Source of the DNA: Enterobacteria phage MED1 | Sequence record: KJ997912.1 | Length of the DNA stretch: 5,386 bases | Reading direction: 5' to 3' (one strand) | Shown here: piece after piece, positions 1-5,386 of the stretch | Layout: each line of letters begins with the position of its first letter | How positions within the stretch are numbered: position 1 is the stretch's first letter | The notes under the pieces: model-generated | Seen by the model: the letters and a program-made list of their open reading frames with translations, nothing else | Databases searched by the model: none | What the model was told of the DNA's origin: nothing | Position numbers and translations under genes: made by a program

Positions 1-51
1 GAGTTTTATCGCTTCCATGACGCAGAAGTTAACACTTTCGGATATTTCTGA
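1..51 (+). CDS. B: Internal scaffolding protein B, C-terminal 16 codons plus stop (continuation of 5075..5386 across the circular junction); stop TGA 49-51
   Basis: Translation of 1-51 in frame 1 gives [16 protein letters not shown], the conserved phiX174 B C-terminus; the stop overlaps the K start (TGATG at 49-53). Confidence 0.85.
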
Positions 52-136
52 TGAGTCGAAAAATTATCTTGATAAAGCAGGAATTACTACTGCTTGTTTA
101 CGAATTAAATCGAAGTGGACTGCTGGCGGAAAATGA
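1..136 (+). CDS. A: Replication initiator protein A (and A*), C-terminal segment; continuation across the circular junction of the ORF that runs off the window end at 5386 (position 1 is the third base of the junction codon CAG); stop TGA at 134-136
   Basis: Frame continuous with the 3981..5386 ORF when the ends are joined; translation ...[46 protein letters not shown] matches the phiX174 A C-terminus as I recall it; the stop overlaps the gene C start (ATGA at 133-136). Confidence 0.85.
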
Positions 137-221
137 GAAAATTCGACCTATCCTTGCGCAGCTCGAGAAGCTCTTACTTTGCGACCTTTCGCCATCAACT
201 AACGATTCTGTCAAAAACTGA
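51..221 (+). CDS. K: Protein K (56 aa, small nonessential membrane protein), overlapping the end of A and the start of C
   Basis: ATG 51-53 to TGA 219-221; translation [56 protein letters not shown] matches phiX174 K as recalled. Absent from the ORF track, presumably because it is below the length cutoff. Confidence 0.85.
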
Positions 222-393
222 TGCGTTGGATGAGGAGAAGTGGCTCAATATGCTTGGCACGTTCGTTAAGGACTGGTTTAGATATGAGTCACATTTTGTT
301 CACGGTAGAGATTCTCTTGTTGACATTTTAAAAGAGCGCGGATTATTATCTGAATCCGATGTAGTTCAACCATTAATAGGTAAAAAATCATGA
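133..393 (+). CDS. C: Protein C (86 aa; DNA maturation, switch from RF replication to ssDNA synthesis/packaging)
   Basis: ATG 133-135 (ATGA overlap with the A stop) to TGA 391-393 (ATGA overlap with the D start). The ORF track starts at 115, but that codon is GTG; the canonical start is the ATG at 133 ([11 protein letters not shown]...). Confidence 0.9.
320..358 (+). promoter_or_regulatory. Promoter pD (sigma70-type) inside gene C, driving the D-E-J-F-G-H late transcript
   Basis: -35 TTGACA at 320-325, 18-bp spacer, -10 TATTAT at 344-349; expected transcription start about 356-358, consistent with the known pD position in phiX174. Confidence 0.6.
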
Positions 394-848
394 GTCAAGT
401 TACTGAACAATCTGTACGTTTCCAAACCGCGCTGGCTTCTATCAAGCTGATTCAGGCTTCTGCTGTTCTGGATTTAACCGAAGATGATTTCGATTTTCTG
501 ACGAGTAATAAAGTTTGGATTGCTACTGACCGTTCTCGCGCTCGTCGCTGTGTAGAGGCTTGCGTCTATGGTACATTGGACTTTGTGGGATACCCTCGCT
601 TTCCTGCTCCTGTTGAGTTTATTGCTGCCGTCATTGCTTATTATGTTCATCCCGTCAACATTCAAACGGCCTGTCTCATCATGGAAGGCGCTGAGTTTAC
701 GGAAAACATTATTAATGGCGTCGAGCGTCCGGTTAAGGCCGCTGAGCTGTTCGCGTTTACCCTGCGTGTACGCGCAGGAAACACTGACGTTCTTACTGAC
801 GCAGAAGAGAACGTTCGCCAAAAATTACGCGCAGAAGGAGTGATGTAA
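390..848 (+). CDS. D: External scaffolding protein D (152 aa)
   Basis: ORF 390..848; translation [22 protein letters not shown]... is, as far as I can recall, identical to phiX174 D; start overlaps the C stop (ATGA), stop overlaps the J start (TAATG). Confidence 0.95.
   Translation: MSQVTEQSVRFQTALASIKLIQASAVLDLTEDDFDFLTSNKVWIATDRSRARRCVEACVYGTLDFVGYPRFPAPVEFIAAVIAYYVHPVNIQTACLIMEGAEFTENIINGVERPVKAAELFAFTLRVRAGNTDVLTDAEENVRQKLRAEGVM
568..843 (+). CDS. E: Lysis protein E (91 aa; MraY inhibitor), fully embedded in gene D in the +1 frame
   Basis: ATG 568 with AGAGG at 554-558 upstream; translation MVHWTLWDTLAFLLLLSLLLPSLLIMFIPSTFKRP... matches the phiX174 E N-terminal transmembrane domain including the LLLPSLL proline; the C-terminal half carries several substitutions versus the reference as recalled. 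Confidence 0.9.
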   Translation: MVHWTLWDTLAFLLLLSLLLPSLLIMFIPSTFKRPVSSWKALSLRKTLLMASSVRLRPLSCSRLPCVYAQETLTFLLTQKRTFAKNYAQKE

Positions 849-964
849 TGTCTAAAGGTAAAAAACGTTCTGGCGCTCGCCCCGGTCGTCCGCAGCCGTT
901 GCGAGGTACTAAAGGCAAGCGTAAAGGTGCTCGCCTCTGGTATGTAGGTGGTCAACAATTTTAA
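848..964 (+). CDS. J: DNA-binding / packaging protein J (38 aa, highly basic)
   Basis: ATG 848-850 to TAA 962-964; AGGAG at 836-840; translation MSKGKKRSGARPGRPQPLRGTKGKRKGARLWYVGGQQF matches phiX174 J. Confidence 0.9.
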   Translation: MSKGKKRSGARPGRPQPLRGTKGKRKGARLWYVGGQQF

Positions 965-969
965 TTATA

Positions 970-983
970 GGGGCTTCGGCCCC
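970..983 (+). terminator. J-F intergenic stem-loop GGGGC-UUCG-GCCCC (leaky terminator TJ / mRNA stabilising hairpin)
   Basis: Perfect 5-bp GC stem 970-974/979-983 closing a UUCG tetraloop 975-978; no following U-tract, consistent with an inefficient terminator; the gene F ribosome-binding site GAGG lies just downstream at 990-993. Confidence 0.55.
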
Positions 984-1000
984 TTACTTGAGGATAAATT

Positions 1001-2284
1001 ATGTCTAATGTTCAAACTGGCGCACAACGTATGCCGCATGACCTTTCCCATCTTGGCTTCCTTGCTGGTCAGATTGGTCGTCTTATTACCATTTCAACTA
1101 CTCCGGTTATCGCTGGCGACTCCTTCGAAATGGACGTCGTGGGCGCTCTTCGTCTTTCTCCATTGCGTCGTGGCCTTGCTATTGACTCTACTGTAGACAT
1201 TTTTACTTTTTATGTCCCTCATCGTCATGTTTATGGTGAGCAGTGGATTAAGTTTATGAAGGATGGCGTTAAAGCCGCTCCGCTCCCGACCGTTAACACT
1301 ACTGGTAATATTGACCATGCCGCTTTTCTTGGCACGATTAACCCTGATACCAATAAAATTCCTAAGCATTTGTTTCAGGGTTATCTGAATATCTATAACA
1401 ACTATTTTAAAGCGCCGTGGATGCCTGACCGTACCGAGGCTAACCCCAATCAGCTTAATGAAGATGATGCTCGCTATGGTTTCCGTTGCTGCCATCTTAA
1501 AAACATTTGGACTGCTCCGCTTCCTCCTGAGAGTGAGCTTTCTCGCCAAATGACGACTTCTACCACGTCCATTGACATTATGGGTCTGCAAGCTGCTTAT
1601 GCTAATTTGCATACTGACCAAGAACGTGATTACTTCATGCAGCGTTATCGTGATGTTATTTCTTCATTTGGAGGCAAAACTTCTTATGACGCTGACAACC
1701 GTCCTTTACTTGTCATGCGCTCTAATTTCTGGGCATCTGGCTATGATGTTGATGGAACTGACCAAACGTCGTTAGGCCAGTTTTCTGGTCGTGTTCAACA
1801 GACCTATAAGCATTCTGTGCCGCGTTTCTTTGTTCCTGAGCACGGCACTATGTTTACTCTCGCGCTGGTTCGTTTCCCGCCTACGGCGACTAAAGAGATT
1901 CAGTACTTGAATGCTAAAGGTGCTTTGACTTATACCGATATTGCTGGCGACCCTGCTTTGTATGGTAACTTGCCGCCGCGTGAAATTTCTATGAAGGATG
2001 TTTTTCGTTCTGGTGATTCTTCTAAGAAGTTTAAGATTGCCGAGGGTCAATGGTATCGTTATGCGCCTTCTTATGTTTCACCTGCATATCACCTGCTTGA
2101 AGGCTTCCCATTTATTCAGGAACCGCCTTCCGGTGATTTGCAAGAACGCGTACTTATTCGCCATCATGACTATGACCAGTGTTTCCAGTCCGTTCAGTTG
2201 TTGCAGTGGAATAGTCAGGTTAAATTTAATGTGACCGTTTATCGCAATCTGCCGACCACTCGCGATTCAATCATGACTTCGTGA
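1001..2284 (+). CDS. F: Major capsid protein F (427 aa)
   Basis: ORF 1001..2284 with GAGG 7 nt upstream; translation MSN.QTGA.RMPHDLSHLGFLAGQIGRLITISTTPVIAGDSFEMD... is near-identical to phiX174 F with scattered substitutions. Confidence 0.97.
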   Translation: MSNVQTGAQRMPHDLSHLGFLAGQIGRLITISTTPVIAGDSFEMDVVGALRLSPLRRGLAIDSTVDIFTFYVPHRHVYGEQWIKFMKDGVKAAPLPTVNTTGNIDHAAFLGTINPDTNKIPKHLFQGYLNIYNNYFKAPWMPDRTEANPNQLNEDDARYGFRCCHLKNIWTAPLPPESELSRQMTTSTTSIDIMGLQAAYANLHTDQERDYFMQRYRDVISSFGGKTSYDADNRPLLVMRSNFWASGYDVDGTDQTSLGQFSGRVQQTYKHSVPRFFVPEHGTMFTLALVRFPPTATKEIQYLNAKGALTYTDIAGDPALYGNLPPREISMKDVFRSGDSSKKFKIAEGQWYRYAPSYVSPAYHLLEGFPFIQEPPSGDLQERVLIRHHDYDQCFQSVQLLQWNSQVKFNVTVYRNLPTTRDSIMTS

Positions 2285-2315
2285 TAAAAGATTAAGTGTG
2301 AGGTTATAACGCCGA

Positions 2316-2343
2316 AGCGGTAAAAATTTTAATTTTTGCCGCT
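2316..2343 (+). terminator. F-G intergenic long hairpin (terminator TF; core of the PriA / n-prime primosome assembly site used for complementary-strand synthesis)
   Basis: AGCGGTAAAAATT (2316-2328) pairs with AATTTTTGCCGCT (2331-2343), with one G-U wobble; smaller GC hairpins flank it (CCG-AAG-CGG at 2312-2320, GCG-AAG-CGC at about 2359-2367). The F-G intergenic region of phiX174 is the known n-prime recognition site. Confidence 0.5.
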
Positions 2344-2394
2344 GAGGGGTTGACCAAGCGAAGCGCGGTAGGTTTTCTGCTTAGGAGTTTAATC

Positions 2395-2922
2395 ATGTTT
2401 CAGACTTTTATTTCTCGCCATAATTCAAACTTTTTTTCTGATAAGCTGGATCTCCGTTCTGTTACTCCAGCTTCTTCAGCACCTGTTTTACAGACACCTA
2501 AAGCTACATCGTCAACGTTATATTTTAATGAGTTGATGGTTAACGCTGGTAATGGTGGTTTTCTTCATTGCATTCAGATGGACACATCTGTCAACGCCGC
2601 TAATCAGGTTGTTTCTGTTGGTGCTGATATTGCTTTTGATGTCGACCCTAAATTTTTTGCCTGTTTGGTTCGCTTTGAGTCTTCTTCGGTTCCGACTACC
2701 CTCCCGACTGCTTATGATGTTTATCCTTTGGATGGTCGCCATGATGGTGGTTATTATACTGTTAAGGATTGCGTGACTATTGACGTTCTTCCCCGTACGC
2801 CGGGCAATAATGTTTATGTTGGTTTCATGGTTTGGTCTAACTTTACCGGTACTAAATGCCGCGGATTGGTTTCGCTGAATCAGGTTATTAAAGAGATTAT
2901 TTGTCTCCAGCCACTTAAGTGA
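2395..2922 (+). CDS. G: Major spike protein G (175 aa)
   Basis: ATG 2395 with AGGAG at 2383-2387; the ORF track's 2350 start is an in-frame upstream extension without an RBS; translation [18 protein letters not shown]... matches phiX174 G with a few substitutions. Confidence 0.95.
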
Positions 2923-2930
2923 GGTGATTT

Positions 2931-3917
2931 ATGTTTGGTGCTATTGCTGGCGGTATTGCTTCCGCTCTTGCTGGCGGCGCCATGTCTAAATTGTTTGGAG
3001 GCGGTCAAAAAGCCGCCTCCGGTGGCATTCAAGGTGATGTGCTTGCTACCGATAACAATACTGTAGGCATGGGTGACGCTGGTATTAAATCTGCCATTCA
3101 AGGCTCTAATGTTCCTAACCCTGATGAGGCCGCCCCTAATTTTGTTTCTGGTGCTATGGCTAAAGCTGGTAAAGGGCTTCTTGAAGGTACGTTGCAGGCT
3201 GGCACTTCTGCCGTTTCTGATAAGTTTCTTGATTTGGTTGGACTTGGTGGCAAGTCTGCCGCTGATAAAGGAAAGGATACTCGTGATTATCTTGCTGCTG
3301 CATTTCCTGAGCTTAACGCTTGGGAGCGTGCTGGTGCTGGTGCTTCCTCTGCTGGTATGGTTGACGCCGGATTTGAGAATCAAAAAGAGCTTACTAAAAT
3401 GCAACTGGACAATCAGAAAGAGATTGCCGAGATGCAAAATGAAACTCAAAAGGAGATTGCTGGCATTCAGTCGGCGACTTCCCGTCAGAATACGAAAGAC
3501 CAAGTATATGCACAAAATGAGATGCTTGCTTATCAACAAAAGGAGTCTACTGCTCGCGTTGCGTCTATTATGGAAAACACCAATCTTTCCAAGCAACAGC
3601 AGGTTTCTGAGATTATGCGCCAGATGCTTATACAGGCTCAAACGGCTGGCCAGTATTTTACTAACGACCAAATCAAAGAGATGACTCGCAAGGTTAGCGC
3701 TGAAGTTGACTTGGTTCATCAACAGACGCAGAATCAGCGGTATGGTTCTTCTCATATTGGTGCTACTGCTAAGGATATTTCTAATGTCGTCACTGATGCT
3801 GCTTCTGGTGTGGTTGATATTTTTCATGGTATTGATAAAGCTGTTGCCGACACTTGGAACAATTTCTGGAAAGACGGTAAAGCTGATGGCATTGGCTCTA
3901 ATTTGTCTAGGAAGTAA
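2931..3917 (+). CDS. H: Minor spike / DNA pilot protein H (328 aa)
   Basis: ORF 2931..3917; RBS GAGGTGA at 2921-2927 overlaps the G stop; Gly-rich N-terminus ([25 protein letters not shown]) and Q/E/K-rich central coiled-coil region typical of phiX174 H. Confidence 0.95.
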
Positions 3918-3926
3918 CCGTCAGGA

Positions 3927-3955
3927 TTGACACCTTTCTAATTGTGTGATTTCAT
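3927..3955 (+). promoter_or_regulatory. Candidate promoter pA in the H-A intergenic region
   Basis: -35 TTGACA at 3927-3932; TG at 3947-3948 followed by a weak -10 TTTCAT at 3950-3955 (extended -10 arrangement, 17-bp spacer). Position agrees with the known pA of phiX174; exact start site not determinable from sequence. Confidence 0.45.
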
Positions 3956-3980
3956 GCCTCCAAACTTTGGAGGCTTTTTT
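3956..3980 (+). terminator. Rho-independent terminator TH: GCCTCCAAA/TTTGGAGGC hairpin followed by a T6 run, immediately before the A start codon
   Basis: Inverted repeat 3956-3964 / 3966-3974, then TTTTTT at 3975-3980; the 3-prime arm contains GGAGG (3969-3973), which also serves as the Shine-Dalgarno sequence of gene A (ATG 3981). Confidence 0.6.
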
Positions 3981-5386
3981 ATGGTTCGTTCGTATTACCC
4001 TTCTGAATGTCACGCTGATTATTTTGACTTTGAGCGTATCGAGGCTCTTAAACCTGCTATCGAGGCCTGTGGCATTTCTACTCTTTCCCAATCTCCGATG
4101 CTTGCCTTCCATAAGCAGATGGATAACCGCATCAAGCTCCTTGAAGAGATTTTGTCATTTCGTATGCAGGGCGTTGAGTTCGATAATGGTGATATGTATG
4201 TCGACGGTCATAAGGCTGCTTCTGATGTTCGTGATGAGTTTGTGTCTGTTACTGAAAAGTTAATGGATGAATTGGCACAATGTTACAACGTGCTCCCCCA
4301 ACTTGATATTAATAACACTATAGACCACCGCCCCGAAGGGGACGAAAAATGGTTTTTAGAGAACGAGAAGACGGTTACGCAGTTTTGCCGTAAGCTGGCT
4401 GCTGAACGCCCTCTTAAGGATATTCGAGATGAGTATAATTACCCCAAAAAGAAAGGTATTAAGGATGAGTGTTCAAGATTGTTGGAGGCCTCCACTATGA
4501 AATCGCGTAGAGGCTTTACTATTCAACGTTTGATGAATGCAATGCGTCAGGCTCACGCTGATGGCTGGTTTATCGTTTTTGACACTCTTACGCTGGCTGA
4601 TGACCGCTTAGAGGCGTTTTATGATAATCCCAATGCTTTGCGTGACTATTTTCGTGATATTGGTCGTATGGTTCTTGCTGCCGAGGGTCGTAAAGCTAAT
4701 GACTCACACGCCGACTGCTATCAGTATTTTTGTGTGCCTGAGTATGGTTCAGCTAATGGCCGTCTTCATTTCCATGCGGTGCATTTTATGCGGACACTTC
4801 CTACAGGTAGCGTTGACCCTAATTTTGGTCGTCGGGTACGCAATCGCCGCCAGTTAAATAGCTTGCAAAACACGTGGCCTTATGGTTACAGTATGCCTAT
4901 CGCAGTTCGCTACACGCAGGACGCTTTTTCACGTTCTGGATGGTTGTGGCCTGTTGATGCTAAAGGTGAGCCGCTTAAAGCTACCAGTTACATGGCTGTT
5001 GGCTTCTATGTGGCTAAATACGTTAACAAAAAGTCAGATATGGACCTTGCCGCTAAAGGTCTAGGAGCTAAAGAATGGAACAACTCACTAAAAACCAAGC
5101 TGTCGCTACTTCCCAAGAAATTATTCAGAATCCGAATGAGCCGCAACTTCGGGATGAAAATGCTCACAATGACCAACCTGTCAATGGAATGCTTAATCCA
5201 GCTTACCAAGCTGGGTTACGACGCGACGCCGTTCAACCAGATATTGAAGCAGAACGCAAAAAGAGAGATGAGATTGAGGCTGGCAAAAGTTACTGTAGCC
5301 GACGTTTTGGCGGCGCAACCTGTGACGACAAATCTGCTCAAATTTATGCGCGCTTCGATAAAAATGATTGGCGTGTCCAACCTGCA
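3981..5386 (+). CDS. A: Replication initiator protein A (HUH rolling-circle endonuclease; 513 aa in total), N-terminal about 468 codons; the ORF runs off the window end and finishes at 1..136
   Basis: ATG 3981 preceded by GGAGG; no in-frame stop to position 5386; HUH motif HFHAVH encoded at 4767-4784; catalytic tyrosine pair in VGFYVAKYVNKK (Tyr codons 5007-5009 and 5019-5021, residues 343 and 347). Confidence 0.95.
   Translation, partial: MVRSYYPSECHADYFDFERIEALKPAIEACGISTLSQSPMLAFHKQMDNRIKLLEEILSFRMQGVEFDNGDMYVDGHKAASDVRDEFVSVTEKLMDELAQCYNVLPQLDINNTIDHRPEGDEKWFLENEKTVTQFCRKLAAERPLKDIRDEYNYPKKKGIKDECSRLLEASTMKSRRGFTIQRLMNAMRQAHADGWFIVFDTLTLADDRLEAFYDNPNALRDYFRDIGRMVLAAEGRKANDSHADCYQYFCVPEYGSANGRLHFHAVHFMRTLPTGSVDPNFGRRVRNRRQLNSLQNTWPYGYSMPIAVRYTQDAFSRSGWLWPVDAKGEPLKATSYMAVGFYVAKYVNKKSDMDLAAKGLGAKEWNNSLKTKLSLLPKKLFRIRMSRNFGMKMLTMTNLSMECLIQLTKLGYDATPFNQILKQNAKREMRLRLAKVTVADVLAAQPVTTNLLKFMRASIKMIGVSNL
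4299..4328 (+). other. Viral-strand origin of replication (30-nt A-protein recognition sequence); nick site between G4305 and A4306
   Basis: CAACTTGATATTAATAACACTATAGACCAC at 4299-4328 is the canonical phiX174 ori, located inside gene A at the same coordinates as in the reference. Confidence 0.85.
4497..5386 (+). CDS. A*: A* protein (341 aa in total): internal in-frame translation initiation within gene A; continues to 1..136
   Basis: In-frame ATG at 4497 preceded by GGAGG at 4484-4488 (8-nt spacing); corresponds to the known A* start of phiX174 (MKSRRGF...). Confidence 0.75.
   Translation, partial: MKSRRGFTIQRLMNAMRQAHADGWFIVFDTLTLADDRLEAFYDNPNALRDYFRDIGRMVLAAEGRKANDSHADCYQYFCVPEYGSANGRLHFHAVHFMRTLPTGSVDPNFGRRVRNRRQLNSLQNTWPYGYSMPIAVRYTQDAFSRSGWLWPVDAKGEPLKATSYMAVGFYVAKYVNKKSDMDLAAKGLGAKEWNNSLKTKLSLLPKKLFRIRMSRNFGMKMLTMTNLSMECLIQLTKLGYDATPFNQILKQNAKREMRLRLAKVTVADVLAAQPVTTNLLKFMRASIKMIGVSNL
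4850..4900 (+). promoter_or_regulatory. Approximate location of promoter pB (inside gene A, upstream of B)
   Basis: Weak sigma70-like elements only (TTGCAA at 4863-4868, then TTACAG/TACAGT around 4886-4892); placed mainly from knowledge that pB lies about 190 nt upstream of B in phiX174. Exact hexamers uncertain. Confidence 0.3.
5075..5386 (+). CDS. B: Internal scaffolding protein B (120 aa in total), embedded in gene A in a different frame; continues at 1..51
   Basis: ATG 5075 with AGGAG at 5063-5067; translation MEQLTKNQAVATSQE... with the conserved C-terminus after the wrap; the N-terminal third carries several substitutions versus the reference as recalled. Confidence 0.9.
   Translation, partial: MEQLTKNQAVATSQEIIQNPNEPQLRDENAHNDQPVNGMLNPAYQAGLRRDAVQPDIEAERKKRDEIEAGKSYCSRRFGGATCDDKSAQIYARFDKNDWRVQPA

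Follow-up and report, generated by a model that had tools for sequence, protein, structure and literature searches.

The window, the whole stretch of 5386 nt, is the complete circular single-stranded DNA genome (viral plus strand) of a natural strain of Sinsheimervirus phiX174 (Bullavirinae, Microviridae), almost certainly the GenBank isolate Enterobacteria phage MED1, numbered from the PstI origin of the Sanger sequence. Genes A, A*, B, K, C, D, E, J, F, G and H lie in that order on one strand, all 11 intact, with B inside A, K across the A/C boundary and E inside D. Alignment with the phiX174 Sanger strain (J02482) revealed 215 substitutions and 0 indels, leaving 5171 of 5386 positions equal, and the resulting identity of 96.0% is above the 95% over full length that is the usual threshold for a phage species. 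Length, the 11 genes and their coordinates, the origin core, the intergenic hairpins and the PstI numbering origin are common to the two genomes. We infer the circular single-stranded topology, the infectivity and the host, and homology of the F, G, H, J, B and D proteins suggests that the single-stranded DNA would be enclosed in a T=1 capsid.

Genome form and numbering origin

The first letter of the window is G and the last letters are CTGCA. The joined ends, reading AACCTGCA followed directly by GAGTTTTA, form the sole CTGCAG in the circle, with CTGCA at 5382-5386 and the G at position 1, the numbering origin, completing the site. A random cut would fall at the single PstI site with odds of 1 in 5386, and the start at this position is explained by the Sanger numbering convention rather than by a physical end of the molecule. 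The initial annotation, which had recognized the length, the terminal letters and the PstI site formed on joining, was borne out; its description of the genome as linearized at PstI holds for the position of the ends, although this is a matter of database numbering and not a molecular property. It had also proposed that A/A* and B are split by the ends and become whole on circularization. Joining and translation gave stop-free reading frames of 513 aa for 3981 to 136 and 120 aa for 5075 to 51. Records of S13 and PJNS001, which have other start points, are uninterrupted across the junction of the window, and the circle closes at approximately 5.4 kb with the A, A* and B reading frames continuous over the junction.

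The 11 genes were located at the canonical phiX174 coordinates, as originally claimed, in agreement with the annotation of J02482 and of 16 wild isolates. The 22 gap-free phiX174-like genomes of 5386 nt aligned base for base with zero indels, and whole-genome comparison against phiX174, S13 and a further 20 phiX-like phages revealed no insertion, deletion or rearrangement, results which uphold the earlier statement that no inserted cargo or novel system is present. Two-frame reading applies to 809 nt, three-frame reading to 5 nt and 217 nt are non-coding. The claim that every nucleotide is accounted for rests on the colinearity of these 217 bases with the known intergenic regions of phiX174, from which they barely differ; the functions ascribed to them in the phiX174 literature would apply here by analogy.

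Genes, products and intergenic regions

All ten distinct products matched the expected Pfam families far above the cut-offs, and a purine tract resembling a ribosome binding site (RBS) precedes every start codon. Gene A (3981-5386 then 1-136, plus strand, as for all features with a strand below) specifies an HUH endonuclease of 513 aa, the replication initiator (Phage_GPA, 4.8e-62). The joined reading frame starts with ATG, stops with TGA and contains 0 internal stops. The product has the features of a rolling-circle initiator, an HUH motif (HFHAVH at aa 263) and two catalytic tyrosines (Y343/Y347; YVAKY at aa 343-347, within YVAKYVNK at aa 343). Gene A* (4497 to 136; 341 aa) is in the same frame as A, and in the 3' end common to both (1-136) bases 1-51 are read a second time, in a different frame, as the 3' end of B. 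Gene B (5075-5386 then 1-51), inside A in another frame, encodes the 120-aa internal scaffolding protein (Phage_B, 2.8e-49). The remaining genes are K (51-221; 56 aa; Protein_K, 3.3e-41), C (133-393; 86-aa DNA maturation protein; Phage_C, 1e-50), D (390-848; 152-aa external scaffolding protein), E (568-843; 91-aa lysis protein in the +1 frame relative to D; Microvir_lysis, 5.6e-22), J (848-964; 38-aa DNA-binding core protein; Microvir_J), F (1001-2284; 427-aa major capsid protein; Phage_F, 5.1e-169), G (2395-2922; 175-aa major spike protein) and H (2931-3917; 328-aa minor spike and DNA pilot protein; Microvir_H, 2.5e-214). The two hallmarks of Bullavirinae that are absent in gokushoviruses were both present, D (PF02925 gpD, 2.8e-98) and G (PF02306 Phage_G, 2.1e-119).

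The 30-bp core of the origin of viral-strand synthesis, CAACTTGATATTAATAACACTATAGACCAC, is located at 4299-4328 and is identical to that of J02482, the annotation of which places rep_origin at 4306; by analogy with phiX174 the gpA nick would presumably fall just before A4306 (4305/4306). Within gene C, the sequence at 320-349 comprises TTGACA, an 18-nt spacer and TATTAT, the top sigma-70 match in the window (11/12) in the promoter scan, at a position that corresponds to pD of phiX174. Compared with most relatives, its -10 hexamer has the change C346T; the hexamer reads TACTAT in J02482. The J-F intergenic region (965-1000) contains the F RBS and the hairpin GGGGC-TTCG-GCCCC (970-983), unchanged in 17 of the 17 genomes displayed, which from knowledge of phiX174 presumably acts as a terminator or mRNA stabilizer. 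The F-G intergenic region (2285-2394) is colinear in all relatives with 1 substitution relative to J02482 (G2294A); the phiX174 counterpart has a terminator and the hairpins at which the PriA (n') primosome assembles, functions that would carry over to MED1. Besides the A RBS, the H-A intergenic region (3918-3980) contains the pA -35 hexamer TTGACA at 3927-3932 and, at 3956-3974, a terminator-like hairpin with a T run behind it, GCCTCCAAACTTTGGAGGC, which the terminator scan detected. This region differs from J02482 by seven substitutions and is identical in S13, ID34, NC11, NC5, NC56 and ID45. The promoter and terminator scans of the window returned match counts no higher than those in shuffled sequence. 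Two of the matches, pD and the H-A hairpin, coincide with signals known from phiX174, and no others do.

By analogy with phiX174 and from knowledge of the family, MED1 should function exactly as that phage does. The G and H spikes would recognize lipopolysaccharide (LPS), with H piloting the DNA into the cell, where PriA-dependent priming by the host within the F-G intergenic region would turn the single-stranded DNA into the replicative form. The HUH and double-tyrosine site of gpA would nick the 30-bp origin at 4305/4306 and drive rolling-circle replication. Procapsids of F and G would be scaffolded by B and D, C would turn replication to packaging with J condensing the DNA, and E is expected to bring about lysis by blocking MraY.

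Divergence from the Sanger strain and relation to wild isolates

The substitutions relative to J02482 consist of 170 transitions and 45 transversions. Proteins K, D and J match those of phiX174 exactly, K without any substitution, while amino-acid changes were found in A (5), B (9), C (1), E (9), F (12), G (8) and H (4) for a total of 48. Gene D has 27 synonymous and 0 non-synonymous substitutions, whereas the E protein embedded in it has nine of the changes, and where B changes the substitutions in A are mostly synonymous. Conservation extends to the replication origin, to both catalytic motifs of gpA (HUH and double tyrosine), to the intergenic hairpins and to Pro21 of E. Judged from the aligned sequences, the pattern of substitution looks like that of natural purifying selection. 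The phiX174-type architecture given in the initial annotation is retained, with a refinement for the strain, which is a wild one diverged by approximately 4% and not the laboratory reference. The divergence is ordinary standing variation within the species, which homologous recombination has partly reshuffled.

Exact look-up at the protein level found A, B, C, E, F, G and H residue-for-residue identical to the products of MED1 (NCBI taxid 1508658; AII27891-AII27901). The matches were gpA, AII27891.1; gpB, AII27893.1, which is also the gpB of ID34; gpC, AII27895.1, the same protein as in WA4 and NC11; gpE, AII27897.1; gpF, AII27899.1; gpG, AII27900.1; and gpH, AII27901.1. For A, E, F, G and H, MED1 was the sole member among the UniRef100 entries listed. 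The identity with MED1 is one of proteins, and at the DNA level the window might be a synonymous variant. In the NCBI taxonomy, MED1 is listed within Escherichia phage phiX174 (Sinsheimervirus phiX174). A search of the literature collection at hand found no paper naming MED1, and look-up of the exact G product in the assembly index returned no entry.

In nucleotide searches, 161 phage records, each of them phiX174-like, had 95-99% identity to the window over 80% or more of its length. The best megablast match in the phage collection was 96.6%, with other members at 96.1-96.6%, and four assembly contigs encode an identical gpA in DNA that is only 96.6-96.9% identical. The phage collection, the assembly contigs and the viral, metagenome and genome contigs yielded no DNA above 96.9% identity, and exact 28- to 29-mers carrying alleles missing from the relatives then compared were absent in the viral, metagenome and genome contigs. 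PJNS001, ID34, NC1, NC51, NC11, WA4, S13 and the contigs SRR27027700 and SRR413567 belong to the same species-level cluster, are colinear with the window and have most of its variant alleles in common. Each of these differs from the window by 165-270 substitutions. The distance to every panel member was 166-270 substitutions; the other panel genomes are 0-198 substitutions from their own nearest relative.

Similarity to the relatives is mosaic (max-chi-square, permutation p<0.001), a result consistent with within-species recombination. From 4161 through the junction to 1192 the window has 20 mismatches in approximately 2.4 kb relative to SRR413567 (approximately 99.2% identity), and F-G-H is only approximately 97% identical to the best relative. 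The suggested breakpoints lie near 1190-1430 and 4160. The F, G and H proteins together contain 24 amino-acid changes relative to the Sanger strain, among them V19D, T21R, D45N, S46E and T48M in G. It is a tentative suggestion, on balance rather unlikely, that the F-G-H module (approximately 1200-4160) derives by recombination from an unsampled phiX174 lineage and that its changes might shift LPS or host range relative to laboratory phiX174. Such an origin, if true, would still constitute strain-level variation in a very well known species.

Alternative explanations and significance

Since phiX spike-in is widespread in public assemblies, and the window agrees with the reference in length, gene coordinates and numbering origin, it might be the standard laboratory or Illumina-control phiX174, either as contamination or as the reference itself. 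This explanation is refuted by the alignment, the 215 substitutions relative to J02482 being accompanied by 210 relative to a laboratory-line isolate and by the 48 amino-acid changes over A, B, C, E, F, G and H, and its probability is vanishingly small. Sequencing error is incapable of producing 4% divergence with the D protein unchanged and A nearly unchanged. A designed, chimeric or computer-generated phiX174-like genome, for example from shuffling of natural alleles or from a genome language model, would accommodate the exact retention of the reference length and start, the roughly equal distances (184-227 substitutions) to the first nine relatives compared, and the finding that most variant alleles are known in other isolates with only approximately 21 private to the window against the 24-genome panel. 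Nevertheless, it is very improbable. All strain-specific proteins equal those in the record of a named phage isolate, MED1, and comparable isolation is found in ID1, ID22, WA4 and PJNS001, the nearest neighbors of which are 156-198 substitutions away and which have 17-42 singletons. Furthermore, the similarity occurs in long blocks, as in the segment from 4161 to 1192, consistent with a few recombination events rather than site-by-site sampling, and the overlapping genes display the pattern of natural selection.

A further functional element in addition to the 11 genes, for example an unannotated RNA or a minus-strand reading frame antisense to H, was also considered, the longest non-canonical reading frame in the window being that of 315 aa at 2880-3827 on the minus strand. 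The antisense frame is broken in 24 of 24 relatives; uninterrupted stretches there reach at most 103-276 codons, compared to 346 in the window. The frame of the window stayed open in each shuffle of synonymous codons. The frame is open because H is without TTA, CTA and TCA codons, and the minus-strand reading frame opposite H is regarded as a non-conserved by-product of codon usage. With zero families detected at the gathering threshold in the Rfam search of the window, and with promoter- and terminator-like matches no commoner than in shuffled sequence, an extra element is very improbable.

The phage is an ordinary, already known one, and the genome holds nothing new. The value for discovery is small since the species is the most thoroughly studied phage and the strain is apparently in GenBank; the practical value lies in the negative result that the genome carries no cargo, rearrangement or hidden element. 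Nonetheless, the MED1 genome provides a clean worked example of overlapping genes constraining substitutions, with D compared to E and A compared to B, and adds a data point for recombination in wild phiX174-like phages.

Circular organization and gene content

The sequence is 5386 nt long, with G as its first base and CTGCA at its end, and joining the ends produces a junction reading AACCTGCA followed by GAGTTTTA that contains the sole CTGCAG (PstI) site of the circle (5382-5386+1). Since a random cut would meet this site with a chance of 1 in 5386, the results indicate that the start of the window is the Sanger numbering convention for phiX174 and no physical end of the molecule. S13 and PJNS001, wild phiX174-like relatives deposited with different start points, are continuous across the junction. 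Upon circularization, genes A (3981 to 136, 513 aa), A* (4497 to 136, 341 aa) and B (5075 to 51, 120 aa) each run across the junction from an ATG to a terminal stop with no internal stop. The other eight genes were already found at canonical coordinates in the ORF list of the uncircularized sequence: K (51-221), C (frame ending at 393), D (390-848), E (568-843), J (848-964), F (1001-2284), G (frame ending at 2922) and H (2931-3917). The coordinates are exactly those annotated in J02482, the Sanger strain of phiX174, and in wild isolates. Thus, the initial annotation was right as to the length, the PstI ends, the completion of A, A* and B on circularization, and the canonical placement of the 11 genes. 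Non-coding sequence amounts to 217 nt; two reading frames share 809 nt, and three share 5 nt. All ten distinct products matched the Pfam families expected of them, with scores well clear of the curated cut-offs (Phage_GPA, Phage_B, Protein_K, Phage_C, gpD, Microvir_lysis, Microvir_J, Phage_F, Phage_G and Microvir_H).

Two related records are annotated differently. In the laboratory phiX174 isolate AP100 (EF380009.1) gene C is annotated at 133-369 rather than up to 393, so that the C protein would be shortened. In the record of Shigella phage SGF3 (MN266305.1), none of capsid protein F, J, E, K and B has an annotated CDS, and two minus-strand "hypothetical proteins" (4028-4405 and 4460-4978) are listed downstream of gene D, in the region that J and F occupy in related records; this is probably an annotation artefact.

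Strain identity and relatives

A megablast search of 50,697 phage records returned 161 spanning at least 80% of the window with 95-99% identity, all of them phiX174 or phiX174-like and none above 96.6%. Position-by-position comparison with 22 genomes (J02482, a laboratory line, S13, PJNS001, 15 DQ0798xx wild isolates of the ID, NC and WA names, and three circular assembly contigs) required no gaps in any of the 22, indicating that the window contains no insertion, deletion or rearrangement, in agreement with the initial annotation. Searches of viral, metagenome and genome contigs with exact 28-29-mers, chosen for alleles absent from the relatives then retrieved, revealed no closer DNA. Four assembly contigs encode an identical gpA, their DNA being only 96.6-96.9% identical to the window. 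The record of Salmonella phage SP14 (PP501405.1) is 5513 nt long for a 5386-nt genome type; the 127 surplus nt resemble terminal redundancy from assembling a circle.

Against J02482 the window has 215 substitutions, of which 170 are transitions and 45 transversions, and 10 are intergenic. This divergence excludes reference or spike-in phiX174 as its source. An exact-sequence look-up in a collection of 15 billion proteins identified the A, B, C, E, F, G and H proteins as those of Enterobacteria phage MED1 (AII27891, AII27893, AII27895, AII27897, AII27899, AII27900 and AII27901, respectively, on a 5386-nt contig); for A, E, F, G and H, MED1 alone is named among the UniRef100 entries listed. K, D and J have the sequences found in most phiX174 strains. 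In the NCBI taxonomy MED1 is listed beneath Escherichia phage phiX174 (species Sinsheimervirus phiX174), and the literature search found no paper naming it. The reading as a whole phiX174-type genome is supported and can be refined: the window is a wild phiX174 strain that differs from the Sanger strain by about 4% and, judged by the proteins only, is the already known MED1.

PhiX174 sequences are also filed under other names. The 24,953-bp record of Mycolicibacterium phage J1 (MZ417522.1) has a complete phiX174-type genome at 169-5631, minus strand, most likely carried into the assembly from an Illumina spike-in, and database entries for the phiX proteins F, G and H likewise bear names such as Acinetobacter, Neisseria, Listeria, Chlamydia, Ixodes and Penicillium, among others.

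Substitution pattern and mosaic structure

Relative to J02482, overlapping frames are strongly asymmetric. All 27 substituted sites in D are synonymous, while E, lying inside D, has 9 amino-acid changes, every one through sites synonymous in D. Similarly, 10 of the 12 substituted sites in the A/B overlap (5075-51) are synonymous in A, and B has 9 amino-acid changes grouped in residues 16-43. No changes occur in K; F, G and H have 12, 8 and 4 amino-acid changes and, in synonymous codons, 42, 10 and 29 substituted sites, respectively. The pattern is that expected to result from purifying selection on overlapping genes.

Over the ~2.4 kb that run from 4161 across the junction to 1192, 20 positions separate the window from the SRR413567 assembly contig (~99.2% identical); this block takes in the last three-quarters of A, then B, K, C, D, E and J, and the beginning of F. 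In the other block, 1193-4160, identity to any relative is only ~97%; over F-G-H and the first part of A, even the best single relative differs at 74 of 2731 positions. Maximum chi-square tests with three parent pairs found none of 1000 permutations as extreme as observed (p<0.001), with breakpoints near 4090-4200 that are approximate, the test being simple and home-made. This blockwise similarity fits, and suggests, homologous recombination within the species.

A designed or generated genome is disfavoured by these long blocks of shared similarity, by strain-specific proteins equal to those of a named GenBank isolate, and by several undisputed wild isolates that are equally isolated in the panel. 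The nearest gap-free neighbour lies 166 substitutions away, a distance matched by other wild isolates at 156-198, and in the 24-genome panel the window has only 21 private alleles, fewer than ID1, ID22, WA4, S13 or the Sanger strain. A hidden extra element was considered in the minus-strand ORF at 2880-3827 (315 aa, 346 stop-free codons), which lies antisense to gene H over its entire length. This ORF is open in this strain alone and broken in all 24 relatives; since its openness comes only from the absence of TTA, CTA and TCA codons in the H of this strain, it was ruled out as a gene.

Functional signals and predicted life cycle

The 30-bp origin core (4299-4328) matches the reference exactly, and gpA retains HFHAVH at residue 263 and YVAKYVNK at residues 343-350 with both catalytic tyrosines. 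Pro21 of E is also retained. The J-F hairpin is invariant among the panel genomes displayed, the F-G intergenic region has one substitution, and the terminator-like H-A hairpin has an unchanged stem and two loop changes; the full-length H-A spacer is identical in S13, ID34, NC11, NC5, NC56 and ID45. An Rfam search of the window gave no match at the gathering threshold, and a generic promoter and terminator scan gave counts not above shuffled controls.

Every gene and sequence signal is present, intact and conserved, with functions predicted by analogy. Nothing in the sequence departs from the phiX174 life cycle, the steps of which are established for the family. The G/H spike would recognize LPS and H would pilot the DNA, followed by PriA-dependent synthesis of the complementary strand, nicking of the origin by gpA and rolling-circle replication. 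Procapsids would assemble on B and D scaffolds, packaging would depend on C and involve J, and E would cause lysis via inhibition of MraY.

The -10 hexamer of pD, a sigma-70-type promoter inside gene C, reads TATTAT (344-349), where almost every relative has TACTAT; of the 17 genomes displayed, the SRR413567 contig alone shares TATTAT. The change, C346T, is synonymous in C and brings the hexamer one step nearer the sigma-70 consensus, with the consequence that late-gene transcription might rise.

Follow-up and report, generated by a model that had tools for sequence, protein, structure and literature searches.

A 5386-nt phiX174-like genome matches the wild isolate MED1 in its proteins and differs from the reference strain at 4% of its sites

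With high confidence, the genome analysed here (the window, that is, the whole stretch of 5386 nt) is a naturally occurring member of Sinsheimervirus phiX174 and most probably the deposited phage MED1, the identity being evident at the protein level. Of its proteins, A, B, C, E, F, G and H are each matched exactly by a MED1 accession in the range AII27891-AII27901, from a contig that is likewise 5386 nt long. D, J and K have the common phiX174 sequences, and no MED1 accession is among the matches listed for these three. No difference from MED1 came to light; the deposited genome may still depart from the window at silent or intergenic sites, and the name MED1 is used below for the window in this sense. 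In the NCBI taxonomy MED1 has taxid 1508658 and is filed under Sinsheimervirus phiX174. It was described by Labrie et al. 2014 (Appl Environ Microbiol 80:6992-7000) and was reportedly isolated from an industrial E. coli process that had failed. The MED1 genome is thus already known, and because it is that of a deposited and published isolate, it holds no new biology.

The exact MED1 A protein was additionally found in Logan/ENA assemblies, on two contigs of which the longer has 5495 nt, so that phages like MED1 have turned up on at least one further occasion. This recurrence is what speaks for a different source of the window, namely a phage closely related to MED1 but distinct from it, with the same proteins and other silent sites, that came from another sample. 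We consider such a relative very unlikely, given that the 5386-nt MED1 contig is the sole recorded source of the exact E, F, G and H proteins and that no contig in the viral, metagenome and genome collections contains an exact 29-mer spanning alleles private to MED1 in gene G. Among the gene positions of the metagenome, Logan and ENA assemblies, none was recorded for the exact G, F, H or E proteins, and the complete genomes of E. coli contained no match to the MED1 genome.

Divergence from the phiX174 reference

The genome was aligned with MAFFT to NC_001422.1 and 18 further genomes of the clade, giving an alignment of 20 genomes in total. Between MED1 (5386 nt) and the reference there are 215 substitutions and no indels, an identity of 96.01% (96.0% by megablast), in line with the initial annotation, which had described many substitutions and no indels against phiX174. 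Transitions and transversions stand at 170:45. Independent wild isolates in the alignment also carry 185 of the 215 non-reference alleles. Private to MED1 are 30 alleles when it is set against the other 19 genomes, a panel whose natural isolates have 0-49 private alleles each, and 27 when a 24-genome panel is used. All 10 intergenic differences are common to wild isolates, none of the private changes of MED1 in the 20-genome alignment is intergenic, and no private allele was found that breaks an overlapping frame or a regulatory element. A scan of the genome against Rfam at the gathering threshold returned no family.

All eleven open reading frames (A, A*, B, K, C, D, E, J, F, G and H) are intact, with an ATG start, a terminal stop and no internal stops, and all lie on one strand at the coordinates of the phiX174 reference. 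Relative to phiX174, amino-acid changes number 5 in A, 9 in B, 1 in C, 9 in E, 12 in F, 8 in G and 4 in H. The D and J proteins are the same as in phiX174, as had been recognized from the sequence at the outset, and so is K. Most of the nucleotide change had likewise been judged to be silent, and Nei-Gojobori counts of synonymous versus non-synonymous differences agree (47/6 in A, 27/0 in D, 42/13 in F and 30/4 in H). For A, C, D, J, F and H the dN/dS ratio lies at 0-0.08 and for G at 0.32; values of about 1 are confined to B and E, the embedded genes. Because 185 of the 215 alleles occur in wild isolates, transitions outnumber transversions, dN/dS is low in most genes and the replication origin is unchanged, the divergence is evolutionary and a product of neither error nor design.

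Genes and regulatory elements

Coordinates in this section are those of the window, and every feature lies on the plus (+) strand. Gene A, for the replication initiator (513 aa), occupies 3981..5386 and runs over the circular junction to 1-136; the A* protein starts at an internal ATG at 4497. The shared 3' end of A and A* (1..136) overlaps with B, which ends at 51, and with K and C, which start at 51 and 133. The A protein, an exact match to AII27891.1 of phage MED1, differs from that of phiX174 by G42A, A180T, T257S, T402M and G435A, with a dN/dS of 0.03. Gene B, for the internal scaffolding protein (120 aa), is embedded in A in another frame at 5075..5386 and continues to 51. Its dN/dS of 1.3 is high because most of the B changes are silent in A. 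Eight of its nine changes fall within residues 16-43, in keeping with the altered N-terminus that had been pointed out earlier, and the protein is an exact match to gpB of both ID34 and MED1. Gene K (51..221; 56 aa) is as in phiX174 in nucleotides and protein alike, and gene C (133..393; 86 aa) has the single change A77V, its exact protein being found in WA4, NC11, WA11 and MED1.

The 30-nt origin of viral-strand synthesis, CAACTTGATATTAATAACACTATAGACCAC (4299..4328), is the same as that of phiX174 in the alignment; the annotation of NC_001422 places the origin position at 4306. In the spacer between H and A, a terminator-like hairpin, GCCTCCAAACTTTGGAGGC, is followed by a T run (3956..3974). 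Its stem is intact, and the loop differences from phiX174 at 3965-3966 are common to most wild isolates.

The structural genes begin with J, for the DNA-binding core protein (848..964; 38 aa), which has four silent differences. The J-F spacer contains a G+C-rich hairpin, AGGGGCTTCGGCCCCT (969..984), unchanged from phiX174, which we take, from established phiX174 knowledge, to be the J terminator; the nearby differences at 967-968 are common to ID34, NC1, NC7 and NC11. Gene F, for the major capsid protein (1001..2284; 427 aa; dN/dS 0.08), has the 12 changes I4V, E9Q, A46V, N91K, T93A, Y103N, E151Q, Q154E, T178S, H217R, L243F and V319A, of which A46V, Y103N and T178S are private to the lineage. 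The two F motifs singled out in the initial annotation are both present, MSNVQTGAQR for MSNIQTGAER through I4V and E9Q, and KAAP for NATP through N91K and T93A. Changes that it had noted in G and H were also recovered. Gene G, for the major spike protein (2395..2922; 175 aa; dN/dS 0.32), has eight, V19D, T21R, D45N, S46E, T48M, A83V, N113D and A152G, with V19D, T48M, A83V and A152G private to the lineage. Against the first 19-genome panel, five of the six private nucleotide changes in G are non-synonymous, and a Fisher test comparing G with the remainder gave p = 0.016-0.026. Gene H, for the DNA pilot or minor spike protein (2931..3917; 328 aa; dN/dS 0.04), has S70N, L99F, D137G and T234I. The exact sequences of F (AII27899.1), G (AII27900.1) and H (AII27901.1) have no database source besides MED1.

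The D promoter and the lysis gene

The D promoter (320..349) has a -35 element, TTGACA, at 320-325, the position given in PMC4825663, and a -10 element at 344-349; a promoter scan scored 11/12 matches. Two of the lineage-private alleles in the 20-genome alignment fall within it, T339C in the spacer and C346T in the -10 element, the latter turning TACTAT into TATTAT and so bringing it nearer to consensus. Both are silent in gene C. Gene D, for the external scaffolding protein (390..848; 152 aa), has 27 nucleotide differences from phiX174 and no amino-acid difference. Embedded in it is gene E, for the lysis protein (568..843; 91 aa), which has the nine changes R3H, N43S, K57R, N60S, K81R, C83F, V84A, V88A and R89Q. 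The last five form the cluster behind the altered E C-terminus that had been remarked on in the sequence. Among database entries MED1 is the sole source of the exact E sequence (AII27897.1).

The R3H change in E results from the private substitution G575A, which is identical at the nucleotide level to the laboratory 'Epos' allele pos6 (PMC4825663, PMC3324380). The Epos allele raises E synthesis and abolishes the need for host SlyD (PMC4825663, PMC3324380). It is conceivable, if rather unlikely, that G575A and the C346T change in the D-promoter -10 element are adaptive and not neutral, and that together they tune lysis and late-gene expression to the industrial production host in which MED1 reportedly bloomed. 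Settings of this kind would include a host that lacks SlyD or has it in altered form, or conditions that favour fast lysis. If true, lysis timing would here have adapted in nature in a way that has so far been seen in the laboratory, and the private non-synonymous changes in G would mirror a matching adaptation to the LPS of that host. The occurrence of Epos R3H together with a D-promoter -10 change in a phage that reportedly wrecked an industrial E. coli fermentation is the one point of possible experimental interest in this genome.

Alternative origins of the genome

The initial annotation had argued for a natural or an experimentally evolved relative of phiX174. The natural part of this statement stands; the evolved part is contradicted by the 185 wild alleles and the synonymous excess. 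A laboratory phiX174 line from experimental evolution would account for G575A, which laboratory selection on slyD-deficient hosts is known to yield. Sampled laboratory lines of phiX174, however, keep 98.9-99.8% identity to the reference, whereas MED1 differs from it at 4% of sites; its changes are mostly silent, and laboratory selection would not recreate the alleles that it has in common with wild isolates elsewhere. We therefore regard descent from a laboratory line as exceedingly improbable.

Just as improbable is a phiX174-like genome that was designed or generated by AI, for instance with the Evo genome language model. The Evo designs have 93.0-98.8% identity to natural genomes and start with the same bases. 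The 184 differences (96.6% identity) that separate MED1 from its nearest genome in the phage collection fall inside the 67-392 range of the viable designs, and a model trained on this clade would also reuse natural alleles as a mosaic. However, MED1, published in 2014, has GenBank/UniRef entries for exactly these A, B, C, E, F, G and H proteins, and because it was described in that year, before generative genome design, we reject a designed origin. The room that the initial annotation had left for a designed variant is thereby closed, the proteins being on record for a natural isolate. In addition, eight MED1-specific k-mers were absent from the accessible part of the supplement to the designs. 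The natural genomes nearest to the Evo designs are phiX174, NC41, NC5, NC51 and S13, and the designs have lengths of 99%-105% of that of phiX174, with J and the regulatory elements as mutational hotspots; MED1, in contrast, has exactly 5386 nt, an unchanged J protein and no private intergenic change. Two further kinds of construct were considered and rejected. A consensus or reconstructed ancestor of the clade is ruled out by the 27-30 private alleles, and a codon-recoded or attenuated construct by the distribution of mostly natural polymorphisms over all genes, together with the amino-acid changes.

Phage records fall into bands of identity to the phiX174 reference. Laboratory, evolved and control records are mostly found among the 129 with at least 99% identity, and wild isolates occupy the 95-99% band (32 records), within which MED1 lies at 96.0%. 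Membership in the control was tested at a threshold of at least 99.9% identity to NC_001422, the level at which the initial annotation, too, would have pointed to control-DNA contamination; MED1, with its 215 differences, is far below it. In PLSDB, the only copies of this phage type are phiX174 copies in Vibrio, Edwardsiella and Cellulomonas plasmid entries, and such copies, filed as plasmids of unrelated bacteria, probably stem from the sequencing control. IMG/VR holds a single phiX-clade contig. Contamination with the Illumina PhiX control or ordinary laboratory phiX174 has a negligible probability as the source of the window, for although length, start coordinate and gene order are those of the reference, MED1 is separated from it by 215 substitutions, the plasmid-filed copies are just 96.0-96.1% identical to MED1, and the IMG/VR contig has 6 differences from phiX174 and 215 from MED1. 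The earlier view that this is not the Illumina spike-in is borne out by the position of MED1 outside the band of at least 99%. Not every phiX174-shaped sequence of 5386 bases that turns up in a data set is spike-in contamination, and a simple identity threshold parts control DNA (at least 99%) from wild relatives (~96%).

Predicted life cycle and evolution

As a natural phiX174-clade phage, MED1 is expected from knowledge of the family to work as phiX174 does, and the functions assigned to its genes are inferred on the same basis. The window is a complete circular ssDNA genome, written in the register of the phiX174 reference, with its eleven overlapping genes on one strand. Protein A would initiate rolling-circle replication at the conserved 30-nt origin, procapsids would be assembled with the scaffolds B and D, the capsid would consist of the proteins F, G, H and J, and lysis would be brought about by E. 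The 4% divergence from the laboratory strain has built up in the wild under purifying selection, with recombination within the clade and with faster protein change in the spike gene G.

Comparison with known phages

In a neighbour-joining tree of the 20 genomes, MED1 forms its own long branch beside WA11, PJNS001, WA4, NC1/NC7, ID34 and NC11. Its pairwise distances to the first 19 panel genomes are 184-270 differences, and the clade's own range reaches 296. The closest DNA match in the phage collection is PJNS001, at 96.6% identity. Along the arc 4164->906, which is non-structural, MED1 is closest to PJNS001 (0-12 differences per 600 nt), while the structural genes F, G and H are nearer to the NC51/phiX174/S13 side; the genome therefore has a mosaic pattern. 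The comparisons proposed in the initial annotation, namely alignment to S13 and to wild isolates, dN/dS per gene and a phylogenetic tree, thus place MED1 inside the clade and under mostly purifying selection. We took as the species cut-off a whole-genome nucleotide identity of ~95% or more to the exemplar phiX174, and MED1, at 96.01% without indels, falls within Sinsheimervirus phiX174; it also has the other characters of the species, the 11-gene overlapping layout, the 30-nt origin and a position inside the clade tree. Phages of the G4-like and alpha3-like groups are only 60-80% identical to MED1.

The phiX174 reference (NC_001422.1 / J02482) and the Illumina control share with MED1 the length, the register, the 11-gene layout, the origin and the D, J and K proteins, but the reference is 215 substitutions (4.0%) away. 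The wild isolates ID34, NC1/NC7, NC11, NC51, WA4 and WA11 (DQ0798xx), PJNS001 and SGF3 belong to the same species-level clade; PJNS001 is a Salmonella phage and SGF3 a Shigella phage. Jointly, the wild isolates carry 185 of the 215 non-reference alleles of MED1, yet none of the first 19 panel genomes comes closer to it than 184 differences. S13 (M14428) is of the same clade and has the same gene set; it differs from MED1 at 227 sites and, with 113 differences, is much nearer to phiX174 than MED1 is.

Divergence from phiX174 and gene integrity

Base 1 of the 5386-base window is conventional phiX174 coordinate 1 (GAGTTTTATC...), and a megablast search against 50,697 phage records yielded full-length matches to the phiX174 clade only, with Salmonella phage PJNS001 at the top (96.6%, no record higher) and the phiX174 reference, NC_001422.1, at 96.0%. 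The window was aligned with the reference, S13, PJNS001 and 16 wild isolates (ID1 to WA11), all rotated to a common origin. Compared with phiX174, it carries 215 substitutions (170 transitions and 45 transversions) and no indels, and all eleven genes retain the coordinates, ATG starts and stops of the reference. Amino acid differences number 5 in A, 9 in B, 1 in C, 9 in E, 12 in F, 8 in G and 4 in H, with none in K, D or J. These measurements confirm in full the initial annotation, which had described a phiX174 relative with many substitutions and no indels: the D and J proteins are unchanged as it proposed, its examples in F are present (I4V, E9Q, N91K and T93A), both the E C-terminal and B N-terminal clusters of changes exist, and identity to the reference is 96.0% rather than the more than 99.9% that it had associated with control DNA.

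Match to phage MED1 and alternative origins

In an exact-sequence look-up across ~15 billion sequences, all ten proteins queried were found. Proteins A, B, C and E match accessions AII27891.1, AII27893.1, AII27895.1 and AII27897.1 of Enterobacteria phage MED1, and F, G and H match its AII27899.1, AII27900.1 and AII27901.1, respectively, with the contig given as 5386 long; D, J and K have the widespread phiX174 sequences. For E, F, G and H, the exact sequences returned accessions from MED1 only. At the level of its protein sequences the window is identified as MED1 (taxid 1508658, placed under Sinsheimervirus phiX174 in the NCBI taxonomy), a natural member of the phiX174 species that is already known and deposited, and that was published in 2014 (Labrie et al., Appl Environ Microbiol 80:6992), reportedly from an industrial E. 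coli process that had failed.

A sister isolate of MED1 with identical proteins is an improbable substitute for MED1 itself, although the exact A protein was also found on Logan/ENA assemblies (2 contigs, the longer of 5495 nt), a hint that a MED1-like phage has been detected independently a second time. An AI-generated, phiX174-like design from the Evo genome language model is very unlikely. Published Evo designs share 93.0-98.8% identity with natural genomes, but the proteins of the window are those of an isolate published in 2014. In addition, the window is exactly 5386 long, with an unchanged J protein and no private alleles (those present in no other genome of the comparison panel) in its intergenic sequence, whereas the designs vary in length and have J and the regulatory elements as hotspots. 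The nearest neighbours of these designs are phiX174, NC41, NC5, NC51 or S13, and window-specific k-mers were not found in the examined part of the Evo paper's sequence table.

Laboratory-evolved phiX174 is excluded, as laboratory lines sampled from a ranking with the reference as query are 98.9-99.8% identical to it, against 96.0% for the window, and 185 of the 215 non-reference alleles occur in at least one of 18 other natural genomes. Control-DNA contamination is likewise excluded by the 215 substitutions, set against the 129 phage records with at least 99% identity to the reference in the reference-query search. The 95-99% band (32 records), in which the window falls, is occupied by wild isolates. 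The substitution count, the shared wild alleles and the 96.0% identity all agree with the earlier proposal of a natural or experimentally evolved relative rather than spike-in phiX, and favour the natural one. The divergence is evolutionary, and error, laboratory evolution and design are not its source.

The searches also returned phiX174-like sequence filed elsewhere. Six 5386-bp "plasmids" in PLSDB (NZ_AP028091.1, NZ_AP024880.1, NZ_AP026443.1, NZ_AP024868.1, NZ_AP024892.1 and NZ_OR345925.1), filed under Edwardsiella, Vibrio, Cellulomonas and E. coli, are 96.0-96.1% identical to the window from end to end, as phiX174 is; by this identity, measured against the window, they are almost certainly sequencing-control contamination filed as plasmids. 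Full phiX174-like genomes with the same identity to the window occur in phage records bearing the names of unrelated hosts, namely MZ417522.1 (Mycolicibacterium phage J1, 24,953 bp, in which the genome is embedded in a 25-kb record), MT947439.1 (Protaetiibacter phage SSC1) and PP417747.1 (ST5386), and probably reflect spike-in contamination or chimeric assembly. Finally, Salmonella phage SP14 (PP501405.1) is a 5513-bp phiX174-clade genome whose placement under Caudoviricetes is apparently a mis-classification; the circular genome may have been assembled with overlapping ends, giving the extra ~127 bp.

Natural variation and selection

Private alleles number 30 in the first panel, in which natural isolates range from 0 to 49, and drop to 27 once SGF3, SP14, alphaalpha, GR8 and one IMG/VR contig are added. 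All 10 intergenic differences (in 217 bases) also occur in wild isolates; most panel genomes agree with the window in the H-A spacer, where it is the reference that stands apart. The 30-nt origin matches the reference exactly, and both hairpin stems, J-F and H-A, are undamaged.

Nei-Gojobori dN/dS against phiX174 is 0.03 in A, 0.02 in C, 0 in D and J, 0.08 in F, 0.04 in H and 0.32 in G, and reaches ~1 in B and E only; these two genes are nested in A and D in other frames and take up changes most (B) or all (E) of which leave the protein of the enclosing gene unaltered. Such a pattern is what long-term purifying selection is expected to produce in a genome with overlapping genes. The MED1 paper reportedly gives >95% identity to phiX174 and finds G, B and E enriched in missense variation across the clade, the latter in agreement with the dN/dS values obtained here.

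Private changes

Protein-altering private changes lie almost entirely in virion proteins: A46V, Y103N and T178S in F, V19D, T48M, A83V and A152G in G, and L99F in H. Of the six changes in gene G (2395-2922) that are private against the first panel, five are non-synonymous; in the rest of the genome 7 of 24 are (Fisher p = 0.026, falling to 0.016 with the double change at F codon 303 counted as silent). Since 5:1 is also the ratio that neutrality predicts for G, the excess may stem from relaxed constraint instead of positive selection.

The private change G575A, at window position 575, produces R3H in lysis protein E and is silent in D codon 62; A is found at this position in none of 23 other clade genomes, and T in ID22 and WA11. 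The laboratory Epos allele pos6 carries the identical nucleotide change; through faster E synthesis that allele allows phiX174 to plate on slyD-deficient E. coli, and it re-arose during experimental adaptation to slyD hosts (PMC4825663, PMC3324380). The D promoter, inside gene C, carries private T339C (spacer) and C346T (-10), both silent in C and at positions invariant across all other panel genomes; C346T converts the -10 element from TACTAT to TATTAT, nearer the consensus TATAAT. That G575A and C346T are adaptive in the industrial host of MED1 is speculation.

Mosaic ancestry

Neighbour joining puts the window on a long branch of its own, within the half of the clade containing WA11, PJNS001, WA4, NC1/NC7, ID34 and NC11, opposite phiX174, S13 and NC51. 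In 600-nt windows, the non-structural arc (~4200 through the numbering origin to ~900) is nearest PJNS001, NC11 or ID34, with 0-12 differences, and F, G and H are nearest NC51, phiX174 or S13. A maximum-chi-square scan of the triplet of window, PJNS001 and phiX174 placed breakpoints near 907 and 4163 (maximum chi-square 48-55, with 0 of 200 permutations equally extreme), with PJNS001-like to phiX174-like sites at 67:8 outside the 907-4163 arc and 61:89 inside. Positions 4164-5386 plus 1-906 are PJNS001/ID34/NC11-like, and the F-G-H arc (907-4163) leans toward NC51/phiX174/S13. These sequence patterns are most simply read as the product of recombination among members of the phiX174 clade, at some point in the past of these lineages.

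Comparison with phiX174

With its gene set intact and its origin and terminator hairpins conserved, the window is an ordinary phiX174-type microvirus. By analogy with phiX174, protein A would start rolling-circle replication, the F/G/H/J virion would be assembled on B/D scaffolds, the capsid and spike surface would recognise LPS, and E would lyse the host via MraY inhibition.

Follow-up and report, generated by a model that had tools for sequence, protein, structure and literature searches.

Does a junction at which the stop codon of one gene and the start codon of the next share bases couple the translation of the two genes, or is it mostly a by-product of compaction? The question is raised by phiX174 and its relatives, phiX174 being the genome on which the concept of overlapping genes was founded (Barrell 1976 and Sanger 1977, both cited in PMC8227390), Tessman 1980 being credited with the finding of gene K by comparative sequence analysis. 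Exactly the four start/stop overlaps treated here have been named by Wright et al. 2020 (10.1101/2020.06.10.143693). The four junctions and the coding compression are already known and belong to the textbooks, and since they have been described for decades, their presence in a further genome is an ordinary finding. The original prediction, which had been made from the letters of the DNA, correctly recognised an extreme coding compression, i.e. the classic phiX174 result with the same four overlaps as listed by Wright et al., and took the junctions to imply translational coupling in addition.

Identity and gene organization of the genome

The window, i.e. the whole stretch of 5386 nt that was analysed (Enterobacteria phage MED1, KJ997912.1), is a complete phiX174-like (Sinsheimervirus) genome that follows the standard phiX174 numbering. 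When it was compared with 50,697 phage records by megablast, 161 full-length matches of 95-99% identity were returned, all of them from Bullavirinae of the genus Sinsheimervirus, the best full-length matches being Salmonella phage PJNS001 (96.6%), ID34 and NC1 (both 96.5%) and phiX174 (96.1%). The phiX174-clade genomes show 96.1-96.6% identity to the window over 100% of the length. The alignments to phiX174 isolate AP100, ID34 and PJNS001 are colinear and free of insertions and deletions, with 210, 191 and 184 substitutions, respectively, which makes PJNS001 the nearest database genome. Among nine phiX-like genomes the pairwise differences amount to 61-251 sites, and the distances of the window lie inside this range of natural isolates. 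Within positions 1-200 there is no difference at all between the window and phiX174 AP100, and none of the substitutions alters any junction.

When the sequence is read as a circle, the 11 canonical genes are found complete and in their canonical order and frames, each with an ATG start, a stop codon and no internal stops, and their coordinates are the same in the annotated records of phiX174, ID34, NC1 and others. The genes described in the following all lie on the plus strand. Gene A (3981-5386 continued at 1-136) is an open frame of 513 aa ending in ...WTAGGK at the stop codon TGA 134-136, which is shared by the open frame of gene A* (4497-136). Gene B codes for the internal scaffolding protein and runs as an open frame of 120 aa across the numbering origin (5075-5386 continued at 1-51) to its stop codon TGA 49-51; its 5′ part (5075-5386) is nested in A in another frame, and its Shine-Dalgarno (SD) sequence AGGAG has a pairing energy of -6.5 kcal/mol. 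Downstream follow gene K (51-221), coding for a non-essential accessory protein of 56 aa which matches PF12283 over its full length (E = 3e-41), and gene C (133-393), coding for the 86-aa DNA maturation/packaging switch (PF12025, E = 1e-50). Gene D (390-848) encodes the external scaffolding protein (Pfam gpD, E = 3e-98) and harbors the lysis gene E (568-843; Microvir_lysis, E = 6e-22) in another frame, while gene J (848-964) encodes a DNA-binding protein of 38 aa with a Pfam match and is preceded by a strong SD, AAGGAG, of -8.3 kcal/mol. The Pfam families of the K, C, D, E and J proteins (PF12283, PF12025, PF02925, PF04517 and PF04726) all score above the curated cut-offs, and an Rfam scan of the whole window returned no family. 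Length, the coordinates of the 11 genes and the four junction strings all equal those of the phiX174 reference map, and K, D and J do not differ in protein sequence from phiX174 AP100. The region is, with practical certainty, the phiX174-like gene-dense quarter with its canonical A/A*-B-K-C-D/E-J junctions.

The identity to database sequences differs between segments, with 96.7% for F, 96.8% for G-H and 97.9% for A; the B-K-C segment reaches 99.6% to PJNS001 and is the sole one at or above 99%. With respect to eight natural genomes 43 sites are private to the window, mostly in F, G and H. The overall divergence, besides lying in the natural range, agrees with the 93.0-98.8% given for phiX174-like genomes generated by a language model (designed genomes of this kind are described in 10.1101/2025.09.12.675911), and by these figures the window may be a natural isolate or a design. 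In the spike protein G (window positions 2450-2537) the amino-acid changes relative to phiX174 are clustered, namely V19D, T21 (two codon positions), D45N, S46 (all three codon positions) and T48M, and this cluster probably represents a host-range surface patch. The single GATC of the window, at position 2449, stems from the private, non-synonymous change V19D in G. phiX174 contains none and the natural relatives contain zero to two, where about 20 would be expected from base composition; GATC avoidance is kept in the window.

The substitutions relative to phiX174 in the nested genes show the classic asymmetry of overprinted genes. In nested B (5075-5386) 10 substitutions are non-synonymous and two synonymous in B, 10 of the 12 being synonymous in A, and in nested E (568-843) eight are non-synonymous and three synonymous in E, all of them being synonymous in D.

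Structure and conservation of the four junctions

At the B/K junction, TGATG at 49-53, the stop codon of B (49-51) and the start codon of K (51-53) overlap by one base (-1), and the shared base 51 is read in the A frame as well. The A/C junction, ATGA at 133-136, is a -4 overlap consisting of the C start codon (133-135) and the A/A* stop codon (134-136), through which K is read in the remaining frame. The C/D junction, ATGA at 390-393, is likewise a -4 overlap, with the D start codon at 390-392 and the C stop codon at 391-393. At the D/J junction the segment TGATGTAATG (841-850) comprises the E stop codon (841-843), the last D codon ATG (843-845), the D stop codon TAA (846-848) and the J start codon (848-850), the -1 overlap being formed by TAATG at 846-850. 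Four signals are thereby placed within 10 nt, and ribosomes ending E halt 4 nt upstream of the J AUG.

The B-K (-1), A-C (-4), C-D (-4) and D-J (-1) overlaps are all present in the window, and every coordinate that had been given for the four motifs agrees with the sequence. Translation of the three forward frames from positions 40, 41 and 42 yields GYF and a stop followed by MRKFDLSL (end of B and start of C), ...WTAGGK and a stop (end of A), and MSRK...VKN and a stop (K). The statement that the stretch from 49 to 136 is read in all three forward frames holds for five bases, namely 51 (A, B and K) and 133-136 (A, K and C), the rest of the stretch being read in two frames.

All four junction strings are invariant across the nine phiX-like genomes. 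Polymorphism among these genomes affects 10.5% of the single-coded sites (459/4355) and 4.9% of the double-coded sites, and it is particularly low around the first two junctions, with five of 221 sites in positions 1-221 (Fisher p = 6e-6 against the single-coded sites) and one of 86 in positions 51-136 (p = 0.002). Within the segment 841-850 the phage NC56 carries TGACG.

Start/stop-overlap motifs as such are frequent. The plus strand contains 74 of them, 11 of which are flanked on either side by 30 or more open codons; four are real gene junctions, and the remaining open-frame sites are mostly ATGs inside F, G and A, the A* start among them, which overlap an out-of-frame stop codon. ATGA is not enriched, with 61 sites observed versus 49 expected. 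TGATG occurs 26 times versus 13.0 ± 3.4 in dinucleotide-preserving shuffles, none of 200 shuffles reaching 26; its sites are spread genome-wide, 21 of the 26 lie on the plus strand, and the excess is probably a codon-pair effect (...CTG ATG..., ...GAT GAT G...). Motif counts were accordingly rejected as evidence for junctions, the excess of TGATG being unrelated to them and most open-frame sites being no junctions. The four junctions are set apart by homology and conservation, not by the motif alone.

A second TGATG is found at 219-223, where a new ATG (221-223) begins on the last base of the K stop codon TGA (219-221). The motif is produced by C222T, a change which is synonymous in C (D30) and common to the window and PJNS001 only. 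The reading frame behind it (221-331, 36 aa) has no SD (+0.3 kcal/mol), a poorly accessible ribosome site and no Pfam family; in seven other relatives this frame is open too, with ACG in place of ATG. The motif probably resembles the B/K junction by chance. As one change that is synonymous in C suffices to create it, junctions of coupled appearance easily arise by chance.

Gene K and its start codon

Gene K is entirely contained in A (to 136) and C (from 133) and is read in a frame different from theirs, and its amino-acid sequence in the window is identical to that of phiX174 K. Homologues are found in three genera, i.e. in the phiX-, G4- and alpha3-like phages. All 80 matches of a large protein search with K carry PF12283, most of them being read-length phiX174 fragments which presumably derive from sequencing spike-in. 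Three of the four polymorphisms inside K are synonymous in K, and between genera the A and K frames are conserved to a nearly equal extent (22/29 versus 20/28 and 15/29 versus 12/28), the numbers being small in both cases. All 11 phiX174 proteins including K have been detected by mass spectrometry (PMC8125068). That the motifs arose by chance and that K is no real gene in the variant of the window might be argued from the commonness of start/stop-overlap motifs, but given the full-length PF12283 match, the identity to phiX174 K, the detection of the phiX174 protein and its conservation in three genera, the probability of this is negligible.

Overprinted where A ends and C begins, K is accessory and has a restricted distribution. 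In the complete mutagenesis of phiX174 the K nonsense variants were neutral, as the single exception to nonsense lethality, and no K mutation lowered fitness; furthermore, a viable language-model-generated phage lacks K. With regard to the start codon ATG 51-53, A51 is fixed both as the last base of the TGA of B and as the middle base of an Asp codon of A, and G53 is the first base of a Glu codon of A, T52 alone being free (GAT or GAC). This base is T in all four lineages, for which a chance probability of about 0.075 follows from the Asp codon usage in A (39-63% GAT). As only T52 is free, the conservation of the B/K junction is largely owed to A and B and not to K.

Strength and accessibility of the ribosome-binding sites

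In order to compare the starts of the 11 genes, the SD/anti-SD pairing was computed over the 20 nt upstream of each of them. The weakest SDs are those of K (-3.3 kcal/mol), D (-3.7 kcal/mol) and C (-4.8 kcal/mol), at background percentiles 31, 24 and 16, respectively, and the pairing in C leaves just 2 nt before the AUG. J (-8.3 kcal/mol), H, A, A*, G, B and F clearly exceed the background. All three genes at the bottom of the SD ranking of 11 belong to the four that start at a junction (hypergeometric 4/165 = 0.024).

The predicted opening energies of the ribosome sites are 8.9 kcal/mol for K (27th percentile) and 10.8 kcal/mol for C (51st percentile) versus a background of 10.9 ± 3.5 kcal/mol, and 4.1 kcal/mol for D (2nd percentile), which is predicted to be the most open site in the genome. 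A small hairpin can pair in the region of the K AUG in the minimum-energy fold, and no inhibitory structure over the ribosome site of K or C is indicated by the predicted opening energies. With no masking structure predicted at these two sites, coupling, if any, would more likely act by re-initiation than by unfolding.

The SD strength was furthermore related to the stop-start spacing at 24 junctions from six Bullavirinae genomes, which effectively amount to about three to four independent evolutionary contrasts. The mean SD is -5.0 kcal/mol at the 16 junctions spaced at most +1 nt versus -7.5 kcal/mol at the eight junctions spaced +5 to +233 nt (Mann-Whitney p = 0.0014; Spearman rho = -0.68 over all 24). 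An exception is J of phiX174, which has a strong SD despite its -1 overlap.

Comparison with other Bullavirinae and with coupled gene pairs

The phiX-, G4- and alpha3-like phages all have the same 15-mer, GGATATTTCTGATGA, at the B/K junction, and it recurs in a divergent contig (L091). The other junctions differ between the genera. In the G4-like phages (Gequatrovirus), whose K and C are homologous to those of the phiX-like phages, the A/C junction is an ATGA as in the window, whereas C/D (+1) and D/J (+5 or +42) are not overlapped, as compared with -4 and -1 in the phiX-like phages; in NC13 the D/J spacing of +42 is accompanied by AAGGAG. In the alpha3-like phages (Alphatrevirus) K and C are homologous as well, but the ATGA at A/C is absent and the start of C, behind AGGAG, lies 26 nt beyond the A stop codon. 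Their C/D spacing is +26 to +233, with AAGGAG or GGAGG in front of D (+26 and AAGGAG in alpha3 itself), and their D/J spacing is +1 with a weak SD. In alpha3 (L006, 2240-2272) and two further genomes of this kind (L012 and L013) the A stop codon at the homologous place reads GTGA, and an uninterrupted reading frame connects this GTG with the annotated ATG of C 30 nt downstream. In these phages C might conceivably exist in an N-terminally extended form that is coupled to A.

A scan of viral contigs for GGATATTTCTGATGA returned at least 120 stretches, nearly all of them chance matches in large unrelated contigs and 11 microvirus-like. The divergent contig L091 (IMGVR_UViG_3300030243_000341, minus strand, 667-3778) is Bullavirinae-like with a GC content of 54% and contains H, A, B, D and J as confirmed by Pfam. 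Its GGATATTTCTGATGA at the B stop codon opens a reading frame of 65 aa which ends 33 nt inside D; H/A and D/J overlap by ATGA, and G/H by 1 nt. No recognisable C was found between the A stop codon and D, nor any Pfam match to K or C, and a comparison of the 65-aa frame with the C and K profiles by hhalign was not significant (E = 0.13 and 0.42). A search of the viral contigs for relatives via the A protein returned only the contig itself. It is tempting, though unlikely to be right, to regard the TGATG at the B stop codon as an ancient re-initiation site which might have launched different overprinted genes in different Bullavirinae lineages (K and, in place of a recognisable C, the 65-aa frame). 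Taken with the relation of SD strength to stop-start spacing, this would turn the junction spacing into an evolvable dial of expression ratios and make it more than a result of packing.

Native ATGA and TGATG pairs in E. coli are coupled by termination-reinitiation, which is usually SD-assisted (Huber et al. 2019, PMC6728339). The termination-reinitiation pairs of E. coli and archaea (PMC6728339, PMC12548453) are co-directional, overlap by -4 or -1 and have a variable SD inside the upstream gene, as is the case in the window. In contrast to ordinary operon pairs, however, a third frame, that of K, elongates through the junction at 133-136, and any coupling in the window is a prediction from the sequence. 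Small phage genomes in which ribosomes ending an upstream gene feed a weakly starting one are also described in PMC12548453, as far as its account of MS2 (coat to lysis) and f1 (V/VII/IX/VIII) goes. According to the same account the MS2 lysis gene combines a spacing of -50 with a defined inhibitory hairpin, whereas nothing of the sort is indicated at K or C.

Promoters inside the K-C region

The promoter pD is located inside C on the plus strand (320-349) and consists of TTGACA (320-325) and TATTAT (344-349) separated by 18 nt, with 11 of 12 matches to the consensus. From its position we infer a transcription start at about 356-358, and the pD transcripts would thus lack the C start codon. On transcripts of this kind D cannot be coupled to C. 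In the complete mutagenesis of phiX174, synonymous mutations at V63, D64 and L71-S75 of C were detrimental, and these positions coincide with pD, which raises transcription 2-2.5-fold. The polycistronic A/A*-B-K-C-D-J mRNAs come from the promoters pA and pB.

The -10 hexamer of pD reads TATTAT in the window and TACTAT in all eight natural relatives (site 346; also site 339). The change C346T is private to the window, synonymous in C and brings the hexamer nearer to the consensus TATAAT; it might raise the transcription of D-J-F-G-H. A further stretch of 40 nt in the K/C overlap, AAGCTCTTACTTTGCGACCTTTCGCCATCAACTAACGATT at 166-205, has been described by Logel and Jaschke as a possible sigma-70 promoter near btss49 and is unchanged in the window. 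If this promoter is active, its transcripts would begin after the start codons of both K and C.

In the phiX174 isolate AP100 (L001, EF380009) a stop codon is present at codon 79 of C (367-369), and C is annotated as 133-369. C hence ends 21 nt upstream of the D ATG in this isolate and the C/D overlap ATGA is not used as a stop, which suggests that the overlap is dispensable for D.

Possible translational coupling and alternative explanations

The decompressed phiX174, from which the overlaps have been removed, is viable but less fit. Its proteins B and C are reduced (C about 6-fold) and A* and E are increased, D, J and K being absent from the significantly changed proteins. The drop of C has been ascribed by the authors of that study to the lost A/C junction together with an altered leader, and because the design altered the C leader as well, the drop is confounded. 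K was measured through a single peptide and not found to be significantly changed; the unchanged level argues against a strict dependence of K on the B stop codon. No ribosome-profiling data set for phiX174 was found in the literature searched.

These data are compatible with a split mechanism, for and against which we see about equal weight, and in which re-initiation would feed K and C while D and J would start mostly independently. A ribosome ending B, or A/A*, would stand on the next AUG and re-initiate there at low efficiency. By this route the weak-SD genes K (from B) and C (from A/A*) would receive much of their translation, and the output of C would be tied to that of its partner, protein A. 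Such a ribosome link between C and A/A* would be biologically sensible, since C acts on the A-origin complex. D would start mainly by itself at its open, A-rich ribosome site, largely on pD transcripts unable to translate C, and J would likewise start mainly by itself via the strong AAGGAG, so that the overlaps of D and J would be mostly a by-product of compaction. The predicted implication of translational coupling at the junctions in general hence exceeds the evidence: for K and C it is favoured by the weak SDs and the approximately 6-fold drop of C, whereas the open D site, pD, the strong SD of J, the neutral K nonsense mutants and the lack of a significant change of D, J and K on decompression speak against it as a general or required feature. 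Coupling appears plausible for K and C, the chances standing near one half, and doubtful for D and J.

Compaction could also be the whole explanation, with every gene starting de novo at its own ribosome site and no functional coupling at any junction. Several of the observations described above fit this view, i.e. the viability of the fully decompressed phage with D, J and K levels not significantly altered, the lack of some overlaps in G4- and alpha3-like phages, the K start codon set largely by codons of A and B, the look-alike TGATG at 219-223 due to a single C-synonymous change, the absence of a gene junction at seven of the 11 motif sites flanked by open frames, and the C stop codon of AP100 21 nt before the D ATG. 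It is a possibility to be taken seriously, yet it falls short of being probable, as the SD pairing of K, C and D is at background, the SD strengthens where the junctions of the relatives open up, protein C is about 6-fold lower once its junction is removed, and gene pairs of this type are usually coupled in E. coli. At the opposite extreme, each of the four junctions, those from C to D and from D to J too, might act as a termination-reinitiation relay, the relays setting the protein ratios. The same motifs occur at all four sites, the SD of D is weak and the E stop codon also lies 4 nt before the J start, which would agree with such relays. However, no phage protein is more abundant than D, whereas C is a minor one, and re-initiation from C therefore cannot supply D. 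Since, in addition, pD starts transcripts inside C, the D site is the most accessible in the genome, the SD of J is strong and neither D nor J is significantly changed on decompression, uniform coupling is unlikely.

Lastly, coupling might act by RNA unfolding, upstream ribosomes melting a structure which hides the K and C sites so that new ribosomes can bind. The mechanism is a general one (reviewed in PMC12548453), and in the minimum-energy fold the region of the K AUG can form a small hairpin. It is nevertheless very improbable here, as the predicted opening energies of K and C are ordinary (8.9 and 10.8 versus 10.9 ± 3.5 kcal/mol) and a terminating ribosome physically covers a start site at -1 or -4 (PMC12548453).

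Implications for phiX174-like phages

The variant represented by the window keeps the whole compressed architecture, with unchanged K, D and J proteins. The comparative SD pattern offers a concrete and cheap hypothesis for genome refactoring, namely that K and C are fed by ribosomes terminating on B and A, which would bear on the loss of protein C after decompression.

Follow-up and report, generated by a model that had tools for sequence, protein, structure and literature searches.

Gene D of Enterobacteria phage MED1 differs from that of phiX174 at 27 nucleotides and yet encodes exactly the same protein, while the lysis protein E, read in a second frame through part of the same DNA, has changed at nine residues. 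We consider it highly probable that what we see here, in a natural isolate, is no more than the usual asymmetric evolution of the phiX174-like D/E overlap. The evidence supports strong purifying selection on D, with the C-terminal half of E drifting on the silent sites of D.

The window that we analyzed is the complete MED1 genome of 5386 nt, that of a phiX174-like microvirus (Sinsheimervirus) whose genes lie at the same coordinates as in the Sanger reference. All substitutions were counted against the true phiX174 sequence, J02482; the reference E C-terminus on which an earlier note on this DNA relied proves to have been accurate. MED1 and J02482 differ at 215 positions genome-wide, 27 of them in gene D. 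The best whole-genome matches in the phage collection are PJNS001 and ID34 at 96.6%, followed by phiX174 at 96.1%, and none is identical to MED1; for the D region alone the nearest relative is ID1, at 97.8%. The MED1 E, F, G and H proteins are deposited as AII27897/99/900/901, with no other exact matches. An artefactual or synthetic origin of the sequence was ruled out, given that these four proteins are exact to the deposited isolate and that the changes private to MED1 look natural. For comparison we used a phiX-clade set of 19 genomes (MED1, phiX174, PJNS001 and sixteen wild isolates of the ID, NC and WA series), four outgroups (G4, WA2, ID2 and WA13) for the deeper comparison, and 34 distinct E proteins from three genera of the Bullavirinae, 20 of which are non-phiX.

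The features of the region all lie on the plus strand. Gene D, in the ancestral frame, occupies 390-848 and encodes the external scaffolding protein of 152 amino acids, matching Pfam PF02925 with 326 bits (cut-off 25). Gene E, encoding the 91 amino acid lysis protein, is nested within D at 568-843 in the +1 frame; both open reading frames have the coordinates of J02482. The E protein matches PF04517 over residues 35-74 (77.8 bits, cut-off 25, E = 5.6e-22) and PDB 8G02 chain B, 'Lysis protein E' (4.7e-48); it is exact to MED1 gpE AII27897.1 and identical to phiX174 E at 82/91 positions. The PF04517 model, which is labeled 'C terminus', thus covers (at 672-791) the variable cytoplasmic part of the protein and not the conserved lytic membrane helix. 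A Shine-Dalgarno-like GAGG for E lies at 555-558, inside D codons 56-57 and 9 nt upstream of the ATG at 568, and MED1 differs from phiX174 near this element at 551, 554 and 566. In a preprint on complete mutagenesis of phiX174, a synonymous mutation at D E56 is described as colocalizing with the ribosome binding site of E. At the other end of the overlap the signals are packed within 15 nt (836-850), comprising AGGAG, the Shine-Dalgarno sequence for J (836-840), the E stop TGA (841-843), the D stop TAA (846-848) and the J start ATG (848-850); in J02482 gene J has the annotated coordinates 848-964. The annotation of PQ479934.1 (Salmonella phage PJNS001) has 7 genes only, omitting the overlapping E, K, B and A*, although that genome has E as an intact frame of 91 codons.

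Within E we distinguish four segments. Residues 1-9 (568-594) form the periplasmic N-terminal tip, which is freely variable and includes codon 3 (574-576), CAT for histidine in MED1. An invariant block of 80 nt follows (594-673), in which both frames are constrained; it corresponds to E residues ~10-35 and D residues ~69-95, and encodes the juxtamembrane part as well as the membrane helix LAFLLLLSLLLPSLLIMFIP, which contains Pro21. Residues 10-32, LAFLLLLSLLLPSLLIMFIPSTF, are the single N-terminal membrane helix containing P21 and are identical to those of phiX174. The basic cytoplasmic segment, residues 36-65 (673-762), appears to be under intermediate constraint and carries N43S, K57R and N60S. 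The labile tail, residues 66-91 with the TGA stop (763-843), carries K81R, C83F, V84A, V88A and R89Q, the E C-terminus of MED1 being KRTFAKNYAQKE.

All 27 substitutions in 390-848 are synonymous in D, leaving the protein 152/152 identical to that of J02482, as the earlier note had proposed. The same note placed them at D third codon positions. This is correct for 22; the remaining five are at the first positions of leucine codons (CTN<->TTR), where they are equally silent. There are 23 transitions and 4 transversions, and with that mixture placed at random the chance that all 27 would be synonymous in D is 2e-14. Fifteen of the substitutions lie in the part of D that is not overlapped (390-567) and 12 in the overlap with E.

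The relationship between the frames determines what becomes of those twelve. The offset is 568-390 = 178 = 3x59+1, and the first, second and third positions of E codons are respectively the second, third and first positions of D codons. A change at a second codon position always alters the amino acid, and a third-position change that is silent in D, falling as it does on a second position of E, must therefore alter E. Nine of the 12 overlap substitutions fall at E codon position 2, giving R3H in addition to the eight changes listed above; those at 576, 747 and 762 cause no additional change in E. Over the 276 nt of the overlap, therefore, 0/92 residues of D and 9/91 of E have changed between MED1 and phiX174 (Fisher p=0.0015). 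The alteration of the C-terminal half of E, with the tail KRTFAKNYAQKE, had been correctly described beforehand, and what had been overlooked was residue 3 at the N-terminus (R3H, 575-576, CGC->CAT). E residues 4-42 are unchanged, including the LLLPSLL motif with Pro21, and preservation of the transmembrane segment is thus borne out. The alignment contains neither a nonsynonymous change in D nor a change in the E transmembrane helix, R3H being in the periplasmic tip and outside it.

We also examined how the whole phiX clade uses the sites that are silent in D, taking as our measure the fraction of possible D-silent transitions actually seen among the 19 genomes. In non-overlapped D (390-567) this is 27/62 = 0.44, a number that, like those that follow, counts variants rather than events that arose independently on a tree; because the 19 genomes group into a few linked haplotypes with mosaic relationships, the p-values are approximate. 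Over E1-9 (568-594) the usage is 4/10 = 0.40, indistinguishable from D alone (p=1). Over E10-35 (595-672) it falls to 0/26 = 0.00 (p=9.3e-6 compared with D alone). It is 7/31 = 0.23 over E36-65 (673-762; p=0.067) and 8/27 = 0.30 over E66-91 (763-840; p=0.25). A second baseline, synonymous transitions in the non-overlapped genes F, G and H together, is 292/927 = 0.315. When D-silent changes of any kind are considered, 0/59 are used over E10-35 among the 19 phiX-clade genomes.

The amino acid sequences give the same picture. The variable residues of E among the 19 genomes are 2, 3, 7 and 9 in the tip, none in 10-35, then 36, 43, 51, 57 and 60, and in the tail 74, 78, 81-84, 88 and 89. In the overlap this amounts to 17/91 residues of E and 3/92 of D (p=0.0008). 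The set contains 5 distinct D proteins and 15 distinct E proteins, D being identical in 14/19 genomes. Between MED1 and the outgroups the identity of E declines along the protein, from 77-94% for E1-35 through 50-87% for E36-65 to 15-62% for E66-91. The best conserved part of D is D60-95 (94-100%, compared with 66-78% for D1-59), and this is the part that overlaps E1-35. Across the 34 distinct E proteins 22/35 positions are invariant in E1-35 and 4/30 in E36-65, and the total length ranges from 75 to 105 amino acids with a tail of variable length.

Among 18-19 phiX-clade genomes, no other invariant run anywhere in the genome is as long as the block at 594-673 (80 nt). The next longest is 55 nt, and the run around the origin of viral-strand synthesis is 48 nt. 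Among 18 genomes the runs that follow it in length are 84-138, in the A/K(/C) overlap close to where A stops and C starts; 4941-4990, within gene A and close to the pB transcription start; 4297-4344, around the viral-strand origin (4306); and 5052-5098, around the gene B start (5075) inside gene A.

What holds this block constant? It might be frozen by RNA or DNA structure, by a regulatory signal or by the codon usage of D, rather than by the E helix, and comparative data cannot separate constraint at the level of protein from that of nucleic acid. Moreover, in the phiX174 mutagenesis preprint 93/116 detrimental synonymous mutations are left with no mechanistic explanation. Against this, the edges of the block coincide with E residues 10-35, and the adjoining E1-9 is as free as non-overlapped D (4/10). 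The amino acids of E are nearly invariant here across three genera, which is not true of the neighboring segments of E. The lytic activity reportedly maps to the membrane-spanning region (Buckley and Hayashi, 1986), which is the experimentally defined lytic part of the protein. The toxicity of E resides in its N-terminal region; phiX174 E inhibits MraY and causes lysis, and requires SlyD for stability. We therefore regard a cause other than E as improbable, and continue with the reading in which both proteins hold the block.

Is selection on the overlap then exerted mainly on D, as was suggested at the outset? For the C-terminal half of E the answer is yes, the usage of D-silent transitions there (7/31 and 8/27) not being significantly below neutral. 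It is not so over E10-35, where selection on E is apparent (0/26, p=9e-6). A related proposal, that the C-terminus of E is dispensable, holds in part. The tail beyond residue ~65 looks free, but the constraint is graded, since E36-65 is intermediate (p=0.067) and is ordered in PDB 8G02. In that structure of the MraY-E-SlyD (YES) complex E residues 1-65 are resolved and 66-91 are not, and SlyD binds E36-65 as a positively charged helix. The intermediate constraint on E36-65, judged from these variants, is borderline compared with neutral and should be taken as suggestive.

Net charge is constant at +6 in all 19 genomes, and we considered whether conservation of positive charge in E36-91 might be a signature of SlyD binding. 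Charge-changing D-silent transitions there are used at 1/8 and the others at 12/47, a difference that is not significant (p=0.66), and this candidate was dropped.

The C-terminal half of E might instead be under positive, diversifying selection, for example tracking variation in host SlyD or MraY. A naive count in the E frame over E36-91 appears to point that way, with transition variants at 13/106=0.123 of nonsynonymous and 5/65=0.077 of synonymous opportunities. This ratio is misleading, because the third positions of E are first positions of D, which are held still by selection on D. The rate of D-silent, E-changing variation, 0.23-0.30, is at or below that of D-silent sites outside the overlap (0.32-0.44), so the strong form of asymmetric evolution, in which E is positively selected, is not seen among these genomes, and the data fit a relaxation of constraint. 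The changes are also mostly conservative transitions (K/R, N/S, V/A, T/M) carried on a few haplotypes. Diversifying selection on E is in our view very unlikely, and we return to near-neutral drift of its C-terminal half.

The comparison also alters the direction in which the differences should be read. The majority alleles of wild E are S43, R57, R81, A84, A88 and Q89, accounting for 6/9 of the residues at which MED1 differs from J02482. The N43/K57/K81/C83/V84 haplotype of laboratory phiX174 is otherwise found only in NC51, WA10 and ID22, and R89 is confined to J02482 among the 19 genomes, the corresponding G833A (R89Q) being a known difference among laboratory stocks. Judged by these alleles it is laboratory phiX174 that is the outlier, with a minority E haplotype, and the E of MED1 is near the common wild type. 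Two other gpE sequences come very close. That of WA4 (AAZ49209) has the identical tail KRTFAKNYAQKE and differs from MED1 at two residues (Arg-3 and A36), and that of PJNS001 has the same C-terminal haplotype and also differs at two (Arg-3 and S83); the nucleotide distance of these two phages from MED1 in D is 10-12. The check on MED1 thus leaves a pattern that is real and statistically strong, with its polarity corrected toward the laboratory reference as the unusual haplotype.

Along the genome the closest relative of MED1 shifts, from PJNS001 (about 1-750 and 4251-5250) to NC51 or phiX174 (about 1500-3500), ID45 (about 3250-4000) and ID34/NC11 (about 4000-4500). These shifts, seen in sequence similarity, suggest recombination among phiX-like phages. 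There are 30 sites private to MED1. Nineteen of these 30 are silent in every frame they touch, and the rest are in F, G and H, together with G575A in E. Ten of the 11 private amino acid changes are in the capsid and spike proteins: A46V, Y103N and T178S in F (positions 1137, 1307 and 1533); V19D, T21R, T48M, A83V and A152G in G (2450, 2455, 2537, 2642 and 2849); and L99F and T234I in H (3227 and 3631). Five such changes in the major spike protein G alone may reflect adaptation of host range.

GenBank MZ417522.1 (Mycolicibacterium phage J1, 24,953 nt) contains a whole phiX174-like genome at record positions 169-5631, 96.1% identical to MED1, and is probably chimeric, phiX control DNA having been assembled into it. 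In IMGVR_UViG_2534682327_000003 (5883 nt) the encoded D protein is 100% identical to that of phiX174 and the E frame is broken upstream of Met26; this would fit the commercial phiX174 am3 (G587A) stock, and the record is a probable contaminant from a sequencing control.

G575A is the sole private substitution of MED1 in 390-848. It is silent in D (T62T) and makes the R3H change in E. The neighboring C576T is a common wild allele, CGT being present in ten relatives. Codon 3 of E among the 19 genomes is CGC or CGT, CTC or CTT, or CAT, and His-3 is unique to MED1 in this set. Over the 34 distinct E proteins residue 3 is arginine in 23, histidine in 7 and leucine in 4, and it toggles in all three genera. 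The possibility that His-3 is the consensus of the subfamily, suggested by the four outgroups together with PDB 8G01, was refuted by wider sampling: of 20 non-phiX E proteins, all distinct, 12 have arginine, 6 histidine and 2 leucine. Residues 3-7 (574-585) read His-Trp-x-x-Trp in MED1, Leu-Trp-x-x-Leu in ID22 and Leu-Trp-x-x-Trp in WA11. Since these histidine and leucine variants occur naturally, Arg-3, and in ID22 the second tryptophan, must be dispensable for a viable phage. The most likely reading of these sequences is that G575A would be one more toggle of a weakly constrained, naturally polymorphic site that is silent in D.

The same substitution has a history in the laboratory. G575A/R3H is the pos6 mutation of the Epos class (Bernhardt, Roof and Young, 2002, as tabulated in PMC4825663). 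With it phiX174 can plate on slyD hosts, and E expressed from a plasmid lyses 'much faster', reportedly because it is synthesized more rapidly (PMC4825663); better translatability of the mRNA has been proposed as the basis. In phiX174 adapted to slyD-deficient hosts the substitutions are G575A, C576T and G624T, of which MED1 has the first two; at the other Epos marker 624 is unchanged and Leu-19 is kept (no L19F, G624T), so that A575 (His-3) is the marker MED1 carries. Histidine at position 3 also arose in a laboratory-evolved line (EF380024, isolate 3F90). MED1 and pos6 of phiX174 thus share the same nucleotide at the same position, silent in D and encoding His-3. They differ in that the MED1 codon is CAT, on the wild CGT background, and not CAC, and in eight further differences in E. 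Furthermore, pos6 is a selected laboratory mutant, whereas the His-3 of MED1 belongs to a natural isolate.

Could His-3 of MED1 be a functional and possibly adaptive natural allele of the Epos type, giving more E synthesis and less or no dependence on SlyD? The exact correspondence with a mutation that lyses much faster from a plasmid, the sharing of G575A and C576T with slyD-adapted phiX174, the recurrence of R3H in 3F90 and the standing of G575A as the only private site in 390-848, unique among 19 genomes, would all be in keeping with this. So too would the predicted folding of the E initiation region. A575 reduces the opening energy calculated for 553-580; according to the segment folded, the reduction is 0.2-2.1 kcal/mol when the background is that of phiX174 and 0.02-0.7 kcal/mol when it is that of MED1. 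The direction is the same in every setting tried and the magnitude varies with the segment chosen. The effect in the MED1 background is, however, small and segment-dependent, and residue 3 toggles between arginine, histidine and leucine in all three genera in the manner of a weakly constrained site. C576T is simply a common wild allele, and with eight other differences from phiX174 E the phenotype may not transfer. On balance we hold an Epos-type function of His-3 to be possible, and entertain it tentatively. It is slightly more doubtful again that MED1 might carry, through G575A on a wild background, a natural SlyD-independent lysis allele with raised E expression, and that more broadly the R/H/L toggle at residue 3 might act as a scaffold-neutral dial for the timing of lysis or its dependence on the chaperone. 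MED1 may derive from an industrial E. coli fermentation that failed; in that case, production strains with altered slyD would provide a plausible selective setting. The natural R3H allele is a small, testable lead on the SlyD dependence of lysis in wild phages; a neutral toggle at residue 3 is nonetheless the reading that we prefer.

We can now set out how the pattern across the overlap would arise. The reading frame of D is the ancestral one, that of E having appeared de novo (Fiddes and Godson, 1979; Pavesi, 2006). D is a highly interaction-dense external scaffolding protein in which almost no amino acid change is tolerated, and because of this intolerance divergence in 390-848 is confined to sites silent in D. 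With the E frame one base downstream of that of D, each D-silent third-position change alters E. The lysis protein absorbs such changes in its periplasmic tip (residues 1-9) and in its cytoplasmic part (36-91, and most freely past residue 65), and would veto those in the membrane helix (10-35), which binds and blocks MraY. The outcome is a constant D, a C-terminal half of E drifting at close to the neutral rate, and a block of 80 nt at 594-673 probably frozen by both frames. The pattern of substitution, its statistics and the map of constraint along the sequence are demonstrated by the present comparison; the functional reasons in this scheme, namely the assembly interfaces of D, the blocking of MraY by the E helix and the stabilization of E by SlyD, we infer from the literature. 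They are consistent with the complete phiX174 mutagenesis preprint, in which D is the least tolerant protein, with 89.4% of mutations detrimental, and E is among the most tolerant, with 26.3% detrimental (of few substitutions affecting a single open reading frame). The resulting map of constraint should be of use when phiX-like genomes are recoded or decompressed, or when E is engineered.

Finally, we compare MED1 with what is known of this gene pair. The D/E pair of phiX174 has the same coordinates, frame relationship and lengths as that of MED1, and its D is 100% identical, with 27 D-silent differences between them. Among overlapping genes the D/E pair is the founding case, and descriptions of its asymmetric evolution go back to 1978-79. 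Where overlaps evolve asymmetrically it is the de novo frame that varies more, and the asymmetric ('segregated') model dates to the work of Miyata and Yasunaga (1978) and Fiddes and Godson (1979) on phiX174 and G4 (reviewed in PMC8227390). The phenomenon is thus already known, and MED1 adds only a finer map for the phiX clade, of a free E1-9, a frozen E10-35 and a graded E36-91. The model holds that an ancestral frame, D, is conserved, that a de novo frame, E, is variable, and that change is channeled to the third positions of D. MED1 is the same in kind, with E more changed than D over the same nucleotides both in MED1 itself (p=0.0015) and among the 19 genomes (p=0.0008).

Follow-up and report, generated by a model that had tools for sequence, protein, structure and literature searches.

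The closest described counterpart of the element reported here is T_J, the terminator between genes J and F of phiX174. According to Logel & Jaschke (10.1101/2020.03.05.979765), this phage has a Rho-independent terminator in each of its J-F, F-G, G-H and H-A spacers, and none of the four reaches 100% efficiency. In that study T_J was found by three prediction tools, and T_J, T_F and T_G each stopped 20-40% of the transcriptional current as judged from the drop in RNA-seq signal, although step-downs in RNA-seq or qPCR alone cannot separate termination from processing or differential decay. The efficiency of T_J lay in the lowest quartile among E. coli terminators, and measured terminator strength was uncorrelated with folding energy (10.1101/2020.03.05.979765). 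Zhao et al. (2012, PMC3335065) reported T_J read-through of 68% at 37 C (32% termination) and 34% at 42 C, and scored the hairpin at -9.5, a strength exceeded among the four only by T_H. Transcripts ending at T_J were the most stable in the same work, which cites Hayashi, Hayashi & Muller (1983) for faster decay of the shorter upstream D-J mRNAs once the T_J structure is broken, in both phiX174 and G4. Both studies assign T_J to the Rho-independent terminators and refer for this to Hayashi 1981 and 1989 (10.1101/2020.03.05.979765; PMC3335065).

Selection experiments have also touched the element. In 50-day phiX174 chemostats, C987T appeared in three of four cultures and A986G in one of four (Brown et al. 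2013, PMC3606162). C987T lengthens the tail of T_J, which those authors treat as a T-tail (PMC3606162). Among 16 viable phiX-like genomes made by generative design, no mutation was seen in Terminator J or the origin, and every other regulatory element was mutated in at least one of them (preprint 10.1101/2025.09.12.675911). Each virion requires 60 copies each of J and F, 12 of H and 240 of D.

We analysed the J-F spacer of Enterobacteria phage MED1 within its complete sequence record (KJ997912.1, 5386 nt; hereafter the window). The window is a phiX174-type microvirus with the phiX174 gene layout, collinear with NC_001422 and 96.0% identical to it (215 substitutions, no indels). Substitution density was uneven, with 3 differences in positions 1-300 and 25 in 301-600. 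The closest GenBank phage record was Salmonella phage PJNS001 at 96.6%, with none higher, and the closest match to the F protein came from the wild isolate ID34 (98.6%). Positions 969-1009, which include the hairpin, the tail, the Shine-Dalgarno (SD) sequence and the start of F, were identical in the window and NC_001422. The hairpin is thus T_J, the long-known leaky terminator and mRNA-stabilising stem-loop of phiX174-type phages, and results obtained with phiX174 carry over to the window by orthology because the sequence is the same. The efficiency, Rho-independence and stabilising effect of T_J would on these grounds be expected to hold in the window genome, 96% identical overall. We put the probability that T_J acts here as the first of four leaky intrinsic terminators, with its hairpin also serving as a 3' mRNA stabiliser, at about 0.9.

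The hairpin and its flanking genes

The features of the region are as follows.

390-848: gene D, open reading frame with the coordinates of NC_001422
568-843: gene E, open reading frame with the coordinates of NC_001422
848-964, + strand: gene J, DNA-binding core protein, coordinates as for J of NC_001422, stop TAA at 962-964
967-968, + strand: differences from phiX174 nearest to the element, GC in phiX174 and AT in the window
969-984, + strand: T_J hairpin A-GGGGC-UUCG-GCCCC-U, 6-bp stem of 969-974 with 979-984
975-978, + strand: UUCG tetraloop of the C(UUCG)G type, closing pair C974-G979
984-989, + strand: weak, interrupted U-tract UUACUU, terminator tail
986-991, + strand: ACTTGA, match to the origin core (origin CAACTTGATATT at 4299, motif at 4301)
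990-994, + strand: SD of F, GAGGA, starting 5 nt past the stem
1001-2284, + strand: gene F, major capsid protein, first gene 3' of the terminator, ATG at 1001, coordinates as in NC_001422

The first-pass annotation, made from the letters alone, had placed GGGGC-UUCG-GCCCC at 970-983, between the J stop and the F ribosome-binding site. Both the letters and the placement are exact (TAA 962-964, GAGGA 990-994, ATG 1001), and A969-U984 adds a sixth pair to the five G-C pairs of the stem. The hairpin starts 4 nt past the J stop and ends 5 nt ahead of the F SD, within a spacer of 36 nt. The annotation also held that the element appears conserved despite substitutions around 965-969. Conservation against phiX174 was borne out, whilst the substituted stretch proved narrower, with only 967-968 differing. 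These two positions read AT in ID34 and NC7 and TC in NC56 and PJNS001, and the changes spare the core stem, shifting the local minimum free energy (MFE) by only 0.6 kcal/mol.

The proposed folding check of 960-1000 returned the predicted hairpin with an MFE of -12.3 kcal/mol. The isolated 16-nt hairpin gave -11.2 kcal/mol, and the structure persisted in a 201-nt context, in the MFE fold as well as in the centroid. Its G+C-rich stem and 4-nt loop lie within the bounds for an intrinsic-terminator stem-loop (stem of at least 5 bp, loop of 3-8 nt), and the UUCG loop on a C-G closing pair makes it a UNCG tetraloop. An Rfam scan of the whole window gave no match near 965-1000 at E values up to 10. 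The hairpin also folded with DNA parameters (-6.7 kcal/mol, z = -2.2). The reverse strand folded as well (-11.3 kcal/mol), as is inevitable for a perfect inverted repeat; a role on the antisense strand was set aside, such a fold being expected of any perfect inverted repeat and no sign of function being seen there.

The folding energy of the 41-nt piece was modest (z = -1.68), with 13 of 200 shuffles folding equally well. Folding energy alone therefore proves nothing for this hairpin, and it is the one observation that would suit a chance inverted repeat without function. Hairpins with five G/C-only pairs and a loop of 4 nt are nevertheless rare by chance: of 1000 dinucleotide-shuffled genomes only 7% contained one at all, the mean being 0.076 per 5386 nt. 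From this figure the chance of such a hairpin falling inside the 36-nt J-F spacer is about 3e-4. The compensatory changes between clades with F proteins only 44-73% identical to that of the window (see below) and the experimental data on phiX174 T_J (10.1101/2020.03.05.979765; PMC3335065) likewise speak against chance, which we regard as excluded. Only one further inverted repeat with five G/C-only pairs exists in the genome, inside gene H at 3000-3017 (both strands; GGCGG TCAAAAAG CCGCC, 8-nt loop). With 0.45 such hairpins expected per genome, that repeat is probably due to chance.

Conservation among relatives and loss in laboratory lines

J-F spacers were collected from IMG/VR loci found via the F protein, from GenBank phage records (phiX174, ID34, NC7, NC56, PJNS001, NC10, phiK, Lilleven, Lilleen and Vibrio phage PG19) and from a few metagenome contigs. 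The 42 spacers reduced to 27 distinct over 63 nt, and 19 representatives were aligned. A metagenome scan with an F-protein profile added little diversity, its 16 loci being nearly all phiX174 copies that probably represent carry-over of sequencing control; the variety was supplied by IMG/VR and the GenBank records. One metagenome contig of 327,964 nt (FUFK010037421.1) held many tandem copies of the phiX174 genome with about 97% F identity to the window, which looks like misassembled sequencing-control phiX.

All 19 spacers contained a G+C-rich hairpin, 1-8 nt past the J stop and 3-9 nt ahead of the F SD. They span the phiX, alpha3 and G4 clades, and with them all three genera of the Bullavirinae, as well as the Vibrio microvirus PG19, whose F protein is the one at 44% identity. 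None of the wild isolates sampled had lost the hairpin from this spacer. The stem-loops by clade were as follows.

phiX clade, ID62-like and ID18-like: GGGGC-UUCG-GCCCC
alpha3/phiK-like: GGGCC-UUCG-GGCCC
ID52/NC10: GGGGGC-UACG-GCCCCC
G4/ID11-like: GUGGGAC-CGCG-GUCCCAC
Lilleen: stem as in G4/ID11-like, loop CACG
L016: GGGGG-CUUGU-CCCCC
Vibrio phage PG19 (44% F identity): AAAGGGGC-GUUA-GCCCCUUU, then U

In the alignment, 99% of cells paired; column shuffles gave 91%, and sliding the 3' partners never gave more than 74%. The fourth stem pair was GC in 13 spacers, CG in 4 and AU in 2, the clades also differed in the pairs that extend the stem, and none of 500 shuffles reached the observed covariation score. 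RNAalifold returned the same five pairs as its consensus. Pairing has been kept across relatives with compensatory changes. The covariation support is real but thin, as just one of the five core pairs varies.

The loop was of the UNCG type (UUCG or UACG) in 14 of the 19 distinct spacers. Loops of this kind confer special stability on RNA, not on DNA. Their dominance thus argues that the transcript, rather than the single-stranded viral DNA, is the target of selection. The persistence of a structure with a compensatory pair and RNA-specific loops across the Bullavirinae and in a distant Vibrio microvirus is of some small value in its own right.

Several phiX174 GenBank records are only 5359 nt long and have F starting at 974. 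Alignment revealed a 27-nt deletion, equivalent to 965-991 of the window, which takes out exactly the hairpin and its tail and leaves TTTTAAGGATAAATTATG, so that the J stop TAA runs directly into the F SD. Fifteen GenBank records matched the deletion-junction query in full, including AF176028, AF299310, AF299307, HM775309, AF176030 and AF299300. Isolate and strain names among them were SC1, SCS1, CG, CGGhiMhi, CMMhiC and strain beta2. Judging by these names and the accession series, the records appear to be laboratory-evolved phiX174 lines. CMMhi (AF299306) is intact and CMMhiC (AF299307) carries the deletion; if the latter descends from the former, as the names suggest, the deletion has probably arisen more than once. 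In the literature searched we found no published description of it, and it is documented here from sequences alone.

The existence of 15 viable, apparently laboratory-evolved records without the element indicates that T_J is not essential and tunes expression. It persists in the wild, and under certain laboratory conditions its loss is tolerated. Loss at high temperature would plausibly restore expression of F, G and H, as termination at T_J doubles at 42 C. The probably repeated loss of the element by the same 27-nt deletion in laboratory lines marks T_J as a tuning device, again a point of some small value.

The deletion lines and the conserved loops also bear on whether the inverted repeat serves the single-stranded viral genome as DNA, lying beside a cleavage site of the A/A* protein or forming a structure for packaging or complementary-strand synthesis. 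The viral strand is indeed single-stranded and the hairpin folds as DNA. The ACTTGA at 986-991 matches the origin core, and this J-F copy is a reported extra-origin cleavage site of the A/A* protein (PMC3606162). The viral-strand origin itself, CAACTTGATATTAATAAC, is intact in the window at 4299-4328. However, ACTTGA is absent from the spacers of the alpha3 and G4 clades, where the hairpin is kept, the conserved UUCG and UACG loops stabilise RNA and not DNA, and complementary-strand synthesis has its known signals elsewhere, in the F-G and H-A spacers (PMC3606162). Deletion mutants, moreover, replicate and package. We consider a function of the hairpin at the DNA level very improbable. The two chemostat substitutions, A986G and C987T, both fall inside the ACTTGA of the T_J tail.

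An effect on translation of F, in which the hairpin would hold the ribosome-binding site in single-stranded form, shielded from structure further 5' or from ribosomes completing J, and so set the rate at which F is translated, is somewhat easier to entertain but still doubtful. The SD of F is nearly invariant in the aligned spacers, with AAGGA as its equivalent in relatives, and in 19 of 19 it follows the hairpin by 3-9 nt. The layout of hairpin, SD and start codon also recurs in unrelated phages, in the contexts of the 18-mer GGGCTTCGGCCCCTTACT and in T4-like spacers. Such closeness, however, follows from a 36-nt spacer that holds both a terminator and a ribosome-binding site, and the viable deletion mutants have the SD directly after the J stop. 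A translation switch by pairing of the 3' arm (CCUU) with the SD (GAGG) is possible on paper in phiX and T4-type spacers. It was dropped on finding it sterically impossible in alpha3-type spacers (CCCUUUAAGG) and hence not conserved.

The tail: termination or decay barrier

The tail of T_J is poor by the usual measures. Directly after the stem, UUACUUGA has 4 U in 8, short of the 5 or more expected of a terminator, and only 3 in 8 when the A-U pair is counted to the stem and the tail is read as TACTTGAG. A consensus terminator scan did not call T_J, its tail TTACTTGA having only 4 T in 8. The d'Aubenton-Carafa-style tail score was 1.48 with a negative discriminant, which was negative in nearly all relatives too. 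Judged from the letters of the spacer, T_J would be classed as a sub-threshold terminator; the missed call reflects a weak terminator, not an absent one, and the leakiness of T_J fits the weak U-tract UUACUU. The first-pass annotation had recorded no U-tract. The low U count and the silent scan bear that description out in the main, though the tail is U-rich and is counted as a T-tail in the literature. T_H, in the H-A spacer at 3956-3974 (+ strand), has an 8-bp stem and a 3-nt loop followed by TTTTTT, and was the only one of the four phiX terminators called by the consensus scan.

A weak tail also invites the reading that the chief role of the hairpin is to halt mRNA decay or to mark a processing end-point rather than to release polymerase; 3' exonucleases would trim full-length RNA back to it, whilst the F-G-H portion decays faster. 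UNCG loops, conserved here, are typical of exonuclease-resistant hairpins. The failure of the U-tract in consensus tests points the same way, as do the lack of correlation between terminator strength and folding energy (10.1101/2020.03.05.979765) and the high stability of T_J-ended transcripts, with destabilisation upon hairpin disruption (PMC3335065). Against it stand the placing of T_J among Rho-independent terminators in the literature, with reference to Hayashi 1981 and 1989, and the increase of termination with temperature, as a kinetic terminator would show. Parallel selection of C987T, which improves the tail (PMC3606162), is likewise at odds with a barrier alone. In Vibrio phage PG19, moreover, the same place is occupied by a full canonical terminator with an 8-bp stem and UUUU. 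The two roles are not exclusive, and a decay barrier as the sole role is disfavoured; as the main explanation of the hairpin it is unlikely, if worth weighing. A target for RNase III was also considered and rejected, as a 6-bp stem is established to be far too short.

Leaky termination at T_J, with stabilisation of the released ends, remains our preferred reading. Host RNA polymerase starting from P_B or P_D would transcribe D-E-J, and the nascent RNA would fold into the hairpin just ahead of the interrupted U-rich tail. A minority of polymerases (about 20-40% at 37 C, more at 42 C) would release there, a minority because the tail is poor. The remainder would continue into F, G and H, so that mRNA abundance drops in steps between D, the scaffold gene, and the genes for capsid and spike. 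Where a transcript has been terminated, the hairpin would be its 3' end and block 3'-exonucleolytic decay, making the short D-J mRNAs the most persistent of the phage messages. The original proposal of a leaky terminator and/or 3' stabiliser thus matches the phiX174 literature on the identical T_J. Its further suggestion that the element sets the J:F expression ratio was loosely worded, as J and F are both needed at 60 copies per virion. T_J is better described as the first step of a D > F > G > H gradient, parting the transcripts of D (240 copies) and J from those of F-G-H. In this way T_J helps to grade mRNA, with D and J high and F, G and H successively lower, in a phage without regulatory proteins, and phiX174 modelling and refactoring studies include it because it helps to set these graded levels.

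Look-alike cassettes and known systems

A sensitive search with 962-1003 also matched T4-type phages. The 30.7/30.6 spacer of RB32 (CAGGGGCTTCGGCCCCTTACTGAGGAAAACATTATG; L050, 301-335) and the rIIB/denB.1 spacer of IME339 (TAAGGGCTTCGGCCCCTTACTGAGGAAAATTATG; L051, 301-335) are about 92% identical over 35 nt to 969-1003 of the window, with the 18-mer followed by GAGGA and ATG. The same 18-mer was found in 50 varied IMG/VR stretches, and an SD and start codon followed within 6 nt in 23 of 51 IMG/VR occurrences. Many occurrences have, further 5', a GTAA that takes in the stop codon and pairs with TTAC. Recurrence of the 18-mer is largely explained by this pairing of the stop TAA with the TTA of the tail. 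CUUCGG intercistronic hairpins were reportedly described in T4 by Tuerk and colleagues in 1988. The likeness of the T4-type and phiX-type cassettes is probably convergence on one efficient design and not homology. Horizontal transfer of the cassette between the two types found no support, the 18-mer being widespread in unrelated contigs. That nearly the same cassette occurs in unrelated phages is a finding of small value.

It is conceivable, but a long shot, that hairpin, tail and SD form a reusable cassette of about 35 nt, shared or converged on by coliphages, which would jointly provide partial termination, 3' protection and presentation of the ribosome-binding site, and which would also overlap the A/A* motif in phiX-type genomes. 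Such a combined role, if true, would be one not yet described for T_J.

Taken as a leaky terminator, T_J compares with four described systems. With phiX174 T_J the window element shares its genome position, its flanking genes and an identical 969-1009, and near the element it differs only in the GC to AT change at 967-968. Nothing new is therefore to be learnt from the window itself, T_J being unchanged from phiX174, where its behaviour has been measured several times. In common with the C(UUCG)G intercistronic hairpins of T4-type phages it has the layout of stop, hairpin, SD and start, whilst those genomes are unrelated to that of the window (Caudoviricetes against Microviridae). With 3' stem-loop stabilisers (Abe & Aiba 1996, as cited in PMC3335065) it shares a stable hairpin ending the longest-lived transcripts, whose disruption leads to faster decay. 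It differs from them in that the 60-80% of transcripts reading through carry the hairpin internally. Like canonical E. coli intrinsic terminators (a G+C hairpin with a U-tract of 7-9 nt, as in T_H of the window), T_J has a G+C-rich stem of 5-6 bp, a short loop, a site past a stop codon and, as reported for phiX174, Rho-independent release. It departs from that class in its short and interrupted U-tract, and T_H was called by the scan whilst T_J was not.

Follow-up and report, generated by a model that had tools for sequence, protein, structure and literature searches.

The 110-nt spacer between genes F and G of Enterobacteria phage MED1 carries an element that we take to be the phiX174 primosome assembly site (n'-pas, a PriA-dependent ssi), with a probability of roughly 0.9 as judged from sequence and homology. 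The window analyzed here is the whole 5386-nt record KJ997912.1, a complete phiX174-like genome in the phiX174 coordinate frame. The assignment draws on the position of the element (on the viral + strand, in the F-G spacer of a gene map identical to that of phiX174), on its homology to phiX174, on a stable and strand-specific ssDNA hairpin, and on compensatory changes in relatives. The original prediction that this region represents the PriA (n-prime) recognition site is thereby supported, both by the homology of the spacer (109/110 positions identical to phiX174) and by the phiX174 literature.

In that literature, PriA binds a phiX174 DNA hairpin named the n'-primosome assembly site (PMC8246471), and the phiX174 primosome recognizes a hairpin located immediately upstream of gene G (PMC9865509, citing Shlomai & Kornberg 1980). 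The legend to Fig. S1 of Logel & Jaschke describes the F-G spacer as forming the primosome assembly site, and the substitution T2305G has been placed within the primosome binding site (PMC3606162). PriA binding, ATPase activation on SSB-coated DNA, and primosome assembly are likewise taken from work on phiX174 (PMC8246471, PMC9865509). The element as such is textbook knowledge, the classical phiX174 primosome site and T_F hairpin, with its structured part unchanged. The comparative side-results described below are more useful for the study of how ssDNA replicons recruit host priming.

The F-G spacer and its identity with phiX174

Megablast of the whole genome returns 161 phage records at 100% coverage and 95-99% identity, the closest whole-genome matches being Salmonella phage PJNS001 (96.6%), ID34 and NC1 (both 96.5%), and phiX174 (96.1%). 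All 11 genes are intact at phiX174 coordinates, with differences that are mostly synonymous; gene D differs from its phiX174 counterpart by 26 synonymous changes over 459 nt and by no amino-acid change. Gene F ends with the TGA codon at 2282-2284, and gene G begins with the ATG at 2395. The spacer between them is, as originally claimed, the largest non-coding stretch, followed by the H-A spacer (63 nt), the J-F spacer (36 nt), and the G-H spacer (8 nt). Gene F is closed by tandem in-frame stops, TGA TAA (2282-2287), with the TAA at 2285-2287. The features to which we refer below are the following:

2285-2394, + strand: F-G intergenic spacer, 110 nt, from the F stop to the G start; longest non-coding stretch of the genome
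2302-2355, + strand: extended hairpin of the ssDNA fold, with outer helix GGTT (2302-2305)/GACC (2352-2355) and a T2305·G2352 wobble
2308-2351, + strand: 44-nt hairpin, an imperfect inverted repeat; putative primosome assembly site core and, in RNA, the hairpin to which T_F is assigned
2312-2320, + strand: alternative mini-hairpin CCG-AAG-CGG, overlapping the 5' arm of the main stem
2316-2343, + strand: apical stem-loop of 12 pairs, A2316-T2343 to T2327-A2332, in the minimum-energy ssDNA fold
2348-2371, + strand: conserved 3' flank GGTTGACCAAGCGAAGCGCGGTAG, whose sequence varies less across phages and plasmids than that of any other part
2358-2364, + strand: GCGAAGC mini-hairpin motif, also readable as GCG-AAG-CGC (2358-2366)
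2383-2387, + strand: gene G Shine-Dalgarno AGGAG, 7 nt ahead of the ATG at 2395, read from the sequence

Two open reading frames, a 30-aa frame on the - strand (2304-2396) and a TTG-started extension of gene G (from 2350), were dismissed as mechanical ORFs within a structured, conserved non-coding element. With a permissive E-value, an Rfam scan covering 2200-2480 yields no RNA family that applies; sub-threshold matches to the Lysine riboswitch (16 bits against a 30-bit cut-off) and to a lncRNA fragment were discarded as chance.

The sole difference between the MED1 and phiX174 (NC_001422) spacers is A2294, a G in phiX174, which lies upstream of every structure; 2295-2394, with all structured parts included, is 100% identical. 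The homology that the original prediction proposed to check by comparison with phiX174 is thus essentially identity, and the MED1 element shares with the phiX174 n'-pas its genome position, 44-nt hairpin, 3' flank, and strand. Divergence from phiX174 amounts to 1/110 nt in the spacer versus 210/5386 nt in the genome, about four-fold lower, so that a non-coding region is more conserved than the coding average. Purifying selection on the F-G spacer is thereby confirmed to be strong, against a divergence of about 4% in the rest of the genome, and the spacer can therefore serve as a positive control for structure-finding scans.

The spacer is 100% identical, A2294 included, to that of the natural isolate ID45, as are the G-H and H-A spacers, with the whole genome being just 95.9% identical to ID45. 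The same A2294 spacer is present in a metagenome contig (L061) with an overall identity of 96.2%. Relative to PJNS001, MED1 has few differences at 4200-5386 and 1-400, whereas they lie densely at 1000-4200. As far as sequence comparison goes, this identity pattern suggests that MED1 may be a recombinant or belong to an unsampled natural phiX-like lineage. The H-A spacer (3918-3980) has seven differences from phiX174 over its 63 nt (3935, 3937, 3939, 3946, 3949, 3965, and 3966), of which those at 3965 and 3966 fall in the H-A terminator stem (3956-3974), where the terminator scan still calls an 8-pair stem-loop.

Hairpin, 3' flank, and covariation

The 44-nt hairpin is built on a conserved AAC/GTT base, above which follow a G2311·G2348 mismatch and a tandem G·A internal loop (2314-2315/2344-2345). 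The apical stem-loop starts from a GCGG/CCGC clamp of four G-C pairs, continues through a T2321·G2338 wobble into an A/T-rich top, and closes in a TTTA loop (2328-2331). Outside the apical stem, pairs form at 2312-2313/2346-2347, 2308-2310/2349-2351, and 2302-2305/2352-2355. Shlomai & Kornberg reportedly mapped the site to a 55-nt fragment with a 44-nt hairpin, a length that matches the 44-nt inverted repeat at 2308-2351. The original prediction of a 13-bp stem at 2316-2343 was right about the stem and wrong about its length: 12 pairs are feasible, one of them a T·G wobble, and a 13th (T2328-A2331) is impossible because the loop would be 2 nt.

Folding of 2285-2394 as ssDNA, which had been proposed as a check, yields a stable fold, and the structure of the 110-nt spacer is beyond chance with both DNA (z = -3.8) and RNA (z = -3.9) parameters. 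The extended hairpin folds as ssDNA with -13.7 kcal/mol (z = -4.56). The 44-mer at 2308-2351 has a z-score of -4.9, with 0 of 200 shuffles equally stable, and under DNA parameters it ranks first among all 44-nt segments of the genome (-12.6 kcal/mol, compared with a mean of -2.65 and an sd of 1.95). The hairpin is also asymmetric between strands, reaching -13.1 kcal/mol (z = -4.93) on the + strand and -8.3 kcal/mol (z = -2.51) on the - strand, where it is weaker because the wobble pairs turn into A·C mismatches on the complement. This asymmetry fits a function in the + sense nucleic acid.

Lab-evolved phiX174 isolates 10F90, 10E90, and 30C90 (L017, L018, and L019) carry the hairpin substitutions C2340T, C2342T, and C2312T, each of which turns a G-C pair into a G·T wobble and weakens the stem, never breaking it.

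By distant BLAST, a subgroup of G4-like phages also has this element between genes F and G. Carriers are of the ID18 type (ID18, WA14, and EMCL318) or the ID2 type (ID2, FL68, FL76, ID204, SECphi17, MG1, Lilledu, Lilleput, Lilleto, and lillemer), with PJNS002 as a further lineage. The stems of these relatives differ from that of phiX174 through compensating substitutions. Conserved among the phage relatives are the AAC...GTT base, the apex AAATTTTAATTT, and the 3' flank GGTTGA(C/A)CAAGCG(C)AAGCGCG, with the apex being invariant across all microvirus homologs and the plasmid pIGMS31. In the microvirus alignment, 9 of the 19 pairs are compensatory and 94.7% of cells are paired; across phages and plasmids together, compensatory pairs number 13 of 19. 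None of 500 shuffles matches the observed values, and slid controls are 38-48% paired. A CG insertion in the 5' arm of Lilleto pairs with the CG bulge seen in FL68. The hairpin structure is clearly maintained by selection. For the outer helix (2302-2305/2352-2355), 72% of cells are paired across relatives and no compensatory change is found; this helix is specific to the phiX clade and was rejected as a general conserved feature. A 24-nt match to a Ciona-gut Microviridae genome (E = 7e-3) was treated as chance.

Adjacent to the hairpin, the columns of the 3' flank are near-invariant in the phage and the phage-plus-plasmid alignments, and the flank adjoins differing hairpin stems in the plasmids pIGMS31, pEB102, and pCF1807-5. 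Within it, GCGAAGC, which occurs once in the genome (chance expectation 0.76), fits the exact GC-GNA-GC / GC-GNNA-GC motif that defines the GCGNAGC/GCGNNAGC class of DNA mini-hairpins. It is the exact heptamer of the extraordinarily stable d(GCGAAGC) / d(GCGNNAGC) mini-hairpins described by Hirao and co-workers. Among homologs, it is either invariant or replaced by GCGCAAGC (ID2/FL68 lineage), another listed stable variant. Melting temperatures of 76.5 °C and 72 °C are given for d(GCGAAGC) and d(GCGCAAGC), respectively, compared with 39 °C for r(GCGAAAGC), the sole RNA counterpart reported (PMC13037366). The G4, St-1, and alpha3 origins also contain motifs of the GCGNAGC/GCGNNAGC class (PMC13037366).

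The upstream candidate CCGAAGCGG (2312-2320) misses the canonical mini-hairpin motif, its register being different; the shared heptamer CGAAGCG occurs twice, at 2313 and 2359. Because CCG-AAG-CGG overlaps the 5' arm of the main stem, it is mutually exclusive with that stem, with which it competes, and is not a flank. It is absent from WA14, FL68, PJNS002, and the plasmid homologs, and hence is not conserved beyond the phiX clade. By nearest-neighbor energy alone, neither mini-hairpin is significant (z = -1.6 and -1.1). The flanking GCG-AAG-CGC-type mini-hairpins of the original prediction therefore reduce to the one at 2358-2366, which is canonical and conserved, whereas the other shares bases with the main stem.

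In the ID18/WA14 and ID2/FL68 lineages, GCGTTAGC directly follows GCGAAGC or GCGCAAGC (about 452-466 in WA14, L002; 3892-3906 in the ID18-like genome L023), which gives these lineages two tandem mini-hairpin motifs. GCGTTAGC is the mini-hairpin sequence reported for the St-1 and alpha3 origins. In phiX-type spacers, this position is taken by GCGGTAGG, which is unable to close.

That the hairpin is a functionless palindrome, arisen by chance in an A/T-rich spacer, would agree with the observation that both mini-hairpins and the single GCGAAGC are individually within chance expectation. Such an origin is vanishingly improbable for the genome's top-ranked hairpin, with its z-score of -4.9, its 9-13 compensatory pairs, and a divergence about four-fold below the genome average in a region that is non-coding.

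As a primosome assembly site, the element would act on the infecting viral + strand, where 2308-2351 would fold into a long imperfect hairpin, with the fold reaching 2302-2355 in the phiX clade. SSB would coat the incoming strand except at this hairpin and the adjacent mini-hairpin. The hairpin and its 3' flank (2348-2371), with the very stable GCGAAGC DNA mini-hairpin, could then present a fork-like DNA structure for host PriA to recognize and bind. PriB, DnaT, and DnaB/DnaC would join, and DnaG would subsequently prime the complementary strand. We infer both the joint reading of hairpin and 3' motif by PriA and the relative contributions of the two.

Terminator T_F and the RNA-level reading

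The region had also been predicted to act as terminator TF. The phiX174 literature indeed places T_F, one of four phiX174 Rho-independent terminators, in the F-G spacer, and a terminator segment predicted in published work (2297-2394) encloses the MED1 hairpin. This part of the claim is supported by homology to phiX174, with the link to this exact hairpin being indirect. The element does provide a stable stem-loop with four G-C pairs at the base of the stem (RNA z = -3.9), but the stem is followed by GAGGGGTTGACC and no U-tract is present 3' of it, and hence the hairpin does not represent a canonical intrinsic terminator. Run over the entire genome, a consensus promoter/terminator scan calls the H-A terminator hairpin (3956-3974) and nothing in the F-G spacer. 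The missing U-tract and the failure of the consensus scan to call the hairpin both fit the measured weakness of T_F in phiX174, where read-through is 0.59-0.80-fold and efficiency is about 20-60%, fitted near 0.5. We infer that T_F and the primosome site are the same hairpin. In the rightward mRNA, the copied hairpin would, in the absence of a U-tract, form a weak T_F and step down expression of G and H relative to F. The transcript drop at T_F may reflect either true termination or 3' protection by the hairpin.

Viral ssDNA and mRNA share their sequence, and a function in DNA is therefore indistinguishable from one in RNA on the basis of covariation or of the tolerated G·T(U) wobbles. The hairpin could be kept mainly for an RNA function, as T_F or for 3' exonuclease protection of F mRNA, with primosome function being secondary or located elsewhere in the spacer. 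Such a role is in keeping with the RNA fold of the spacer (-34.6 kcal/mol, z = -3.9), with the G·U compatibility of all non-Watson-Crick stem positions observed among natural and lab-evolved variants (T2321·G2338 and the variants C2340T, C2342T, and C2312T), and with the transcript-level drop measured in phiX174, where T_F is placed in the spacer. We nevertheless consider it improbable that this is the main function, given a hairpin that has no U-tract and a published primosome site in the hairpin region. Furthermore, hairpin and 3' motif recur in plasmids, in a region described as ssi and outside phage transcription units, and the mini-hairpin is invariantly GCGAAGC or GCGCAAGC, sequences that are very stable as DNA, with the sole reported RNA counterpart, r(GCGAAAGC), being far weaker. 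The plasmid copies and the mini-hairpin both argue for a DNA-level priming role.

Copies in other phages and in plasmids

The Gequatrovirus subgroup has the phiX174-type hairpin and the GGTTGAACAAGCG(C)AAGCGCG motif in a short F-G spacer of 92-101 nt. The phiX-type spacers in G4-like phages were located as follows, with further ones in L023 and L026:

WA14 (L002), 396-487
FL68 (L003), 397-495
PJNS002 (L006), 150-246

The ID18-like L023 and the ID2-like L026 can be aligned to G4 on both sides of the spacer, through the end of gene F and from gene G onward, with an identity of about 82-83% across the aligned coding regions. A G4-type origin was sought in four complete genomes, these two together with L025 and L027 (related metagenome and IMG/VR genomes), and was found nowhere in any of them (E of at least 0.12). 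This suggests that the origin module may have been swapped in this G4-like subgroup and that the phages would be PriA-dependent.

G4 itself (NC_001420) has an F-G spacer of 136 nt with three unrelated hairpins, to which a primer site and the complementary-strand origin are annotated. Like the MED1 element, this origin lies in the F-G spacer and has a mini-hairpin motif, GCGAAAGC, and it serves what would be the same task, priming of the complementary strand on the viral strand; it differs in that DnaG reads its three hairpins directly, without PriA. When the G4 spacer is aligned against the MED1 genome by BLAST, only chance matches result (E of at least 1.4), and the MED1 element shows no similarity to G4 oric hairpins I-III. 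The comparison with G4 that accompanied the original prediction thus points to the same map position and task, with no homology between the two elements. If the MED1 element were nonetheless a G4-type origin, DnaG primase would read the SSB-coated DNA directly without PriA. This would suit the shared map position with the annotated G4 origin and the presence of GCGNAGC/GCGNNAGC-kind motifs in the G4, St-1, and alpha3 origins, but it is very unlikely, both because the longer G4 spacer with its three different hairpins is not detectably similar and because phiX174 is the classical PriA-dependent template.

Independent copies of the element that we assign as the primosome assembly site are also found in plasmids, replicons in which ssDNA or a lagging strand has to be primed, and these copies count in favor of the assignment. 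A pattern scan of metagenomes returns mostly phiX174 spike-in (83 copies), along with three contigs sharing only about 53 nt with MED1. These contigs were matched to pIGMS31-family plasmids, which are 2.5 kb in size, MobV-mobilizable, and derived from Klebsiella, Enterobacter, Pantoea, and Citrobacter, and pIGMS31 itself (pHW126 family) is 88.7% identical to 2320-2372. In a pattern scan of genome contigs, 119 of the 122 matches are phiX174, and one pIGMS31-like and two IncFII-like copies are added. The module is present in Erwinia billingiae pEB102 (IncN-typed), about 325 nt upstream of the replication initiator gene, and in IncFII plasmids such as pCF1807-5. Plasmid modules lie at these positions:

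pIGMS31 (L098), 2094-2160
pEB102 (L100), about 1495-1565
pCF1807-5 (L101), about 378-447

The plasmid hairpins have the AAC...GTT base and the correspondingly placed T·G wobble of MED1 and, as in MED1, are followed by GGTTGACCAAGCGAAGCGCGG; the tandem G·A loop is shared by pIGMS31 and pEB102. The plasmid stems differ from that of MED1 by compensatory changes. In pEB102 and pCF1807-5, loop and stem lengths also differ, and the shared base carries another stem, after which the GCGAAGC-containing 3' motif follows again. The plasmid copies lie in a replication region, in contrast to the phage spacer in MED1.

pIGMS31 replicates by a rolling-circle mechanism (pIGMS31 preprint), and its element has been published as an ssi-like (single-strand initiation) palindrome. 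In plasmids, the ssi-like element is reported to be non-essential, with its loss leading to multimers, and plasmid ssi signals have already been described as resembling the ssi sites of diverse replicons. In PLSDB, the pIGMS31 element sits under a CDS annotated as 'hypothetical protein' (1977-2258), which is probably spurious.

We would give even odds to a broader reading, in which the selected unit is a portable phiX-type ssi cassette exchanged among Sinsheimervirus, some G4-like phages, and enterobacterial plasmids. Such a cassette may consist of a free-sequence hairpin on a fixed AAC...GTT base and of the fixed 3' motif GGTTGA(C/A)CAAGCG(C)AAGCGCG with its DNA mini-hairpin. Its carriers may comprise the ID18/WA14, ID2/FL68/Lille, and PJNS002 lineages, the pIGMS31 family, pEB102, and IncFII plasmids. 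If this were true, the G4-like phages concerned would be PriA-dependent, not primase-only, and the 3' motif, not the hairpin sequence, would be the sequence-specific determinant for primosome proteins. The reading is plausible and only modestly new, because the likeness of plasmid ssi signals to those of diverse replicons had already been described.

The searches also brought up phiX174 itself in many deposited sequences. Sequencing-control DNA of phiX174 has entered databases in the form of 5386-bp 'plasmids' attributed to Vibrio, Cellulomonas, and Edwardsiella, and PLSDB entries of this kind include NZ_AP024892.1, NZ_AP024868.1, NZ_AP026443.1, and NZ_AP028091.1. Contigs of phiX174 are present in about 119 unrelated bacterial and archaeal assemblies (L103-L182), and FUFK010037421.1, a metagenome contig of 328 kb, is made up of phiX174 repeated in tandem, with matches recurring every 5386 nt.

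Follow-up and report, generated by a model that had tools for sequence, protein, structure and literature searches.

Gene H of the phiX174-clade microvirus MED1: tube register, peptide repeats and a single replacement in the coiled-coil domain

The DNA pilot protein H of phiX174 (UniProt P03646 family; PDB 4JPP/4JPN, Sun et al. 2014) has been described in detail, and its gene, tube structure, repeat register and delivery role rank with the best-studied features of any phage. The hendecads of its central coiled coil start at residues 151, 162 and 173 (PMC7354561 Table 1), and 18 of the 23 lumen-facing side chains of the tube are Asn, Gln or Arg (PMC7354561), with T244, M251, K254 and E258 forming a conserved non-amide lumen patch. 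The H proteins of G4-like (Gequatrovirus: ID11, ID18, PJNS002) and alpha3-like (Alphatrevirus: WA45) phages have the same domain order. The tube has also been approached genetically. The intragenic suppressor su(H)-H T234I, isolated twice independently, rescued the mutant cs|ts(H)Q241S/Q247S, whose plating at 42 C rose from <2.5e-4 to 0.9 (Roznowski, Fisher & Fane 2020, PMC7354561). Register and lumen chemistry are also treated in PMC4224467 and in a 2026 phiX174 mutagenesis preprint.

Here we analyzed gene H in a 5,386-nt stretch of DNA (the window) that is colinear over its full length with phiX174-clade microviruses and carries 11/11 phiX174 genes, all intact at canonical coordinates. Sanger phiX174 (J02482) is 96.0% identical to the window (215 differences, 0 indels), laboratory phiX174 isolates are ~96.1% identical, and the top match in the phage collection is Salmonella phage PJNS001 (96.6% identity). 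The H, F and G proteins correspond residue for residue to AII27901.1, AII27899.1 and AII27900.1 of Enterobacteria phage MED1, a phage that a literature search found mentioned in no paper. For MED1, our analysis establishes the identity of the gene, the register of the tube, its periodicities, purifying selection and a single T234I change within the coiled-coil domain.

Gene H and its tube domain

The open reading frame (ORF) at 2931-3917 is almost certainly the H gene of a naturally occurring microvirus in the phiX174 clade, and its product the DNA pilot protein. Its surroundings are those of the Bullavirinae, i.e., a genome of ~5.4 kb in which H comes after G (ending at 2922) and before A (starting at 3981) on the same strand, and phiX174 records annotate H at identical coordinates. 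The protein matches Pfam PF04687 Microvir_H (E=2.5e-214) from residue 18 to 327 over profile positions 1-310 of 310, scoring 710.8 bits for a cut-off of 22.7 bits. Upstream of the start codon, the Shine-Dalgarno-like sequence overlaps the G stop codon (TGA, 2920-2922); the end of gene G at 2922 is annotated in relatives. Nothing in the sequence is contrary to the assignment. The features of the gene are collected in Table 1.

Table 1. Features of gene H and its upstream region (positions in the window)
Feature	Residues	Coordinates	Strand	Basis or remark
Shine-Dalgarno-like GAGGTGAT		2921..2928	+	read from sequence; ends 2 nt before H ATG
Gene H, DNA pilot / minor spike protein	328 aa	2931..3917	+	ORF, ATG start, TAA stop
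Gly/Ala/Ser-rich, moderately hydrophobic segment	aa 1-32	2931..3026	+	G+A+S 66%
Three tandem 4-codon units IAGG / IASA / LAGG	aa 5-16	2943..2978	+	TRF 2942-2977
Equivalent of crystallised H-tube construct	aa 143-282	3357..3776	+	phmmer vs PDB 4JPP_A, E=1.4e-79
Hendecads 1-3, 11/3 periodicity, right-handed supercoil	aa 151-183	3381..3479	+	PMC7354561 Table 1; PMC4224467 (handedness)
Transition segment, helical, kinked	aa 184-194	3480..3512	+	PMC7354561 Table 1; identical peptide in window
Heptads 1-11, 7/2 periodicity, left-handed supercoil	aa 195-271	3513..3743	+	PMC7354561 Table 1
Codon 234 ATA (Ile) vs phiX174 ACT (Thr), position 5 of heptad 6	aa 234	3630..3632	+	two-nucleotide change
C-terminal domain	aa 272-328	3744..3914	+	strong amphipathic-helix signal; 4JPP coverage ends aa 282

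MED1 H has the length, genome position and flanking genes of phiX174 H, and shares with it the N-terminal 32 residues, the C-terminal 57 residues and the hendecad/transition/heptad register. Across the crystallised construct, 139 of 140 residues are identical to 4JPP_A ("Minor spike protein H"), with I234 instead of T as the sole difference, and the published register of three hendecads, a kinked transition and 11 heptads is matched residue for residue save at that position. All the residues named as lumen facing (Q241, T244, Q247, M251, K254, E258 and Q265) are unchanged. The assignment of this region to the H decameric coiled-coil DNA-delivery tube, made in an earlier note on this DNA, is thus borne out by the Pfam match, the crystallised construct and the register. 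So is its description of the central region as rich in Q, E and K, which make up 16.8%, 9.7% and 8.0% of aa 151-263 versus 1.9%, 2.4% and 6.8% of the rest of H. Similarly, Q+N+R account for 30% of aa 151-271 versus 9% elsewhere in the protein.

In the G4-like and alpha3-like H proteins (57-81% identity), the (A/S)LAGG N terminus is retained, and so are all three hendecads, the segment with the kink and the majority of the heptads. Conservation across the phiX174, G4 and alpha3 clades extends to the hendecads and most heptad "a" positions, and the 14 extra residues of the G4-like proteins, inserted after heptad 10, amount to exactly two heptads. The C-terminal domain, for which a membrane-anchor role has been proposed (PMC4224467), has a hydrophobicity period of 3.5 (z=6.8, p=0.0006), a G+A+S content of 35% and 0 amino-acid changes with respect to Sanger phiX174. 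Single-sequence AlphaFold2 prediction of full-length H was too poor for use (mean pLDDT 48.6, pTM 0.20).

From the phiX174 literature and the 99% identity between both proteins, we infer that in MED1, too, H forms a decameric tube, lets the DNA pass and is anchored in membranes. In such a scheme, ~10-12 copies of H would be packaged per virion and, once the virion has attached to LPS, a set of ten would come together by way of the central helix (aa 151-271) as an alpha-helical barrel of 170 Angstrom. The three hendecads of the N-terminal half of the helix would form its right-handed part and the eleven heptads of the C-terminal half its left-handed part, with the kink between. The circular ssDNA would cross the periplasm through this tube, whose lining would consist mostly of Gln, Asn and Arg, so that the two antiparallel strands of the genome would be conducted past amide and guanidinium groups; drag of the lumen on the DNA is a proposal of the phiX174 H-tube authors. 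The Gly/Ala/Ser-rich segments at both ends would anchor the tube in membranes. One preprint argues that the in vivo tube model rests mainly on in vitro data and reports that no tunnel was seen for a distant microvirus, a caveat that concerns the field and not MED1 gene H.

The glycine-rich N terminus

The N-terminal peptide of H had been quoted exactly in the earlier note and described as having glycine-zipper-like spacing, a label that suits one part of the pattern. Glycines occupy residues 3, 7, 8, 15, 16, 23, 24, 25, 31 and 32, and form GG doublets at 7-8, 15-16, 23-24 and 31-32. The real period is therefore 8, with six G pairs at lag 8 versus 2.2 expected (p=0.0015) and a BLOSUM lag 8 z of 3.9. 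G4-like and alpha3-like proteins retain the first three doublets but not the fourth. At the spacing of a zipper, G/A/S pairs at i,i+4 within aa 1-32 show no excess (13 observed versus 12.2 expected, p=0.41), and one G pair at lag 4 was observed versus 2.6 expected. This spacing stays at composition level because two-thirds of the segment consists of small residues.

Kim et al. 2005 reportedly define the glycine zipper as (G,A,S)xxxGxxxG or GxxxGxxx(G,S,T). The sole G-x3-G pair of the segment, G3/G7, runs on to S11 and provides one literal motif of this kind. The "zipper-like" core, G7-S11-G15 and G8-A12-G16, lies within the three tandem 4-codon units, for which TRF gives a period of 12 nt, 3.0 copies and 70% matches; the repeat search also shows the 12-nt spacing. 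MED1 H thus has in common with transmembrane glycine zippers the G3-x3-G7-x3-S11 motif and the small faces G3/G7/S11/G15/S19 and A4/G8/A12/G16, and differs from them in having one G-x3-G pair, a dominant period of 8 and hydropathy below the usual threshold. The 19-residue Kyte-Doolittle mean of aa 1-19, the maximum in H, is 1.40, below the classic value of 1.6 for a transmembrane helix.

The pattern of glycines is part of a helix face of small residues within the first ~20 residues. "Glycine-zipper-like" is a fair qualitative label for this face (residues 3-19), the zipper itself being putative. Residues 1-32 are a proposed membrane-inserting or helix-packing segment, and the membrane-anchor role of the N terminus is likewise a proposal only (PMC4224467).

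Divergence from phiX174 and residue 234

Purifying selection on H is strong. Between MED1 and Sanger phiX174, H differs at 34 nucleotides in 33 codons, 29 of which are synonymous (30 synonymous nucleotide differences), leaving 324 of 328 residues identical and a dN/dS of 0.036; for aa 151-271, with 18 of 19 changed codons synonymous, the ratio falls to 0.010. The four replacements are S70N, L99F, D137G and T234I. G137 also occurs in aligned relatives outside the phiX174 laboratory lineage. L99F maps to the N-terminal domain, outside the crystallised construct, and the F99 peptide had no perfect match among the 169 phage records holding the segment.

T234I is the sole amino-acid change in the coiled-coil domain, turning RQMLTQA into RQMLIQA exactly one heptad upstream of the lumen-facing Q241. 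It is possible, though on balance doubtful, that this replacement is functionally significant, i.e., that it stabilises or alters the tube near heptads 6-7, for example in high-temperature channel formation, and that tube properties differ from those of phiX174. In its favour, residue, replacement and heptad are the same as in the published suppressor with its twice-independent origin and rescue at 42 C. Threonine is moreover conserved at this position in the aligned phiX174, G4-like and alpha3-like proteins (five of six other aligned H proteins, from all three Bullavirinae clades; Ala takes its place in Mimer, a distant Pectobacterium phage), and two of the three codon positions have changed (ACT>ATA). 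The Ile234 peptide had no perfect match among the 543 phage records with the segment, and a degenerate DNA pattern for MRQMLIQA returned 0 hits in the IMG/VR and JGI metagenomes, where the Thr-version control recovered six viral contigs. Against such significance, T234I is one replacement, conservative in size, and the natural isolate that carries it is viable. The suppressor arose in the Q241S/Q247S mutant, whereas Ile234 of MED1 is natural and accompanies wild-type Q241/Q247, a background in which no phenotype is known for it. The size and shape of the suppressor residues also followed no clear pattern according to the authors (PMC7354561).

The earlier note had rightly placed several substitutions in the central region, and had suggested that they may bear on host range or DNA ejection. 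We consider it very improbable that the coiled-coil substitutions as a group are adaptive in this sense. The density of differences from Sanger phiX174 is indeed higher here, with 20 of the 34 nucleotide differences of H falling inside 3381-3743, and a 2026 phiX174 mutational scan (doi 10.64898/2026.07.25.740675) places H among the proteins with beneficial mutations. However, the coiled-coil changes are nearly all silent, with T234I as the only one to reach the protein, and the group as such can therefore have no bearing on host range or DNA ejection. None of the named lumen-facing residues is affected, and host recognition in these phages is ascribed to LPS binding by G and F rather than to the H tube.

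The distribution of silent changes points to mosaic ancestry instead. Synonymous divergence from Sanger phiX174 rises from 0.044 (aa 1-150) to 0.254 (aa 151-271) per site (Fisher p=5e-5), whereas divergence from ID34 is equal in the two parts (0.18 versus 0.20 per site). Since the central excess is seen against Sanger-type genomes and vanishes against ID34, it reflects ancestry, not selection. Synonymous-site constraint in the N-terminal half of H was rejected, as this half shows normal divergence from ID34.

Repeats and periodicities in the coiled-coil coding region

The two quoted 11-mers taken as imperfect direct repeats are both present, 1-2 nt off the positions first given for them: AAAGAGATTGC at 3417-3427 and AAGGAGATTGC at 3450-3460. 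They encode the QKEIA that opens hendecads 2 and 3. Their spacing of 33 nt, or 11 codons, is that of the hendecads at 3381-3479 and not heptad-like, as had been supposed. Over this stretch, DNA autocorrelation at lag 33 reaches 65% matches (z=5.8), a value attained by 0 of 2000 codon shuffles, and protein BLOSUM autocorrelation at lag 11 (aa 151-194) gives z=6.6. The period of Q/N/R in the hendecads is 3.70 (11/3 = 3.67; p=0.003).

These figures might be taken for a feature of the DNA itself, for instance a tandem duplication of recent origin, a tract of gene conversion, a hotspot of recombination or an array bound by protein, within 3380-3720. The high significance of the 33-nt periodicity against codon shuffles and the three in-register copies that the repeat search finds at 3381, 3414 and 3447 would suit such readings, which we nevertheless find hardly credible. 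Re-encoding the three hendecad peptides with H codon usage predicts a summed pairwise nucleotide identity of 63.4 +/- 2.9 among the three units, where 63 was observed (p=0.60). The peptides and H codon usage account for the observed identity, and the 33-nt DNA repeat is therefore a shadow of the peptide repeat. The codon is shared at just 9 of 16 positions with identical residues, TRF does not call the 33-nt array even at score 30, and near-identical 11-mer pairs within 3380-3720 are not enriched (3 observed versus 1.6 expected, p=0.23). Synonymous sites of this region are also free to diverge among relatives (0.20-0.25 per site). The two 11-mers are identical in Sanger phiX174, and the copy in the window is "imperfect" because of one synonymous change, K174 AAA>AAG. 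Recent duplication and a DNA-level repeat were thus rejected by the codon-resampling test; as the nucleotide shadow of three hendecads, the 33-nt repeat holds no DNA-level information beyond the peptide repeat and is not to be taken for an element of its own.

The self-repeat signal expected across 3380-3720 divides accordingly. Above-chance repetition is confined to the hendecad stretch, whereas autocorrelation reveals no 21-nt DNA periodicity in the heptad part (3513-3743), where lag-7 sequence similarity is not significant either. Coiled-coil character was assessed by Fourier and autocorrelation analysis. In aa 195-271, the best Q/N/R period is 7.25 (p=0.014 at 7) and hydrophobicity peaks at periods 7 and ~3.7, and the 3.5-residue hydrophobic period of classical heptad coiled coils is absent (z=-0.9), as would fit a barrel whose lumen-facing "core" positions are polar (Q/N/R). 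This segment is a coiled coil by crystallography, yet a non-classical one. A standard coiled-coil predictor may therefore under-call the region and is a poor test for the polar-lumen barrel of H.

A further reading of the coding sequence, that the 315-codon minus-strand ORF at 2880-3827, in codon register with H, is a real antisense gene constraining H codons, has practically no chance of being right: the absence of TTA, CTA and TCA from window H (5.8 predicted by genome codon usage, P(0)=0.002, a post hoc value) and the stop-free antisense run of 346 codons speak for it, but two ordinary synonymous changes (S184 TCA>TCC and L261 TTA>TTG) opened a frame that is broken in Sanger phiX174, ID34 and PJNS001 (1-2 such codons, run 199) and far shorter in other clades (run 79-148 codons), all annotated phiX174 genes lie on the + strand, and a synthesis study reports that phiX174 needs no conserved ORF beyond the annotated ones (PMC6883844).

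To conclude, outside correct annotation the significance of this analysis of H is small. That the natural T234I measurably changes H-tube behaviour, e.g., through sturdier high-temperature channel formation or altered DNA-delivery kinetics, is a tentative proposal that we regard as rather unlikely to hold. If true, T234I would be a natural example of DNA-conduit tuning, and it is possibly a cheap and well-motivated mutant for studies of H-tube stability.

Divergence among genes and ancestry of H

Protein-level differences between MED1 and its relatives concentrate in G, E, and, against phiX174 only, B, and not in H. Gene G carries 7-12 replacements in 175 amino acids, which cluster at residues 19-21 and 43-49. 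Should any genome difference bear on host range, a likelier site for it would be the spike protein, G. In genes B and K, MED1 matches PJNS001 exactly, and gene F diverges by 4-5% from each of three comparators.

Comparison of gene H with its counterparts in the three comparators (L010, L003, and L002) showed that synonymous divergence from Sanger phiX174 is 0.044 per site over amino acids 1-150, about sixfold below the 0.254 per site of the coiled-coil part (amino acids 151-271; Fisher p = 5e-5), whereas divergence from ID34 is even between the two segments. This pattern suggests a mosaic or recombinant ancestry inside H.

Coordinates of the features discussed in MED1 (KJ997912.1)
Feature	Position	Strand	Remark
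Gene C	133-393		86 codons
Gene G	2395-2922
ATG ORF	2880-3827	minus	315 codons; antisense to H, sharing its codon register
Gene H	2931-3917	plus	328 amino acids
H amino acids 272-328	3744-3914
Terminator-like hairpin GCCTCCAAACTTTGGAGGC	3956-3974		between H (end 3917) and A (start 3981); followed by TTTTTT
Gene B	5075-51

Reading frames and the H-A intergenic region

The minus-strand ORF is open because MED1 H lacks TTA, CTA, and TCA codons (0 observed versus 5.8 expected from genome codon usage; post-hoc P = 0.002). The stop-free run spans 346 codons in MED1; the same frame is interrupted in Sanger phiX174, ID34, and PJNS001, where the run is 199 codons, and in other clades it reaches 79-148 codons. 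Most likely, this ORF is not a gene.

Downstream of H, the start codon of gene A directly follows the T run of the GCCTCCAAACTTTGGAGGC hairpin, which was the only strong terminator-like site in a scan of positions 2800-4100. In the Sanger phiX174 record, position 3962 is marked as a transcription start. Gene C keeps its full length in MED1, Sanger phiX174, and ID34; in the laboratory isolate EF380009 a stop occurs at codon 79, and a shorter C (133-369) is annotated.

C-terminal domain and repeat modules of H

The C-terminal residues 272-328 of H, unchanged in amino acid sequence from phiX174, display a hydrophobic periodicity of 3.5 residues (z = 6.8, p = 0.0006) stronger than that of any part of the crystallized coiled coil. 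This signal suggests that the domain, which lies largely beyond the solved structure, may form an amphipathic or heptad-type helix.

MED1 H was also aligned with H loci of more distant relatives (alignment A1; L004:11-1036, L005:64-1074, L006:70-1080, and L009:123-1193), and the length differences between clades proved to be whole repeat units. Relative to MED1, G4-like H proteins bear a 14-residue insertion, i.e., two heptads, after heptad 10, and that of Pectobacterium phage Mimer bears an 11-residue insertion, i.e., one hendecad, after hendecad 3. Such stepwise changes imply, as read from the aligned sequences, that the same modules would build tubes differing in length between clades.

Follow-up and report, generated by a model that had tools for sequence, protein, structure and literature searches.

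Predicted nesting of the pA start site and the gene A ribosome-binding site in the T_H terminator hairpin of a phiX174-clade microvirus, and its probable consequences for transcripts of different origin

Background

The closest described system is that of phiX174 itself, where promoter pA and terminator T_H, both situated between genes H and A, are treated as a single combined element, pA-T_H, by Logel and Jaschke (2020; 10.1101/2020.03.05.979765). The legend to Fig. [quoted passage not shown] According to the RNA-seq data reported there, the net change in transcription across pA-T_H is 0.29-fold, and T_H is estimated to block about 70%, which would make it the strongest terminator of phiX174, a value that is confounded by the presence of pA. 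Among the four phiX174 terminators T_H also has the best hairpin score, -13.2 (Zhao et al. 2012). The pA promoter has been described as weak and its mRNA as unstable, and the A protein, the replication initiator, is needed in small amounts and is harmful if over-produced.

Rho-independent terminators that overlap a downstream ribosome-binding site, and hairpins that sequester a Shine-Dalgarno sequence (of the type studied by de Smit and van Duin), are known classes. Like the sequestering hairpins, pA-T_H has a stable hairpin containing the Shine-Dalgarno; unlike them, it is opened by no trans factor, ligand or ribosome movement, and the position at which the RNA starts would decide between the masked and the open state. 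Attenuators, and the terminators of leader-peptide and riboswitch systems, likewise have a terminator hairpin directly upstream of a regulated start codon, but pA-T_H has no antiterminator helix, leader peptide or aptamer and is not a member of that class. The pA-T_H architecture was reportedly already present in the first phiX174 and G4 sequence papers, those of Sanger et al. in 1977 and Godson et al. in 1978, respectively. A literature search for explicit statements on start sites located inside terminators returned none. The element described below is real, conserved and already known, i.e. it is a classical phiX174-type element, and nothing in its architecture is new to the field.

The genome and its relatives

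The window, meaning the whole stretch of DNA that was analysed (5386 nt), has the gene order and the coordinates of phiX174, with gene H at nt 2931–3917 and gene A beginning at nt 3981 (open reading frame list and sequence). Over its whole length it shares 96–96.6% identity with the phiX174-clade microviruses PJNS001, ID34, NC1, NC51 and phiX174 (S13, ID34 and NC1 are at about 96.5%), and judged by this similarity it is a phiX174-clade microvirus genome. No whole-window match above 96.6% was found in the phage collection (August 2025 release). The comparison set consisted of GenBank phage records, and a search of IMG/VR with protein H gave just three loci. For the alignment of the spacer between genes H and A, 13 phiX-clade genomes were used, with PJNS001, a rotated record, left out. 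Despite the ceiling of 96.6% on whole-genome identity, the 63-nt spacer matches those of S13, ID34, NC11 and NC41 exactly. Its boundaries are as follows.

nt 3915–3917, plus strand: stop codon (TAA) of gene H, from the open reading frame at nt 2931–3917 and the sequence; H lies at nt 2931–3917 in phiX174 and relatives
nt 3918–3980, plus strand: H-A intergenic spacer, 63 nt, between the H stop and the A ATG
nt 3981–3983, plus strand: start codon (ATG) of gene A, the replication initiator; A is annotated from nt 3981 in phiX174, S13, ID34 and others

The pA promoter and its start site

The first-pass annotation had noted, within this spacer, a TTGACA, a weak -10 extended by TG, a hairpin followed by six T residues, and a GGAGG in the 3' arm of that hairpin. 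All of these are present in the sequence at exactly the positions given, and those that belong to the promoter are the following.

nt 3927–3932, plus strand: -35 hexamer of pA, TTGACA (6/6 consensus positions), read from the sequence and invariant in 13 phiX-clade genomes
nt 3945–3948, plus strand: TRTG motif extending the -10, with TGTG here but TATG in laboratory phiX174, read from the sequence; the TG is nt 3947–3948
nt 3950–3955, plus strand: probable, degenerate -10 hexamer of pA, TTTCAT, read from the sequence, invariant in the clade and directly adjoining the hairpin
nt 3962, plus strand: transcription start (A) of pA, placed by homology to phiX174, inside the hairpin and 7 nt after the -10

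The -35 and -10 hexamers are separated by 17 nt, the spacer ending in TGTG and A3949, immediately before TTTCAT. This last hexamer agrees with TATAAT at T1, T3, A5 and T6, lacks the key A at position 2 and was rejected by the consensus scan. The missing A at position 2 explains why a generic promoter scan of the window did not report pA, and it makes 'weak -10' a fair label. As a composite, TTGACA-N17-TTTCAT has a single occurrence in the window, where 0.01 would be expected. Another sequence, TTGACA-18-TATTAT (11/12) at nt 320–349, matches the promoter consensus best in the window and lies at the position of phiX174 pD.

The start site can be placed with reference to phiX174, the RefSeq entry of which (NC_001422.1) carries a misc_feature 'transcription start site' at nt 3962. 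The two genomes share a coordinate frame and are identical across nt 3950–3964, and by homology the pA start of the window is also expected at nt 3962. This residue is the first base after the GCCTCC of the hairpin 5' arm and the seventh after the -10. It had been suggested from the sequence that a transcript starts within, or next to, its own terminator, and both the RefSeq feature and the Fig. S2 legend of Logel and Jaschke bear this out for phiX174.

Mutational data on the phiX174 promoter are reported in a saturation-mutagenesis preprint (10.64898/2026.07.25.740675), which gives the -35 as nt 3927–3932, the TRTG motif as nt 3945–3948 and the -10 (TTTCAT) as nt 3950–3955. As reported there, 15 of the 35 detrimental pA mutations fall in the -35, while 11 of 18 mutations in the -10 and 9 of 10 in the TRTG motif are detrimental. 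The sole tolerated change in the latter is A3946G, which is the allele carried by the window, and position 3946 is an A/G polymorphism within the phiX clade in the 13-genome alignment.

The T_H hairpin, T-run and Shine-Dalgarno

The remaining signals of the spacer are contained in its last 25 nt.

nt 3956–3963, plus strand: 5' arm of the T_H hairpin, GCCTCCAA, from the predicted folds; invariant in 13 clade genomes
nt 3964–3966, plus strand: hairpin loop, ACT here and ATC in phiX174, from fold and alignment; the sole part of the hairpin that varies in the clade
nt 3967–3974, plus strand: 3' arm of the T_H hairpin, TTGGAGGC, from the predicted folds; invariant in the clade
nt 3969–3973, plus strand: Shine-Dalgarno of gene A, GGAGG, read from the sequence; wholly inside the 3' arm and 7 nt before the ATG
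nt 3975–3980, plus strand: T6 tract, read from the sequence; starts at the base after the stem

The hairpin, GCCTCCAA/ACT/TTGGAGGC (nt 3956–3974), has a stem of 8 bp with 5 G-C pairs (6 if both core orientations are counted) and a loop of 3 nt. As RNA it is predicted to fold with -12.8 kcal/mol (z = -4.0), a value equalled by 1 of 200 shuffles. Of six terminator-like hits in the window it is listed first and has the longest stem; as a whole, the window has no more hits of this kind than shuffles do. With its GC-rich stem, short loop and U-tract, it has the sequence marks of a Rho-independent terminator.

Two parts of the structure have double roles. In the 5' arm, nt 3956–3961 are positions -6 to -1 of pA, and nt 3962–3963 would be the first two transcribed bases, given the start placed by homology. 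The T6 tract is both the U-tract of the putative intrinsic terminator T_H and the spacer between the Shine-Dalgarno and the ATG. In phiX174 the gene A ribosome-binding site is likewise annotated at nt 3969–3973 (10.64898/2026.07.25.740675), and the same preprint gives the share of detrimental T_H mutations as 63% (17/27, as reported) in the 3' stem and 13% (3/23, as reported) in the 5' stem.

Conservation within the phiX clade

Across the 13 phiX-clade genomes no variation occurs in the -35, the -10, either stem arm or the Shine-Dalgarno. Nor is any residue of the T-run substituted, and in WA11 the run is one residue longer (T7). Twelve columns of the spacer alignment vary, 11 of them in the 25 spacer, flank and loop positions with no assigned signal and one at the R of TRTG (hypergeometric P = 6.5e-5, 13 genomes). 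Relative to laboratory phiX174, the window has seven substitutions in the spacer (nt 3935, 3937, 3939, 3946, 3949, 3965 and 3966), all of which are promoter-spacer or loop positions or the R of TRTG; every base of the signals is otherwise identical and the order and coordinates are the same. At these seven sites the window carries the common wild alleles, as found in S13, ID34, NC11 and NC41. Since the stem is invariant within the clade, it provides no covariation evidence at this level.

The same layout in the G4 and alpha3 groups

Comparison with other genera extends the pattern. The H-A junctions of the G4 group (Gequatrovirus) and the junctions preceding gene A in the alpha3 group (Alphatrevirus) have the same succession of TTGAC(A/T), a spacer of 17–18 nt, a -10 adjoining a GC-rich arm of 6 bp, a Shine-Dalgarno 3' arm, a T-run and the ATG of gene A, with hairpins of -11 to -16 kcal/mol. 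In G4, NC2 and NC19 this reads TTGACT-N18-TAATAT, adjoined by GCCTCC-loop8-GGAGGC-TTTTC-ATG, and ID18 and Lilleen are similar. In the alpha3 group it reads TTGACA-N18-TATATT, adjoined by GCCCTC-loop-GAGGGC-T5-NNN-ATG. These elements differ from that of the window in their stronger -10s (TAATAT, TATATT), their loops of 8–13 nt and their T4–T5 runs, and the alpha3 stem is GCCCTC/GAGGGC. Start sites are unannotated in the G4 and alpha3 records, and are predicted here from the position of the -10.

The end of the -35 and the start of the hairpin are 23–24 nt apart in the phiX, G4, Lilleen and alpha3 groups (21 nt in ID18), a distance that is thus nearly constant even though the spacers and loops cannot be aligned between groups. 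A good -10 (TAATAT, TATATT or TATAGT) adjoins the arm in each of the non-phiX lineages. As a consequence of the conserved distance the -10 lies directly against the arm in every case, with the predicted start immediately beyond the latter. Compensatory changes between genera are seen at two stem pairs, from GCCTCC/GGAGGC to GCCCTC/GAGGGC, with a U·G intermediate in ID32, and despite these changes the 3' arm is Shine-Dalgarno-like in every group. Selection for nothing more than termination would account for such compensatory changes just as well.

In the alpha3 group genes H and A are about 750 nt apart, and within this space the nested layout is kept and is present twice. One copy precedes gene A. 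The second lies directly after gene H (nt 1–209 of L018, the alpha3 sequence, and the first ~210 nt of L020–L025), with TTGACA at 4–9, TATG at 23–26 and a hairpin at 28–59 (-14 to -21 kcal/mol) that has AGGAG in its 3' arm and is followed by a T-run. This module precedes an ORF of 47 codons (MKPAHRL...), unannotated in these records, the product of which is 83–89% identical among seven phages while the DNA has many synonymous differences.

A natural deletion was observed in NC35 (L022, about nt 690–730, with gene A at 730), where the module before gene A has lost some 29 nt, among them the -10 and the hairpin's 5' arm, and retains GAGGA, T5 and the ATG. Its local fold is only -2.9 kcal/mol, compared with about -14 in relatives. 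This deletion indicates that the half of the module with the promoter and terminator is dispensable when another copy sits upstream.

Predicted folding of read-through and pA RNA

In read-through contexts of 160–400 nt, the core of the hairpin has a predicted pairing probability of at least 0.98, with a value of 1.00 for the six core pairs. Opening the Shine-Dalgarno is predicted to cost about 12.5–13.6 kcal/mol in read-through RNA and 2.6–6.6 kcal/mol in RNA that starts at nt 3962, these being equilibrium values in which co-transcriptional kinetics and the helicase action of the ribosome are ignored. A cost of about 13 kcal/mol, as predicted here, lies in the range that abolishes initiation. 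The open state of pA RNA is unaffected by the choice of start from nt 3959 to 3964. In 12 of the 12 modules tested, including those of other groups, the masked and the open Shine-Dalgarno differ in predicted cost by 3–11 kcal/mol.

The Shine-Dalgarno of pA RNA is predicted to be comparatively open, yet not fully so. The residual cost of 2.6–6.6 kcal/mol arises because it pairs weakly with a sequence near the start of gene A.

nt 3999–4006, plus strand: CCUUCUGA, codons 7–9 of gene A, with which the Shine-Dalgarno of pA RNA may weakly pair instead, from the fold of nt 3962–4010

The fold of nt 3962–4010 has -7 kcal/mol and is no better than shuffles (z = -0.43). The pairing of the Shine-Dalgarno with nt 3999–4006 was considered as a second regulatory helix and rejected, as shuffles do equally well, and the match to CCUUCUGA is probably fortuitous. 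A second GAGGC, at nt 4041–4045, is able to capture the 5' arm once it is freed. In phiX174 this capture brings the computed opening cost of the Shine-Dalgarno down to 6–8 kcal/mol, and the re-pairing of the freed 5' arm with it accounts for the smaller masking difference in that genome (3 kcal/mol, in one context).

The predicted minimum-free-energy structures of RNA containing the hairpin included no alternative antiterminator fold. A permissive Rfam search of nt 3800–4100 gave no significant match, the best being Phe_leader at 19.1 bits (gathering threshold 55, E = 0.72).

It had been proposed from the sequence that formation of the terminator would sequester the A ribosome-binding site, and that translation of A is under structural control. 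The folds divide this proposal in two. Sequestration is predicted for read-through RNA, at the opening costs given above, and falls away for pA RNA, where the 5' arm would be absent; structural control likewise does not extend to the pA transcript, and may apply to read-through RNAs only.

A hairpin whose action probably depends on the origin of the RNA

Taken together, it is probable that the H-A spacer is a composite pA-T_H element in which the action of the hairpin is set by where the RNA began. Polymerase arriving from the strong upstream promoters pB and pD would transcribe the hairpin (nt 3956–3974) and the U6, and would mostly terminate there. Polymerase binding at pA would instead start at A3962, seven bases past the -10. 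With a start just past GCCTCC, pA RNA would never contain the 5' arm (six G-C-rich pairs) and so would not terminate at the T6, which lies 14–19 nt downstream of its own start. Such a transcript should be immune to T_H, and its GGAGG would not be locked in a hairpin. Termination, the pA start and the hairpin-free pA RNA are established for phiX174, and their transfer to the window is by the identity of every signal.

The final part of the scheme concerns those upstream RNAs that escape termination. These would keep the stable hairpin, with the Shine-Dalgarno of gene A buried in it, and A would then be expected to be translated almost wholly from pA mRNA, which is weak and short-lived. In this way the amount of replication initiator would be shielded from the heavy late transcription of the capsid genes. 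Masking is irrelevant on terminated transcripts, because they end before gene A, and we infer that it can matter only on transcripts from upstream promoters that read through T_H. That masking occurs on these is suggested by the predicted thermodynamics and by the conserved layout, and agrees with the expression of A from an unstable transcript of a weak promoter, and with its harmful effect when over-expressed. One 25-nt hairpin would thus have opposite outcomes according to the origin of the RNA, stopping or silencing RNAs from upstream while being invisible to those from the embedded promoter. Such an arrangement would help to explain how A can be held at a low level when capsid genes on the same circular DNA undergo heavy transcription. 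It also bears on the design of phiX-like genomes, refactored and machine-generated ones included, in which an exact register of -10, 5' arm and start site must be preserved.

A broader reading is that the rule of placing the Shine-Dalgarno in the 3' arm of a terminator, with transcription beginning immediately beyond its 5' arm, reflects a selected, portable insulation module of the Bullavirinae and no accident of packing, one through which a downstream gene is translatable only from its own weak promoter and is silent on read-through RNA. The module would have been duplicated in the alpha3 group, with the second copy driving the 47-codon ORF. We put this forward tentatively, as a proposal whose chances fall slightly short of even.

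Alternative explanations

Of the other explanations, the one that survives best is pure compaction, in which the hairpin is just a terminator and a stabiliser of 3' ends, its overlap with the Shine-Dalgarno follows from the shortage of room in a 5.4-kb genome, and masking has no regulatory effect. The mutational data from phiX174 fit this well. The 5' stem is largely tolerant of mutation in the reported scan (10.64898/2026.07.25.740675), from which it follows that loss of the hairpin, and with it of both termination and masking, carries only a small fitness penalty in the laboratory setting of that scan; for the sensitive 3' stem, the Shine-Dalgarno by itself is a sufficient explanation. Overlap with ribosome-binding sites or ori(-) is seen at other terminators of phiX174 as well, upstream transcripts of this phage are known to be stabilised by its terminators, and termination alone accounts for the covariation of the stem. 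Against this, the alpha3 phages keep the -10, hairpin, Shine-Dalgarno and T-run nested in the same register, twice, despite having ~750 nt available, and this weakens the view that the overlap is a mere by-product of compaction. The 23–24 nt geometry, with its predicted start just past the 5' arm, is also conserved across genera, and with a predicted hairpin probability of about 1 on read-through RNA some loss of A translation is hard to avoid. We therefore regard compaction as an unlikely full account, though the most credible of the alternatives.

A role at the level of DNA is less likely still. The hairpin could form a stem-loop in single-stranded viral DNA, or could belong to the 'incompatibility/reduction' sequence of the H-A region, and so engage a limiting host factor for complementary-strand synthesis. 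As DNA, the plus strand folds into the same hairpin (-8.3 kcal/mol, z = -4.7). When cloned, the H-A region is reported to hinder synthesis of the complementary strand by infecting phage (van der Avoort 1982, 1984, as cited in PMC3606162), and substitutions arise in this region in parallel during chemostat evolution. The unequal mutational sensitivity of the two arms, however, does not fit a purely structural DNA element, and the conserved Shine-Dalgarno-like 3' arm, the T-run and the register of the -10 are features of RNA and transcription. A DNA-level role is compatible with the origin-dependent hairpin proposed above and does not exclude it, but the asymmetry of the arms and the conserved transcription and translation register argue against its being the main constraint.

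The idea that the hairpin is a switch on the pA transcript itself, forming to attenuate transcription and sequester the A ribosome-binding site and opening for expression, would account for the combination of hairpin, U-tract and Shine-Dalgarno overlap and for the weak, sub-threshold resemblance to an attenuator leader (Phe_leader, 19 bits against 55), but is very improbable, as the annotated start at nt 3962 takes the 5' arm off pA RNA, all starts from nt 3959 to 3964 give the same open state, the minimum-free-energy folds contain no competing antiterminator or anti-sequestor helix (the sole alternative pairing has z = -0.43), there is no leader ORF and no ligand-binding-like structure, and the Rfam match is far below threshold. 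An attenuator or riboswitch assignment was rejected on the same grounds, the Phe_leader match being at chance level and an antiterminator helix being absent.

Antisense features of the region

The stem is a near-perfect palindrome, and the minus strand of nt 3956–3980 therefore forms the same hairpin, with A6 before it and ATGAAATC, but no T-run, after it. Antisense RNA would not be terminated intrinsically by this structure, even though one predictor gave the minus-strand hairpin as a terminator in phiX174. A candidate antisense promoter predicted in phiX174 by Logel and Jaschke, 'pR12' (TTTAAGAGCCTCGATACGCTCAAAGTCAAAAT; nt 4021–4052, minus strand), is unchanged in the window, and transcripts from it would cross the gene A start and pA-T_H in antisense. 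The H-A region is also spanned by a minus-strand ORF of 63 codons (nt 4112–3921), which is probably spurious.

What the first reader, a model, noticed from the sequence alone, without database searches (positions are those of the whole stretch)
4299..4328. Canonical 30-nt origin conserved, with intact HUH endonuclease active site in A
The ori sequence CAACTTGATATTAATAACACTATAGACCAC, the HUH motif (HFHAVH, 4767-4784) and the twin catalytic tyrosines (codons 5007-5009 and 5019-5021) are all intact despite surrounding substitutions. This indicates a functional rolling-circle replication module and marks which parts of A are under the strongest constraint.
Basis: partly seen in the sequence, partly recalled or inferred. 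Interest (0 to 1): 0.35.

Follow-up and report, generated by a model that had tools for sequence, protein, structure and literature searches.

The report
Standard phiX174 replication origin and nickase
This is the textbook phiX174 replication start site and the enzyme that nicks it, both intact in a new phiX174-like genome, so the feature is real but ordinary.

Summary
The window is a complete 5386-nt phiX174-type genome, 96.6% identical to its nearest database record. The 30-nt viral-strand origin is exact at 4299-4328, which is gene A codons Q107-H116. H263-F264-H265-A-V-H268 lies at 4767-4784, and Y343 and Y347 lie at 5007-5009 and 5019-5021. Gene A and the other ten genes are intact.

The reasoning "intact despite surrounding substitutions" does not hold for this window alone. 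At 3.9% divergence from phiX174, an untouched 30-mer is expected about 30% of the time. A differs from phiX174 A by only 4 of 513 residues. A synonymous change sits inside the cited HUH coordinates, at 4784.

Real evidence of constraint comes from other genera. G4-like phages share the exact 30-mer, and the match begins and ends exactly at its borders. Alpha3-like phages differ at two spacer positions, and both changes alter the amino acid. No synonymous site in the ori varies across the three genera. The His and Tyr codons, by contrast, wobble freely while the residues stay fixed. So the ori is conserved as DNA and the active site as protein. Published saturation mutagenesis agrees.

Verdict: already known, low interest.

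The parts
4299..4328 (+). 30-nt viral (+) strand origin of rolling-circle replication. It lies inside gene A as codons Q107-H116.
   Evidence: Exact single match, 0 of 200 shuffles. Identical in phiX174, ID34, NC1, NC51, WA4, PJNS001, G4, ID2 and Lilleput, and 28/30 in alpha3, St-1 and WA13. 565 phage records match at 99% or better, a count that includes a few short chance matches in unrelated phages. Synonymous changes at Q107-D115 are reported detrimental (10.64898/2026.07.25.740675).
4305..4306 (+). Nick and religation site, CAACTTG^ATA (G4305 / A4306).
   Evidence: The bases are read directly. The cleavage position is as stated for phiX174 in 10.64898/2026.07.25.740675. It was not tested for this genome.
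4309..4312 (+). AT-rich middle of the ori. It contains the only two positions that differ in the alpha3 group: T4309A (I110N) and A4312G (N111S).
4328..4328 (+). Last ori base. It is the only ori position that varies within the phiX174 clade (C>T in WA11, synonymous at H116).
   Evidence: H116 is absent from the published list of detrimental synonymous sites.
3981..5386 (+). Gene A, part 1 (codons 1-468 plus 2 nt). A is the replication initiator, an HUH nickase-ligase.
   Evidence: Translation. Pfam PF05840 Phage_GPA at 210 bits against a cutoff of 31.4, and PF23343 at 33.6 against 27.8. PHROG 713, DNA replication initiation.
1..136 (+). Gene A, part 2. The reading frame continues across the circular junction to the stop codon at 134-136.
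   Evidence: 1542 nt, 513 aa, no internal stop. The annotation of relatives is identical.
4497..4499 (+). In-frame internal ATG of A* (M173).
   Evidence: A* is annotated at 4497 in phiX174 and ID34.
4767..4784 (+). HUH motif H263-F264-H265 (4767-4775), followed by A266-V267-H268.
   Evidence: All three His are invariant across three genera, with free synonymous wobble between CAT and CAC. H263 and H265 are reported highly mutation-sensitive.
5007..5021 (+). Catalytic tyrosine pair Y343-V-A-K-Y347.
   Evidence: Both Tyr are invariant across three genera, with TAT/TAC wobble. Their roles are as stated for phiX174.
4740..4742 (+). E254, proposed to contact the Mg2+ together with H263 and H265.
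   Evidence: The residue is present and lies in the invariant block CVPE. Its role comes from AlphaFold 3 modelling plus mutagenesis in 10.64898/2026.07.25.740675.
4584..4592 (+). T202-L-T204, inside the most conserved A block (VFDTLTLADDR). Proposed to help position the DNA.

Best explanation
The window is a complete phiX174-type (Sinsheimervirus, Bullavirinae) genome. Positions 4299-4328 are its viral-strand replication origin, and gene A (3981..136) encodes the HUH nickase-ligase that acts on it.

The mechanism is inferred from phiX174, because every residue and base known to matter is the same.
1. Protein A binds the ori on supercoiled replicative-form DNA.
2. It cuts the + strand between G4305 and A4306. 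A catalytic tyrosine (Y343 or Y347) becomes joined to the 5' phosphate. H263, H265 and probably E254 hold the Mg2+.
3. The free 3'-OH primes host-driven rolling-circle synthesis.
4. When the regenerated ori comes round, the second tyrosine cuts it and the first phosphotyrosine bond is resolved to close the displaced strand into a circle. The enzyme is then reloaded for the next round.

The ori is selected as DNA: its synonymous sites are frozen. The HUH and Tyr residues are selected as protein: their codons wobble.
For: Shown here:
- The ori is exact and unique.
- All 11 genes are intact, and A carries T202, T204, E254, R261, H263, F264, H265, H268, Y343 and Y347.
- Every A residue in the window is also seen in at least one of the 17 natural relatives whose A protein could be compared.
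- Pfam Phage_GPA scores 210 bits and PF23343 is above its threshold. PHROG 713 agrees.
- Cross-genus conservation of the ori: the exact match to G4, ID2 and Lilleput starts and ends exactly at 4299 and 4328. It is the 2nd or 3rd longest shared word in the genome. It lies in the top 0.09-0.85% of all 30-nt windows against G4-like genomes and the top 1.6-3.4% against alpha3-like genomes.
- Codons encoding the same amino acid are identical 10/10 and 8/8 times in the ori, against 51-60% elsewhere in A. That gives P about 0.004-0.007 per lineage.
- The two alpha3-group changes are non-synonymous.
- The ori peptide is a conserved island: 8/10 invariant, flanked by regions with 6/106 and 10/56 invariant.
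- The ori is unstructured as single-stranded DNA.

From the literature:
- Cleavage at G4305/A4306, the roles of Y343 and Y347, H263/H265/E254 at the Mg2+, and detrimental synonymous mutations at Q107-D115 (10.64898/2026.07.25.740675).
- Phage_GPA is a family of HUH endonucleases (PMC5714925).
Against: Nothing contradicts it. The limits are these:
- No activity was or could be measured.
- The fold-level test failed technically (AlphaFold2 mean pLDDT 43).
- No relative has a solved structure detectable by sequence.
- The provenance of the genome is unknown. Its exact F, G and H proteins are not on record. Viability of the whole phage is therefore unproven.
Confidence: 0.95

Rival explanations
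1. The 30-nt block is conserved because the peptide QLDINNTIDH is needed in protein A, not because the DNA is an origin.
For: 8 of its 10 residues are invariant across three genera, while the rest of the N-terminal third of A is poorly conserved.
Against: All synonymous sites are frozen in every genus. The only changes seen between genera alter amino acids, I110N and N111S. That is the reverse of what protein-level selection produces, and the reverse of what the HUH and Tyr codons show. Synonymous mutations at Q107-D115 are detrimental in phiX174.
Confidence: 0.03
2. The identity of the 30-mer between phiX174-like and G4-like phages reflects recent recombination between them rather than purifying selection.
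For: Other long identical words are shared between genera. For example, 65-88 nt in the D/E overlap at 577-664 are shared with ID2 and the alpha3 group. Some exchange between genera is therefore conceivable.
Against: In three different G4-like genomes the match starts and ends exactly at the functional borders, with diverged codons immediately on both sides (GGA vs CCC upstream; AAA or ACC vs CGC downstream). The alpha3 group keeps 28/30 in a completely different context. Mutagenesis shows direct fitness cost.
Confidence: 0.02
3. The genome is not a natural isolate but a designed or model-generated phiX174-like sequence. On this view the intact ori and active site reflect copying of invariant training data rather than selection acting on this lineage.
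For: The nearest record is only 96.6% identical. The exact F, G and H proteins are not on record in the assembly collection searched, and a private 38-mer is absent from the viral contig collection. Published generated genomes are 93.0-98.8% identical to natural ones, and all 16 viable ones kept an unmutated ori (10.1101/2025.09.12.675911).
Against: Leave-one-out statistics fall inside the range of natural clade members. The window has 184 differences to its nearest genome, 30 private sites, 117 mosaic segments and 40% of private changes non-synonymous. PJNS001 has 156/22/125, WA4 156/32/135 and ID22 194/38/133 for the first three measures. This question also does not change what the feature is or how it would work.
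Confidence: 0.3

Closest known systems
phiX174 ori(+) and gene A protein (Sinsheimervirus phiX174)
   Same: The 30-mer is identical, at the same coordinates and in the same reading frame (codons 107-116). The nick-site bases are the same. A is 513 aa with the same A* start and the same H263/H265/E254/Y343/Y347. Only 4 amino acids differ from phiX174 isolate AP100: G42A, T257S, T402M and G435A.
   Different: There are 210 nucleotide differences genome-wide (3.9%). In gene A most codon changes leave the amino acid unchanged, including 4784 inside the HUH coordinates.
G4-like phages (Gequatrovirus: G4, ID2, Lilleput)
   Same: The 30-mer is exact and lies in the same frame of gene A. The HUH and YVAKY motifs are identical.
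   Different: A is about 70% identical and 545-555 aa long, with N-terminal insertions. The sequence flanking the ori is fully diverged. G4 primes its complementary strand differently (annotated origin at 3998).
alpha3-like phages (Alphatrevirus: alpha3, St-1, WA13)
   Same: 28 of 30 ori bases match. The nick-site end (CAACTTGATA) and the right end (TAACACTATAGACCAC) are unchanged. H-x-H-x-V-H and Y-x-x-K-Y are kept.
   Different: T4309A and A4312G in the AT-rich middle change the peptide to QLDNSNTIDH. The motif reads HWHVVH and YVTKY. A is about 45% identical.
Other HUH rolling-circle initiators (P2 gpA in the same Pfam family; plasmid pT181/pC194 Reps; CRESS-DNA virus Reps)
   Same: They use the same chemistry: a metal held by the HUH histidines and a tyrosine that forms a 5'-phosphotyrosine link (PMC5714925). 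The window's A also matches PF23343, Replication-associated protein ORF2/G2P.
   Different: phiX174-type A uses two tyrosines one helical turn apart and re-initiates after each round, whereas pT181 RepC is inactivated after one round. The phiX-type ori is a linear 30-nt sequence with no predicted hairpin. From my own knowledge, CRESS and many plasmid origins present the nick site in a stem-loop.

Membership tests
phiX174-type (Bullavirinae) viral-strand origin | The 30-nt consensus CAACTTGATATTAATAACACTATAGACCAC | tested here: met
   30/30, a single copy. Identical to phiX174, G4 and others.
phiX174-type (Bullavirinae) viral-strand origin | Located inside gene A, in frame as QLDINNTIDH (codons 107-116 in phiX174) | tested here: met
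phiX174-type (Bullavirinae) viral-strand origin | Conserved as DNA beyond what the coding function requires | tested here: met
   Synonymous sites are frozen across three genera, P about 0.004-0.007 per lineage. Empirical rank is the top 0.09-3.4% of 30-nt windows. It is not detectable within the phiX174 clade or against phiX174 alone.
phiX174-type (Bullavirinae) viral-strand origin | Cleaved by protein A between G4305 and A4306, and able to support rolling-circle replication | not testable with these tools
   The bases G4305 and A4306 are present. The activity is known for phiX174 only.
HUH endonuclease superfamily, Phage_GPA family (PF05840) | Significant match to the family profile | tested here: met
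   PF05840 at 210.3 bits against a cutoff of 31.4, covering residues 76-354. PF23343 at 33.6 bits against 27.8.
HUH endonuclease superfamily, Phage_GPA family (PF05840) | [quoted passage not shown] | tested here: met
   H263-F264-H265. Invariant as H-F/W-H across three genera.
HUH endonuclease superfamily, Phage_GPA family (PF05840) | Catalytic tyrosine(s). For phiX174-type enzymes this is a pair, Y-x-x-x-Y. | tested here: met
   Y343-VAK-Y347. Both are invariant across three genera.
HUH endonuclease superfamily, Phage_GPA family (PF05840) | HUH fold, with the HUH motif on a beta-strand of the central sheet and the Tyr on a nearby helix | tested here: inconclusive
   AlphaFold2 with a 23-sequence alignment gave mean pLDDT 43 and pTM 0.30. 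Strands are predicted at 197-205, 246-256 and 261-270 (the last contains HUH), but the model is too poor for a fold search. No solved relative was found by sequence.
HUH endonuclease superfamily, Phage_GPA family (PF05840) | Mg2+-dependent site-specific nicking and joining through a 5'-phosphotyrosine intermediate | not testable with these tools
   Needs biochemistry.
Species Sinsheimervirus phiX174 | At least 95% nucleotide identity to members, and the same 11-gene overlapping architecture | tested here: met
   96.6% to PJNS001, 96.5% to ID34 and 96.1% to phiX174 over 100% of the length. All 11 genes lie at phiX174 coordinates and are intact. The 95% criterion is as quoted.

The most novel reading that the evidence does not exclude
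The only non-trivial reading is about the genome, not the finding. The window may be an unsampled phiX174-clade lineage, or a designed genome. All 12 of its private amino-acid changes lie in E, F, G and H, while the replication module (ori, A, A*) carries none. That would fit host-range or lysis evolution on top of a frozen replication core. The ori/HUH feature itself has no novel reading that the evidence leaves open.
Probability: 0.5. Interest if true: 0.15.

Novelty: already known. Interest (0 to 1): 0.08.

Why it matters
It matters little as a discovery. The phiX174 origin, its nick site, the HUH motif and the Tyr343/Tyr347 pair have been known for decades and were recently confirmed base by base by saturation mutagenesis.

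Its use here is practical. It shows that this previously unsampled phiX174-like genome carries a complete, canonical replication module, so replication is not a reason to doubt that it could be viable.

The analysis also gives a clean small illustration of how to tell DNA-level from protein-level selection inside one gene. The ori has frozen synonymous sites and tolerates amino-acid changes. The active-site residues are fixed while their codons wobble.

Tried and rejected
1. Structure prediction of A (residues 1-468) with a 23-sequence alignment gave mean pLDDT 43 and pTM 0.30. I did not run a fold search, because matches to such a model are meaningless.
2. Sequence and profile searches of the PDB found no relative. 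The only hits were at chance level: tektin, a histidine triad protein and NDUPH2.
3. NCBIfam gave no match.
4. The consensus promoter scan did not call the pB promoter at about 4860-4890. I rely on the mutagenesis paper for its position.
5. Provenance searches all came back empty: a private 38-mer in IMG/VR and exact look-ups of the F, H and G proteins.
6. I tested whether the fine mosaic of natural polymorphisms marks the genome as artificial. I rejected this as a discriminator, because natural clade members give the same statistics.
7. The primary paper on the two tyrosines (PMC339857) is not held. The older papers on the ori's three sub-domains were not found. Statements about a recognition sequence, an AT-rich spacer and a key binding sequence would therefore rest on my own knowledge only, so I limit myself to the variation pattern observed here.
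8. The small hairpin just 3' of the ori (4329-4344) is not more stable than shuffled sequence (z = -0.4) and is absent in the other genera. I do not count it as part of the origin.

Full report
WHAT THE WINDOW IS. The 5386-nt window is a complete genome of the phiX174 type, in Sanger numbering. Megablast against 50,697 phage records finds full-length matches. The best are 96.6% (Salmonella phage PJNS001), 96.5% (ID34, NC1) and 96.1% (phiX174). An alignment with 18 clade members has a single gap column and shows 184-270 differences to each. All eleven genes (A, A*, B, K, C, D, E, J, F, G, H) sit at the phiX174 coordinates with proper starts and no internal stops.

CHECK OF THE OBSERVATION. The 30-mer CAACTTGATATTAATAACACTATAGACCAC is present once, exactly, at 4299-4328. 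No second copy appears even with three mismatches, and none of 200 shuffles gives a match. Gene A starts at 3981 and runs across the circular junction to 136, encoding 513 aa. In that frame the ori is codons 107-116 (QLDINNTIDH). 4767-4784 encodes H263 F264 H265 A266 V267 H268, 5007-5009 is Y343 and 5019-5021 is Y347. There are two small corrections. The canonical HUH motif is only H263-F264-H265. And relative to phiX174 there is a synonymous CAC>CAT change at 4784, inside the cited coordinates.

IS "INTACT DESPITE SURROUNDING SUBSTITUTIONS" INFORMATIVE? Not on its own.
- The window differs from phiX174 at 210 sites (3.9%). Thirty given sites all escape change with P = 0.30 under uniform placement. 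59 of the 210 inter-substitution gaps are at least 30 nt long. A codon-based version gives P = 0.36.
- Among 19 phiX174-clade genomes, 743 columns vary. The invariant run at the ori is only about 31 nt, because WA11 carries C4328T in the last ori base. The longest run is 80 nt, in the D/E overlap. A uniform null gives a mean maximum of 48.
- On the protein side, A differs from phiX174 A at just four residues (G42A, T257S, T402M, G435A). Every residue in the window's A also occurs in at least one of the 17 natural relatives whose A protein could be compared. Conserved motif residues in this comparison therefore say nothing about relative constraint.

WHERE THE REAL SIGNAL IS. I brought in two other genera of Bullavirinae.
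- In G4, ID2 and Lilleput, A is about 70% identical as protein and about 71-73% as DNA. The 30-mer is exact, and the maximal exact match begins at 4299 and ends at 4328 in all three. The neighbouring codons are diverged (CCC vs GGA upstream; CGC vs AAA or ACC downstream).
- It is the second or third longest word shared by the genomes. Only 0.09-0.85% of all 30-nt windows match equally well.
- In alpha3, St-1 and WA13, A is about 45% identical. 28 of 30 ori bases are kept, placing the ori in the top 1.6-3.4% of windows, with only five equally good window positions in gene A.
- The two differences, T4309A and A4312G, lie in the AT-rich middle, and both change the amino acid (I110N, N111S).
- Codons that encode the same amino acid are identical in 51-60% of cases elsewhere in A, but in 10/10 and 8/8 cases in the ori. 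That gives P about 0.004-0.007 per lineage under a crude independence model.
- The ori peptide is an island: 8/10 invariant residues, flanked by regions with 6/106 and 10/56 invariant.
- By contrast, the His and Tyr codons wobble freely (CAT/CAC, TAT/TAC, GCG/GCA/GTT) while the residues stay fixed.

So the ori is under DNA-level selection and the active site under protein-level selection. Across the whole phage collection, 565 records match the 30-mer at 99% or better (a few of these are short chance matches in unrelated phages), and the alpha3 group matches at 93.3%.

AGREEMENT WITH EXPERIMENT. A complete mutagenesis of phiX174 (bioRxiv 10.64898/2026.07.25.740675) reports the following.
- Synonymous mutations at Q107, L108, D109, I110, N111, N112, T113, I114 and D115 are detrimental and coincide with ori(+).
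- Cleavage and religation occur at G4305/A4306 and need Mg2+.
- Tyr343 and Tyr347 carry out the successive attacks.
- H263, H265, E254, Y343 and Y347 are highly mutation-sensitive.

H116 is not on the list of detrimental synonymous sites. That fits the natural WA11 variant C4328T I found. The generative-design study (10.1101/2025.09.12.675911) notes that the ori was unmutated in all 16 viable generated genomes.

FAMILY ASSIGNMENT. The A protein matches Pfam PF05840 (Phage_GPA) at 210 bits against a cutoff of 31.4, and PF23343 above its threshold. It also matches PHROG 713, DNA replication initiation. PMC5714925 lists Phage_GPA, with phiX174 A as prototype, among the HUH endonuclease families. 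It also describes the two-tyrosine re-initiation cycle, in contrast with pT181 RepC. No relative has a solved structure detectable by sequence. My AlphaFold2 attempt failed: pLDDT 43 with only 23 closely related sequences, because the protein database is swamped by phiX174 spike-in copies. The fold criterion is therefore inconclusive here. The secondary-structure call does place HUH in a strand (261-270), next to strands at 197-205 and 246-256. The ori has no predicted hairpin as single-stranded DNA.

MECHANISM. The steps are inferred from phiX174. The sequence prerequisites are shown here.
1. A binds the ori on supercoiled replicative-form DNA.
2. A nicks the + strand at CAACTTG^ATA and becomes linked through one tyrosine to the 5' phosphate.
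3. The 3'-OH primes rolling-circle synthesis by host enzymes.
4. When the regenerated ori arrives, the second tyrosine cleaves it and the first bond is resolved to circularise the displaced strand. A is left loaded for another round.

WHICH PARTS OF A ARE MOST CONSTRAINED?
- At the protein level, 178 of 513 columns are invariant across the three genera, and 57% in residues 173-360. The longest invariant blocks are VFDTLTLADDR (199-209, containing T202 and T204) and NPNALRDYFR (216-225).
- At the DNA level, the long words shared with G4-like genomes inside gene A are the ori, 4855-4889 and 4711-4747.
- 4855-4889 overlaps the codons (L295-S304) where synonymous changes hit promoter pB.
- 4711-4747 (ADCYQYFCVPEYG) has no known DNA element.

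PROVENANCE. The genome is not in the searched collections. It is a fine mosaic of natural polymorphisms plus 30 private substitutions. Twelve of these are non-synonymous, and all twelve lie in E, F, G or H. Natural clade members give the same leave-one-out statistics. I therefore cannot say whether it is an unsampled isolate or a designed genome, and it does not affect the verdict.

VERDICT. The inference about "strongest constraint" is not supported by this window, and is only partly true in wider comparison. The feature is already known. Interest is low.

Noticed in passing
window 1-5386: The genome is unsampled. The nearest record is 96.6% identical. Its exact F, G and H proteins are not on record, and a private 38-mer (326-363) is absent from the viral contig collection. 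Natural isolate or designed genome cannot be decided, because its mosaic and private-substitution statistics match those of natural clade members.
   Followed up: partly
window 575, 1137, 1307, 1533, 1909, 2450, 2455, 2537, 2642, 2849, 3227, 3631: All 12 private amino-acid changes lie in E (R3H), F (A46V, Y103N, T178S, F303L), G (V19D, S21R, T48M, A83V, A152G) and H (L99F, T234I). None lies in A, B, K, C, D or J. G carries five in 175 residues, which might bear on host recognition.
   Followed up: no
L024 (WA11, DQ079895), aligned to window 4328: The natural isolate WA11 has C>T at the last base of the 30-nt ori (synonymous, H116). This matches the absence of H116 from the published list of detrimental synonymous ori mutations, and suggests that position 30 is dispensable.
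   Followed up: partly
window 577-673: The D/E overlap region is the longest invariant run in the phiX174 clade (80 nt, 594-673). It shares 65-88 nt of exact identity with ID2, alpha3, St-1 and WA13, whose gene A is only about 57-71% identical at the nucleotide level. That is far more than the ori shows. Double-coding constraint or inter-genus recombination could explain it.
   Followed up: no
window 4855-4889: A 35-nt exact word is shared with G4, the longest within gene A. It overlaps the A codons (L295-S304) where synonymous mutations are reported to hit promoter pB. The simple consensus promoter scan did not call it.
   Followed up: partly
window 4711-4747: A 28-35 nt exact word is shared with G4, ID2 and Lilleput. 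It encodes ADCYQYFCVPEYG, just upstream of the HUH motif. I am not aware of any DNA element here, so it may be an unexplained DNA-level constraint or simply chance.
   Followed up: no
window 98-126: A 29-nt exact word is shared with all three G4-like genomes. It lies in the A/K overlap just before the gene C start, and is also a 43-nt invariant run (84-126) in the phiX174 clade.
   Followed up: no
window 2316-2402: Two long invariant runs in the phiX174 clade (2316-2360 and 2362-2402) lie in the F-G intergenic region and run into the first codons of gene G. From my own knowledge, this intergenic region is where the complementary-strand origin (primosome assembly site) lies.
   Followed up: no
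window 4329-4344: A small GC hairpin (CCCC-GAA-GGGG) lies immediately 3' of the ori. It is conserved within the phiX174 clade but absent in the G4 and alpha3 groups, and it is not more stable than shuffled sequence (z = -0.4).
   Followed up: yes
protein database hits P0007, P0008, P0011, P0040, P0049, P0052, P0104: Many near-identical phiX174 A proteins are filed in public databases as proteins of fungi, a diatom or Xanthomonas, often fused to other phiX174 genes. These are evidently sequencing spike-in contamination.
   Followed up: no

Follow-up and report, generated by a model that had tools for sequence, protein, structure and literature searches.

In bacteria, in-frame internal initiation gives rise to N-terminally truncated proteoforms, such as the forms of IF2 made from infB. 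The A* start of the bacteriophage phiX174 group resembles this class in that a Shine-Dalgarno (SD) sequence inside a coding sequence drives synthesis of a shorter product in the same frame. To our knowledge, dyad symmetry at the SD is neither required nor typical in this class. Classical work has established that the A* protein of phiX174 is made from its internal start. The identification of A* is credited to Linney and Hayashi (1973-74), and the phage reportedly remained viable when the A* start codon was changed or removed, in studies attributed to Colasanti and Denhardt (1987) and to Baas and colleagues (Baas et al., 1987). Low levels of both A and A* are needed, and their over-expression is harmful (Logel and Jaschke).

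The closest described system is the phiX174 A/A* start itself, at nucleotide 4497. The window analysed here, meaning the whole stretch of 5,386 nt, is a complete phiX174-like (Sinsheimervirus) genome in phiX174 numbering. It carries at the same coordinates the same GGAGGCCTCCACTATG, in the same frame and with the same annotation in close relatives, and the element in the window is that element. Only flanking synonymous differences separate the two, for instance TTG in the window versus CTG in phiX174 at 4482, and CAA versus CAG at 4526.

Two further systems are informative. The A* starts of the G4-like phages (Gequatrovirus: G4, WA5, ID52, ID18 and FL68) have a homologous ATG with the same spacing, and an SD that is provided by the same Leu-Glu codons, but they differ in having Glu for Ala, another Ser codon and no dyad symmetry. 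The T_H terminator hairpin, which lies over the gene A ribosome-binding site (GCCTCC...GGAGGC, 3955-3975), shares with the A* site a GGAGGC SD that is accompanied by a CCTCC to pair with. The arms of T_H are separated by a loop, form a real hairpin of -12.8 kcal/mol and are conserved in G4, whereas the arms at the A* start abut each other and do not pair in cis.

The A* start and its Shine-Dalgarno sequence

All eleven classical genes translate cleanly from the window at their phiX174 coordinates. Among the records of the phage collection compared, the closest shares only 96.6% identity overall, and the window is therefore a distinct member of Sinsheimervirus. Within the region 4300-4700, its best relative is Salmonella phage SP14, at 98.8%. 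Gene A extends on the plus strand from 3981 to 5386 and then over the numbering origin to 136, as confirmed by translation and a coordinate check, and its product reads ...LLEASTMKSRR... and continues to a single stop. A* is the C-terminal part of gene A from 4497, on the same strand and in the same frame. Its start codon, the ATG at 4497-4499 (plus strand), lies inside gene A, and the frame from 4497 runs on uninterrupted as far as the stop of gene A, which the two products share. The A* coding sequence is annotated at 4497..136 in phiX174, NC11 and ID45, and the homologous ATG is the annotated A* start in G4, WA5, ID52, ID18 and FL68. The ATG at 4497 is positionally homologous to the annotated A* starts of phiX174 and of these relatives.

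Just upstream of this codon, GGAGGCCTCC is a self-complementary 10-mer at 4484-4493 that occurs once in the genome. An earlier note on this DNA had described it as a 10-bp palindrome. The palindrome is real, and it grows by one base on each side, an extension which that note had missed, into a perfect 12-bp palindrome, TGGAGGCCTCCA, at 4483-4494. This feature, which has no strand, is the sole 12-bp palindrome of the genome. The codons of gene A across the site are TTG GAG GCC TCC ACT ATG, encoding L-E-A-S-T-M within ...SRLLEASTMKSRR..., and translation in frame bears out the ...LEAST... that the earlier note had assigned to A. The left arm of the palindrome is GGAGG (4484-4488, plus strand), which on the evidence of anti-SD energy and conservation is the SD of the A* start. 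A gap of 8 nt separates it from the ATG at 4497-4499, in agreement with the coordinates given by that note. The right arm, CCTCC (4489-4493, plus strand), combines the second and third bases of GCC (Ala) with the whole of TCC (Ser), and would be incidental.

The duplex of GGAGG with ACCUCCUUA, the 3′ end of 16S rRNA, has an energy of -9.3 kcal/mol, which equals that of gene A and ranks with the strongest SD duplexes of this genome. The stretch paired between SD and anti-SD stops 7 nt upstream of the ATG; the site has a purine-rich complement of the 16S 3′ end within the 5-10 nt before the start codon that mark an SD-led start. GGAGG or GAGG is retained at the site in G4, WA5, ID52, ID18, FL68 and SECphi17. 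Given the annotation of A* at 4497 together with the anti-SD energy, GGAGG is the SD of the known internal, in-frame A* start, in the classical A/A* arrangement of phiX174. The identification of GGAGG as the SD of an in-frame A* start in the earlier note was right, has long been known and agrees with the annotation of relatives; indeed all of the factual statements in that note are correct.

We consider that the palindrome is best read as an SD-led A* start with an incidental right arm, and give this reading a probability of about 0.8. Within the gene A mRNA, the left arm would draw 30S subunits to the ATG at 4497, which is in frame, and recruitment there would yield the shorter A* protein. 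The right arm would have no separate function and would be selectively neutral or nearly so. It encodes Ala-Ser by the minor codons GCC TCC directly after xxG-GAG-G, so that the palindromic symmetry would be a coincidence peculiar to this lineage, superimposed on a functional SD.

Conservation of the palindrome in natural relatives

The earlier note had proposed conservation of the palindrome across microvirus genomes as a check of its importance. When this comparison is made, the palindrome proves to be absent in G4-like phages and broken in one natural phiX-like isolate. At the site, G4 reads ttg gag gag tca act ATG, WA5 ttg gag gaa tca act ATG, ID52 ttg gag gaa tct act ATG, ID18 and FL68 ctt gag gaa tcc acc ATG, and SECphi17 ctt gag gag tcc act ATG. 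All six phages keep the SD and the ATG and have Glu for Ala, and none of the six sequences is palindromic (0/6). Since the G4-like phages have the SD without the dyad, SD function needs no palindrome. In alpha3-like phages, the region can be aligned at the protein level only, reads ATG GAG AAG ATG and contains no dyad; the alpha3-like phages carry no annotation of A*. The dyad is not, then, kept in those relatives that have the function it might regulate.

The natural isolate in which the palindrome is broken is ID1, with the sequence TTGGAGGCATCTACTATG. Its right arm carries two changes, GCC>GCA and TCC>TCT, both of them synonymous, and its SD and ATG are unaltered despite these changes. Every other wild phiX-like isolate inspected retains the palindrome, which counts against an incidental right arm: the 12-mer is intact in SP14, SGF3, phiX174, NC11, NC41, NC37, NC56, ID45, GR8, WA11, ID34 and an IMG/VR contig (the IMG/VR sampling comprised four loci, none of them beyond those already represented). 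Across 16 wild phiX-like isolates, 545 sites have been reported to vary silently (Brown et al., 2013), by our own estimate roughly a third of third-codon positions. Both third positions in the right arm, 4490 and 4493, are variable, so the right arm appears to evolve no more slowly than this background, and there is no sign of extra constraint.

Chance expectation

The exact 10-mer GGAGGCCTCC is expected 0.01 times, but the fair null is any palindrome anywhere in the genome, not this particular sequence. In 1000 dinucleotide-preserving shuffles of the genome, 1.35 palindromic 12-mers are expected for the one observed (P = 0.75), and 5.4 palindromic 10-mers for the three observed, and the occurrence of the palindrome is not beyond chance. 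Palindromic 6-mers are strongly depleted (50 observed versus 85 expected). Against these dinucleotide shuffles there is no genome-wide excess of palindromes, which are depleted rather than enriched.

The codons of the right arm can be judged in a similar way. In this genome 17% of Ala codons are GCC and 13% of Ser codons are TCC, giving a probability of 0.0235 for GCC TCC where Ala-Ser is encoded. This joint use of two minor codons counts against an incidental right arm; as an observation made post hoc, it is a mild coincidence.

Laboratory-evolved phiX174 genomes

Laboratory variants were traced from a 45-nt query, which brought out records carrying one further mismatch close to the A* start, followed by searches with the mutant sequences. 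The phiX174 31-mer is identical in 133 of approximately 162 phiX-like records. One recurrent change, G4484A, converts CTG to CTA and GGAGG to AGAGG and is synonymous in A; it is present in 11 records, namely AF299311 (CGGloC), AF299314 (CMMloC) and nine HM7536xx 'XC+Mad' isolates. The other, C4490T, converts GCC to GCT, again synonymously in A, and is present in four (isolates 30A90, 100B90, 250A55 and 250B55). Both tallies leave out the variant records EF380012 and AF299312. The palindrome is therefore broken in 15 viable laboratory-evolved genomes, each deposited complete, a figure that counts records and not independent origins. Viability, then, does not depend on an intact dyad.

The recurrence of these synonymous changes suggests that some bases of the 12-mer are under selection in culture, and the finding of two different A-synonymous substitutions recurring inside it counts against a purely incidental origin. 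It also suggests that the target of selection is the A* ribosome-binding site, not the dyad. The mutations would act through the strength or accessibility of this ribosome-binding site, or through codon quality. Since C4490T at the same time introduces GCT, which is the favoured codon for Ala (62%), we can only infer an effect of this change on the ribosome-binding site.

Putatively adaptive changes have been described at 17/133 known regulatory positions, ribosome-binding sites included (Wichman and Brown). Codons 168-172 of A are not among the detrimental synonymous sites in regulatory elements that a complete mutagenesis study names, a further 93 such sites being left unnamed there (bioRxiv 10.64898/2026.07.25.740675). 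Positions 4484 and 4490 are not mentioned in the main texts of Brown (2013), Wichman & Brown (2010), Pepin & Wichman (2008), Dickins & Nekrutenko (2009) or the 2025 long-term evolution preprint. A literature match to '4484' concerns gene G of phage ID8 and is unrelated.

Alternative explanations for the right arm

The right arm could matter not as half of a palindrome but as part of a larger mRNA hairpin, specific to the phiX clade, which would span approximately 4481-4527, enclose the SD and the AUG, and attenuate A* initiation; we think this unlikely. In the predicted minimum-free-energy structures, which are the same in 45-, 70-, 120- and 220-nt contexts, 4485-4492 pairs with a downstream GAGGCUUU (4510-4517; GAGGCTTT on the plus strand of the DNA) and the AUG lies in an inner stem; in the longer contexts 4481-4486 also pairs with 4522-4527. 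The right arm, as CCUC, pairs here with GAGG at 4510-4513 and not with the left arm, while CUUU and UCAAC form weak pairs with the SD. The predicted probability that the SD is unpaired is 0.01-0.2 and the opening cost 12-15 kcal/mol, which C4490T cuts by about 2-2.5 kcal/mol, whereas G4484A barely alters the predicted fold.

Comparative and statistical evidence for this hairpin is less favourable. Its stability has a z of -1.54 and is equalled in 18/200 shuffles, and its covariation measures, across ten distinct wild sequences, are matched in 201/500 shuffles; neither the stability above shuffled sequences nor the compensatory changes that would mark an attenuator hairpin were found. At 4482:4526 the sequences carry C-G, U-G or U-A and in no case a mismatch, but this pattern requires no more than two substitutions, each on its own branch of the tree. 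The inner stem is broken in NC11, NC41 and NC37, and the pair 4490:4512 is broken in ID1. G4-like phages give different, unrelated predicted folds. Moreover, ribosomes translating gene A would continually unwind the structure. We doubt the wider proposal that an attenuator hairpin of the phiX174 lineage at 4481-4527 sets the output of A*, with G4484A and C4490T adaptive by retuning A* through SD strength or hairpin opening, and the palindrome a side effect of selection for CCUC-GAGG pairing.

A second possibility is a genome-wide tendency to place an anti-SD-like CCUCC beside every strong GGAGG, masking SD-like sequence in mRNA or single-stranded DNA, of which the A* palindrome would be the extreme with no spacer. 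Three of the four GGAGG pentamers in the genome have CCTCC within 25 nt (P of about 3e-4 by shuffling and 5e-4 by random placement), although this statistic includes the A* palindrome itself and a known terminator. Two of these sites form strong hairpins, T_H at the gene A ribosome-binding site with -12.8 kcal/mol and 2997-3020 in gene H with -19.9 kcal/mol, and in G4 the arrangement recurs at the ribosome-binding site of gene A and within gene H (2/5, P = 0.026). These figures hint that the pairing of SD-like with anti-SD-like sequence is non-random in this genome, which counts against an incidental right arm. At the A* site, however, the tendency breaks down: CCTCC is lost in ID1 and absent at the site in G4, where, in a search of the whole genome, none lies within 129 nt of the A*-site GGAGG. 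In addition, arms without a spacer are unable to mask each other in cis. As an account of the A* palindrome, masking is thus very unlikely. Separately, the 8-mer TTGGAGGC is over-represented.

The earlier note had suggested that the symmetry could reflect a regulatory duplex or a protein-binding site. Its absence in G4-like phages and its disruption in ID1 and in 15 laboratory genomes speak against both, as do the lack of an excess over chance and of any meaningful intramolecular duplex. The functional reading of the symmetry thus falls by the criterion of refutation that the earlier note had itself set, a palindrome not shared by related phages. Alone and without a spacer, the palindrome can fold into no more than 4 bp around a loop of 4 nt (-2.2 kcal/mol), not a stable stem-loop, and by these predicted energies such self-folding would be negligible beside SD:anti-SD pairing. 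A cruciform or self-hairpin was rejected on the same grounds. An RNA homodimer would reach -24.7 kcal/mol on paper, but needs two mRNAs to meet and finds no support in conservation. A minus-strand gene that uses the mirrored GGAGG was also rejected, there being no minus-strand ORF of at least 35 aa across 4484-4499. The palindrome has no promoter-like, terminator-like or Rfam match, and the genome holds no second copy, inverted pair or half-site array of it.

That the dyad, as double-stranded RF DNA, binds a dimeric host or phage protein and so modulates transcription or replication through gene A is barely credible: symmetry is its sole support, and against it stand the lack of conservation in G4-like phages and ID1, the disruption of the dyad in 15 viable laboratory lines, the want of a second copy or half-site array and of a promoter or terminator nearby, the overall depletion of palindromes and, as far as we know, the absence from the phiX174 literature of any protein with this dyad specificity. 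The AGGCCT and GGCC within the palindrome are presumably the recognition sequences of StuI and HaeIII, respectively.

Significance

The palindrome at the A* start is an ordinary finding, since the A* start and its GGAGG SD were already known. Both have belonged to the map of phiX174 ever since its genome was originally sequenced, and in this respect the finding matters little; the dyad symmetry adds nothing that is supported by the comparative data. The recurrence of A-synonymous changes at 4484 and 4490 across independent sets of laboratory-evolution data, in turn, makes it plausible that selection on the level of expression acts at the A* ribosome-binding site. The A* mutants at these two positions could provide a small, clean case in which a synonymous change is adaptive by way of an internal ribosome-binding site.

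Sequence context of the A* ribosome-binding site

The octamer TTGGAGGC, which contains GGAGG, is present five times in the window where 0.09 copies are expected, and five or more copies arose in none of 200 shuffles. Four of the five copies lie on the plus strand (1668-1675, 2995-3002, 3967-3974 and 4482-4489, the last at the A* Shine-Dalgarno motif), and one lies on the minus strand (3956-3963). Two copies constitute the arms of T_H, the terminator hairpin overlapping the gene A ribosome-binding site, and two encode Phe-Gly-Gly. Each of the genome's four GGAGG pentamers has TT immediately before it and C immediately after it; in the G4 genome, C directly follows the pentamer in four of five cases.

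Three of the four pentamers in the window genome have a CCTCC within 25 nt (P ~3e-4). These neighbourhoods are found in gene H (2997-3020), at T_H and the gene A ribosome-binding site (3955-3975), and at 4484-4493 within the A* palindrome; in G4, such neighbourhoods lie at 35-52 and 4592-4610. The gene H element, GGAGGCGG-N8-CCGCCTCC (2997-3020), is a strong hairpin within the coding region, with a computed energy of -19.9 kcal/mol. In G4, GCCTCC-N9-GGAGGC lies close to where gene H begins, with the order of the arms reversed relative to the window's gene H hairpin. The window as a whole shows a strong deficit of short palindromes, with 50 palindromic 6-mers observed against 85 expected and 11 palindromic 8-mers against 21, consistent with restriction-site avoidance.

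Variation at the A* ribosome-binding site

The synonymous sites 4482 and 4526 are mutual partners in the predicted hairpin that encloses the A* Shine-Dalgarno motif and start codon (4481-4527). They form U-A in the window, SP14 and SGF3, U-G in ID1, WA11 and ID34, and C-G in phiX174, NC11 and others, and no mismatch was seen among the wild phiX-like phages compared. A stem would fit this pattern, and so, to the same degree, would two changes that arose independently on different branches.

Among GenBank records of phiX174 laboratory lines, two base changes recur within the palindrome, neither of which alters the A protein sequence. G4484A, which weakens the Shine-Dalgarno motif to AGAGG, appears in 11 records, which come from two or more studies, and C4490T (GCC to GCT) in four isolates (30A90, 100B90, 250A55 and 250B55); these tallies count experimental-evolution genome records rather than independent origins. 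Their recurrence suggests that either the A* ribosome-binding site or codon choice is under selection in culture.

Database records and relatedness

The following points concern the GenBank records MZ417522.1, PP501405.1 and one Protaetiibacter phage record. A full phiX174-like genome is embedded at 169-5631 of 'Mycolicibacterium phage J1' (24,953 bp), the probable cause being either a chimeric assembly or contamination from a sequencing spike-in. The Protaetiibacter phage record gives a match as well. Salmonella phage SP14 is a 5.5-kb microvirus that its record places in Caudoviricetes.

The window is only 96.6% identical overall to the nearest record in the collection, whereas its ~4300-4700 region is 98.8-100% identical to SP14, SGF3 and WA4. 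These identities suggest that the window represents a divergent or mosaic Sinsheimervirus lineage.

Follow-up and report, generated by a model that had tools for sequence, protein, structure and literature searches.

Probable divided constraint along gene B, nested in gene A, of the phiX174-like phage MED1

Introduction

In phage MED1, the gene for the internal scaffolding protein B is nested in the gene for the replication initiator A, and the N-terminal part of B departs from that of phiX174 over nucleotides that also encode a conserved stretch of A. The question raised by this locus is how one of two proteins read from the same nucleotides can change while the other is kept, and what confines the change to one part of B. 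The window analyzed was the whole stretch of 5,386 nt in record KJ997912.1, and all positions given here are those of the window.

Asymmetric evolution of the overlapping genes of Microviridae was described by Pavesi (2006, J Gen Virol 87:1013), as summarized in PMC2817424, and the earlier analyses of these overlaps that are cited in PMC8227390 include those of Miyata & Yasunaga (1978) and Fiddes & Godson (1979, J Mol Biol 133:19). In the asymmetric model of Pavesi, missense changes fall to the nested gene (B, E) and silent ones to the containing gene (A, D). MED1 behaves likewise, as the ratio of changes that are silent in the containing gene to the others was 10:2 for A/B and 12:0 for D/E.

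Results and discussion

Position of gene B in the MED1 genome

MED1 is a complete phiX174-like microvirus genome of 5,386 nt in standard phiX174 numbering. Its alignment with the phiX174 reference NC_001422, which also has 5,386 nt, was ungapped and co-linear, with 215 differences (96.0% identity). All 11 of the 11 phiX174 genes were intact and located at the NC_001422 coordinates, as in a Sinsheimervirus genome. The identity between MED1 and each natural Sinsheimervirus isolate compared was 95.0–96.6%, and the Salmonella phage PJNS001 was the nearest overall.

Gene A occupies 3981..5386 and then 1–136 on the plus strand, with the same coordinates as in NC_001422. Its open reading frame is intact, encoding 513 aa with five differences from phiX174, and A* starts at 4497 on the plus strand in frame with A. 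Gene B starts with the ATG at 5075, and a ribosome-binding site, AGGAG at 5063..5067 (plus strand), is predicted from the consensus 7 nt 5' of this ATG. Codons 1–104 lie at 5075..5386 on the plus strand, matching the annotated B CDS in NC_001422 and ID34, and codons 105–120 with the TGA stop lie at 1..51 on the plus strand, where the gene wraps over the end of the circular record. The interval 5075–5386, which the initial annotation had assigned to B, was correct for codons 1–104 but lacked the last 16 codons and the stop at 1–51. The B reading given there agreed with the actual translation, which runs from 5075–5386 and then 1–51 as MEQLTKNQAVATSQEIIQNPNEPQLRDENAHNDQPVNGMLNPAYQ...GYF. A search of protein profiles matched this protein to Pfam PF02304 (Phage_B) over residues 13–120 with 167 bits (cutoff 27) and E=2.8e-49.

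The 3' end of A and A* (A codons 469–513 and the stop) is found at 1..136 on the plus strand, overlapping B over 1–51 and K over 51–136. Gene K (51..221, plus strand) begins at the last base of the B stop, the junction being TGATG at 49–53. Accordingly, the family layout was found in MED1, with B lying in the +2 frame within the 3' part of A and ending at the start of K. Between MED1 and phiX174, no nucleotide differences were found in the 1..51 portion of gene B, in gene K, or over positions 1–221 as a whole. When IMG/VR was scanned for B-encoding loci, two were found, of which one encoded a B identical to the phiX174 reference and the other was alpha3-like.

Frame geometry can be read directly from these coordinates. 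The offset of B from A is (5075-3981) = 1094, and 1094 mod 3 = 2, which places B in the +2 frame; the same offset was found in G4-like and alpha3-like genomes. In this register, positions 1, 2, and 3 of a B codon fall on positions 3, 1, and 2 of A codons, respectively. Because B position 1 coincides with A position 3, almost no doubly silent sites are available. When all 1071 possible single-base changes across the A/B overlap were enumerated, 57% were missense in both proteins, 22% were silent in A only, 21% were silent in B only, and 2 of 1071 (0.2%) were silent in both. Thus, each A-silent change has to be absorbed by B.

Substitutions in B and A relative to phiX174

The substitution pattern was observed directly in a codon-aware alignment of both frames with the deposited reference. 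Gene B carried 12 nucleotide substitutions relative to phiX174, namely, 10 that were silent in A and missense in B and two with the opposite effects; none was missense in both, although 57% of the possible changes are of this kind. The proportion of A-silent changes, 10/12 against an expected 22%, was significant by a binomial test (p=1.3e-5), and also when only transitions were considered (p=7e-4). Eight of the A-silent substitutions were located at A wobble positions and two at synonymous A first positions, where the Leu codon CTG was changed to TTA and the Arg codon AGA to CGA. The two remaining substitutions were located at A second positions, corresponding to third positions of B codons, and were silent in B.

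The substitutions were clustered, with 10 in the 135 nt encoding the N-terminal part and two in the other 228 nt (p=0.0012). A variable island at 5120..5201 on the plus strand, encoding B residues 16–43, contained 10 of the 12, and 9 of these 10 were A-silent; the exception was 5185 C>T, which results in T402M in A and is silent in B. The conserved part of B, with codons 46–104 at 5210..5386 on the plus strand and the codons on to 120 at 1–48, contained two substitutions, one at 5284 (G435A in A, silent in B) and one at 5375 (I101V in B, silent in A).

At the protein level, 9 of the 120 residues of B differed between phiX174 and MED1 (A16I, V17I, Q20P, K34Q, S35P, H37N, V39M, T43A, and I101V). 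Eight of these changes were in the 45 N-terminal residues, all within residues 16–43, and one was in the remaining 75 (Fisher p=0.0016). The B protein of phiX174 (NP_040705) has the same length and the same +2 position in A, with 92.5% identity to MED1 B; apart from the eight residues within 16–43 and residue 101, the two proteins agree, and residues 44–100 and 102–120, including the C-terminal coat-binding tail, are identical. In the case of A, residues 365–486, which are encoded by the nucleotides of B, differed from phiX174 at 2 of 122 positions, T402M and G435A. At residue 402, phiX174 is the odd one out, as Met was found in all 13 other genomes. Amino-acid changes were more frequent in B than in A, both over the whole overlap (9/120 vs 2/122, p=0.033) and when only the N-terminal part was considered (8/45 vs 1/46, p=0.015).

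On comparing these results with the initial annotation, its pattern was reproduced by the alignment. The divergence of the B N-terminus was confirmed with the deposited NC_001422, and the expectation that A is largely conserved over the same nucleotides was borne out, with the two changed residues indicating that A is not wholly unchanged. Neither an N-terminus matching the reference nor a number of nonsynonymous changes in A equal to that in B was found, the counts over this span being one in A and eight in B. The proposal that changes are tolerated at A wobble positions was refined by the two synonymous first positions in Leu and Arg codons. The conservation of the B C-terminus stood in so far as a single, conservative change was found there, but strict identity was broken by that change, I101V.

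Variation among related genomes

Variation was counted directly in a panel of 14 Sinsheimervirus genomes (13 comparison genomes), which are related and recombining. In this panel, 21 of 120 positions were variable in B and 9 of 122 in A (p=0.019), indicating that the B frame gathers significantly more amino-acid changes than the A frame, as is characteristic of an asymmetric overlap. Variable B positions were concentrated in the N-terminal part (17/45 vs 4/75 in the rest, p=1e-5), whereas A varied to a similar extent in both halves (4/46 vs 5/76, p=0.73). B positions 17, 20, and 34 had three states each in the panel, and many intermediate N-terminal haplotypes of B were present, namely, those of NC1, WA4, WA10, and ID1.

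The A-wobble sites showed how this variation is distributed at the nucleotide level. Under B codons 10–45, 14 of 36 sites (39%) were polymorphic, and under B codons 46–120, 3 of 75 (4%), compared with 25% in A outside any overlap and 32% of the wobble sites of all single-coding genes, which was used as the genome-wide synonymous baseline. The rate under codons 10–45 did not differ from the baseline (p=0.47), whereas the rate under codons 46–120 was approximately eight-fold under the baseline and differed from that in A alone with p=5.6e-6, although Fisher tests on polymorphic sites overstate independence because the panel genomes are related and recombining. In the A/K overlap, none of 29 A-wobble sites was polymorphic. 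Positive selection on the faster frame is implied in some versions of the asymmetric model; for B codons 10–45, it was not supported by the comparison of 39% with 32%, which is crude and not tree-based. The rate in this segment fits relaxed constraint and not acceleration.

The contrast between the two parts of B was also observed directly in comparisons with G4-like and alpha3-like phages. Residues 1–45 of B were 44% identical to those of the G4-like phage, 17% to those of ID21, and 14% to those of alpha3, while the corresponding values for residues 46–120 were 65%, 40%, and 40%. Across genera, the identity of A-wobble positions under the C-terminal part of B was 0.74 and 0.59, vs 0.52 and 0.42 in A alone; under the N-terminal part, it dropped to 0.30 in the comparison with alpha3-like phages. 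The aromatic motif of the C-terminal tail, AEFYRF..D....GYF, was identical to that of phiX174 in MED1 and was kept in NC13, ID21, and alpha3. The possibility that the C-terminal conservation of MED1 represents a recombinant patch specific to phiX174 was considered and rejected, as almost no variation was present in this segment among all 13 comparison genomes, and the segment is constrained across genera.

The B allele of MED1 in other phages

Sharing of the allele was likewise seen directly in deposited sequences. The 120-residue B protein of MED1 was identical to gpB of ID34 (AAZ49084.1, DQ079882) and to the product of an unannotated B open reading frame in the Salmonella phage PJNS001 (PQ479934). 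The 312 nt at 5075–5386 matched PJNS001 at 100% identity and both ID34 and NC11 at 99.7%. The gene coordinates (in ID34), the nesting in A, and the B protein of ID34 and PJNS001 are as in MED1; the remaining genome of each is only 96.4–96.6% identical to that of MED1. Thus, MED1 is a different mosaic genome with the same B allele.

The run of identity between MED1 and PJNS001 extended over 674 nt, from 5051 to 339. Moreover, 10 differences were found between the two over approximately 4164 to 339 (about 1.5 kb) vs 16 in 4037–4163 alone, which places the B allele in a segment of common ancestry whose breakpoint lies within gene A. Several natural N-terminal haplotypes of B exist, and MED1 carries one of them. 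Both the phenomenon and the allele were already known, the latter being already in GenBank.

Structure and tolerance of protein B

The composition of B differs along its length, with 56% Q/N/P/S/T/E and one aromatic residue in the 45 N-terminal residues and seven aromatics in the last 24. In the procapsid structures of Dokland et al. 1997 and 1999, the C-terminal tail of B reportedly contacts coat protein F. The B gene product is present as chain B in PDB 1AL0/1CD3, and the C-terminal tail of MED1 B matches this chain as well as chain B of PDB 1M0F, which comprises B residues 59–120 only. As phiX174 B binds coat protein F pentamers and is needed for procapsid assembly (PMC3185693), MED1 B, with its 92.5% identity to the phiX174 protein, would be expected to bind F pentamers and act in procapsid assembly as well.

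In a single-sequence AlphaFold2 prediction, residues ~1–50 of B had pLDDT <50 and no secondary structure, and helices began at residue 57; since this model was built without an alignment and was poor overall (mean pLDDT 57), it lends weak support to disorder. A phiX174 complete-mutagenesis preprint describes the B N-terminus as absent from resolved structures and reports that 31.9% of the A-silent missense variants of B were detrimental, the lowest value among the structural proteins (doi 10.64898/2026.07.25.740675). The first ~45 residues of B are probably disordered. The disorder and tolerance of the N-terminal part and the coat binding of the C-terminal part are drawn here from established knowledge or by inference, the tolerance of the MED1 N-terminus being suggested by the comparative rates. 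Weak constraint on the N-terminal third (~45 residues) is the best-supported reading.

Proposed explanation

It is considered very probable that constraint on the N-terminal third of B is weak and that this part soaks up A-silent mutations, whereas strong purifying selection acts on the C-terminal part, which binds the coat. According to this explanation, A would be kept nearly unchanged by selection along the whole A/B overlap, and A-silent mutations would build up only where B tolerates the resulting amino-acid change. This follows from the geometry of the overlap, since with few doubly silent sites and A kept constant, A-silent change accrues only where it is tolerated by B. The first ~45 residues of B, a segment enriched in Q, N, P, and E that is unseen in procapsid structures, would accept almost any A-silent change, and this segment would drift at the synonymous rate of the genome. 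Residues ~46–120, with the aromatic tail binding the inside of coat protein F, would be under strong purifying selection, which would in turn freeze the A wobble positions beneath them.

Alternative explanations

The alternative that survives best concerns the conserved part. The conservation over 5210–51 could be due not to the B protein but to a constraint at the nucleotide level, namely, a regulatory or structural DNA/RNA element or translation signals of K and C, or to a recent recombinational sweep by which ~5200 to 260 was homogenized across the clade. Low diversity continues past the B stop, gene K being part of the same block, as the absence of polymorphic wobble sites in the A/K overlap (0/29) has a probability of ~1e-5 to 2e-4 by chance and is found although phages with nonsense mutations in K are viable in the laboratory. 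Furthermore, 1–221 is identical in MED1 and phiX174, and the genomes are visibly mosaic. However, the wobble conservation under the C-terminal part of B persists across genera (0.74 and 0.59 vs 0.52 and 0.42), and constraint at that distance cannot be explained by a recent sweep within one genus. With regard to a nucleotide-level element, the nucleotides are much changed at genus distance, yet the AEFYRF..D....GYF motif of B is kept as protein; the conserved segment is the part of B modelled in procapsid structures; and the boundary of the frozen zone lies inside gene B, at approximately codon 45, where no known signal is located. As the tail of B is conserved at the protein level at genus distance, B is regarded as mainly responsible for the conservation inside its own coding region, and a cause other than B for the whole of the conserved part is considered unlikely. 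Nevertheless, because the frozen block runs past B into the A/K overlap, something besides the B protein may account for part of the conservation toward the 3' end of the gene.

The second alternative concerns the variable part, on which diversifying or co-adaptive selection might act, with the haplotypes of the B N-terminus matched to alleles of the partner proteins (coat F, spike H, and external scaffold D) or to hosts. In the bin 5001–5200, the panel is split into MED1-like genomes (ID34, PJNS001, NC11, NC1, and WA4) and phiX174-like ones, and the three states at B positions 17, 20, and 34 would be in line with diversification. The 39% of polymorphic wobble sites under codons 10–45 is also nominally above the genome-wide 32% and exceeds the 16% of the upstream flank (p=0.016), and the MED1-like B allele is present in the Salmonella phages PJNS001 and SP14. 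On the other hand, the genome-wide synonymous rate is not significantly exceeded (p=0.47), the many intermediate haplotypes (NC1, WA4, WA10, and ID1) do not form two discrete classes, and Salmonella phages share the allele with the coliphages ID34 and NC11. In addition, the segment is near random at genus distance (14–17% identity; wobble identity 0.30), as relaxed constraint predicts, and B was the most mutation-tolerant structural protein in the complete-mutagenesis preprint. Selection of this kind is thus judged improbable, slightly more so than the preceding alternative.

A related and still less probable proposal is that the N-terminal third of B is a module matching partners or hosts, with its haplotypes kept by selection and recombined together with the 3' part of gene A. 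The alternative haplotypes of such a module would be the MED1/ID34/PJNS001 type and the phiX174/S13 type. An error of sequencing or assembly, or a faulty reference sequence behind the initial annotation, is practically negligible as an explanation, since all differences were reproduced against the deposited reference, all 11 of 11 open reading frames were intact, and a sequencing artefact was ruled out by the same 312 nt in the independent isolates PJNS001 (100%), ID34, and NC11 (both 99.7%).

Conclusions

Weak constraint on the N-terminal third of B and strong constraint on its coat-binding part remain the preferred explanation for the pattern in MED1. This explanation is in line with work from the Fane laboratory, where experiments on the B N-terminus are reportedly found in Burch, Ta & Fane 1999 (J Mol Biol 286:95), Novak & Fane 2004 (335:383), and Chen, Uchiyama & Fane 2007 (373:308). 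The B proteins of phiX174, G4, and alpha3 are said to cross-complement despite highly diverged N-terminal parts, deletions of the B N-terminus can reportedly be compensated, and phiX174 can reportedly be evolved to dispense with B. These results agree with the weak constraint suggested here for the N-terminus of MED1 B. In those studies, genera or engineered deletions were compared, whereas MED1 B is a natural allele.

Beyond the asymmetry described by Pavesi (2006), nothing essential differs in MED1; what is added is the split within a single gene, with codons 10–45 changing at the neutral rate and codons 46–120 frozen. The finding matters little beyond its use as a worked example, as the biology was set earlier by comparative work and by the genetics of the Fane laboratory. 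As such an example, MED1 B is clean and shows how an overlapping frame partitions constraint within one gene, and it can be used in teaching, to calibrate overlap-aware selection tests, and to select sites that can be safely recoded in synthetic phiX174 designs. Where B is dispensable in detail, the silent sites of A are free and B pays; where B binds the coat, the silent sites of A are frozen approximately eight-fold.

Substitution asymmetry in the overlapping frames

As in the A/B overlap, the substitutions separating the window from the phiX174 reference (NC_001422) were distributed asymmetrically between the two frames of the D/E overlap (window 568-843). All 12 substitutions were silent in D, and 9 of the 12 altered E, with position 2 of the E codon falling on position 3 of the D codon in this register. 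Most of the changes in E fell at residues 43-89, beyond its N-terminal transmembrane segment.

In the case of gene A, the apparent change at window 5185 (A codon 402) was a peculiarity of the phiX174 reference strain, because Met was encoded in the window and in 12/12 other natural genomes, while the reference encodes Thr. In gene B, codon 99 (5369-5371) specified Arg instead of Trp in ID1, NC56, and ID22, and Trp was retained in the window. This replacement is non-conservative and lies in the otherwise frozen C-terminal part of B.

Relationship to Salmonella phage PJNS001

The best overall identity of the window to any deposited phage was 96.6%. On comparison with PJNS001 (PQ479934), 16 differences were counted in 4037-4163 and only 10 over the next approximately 1.5 kb (4164 to 339), and a 674-nt run from 5051 to 339 was identical in both. 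A recombination breakpoint within gene A, at about 4037-4295, is likely. Moreover, although only seven CDS are annotated in the PJNS001 GenBank record, leaving B, K, E, and A* without annotation, an intact B ORF identical to that of the window was present.

Conservation of gene A on either side of B

Upstream of B (4851-5074), polymorphism at A-wobble sites was 16%, compared with 28% in the remaining non-overlapped A (p=0.05). Both the ribosome-binding site of B and the pB promoter, from which transcription starts at about 4899, lie in this segment, and detrimental synonymous A mutations at pB were reported in a phiX174 complete-mutagenesis preprint (doi 10.64898/2026.07.25.740675).

In the A/K overlap (52-136), none of the 29 A-wobble sites was polymorphic among 14 Sinsheimervirus genomes (chance P ~1e-5 to 2e-4). 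The low-diversity stretch reached to about 221, and window 1-221 showed zero differences from phiX174. Cross-genus wobble identity was also higher in this overlap (0.74 versus 0.52). B is not the explanation for this conservation. As for K, its nonsense mutants were nevertheless viable and no defective missense variants were found in the same preprint (doi 10.64898/2026.07.25.740675). Possible causes of the conservation are a function that K has in nature, signals for the translation of C, or some other constraint at the nucleotide level.
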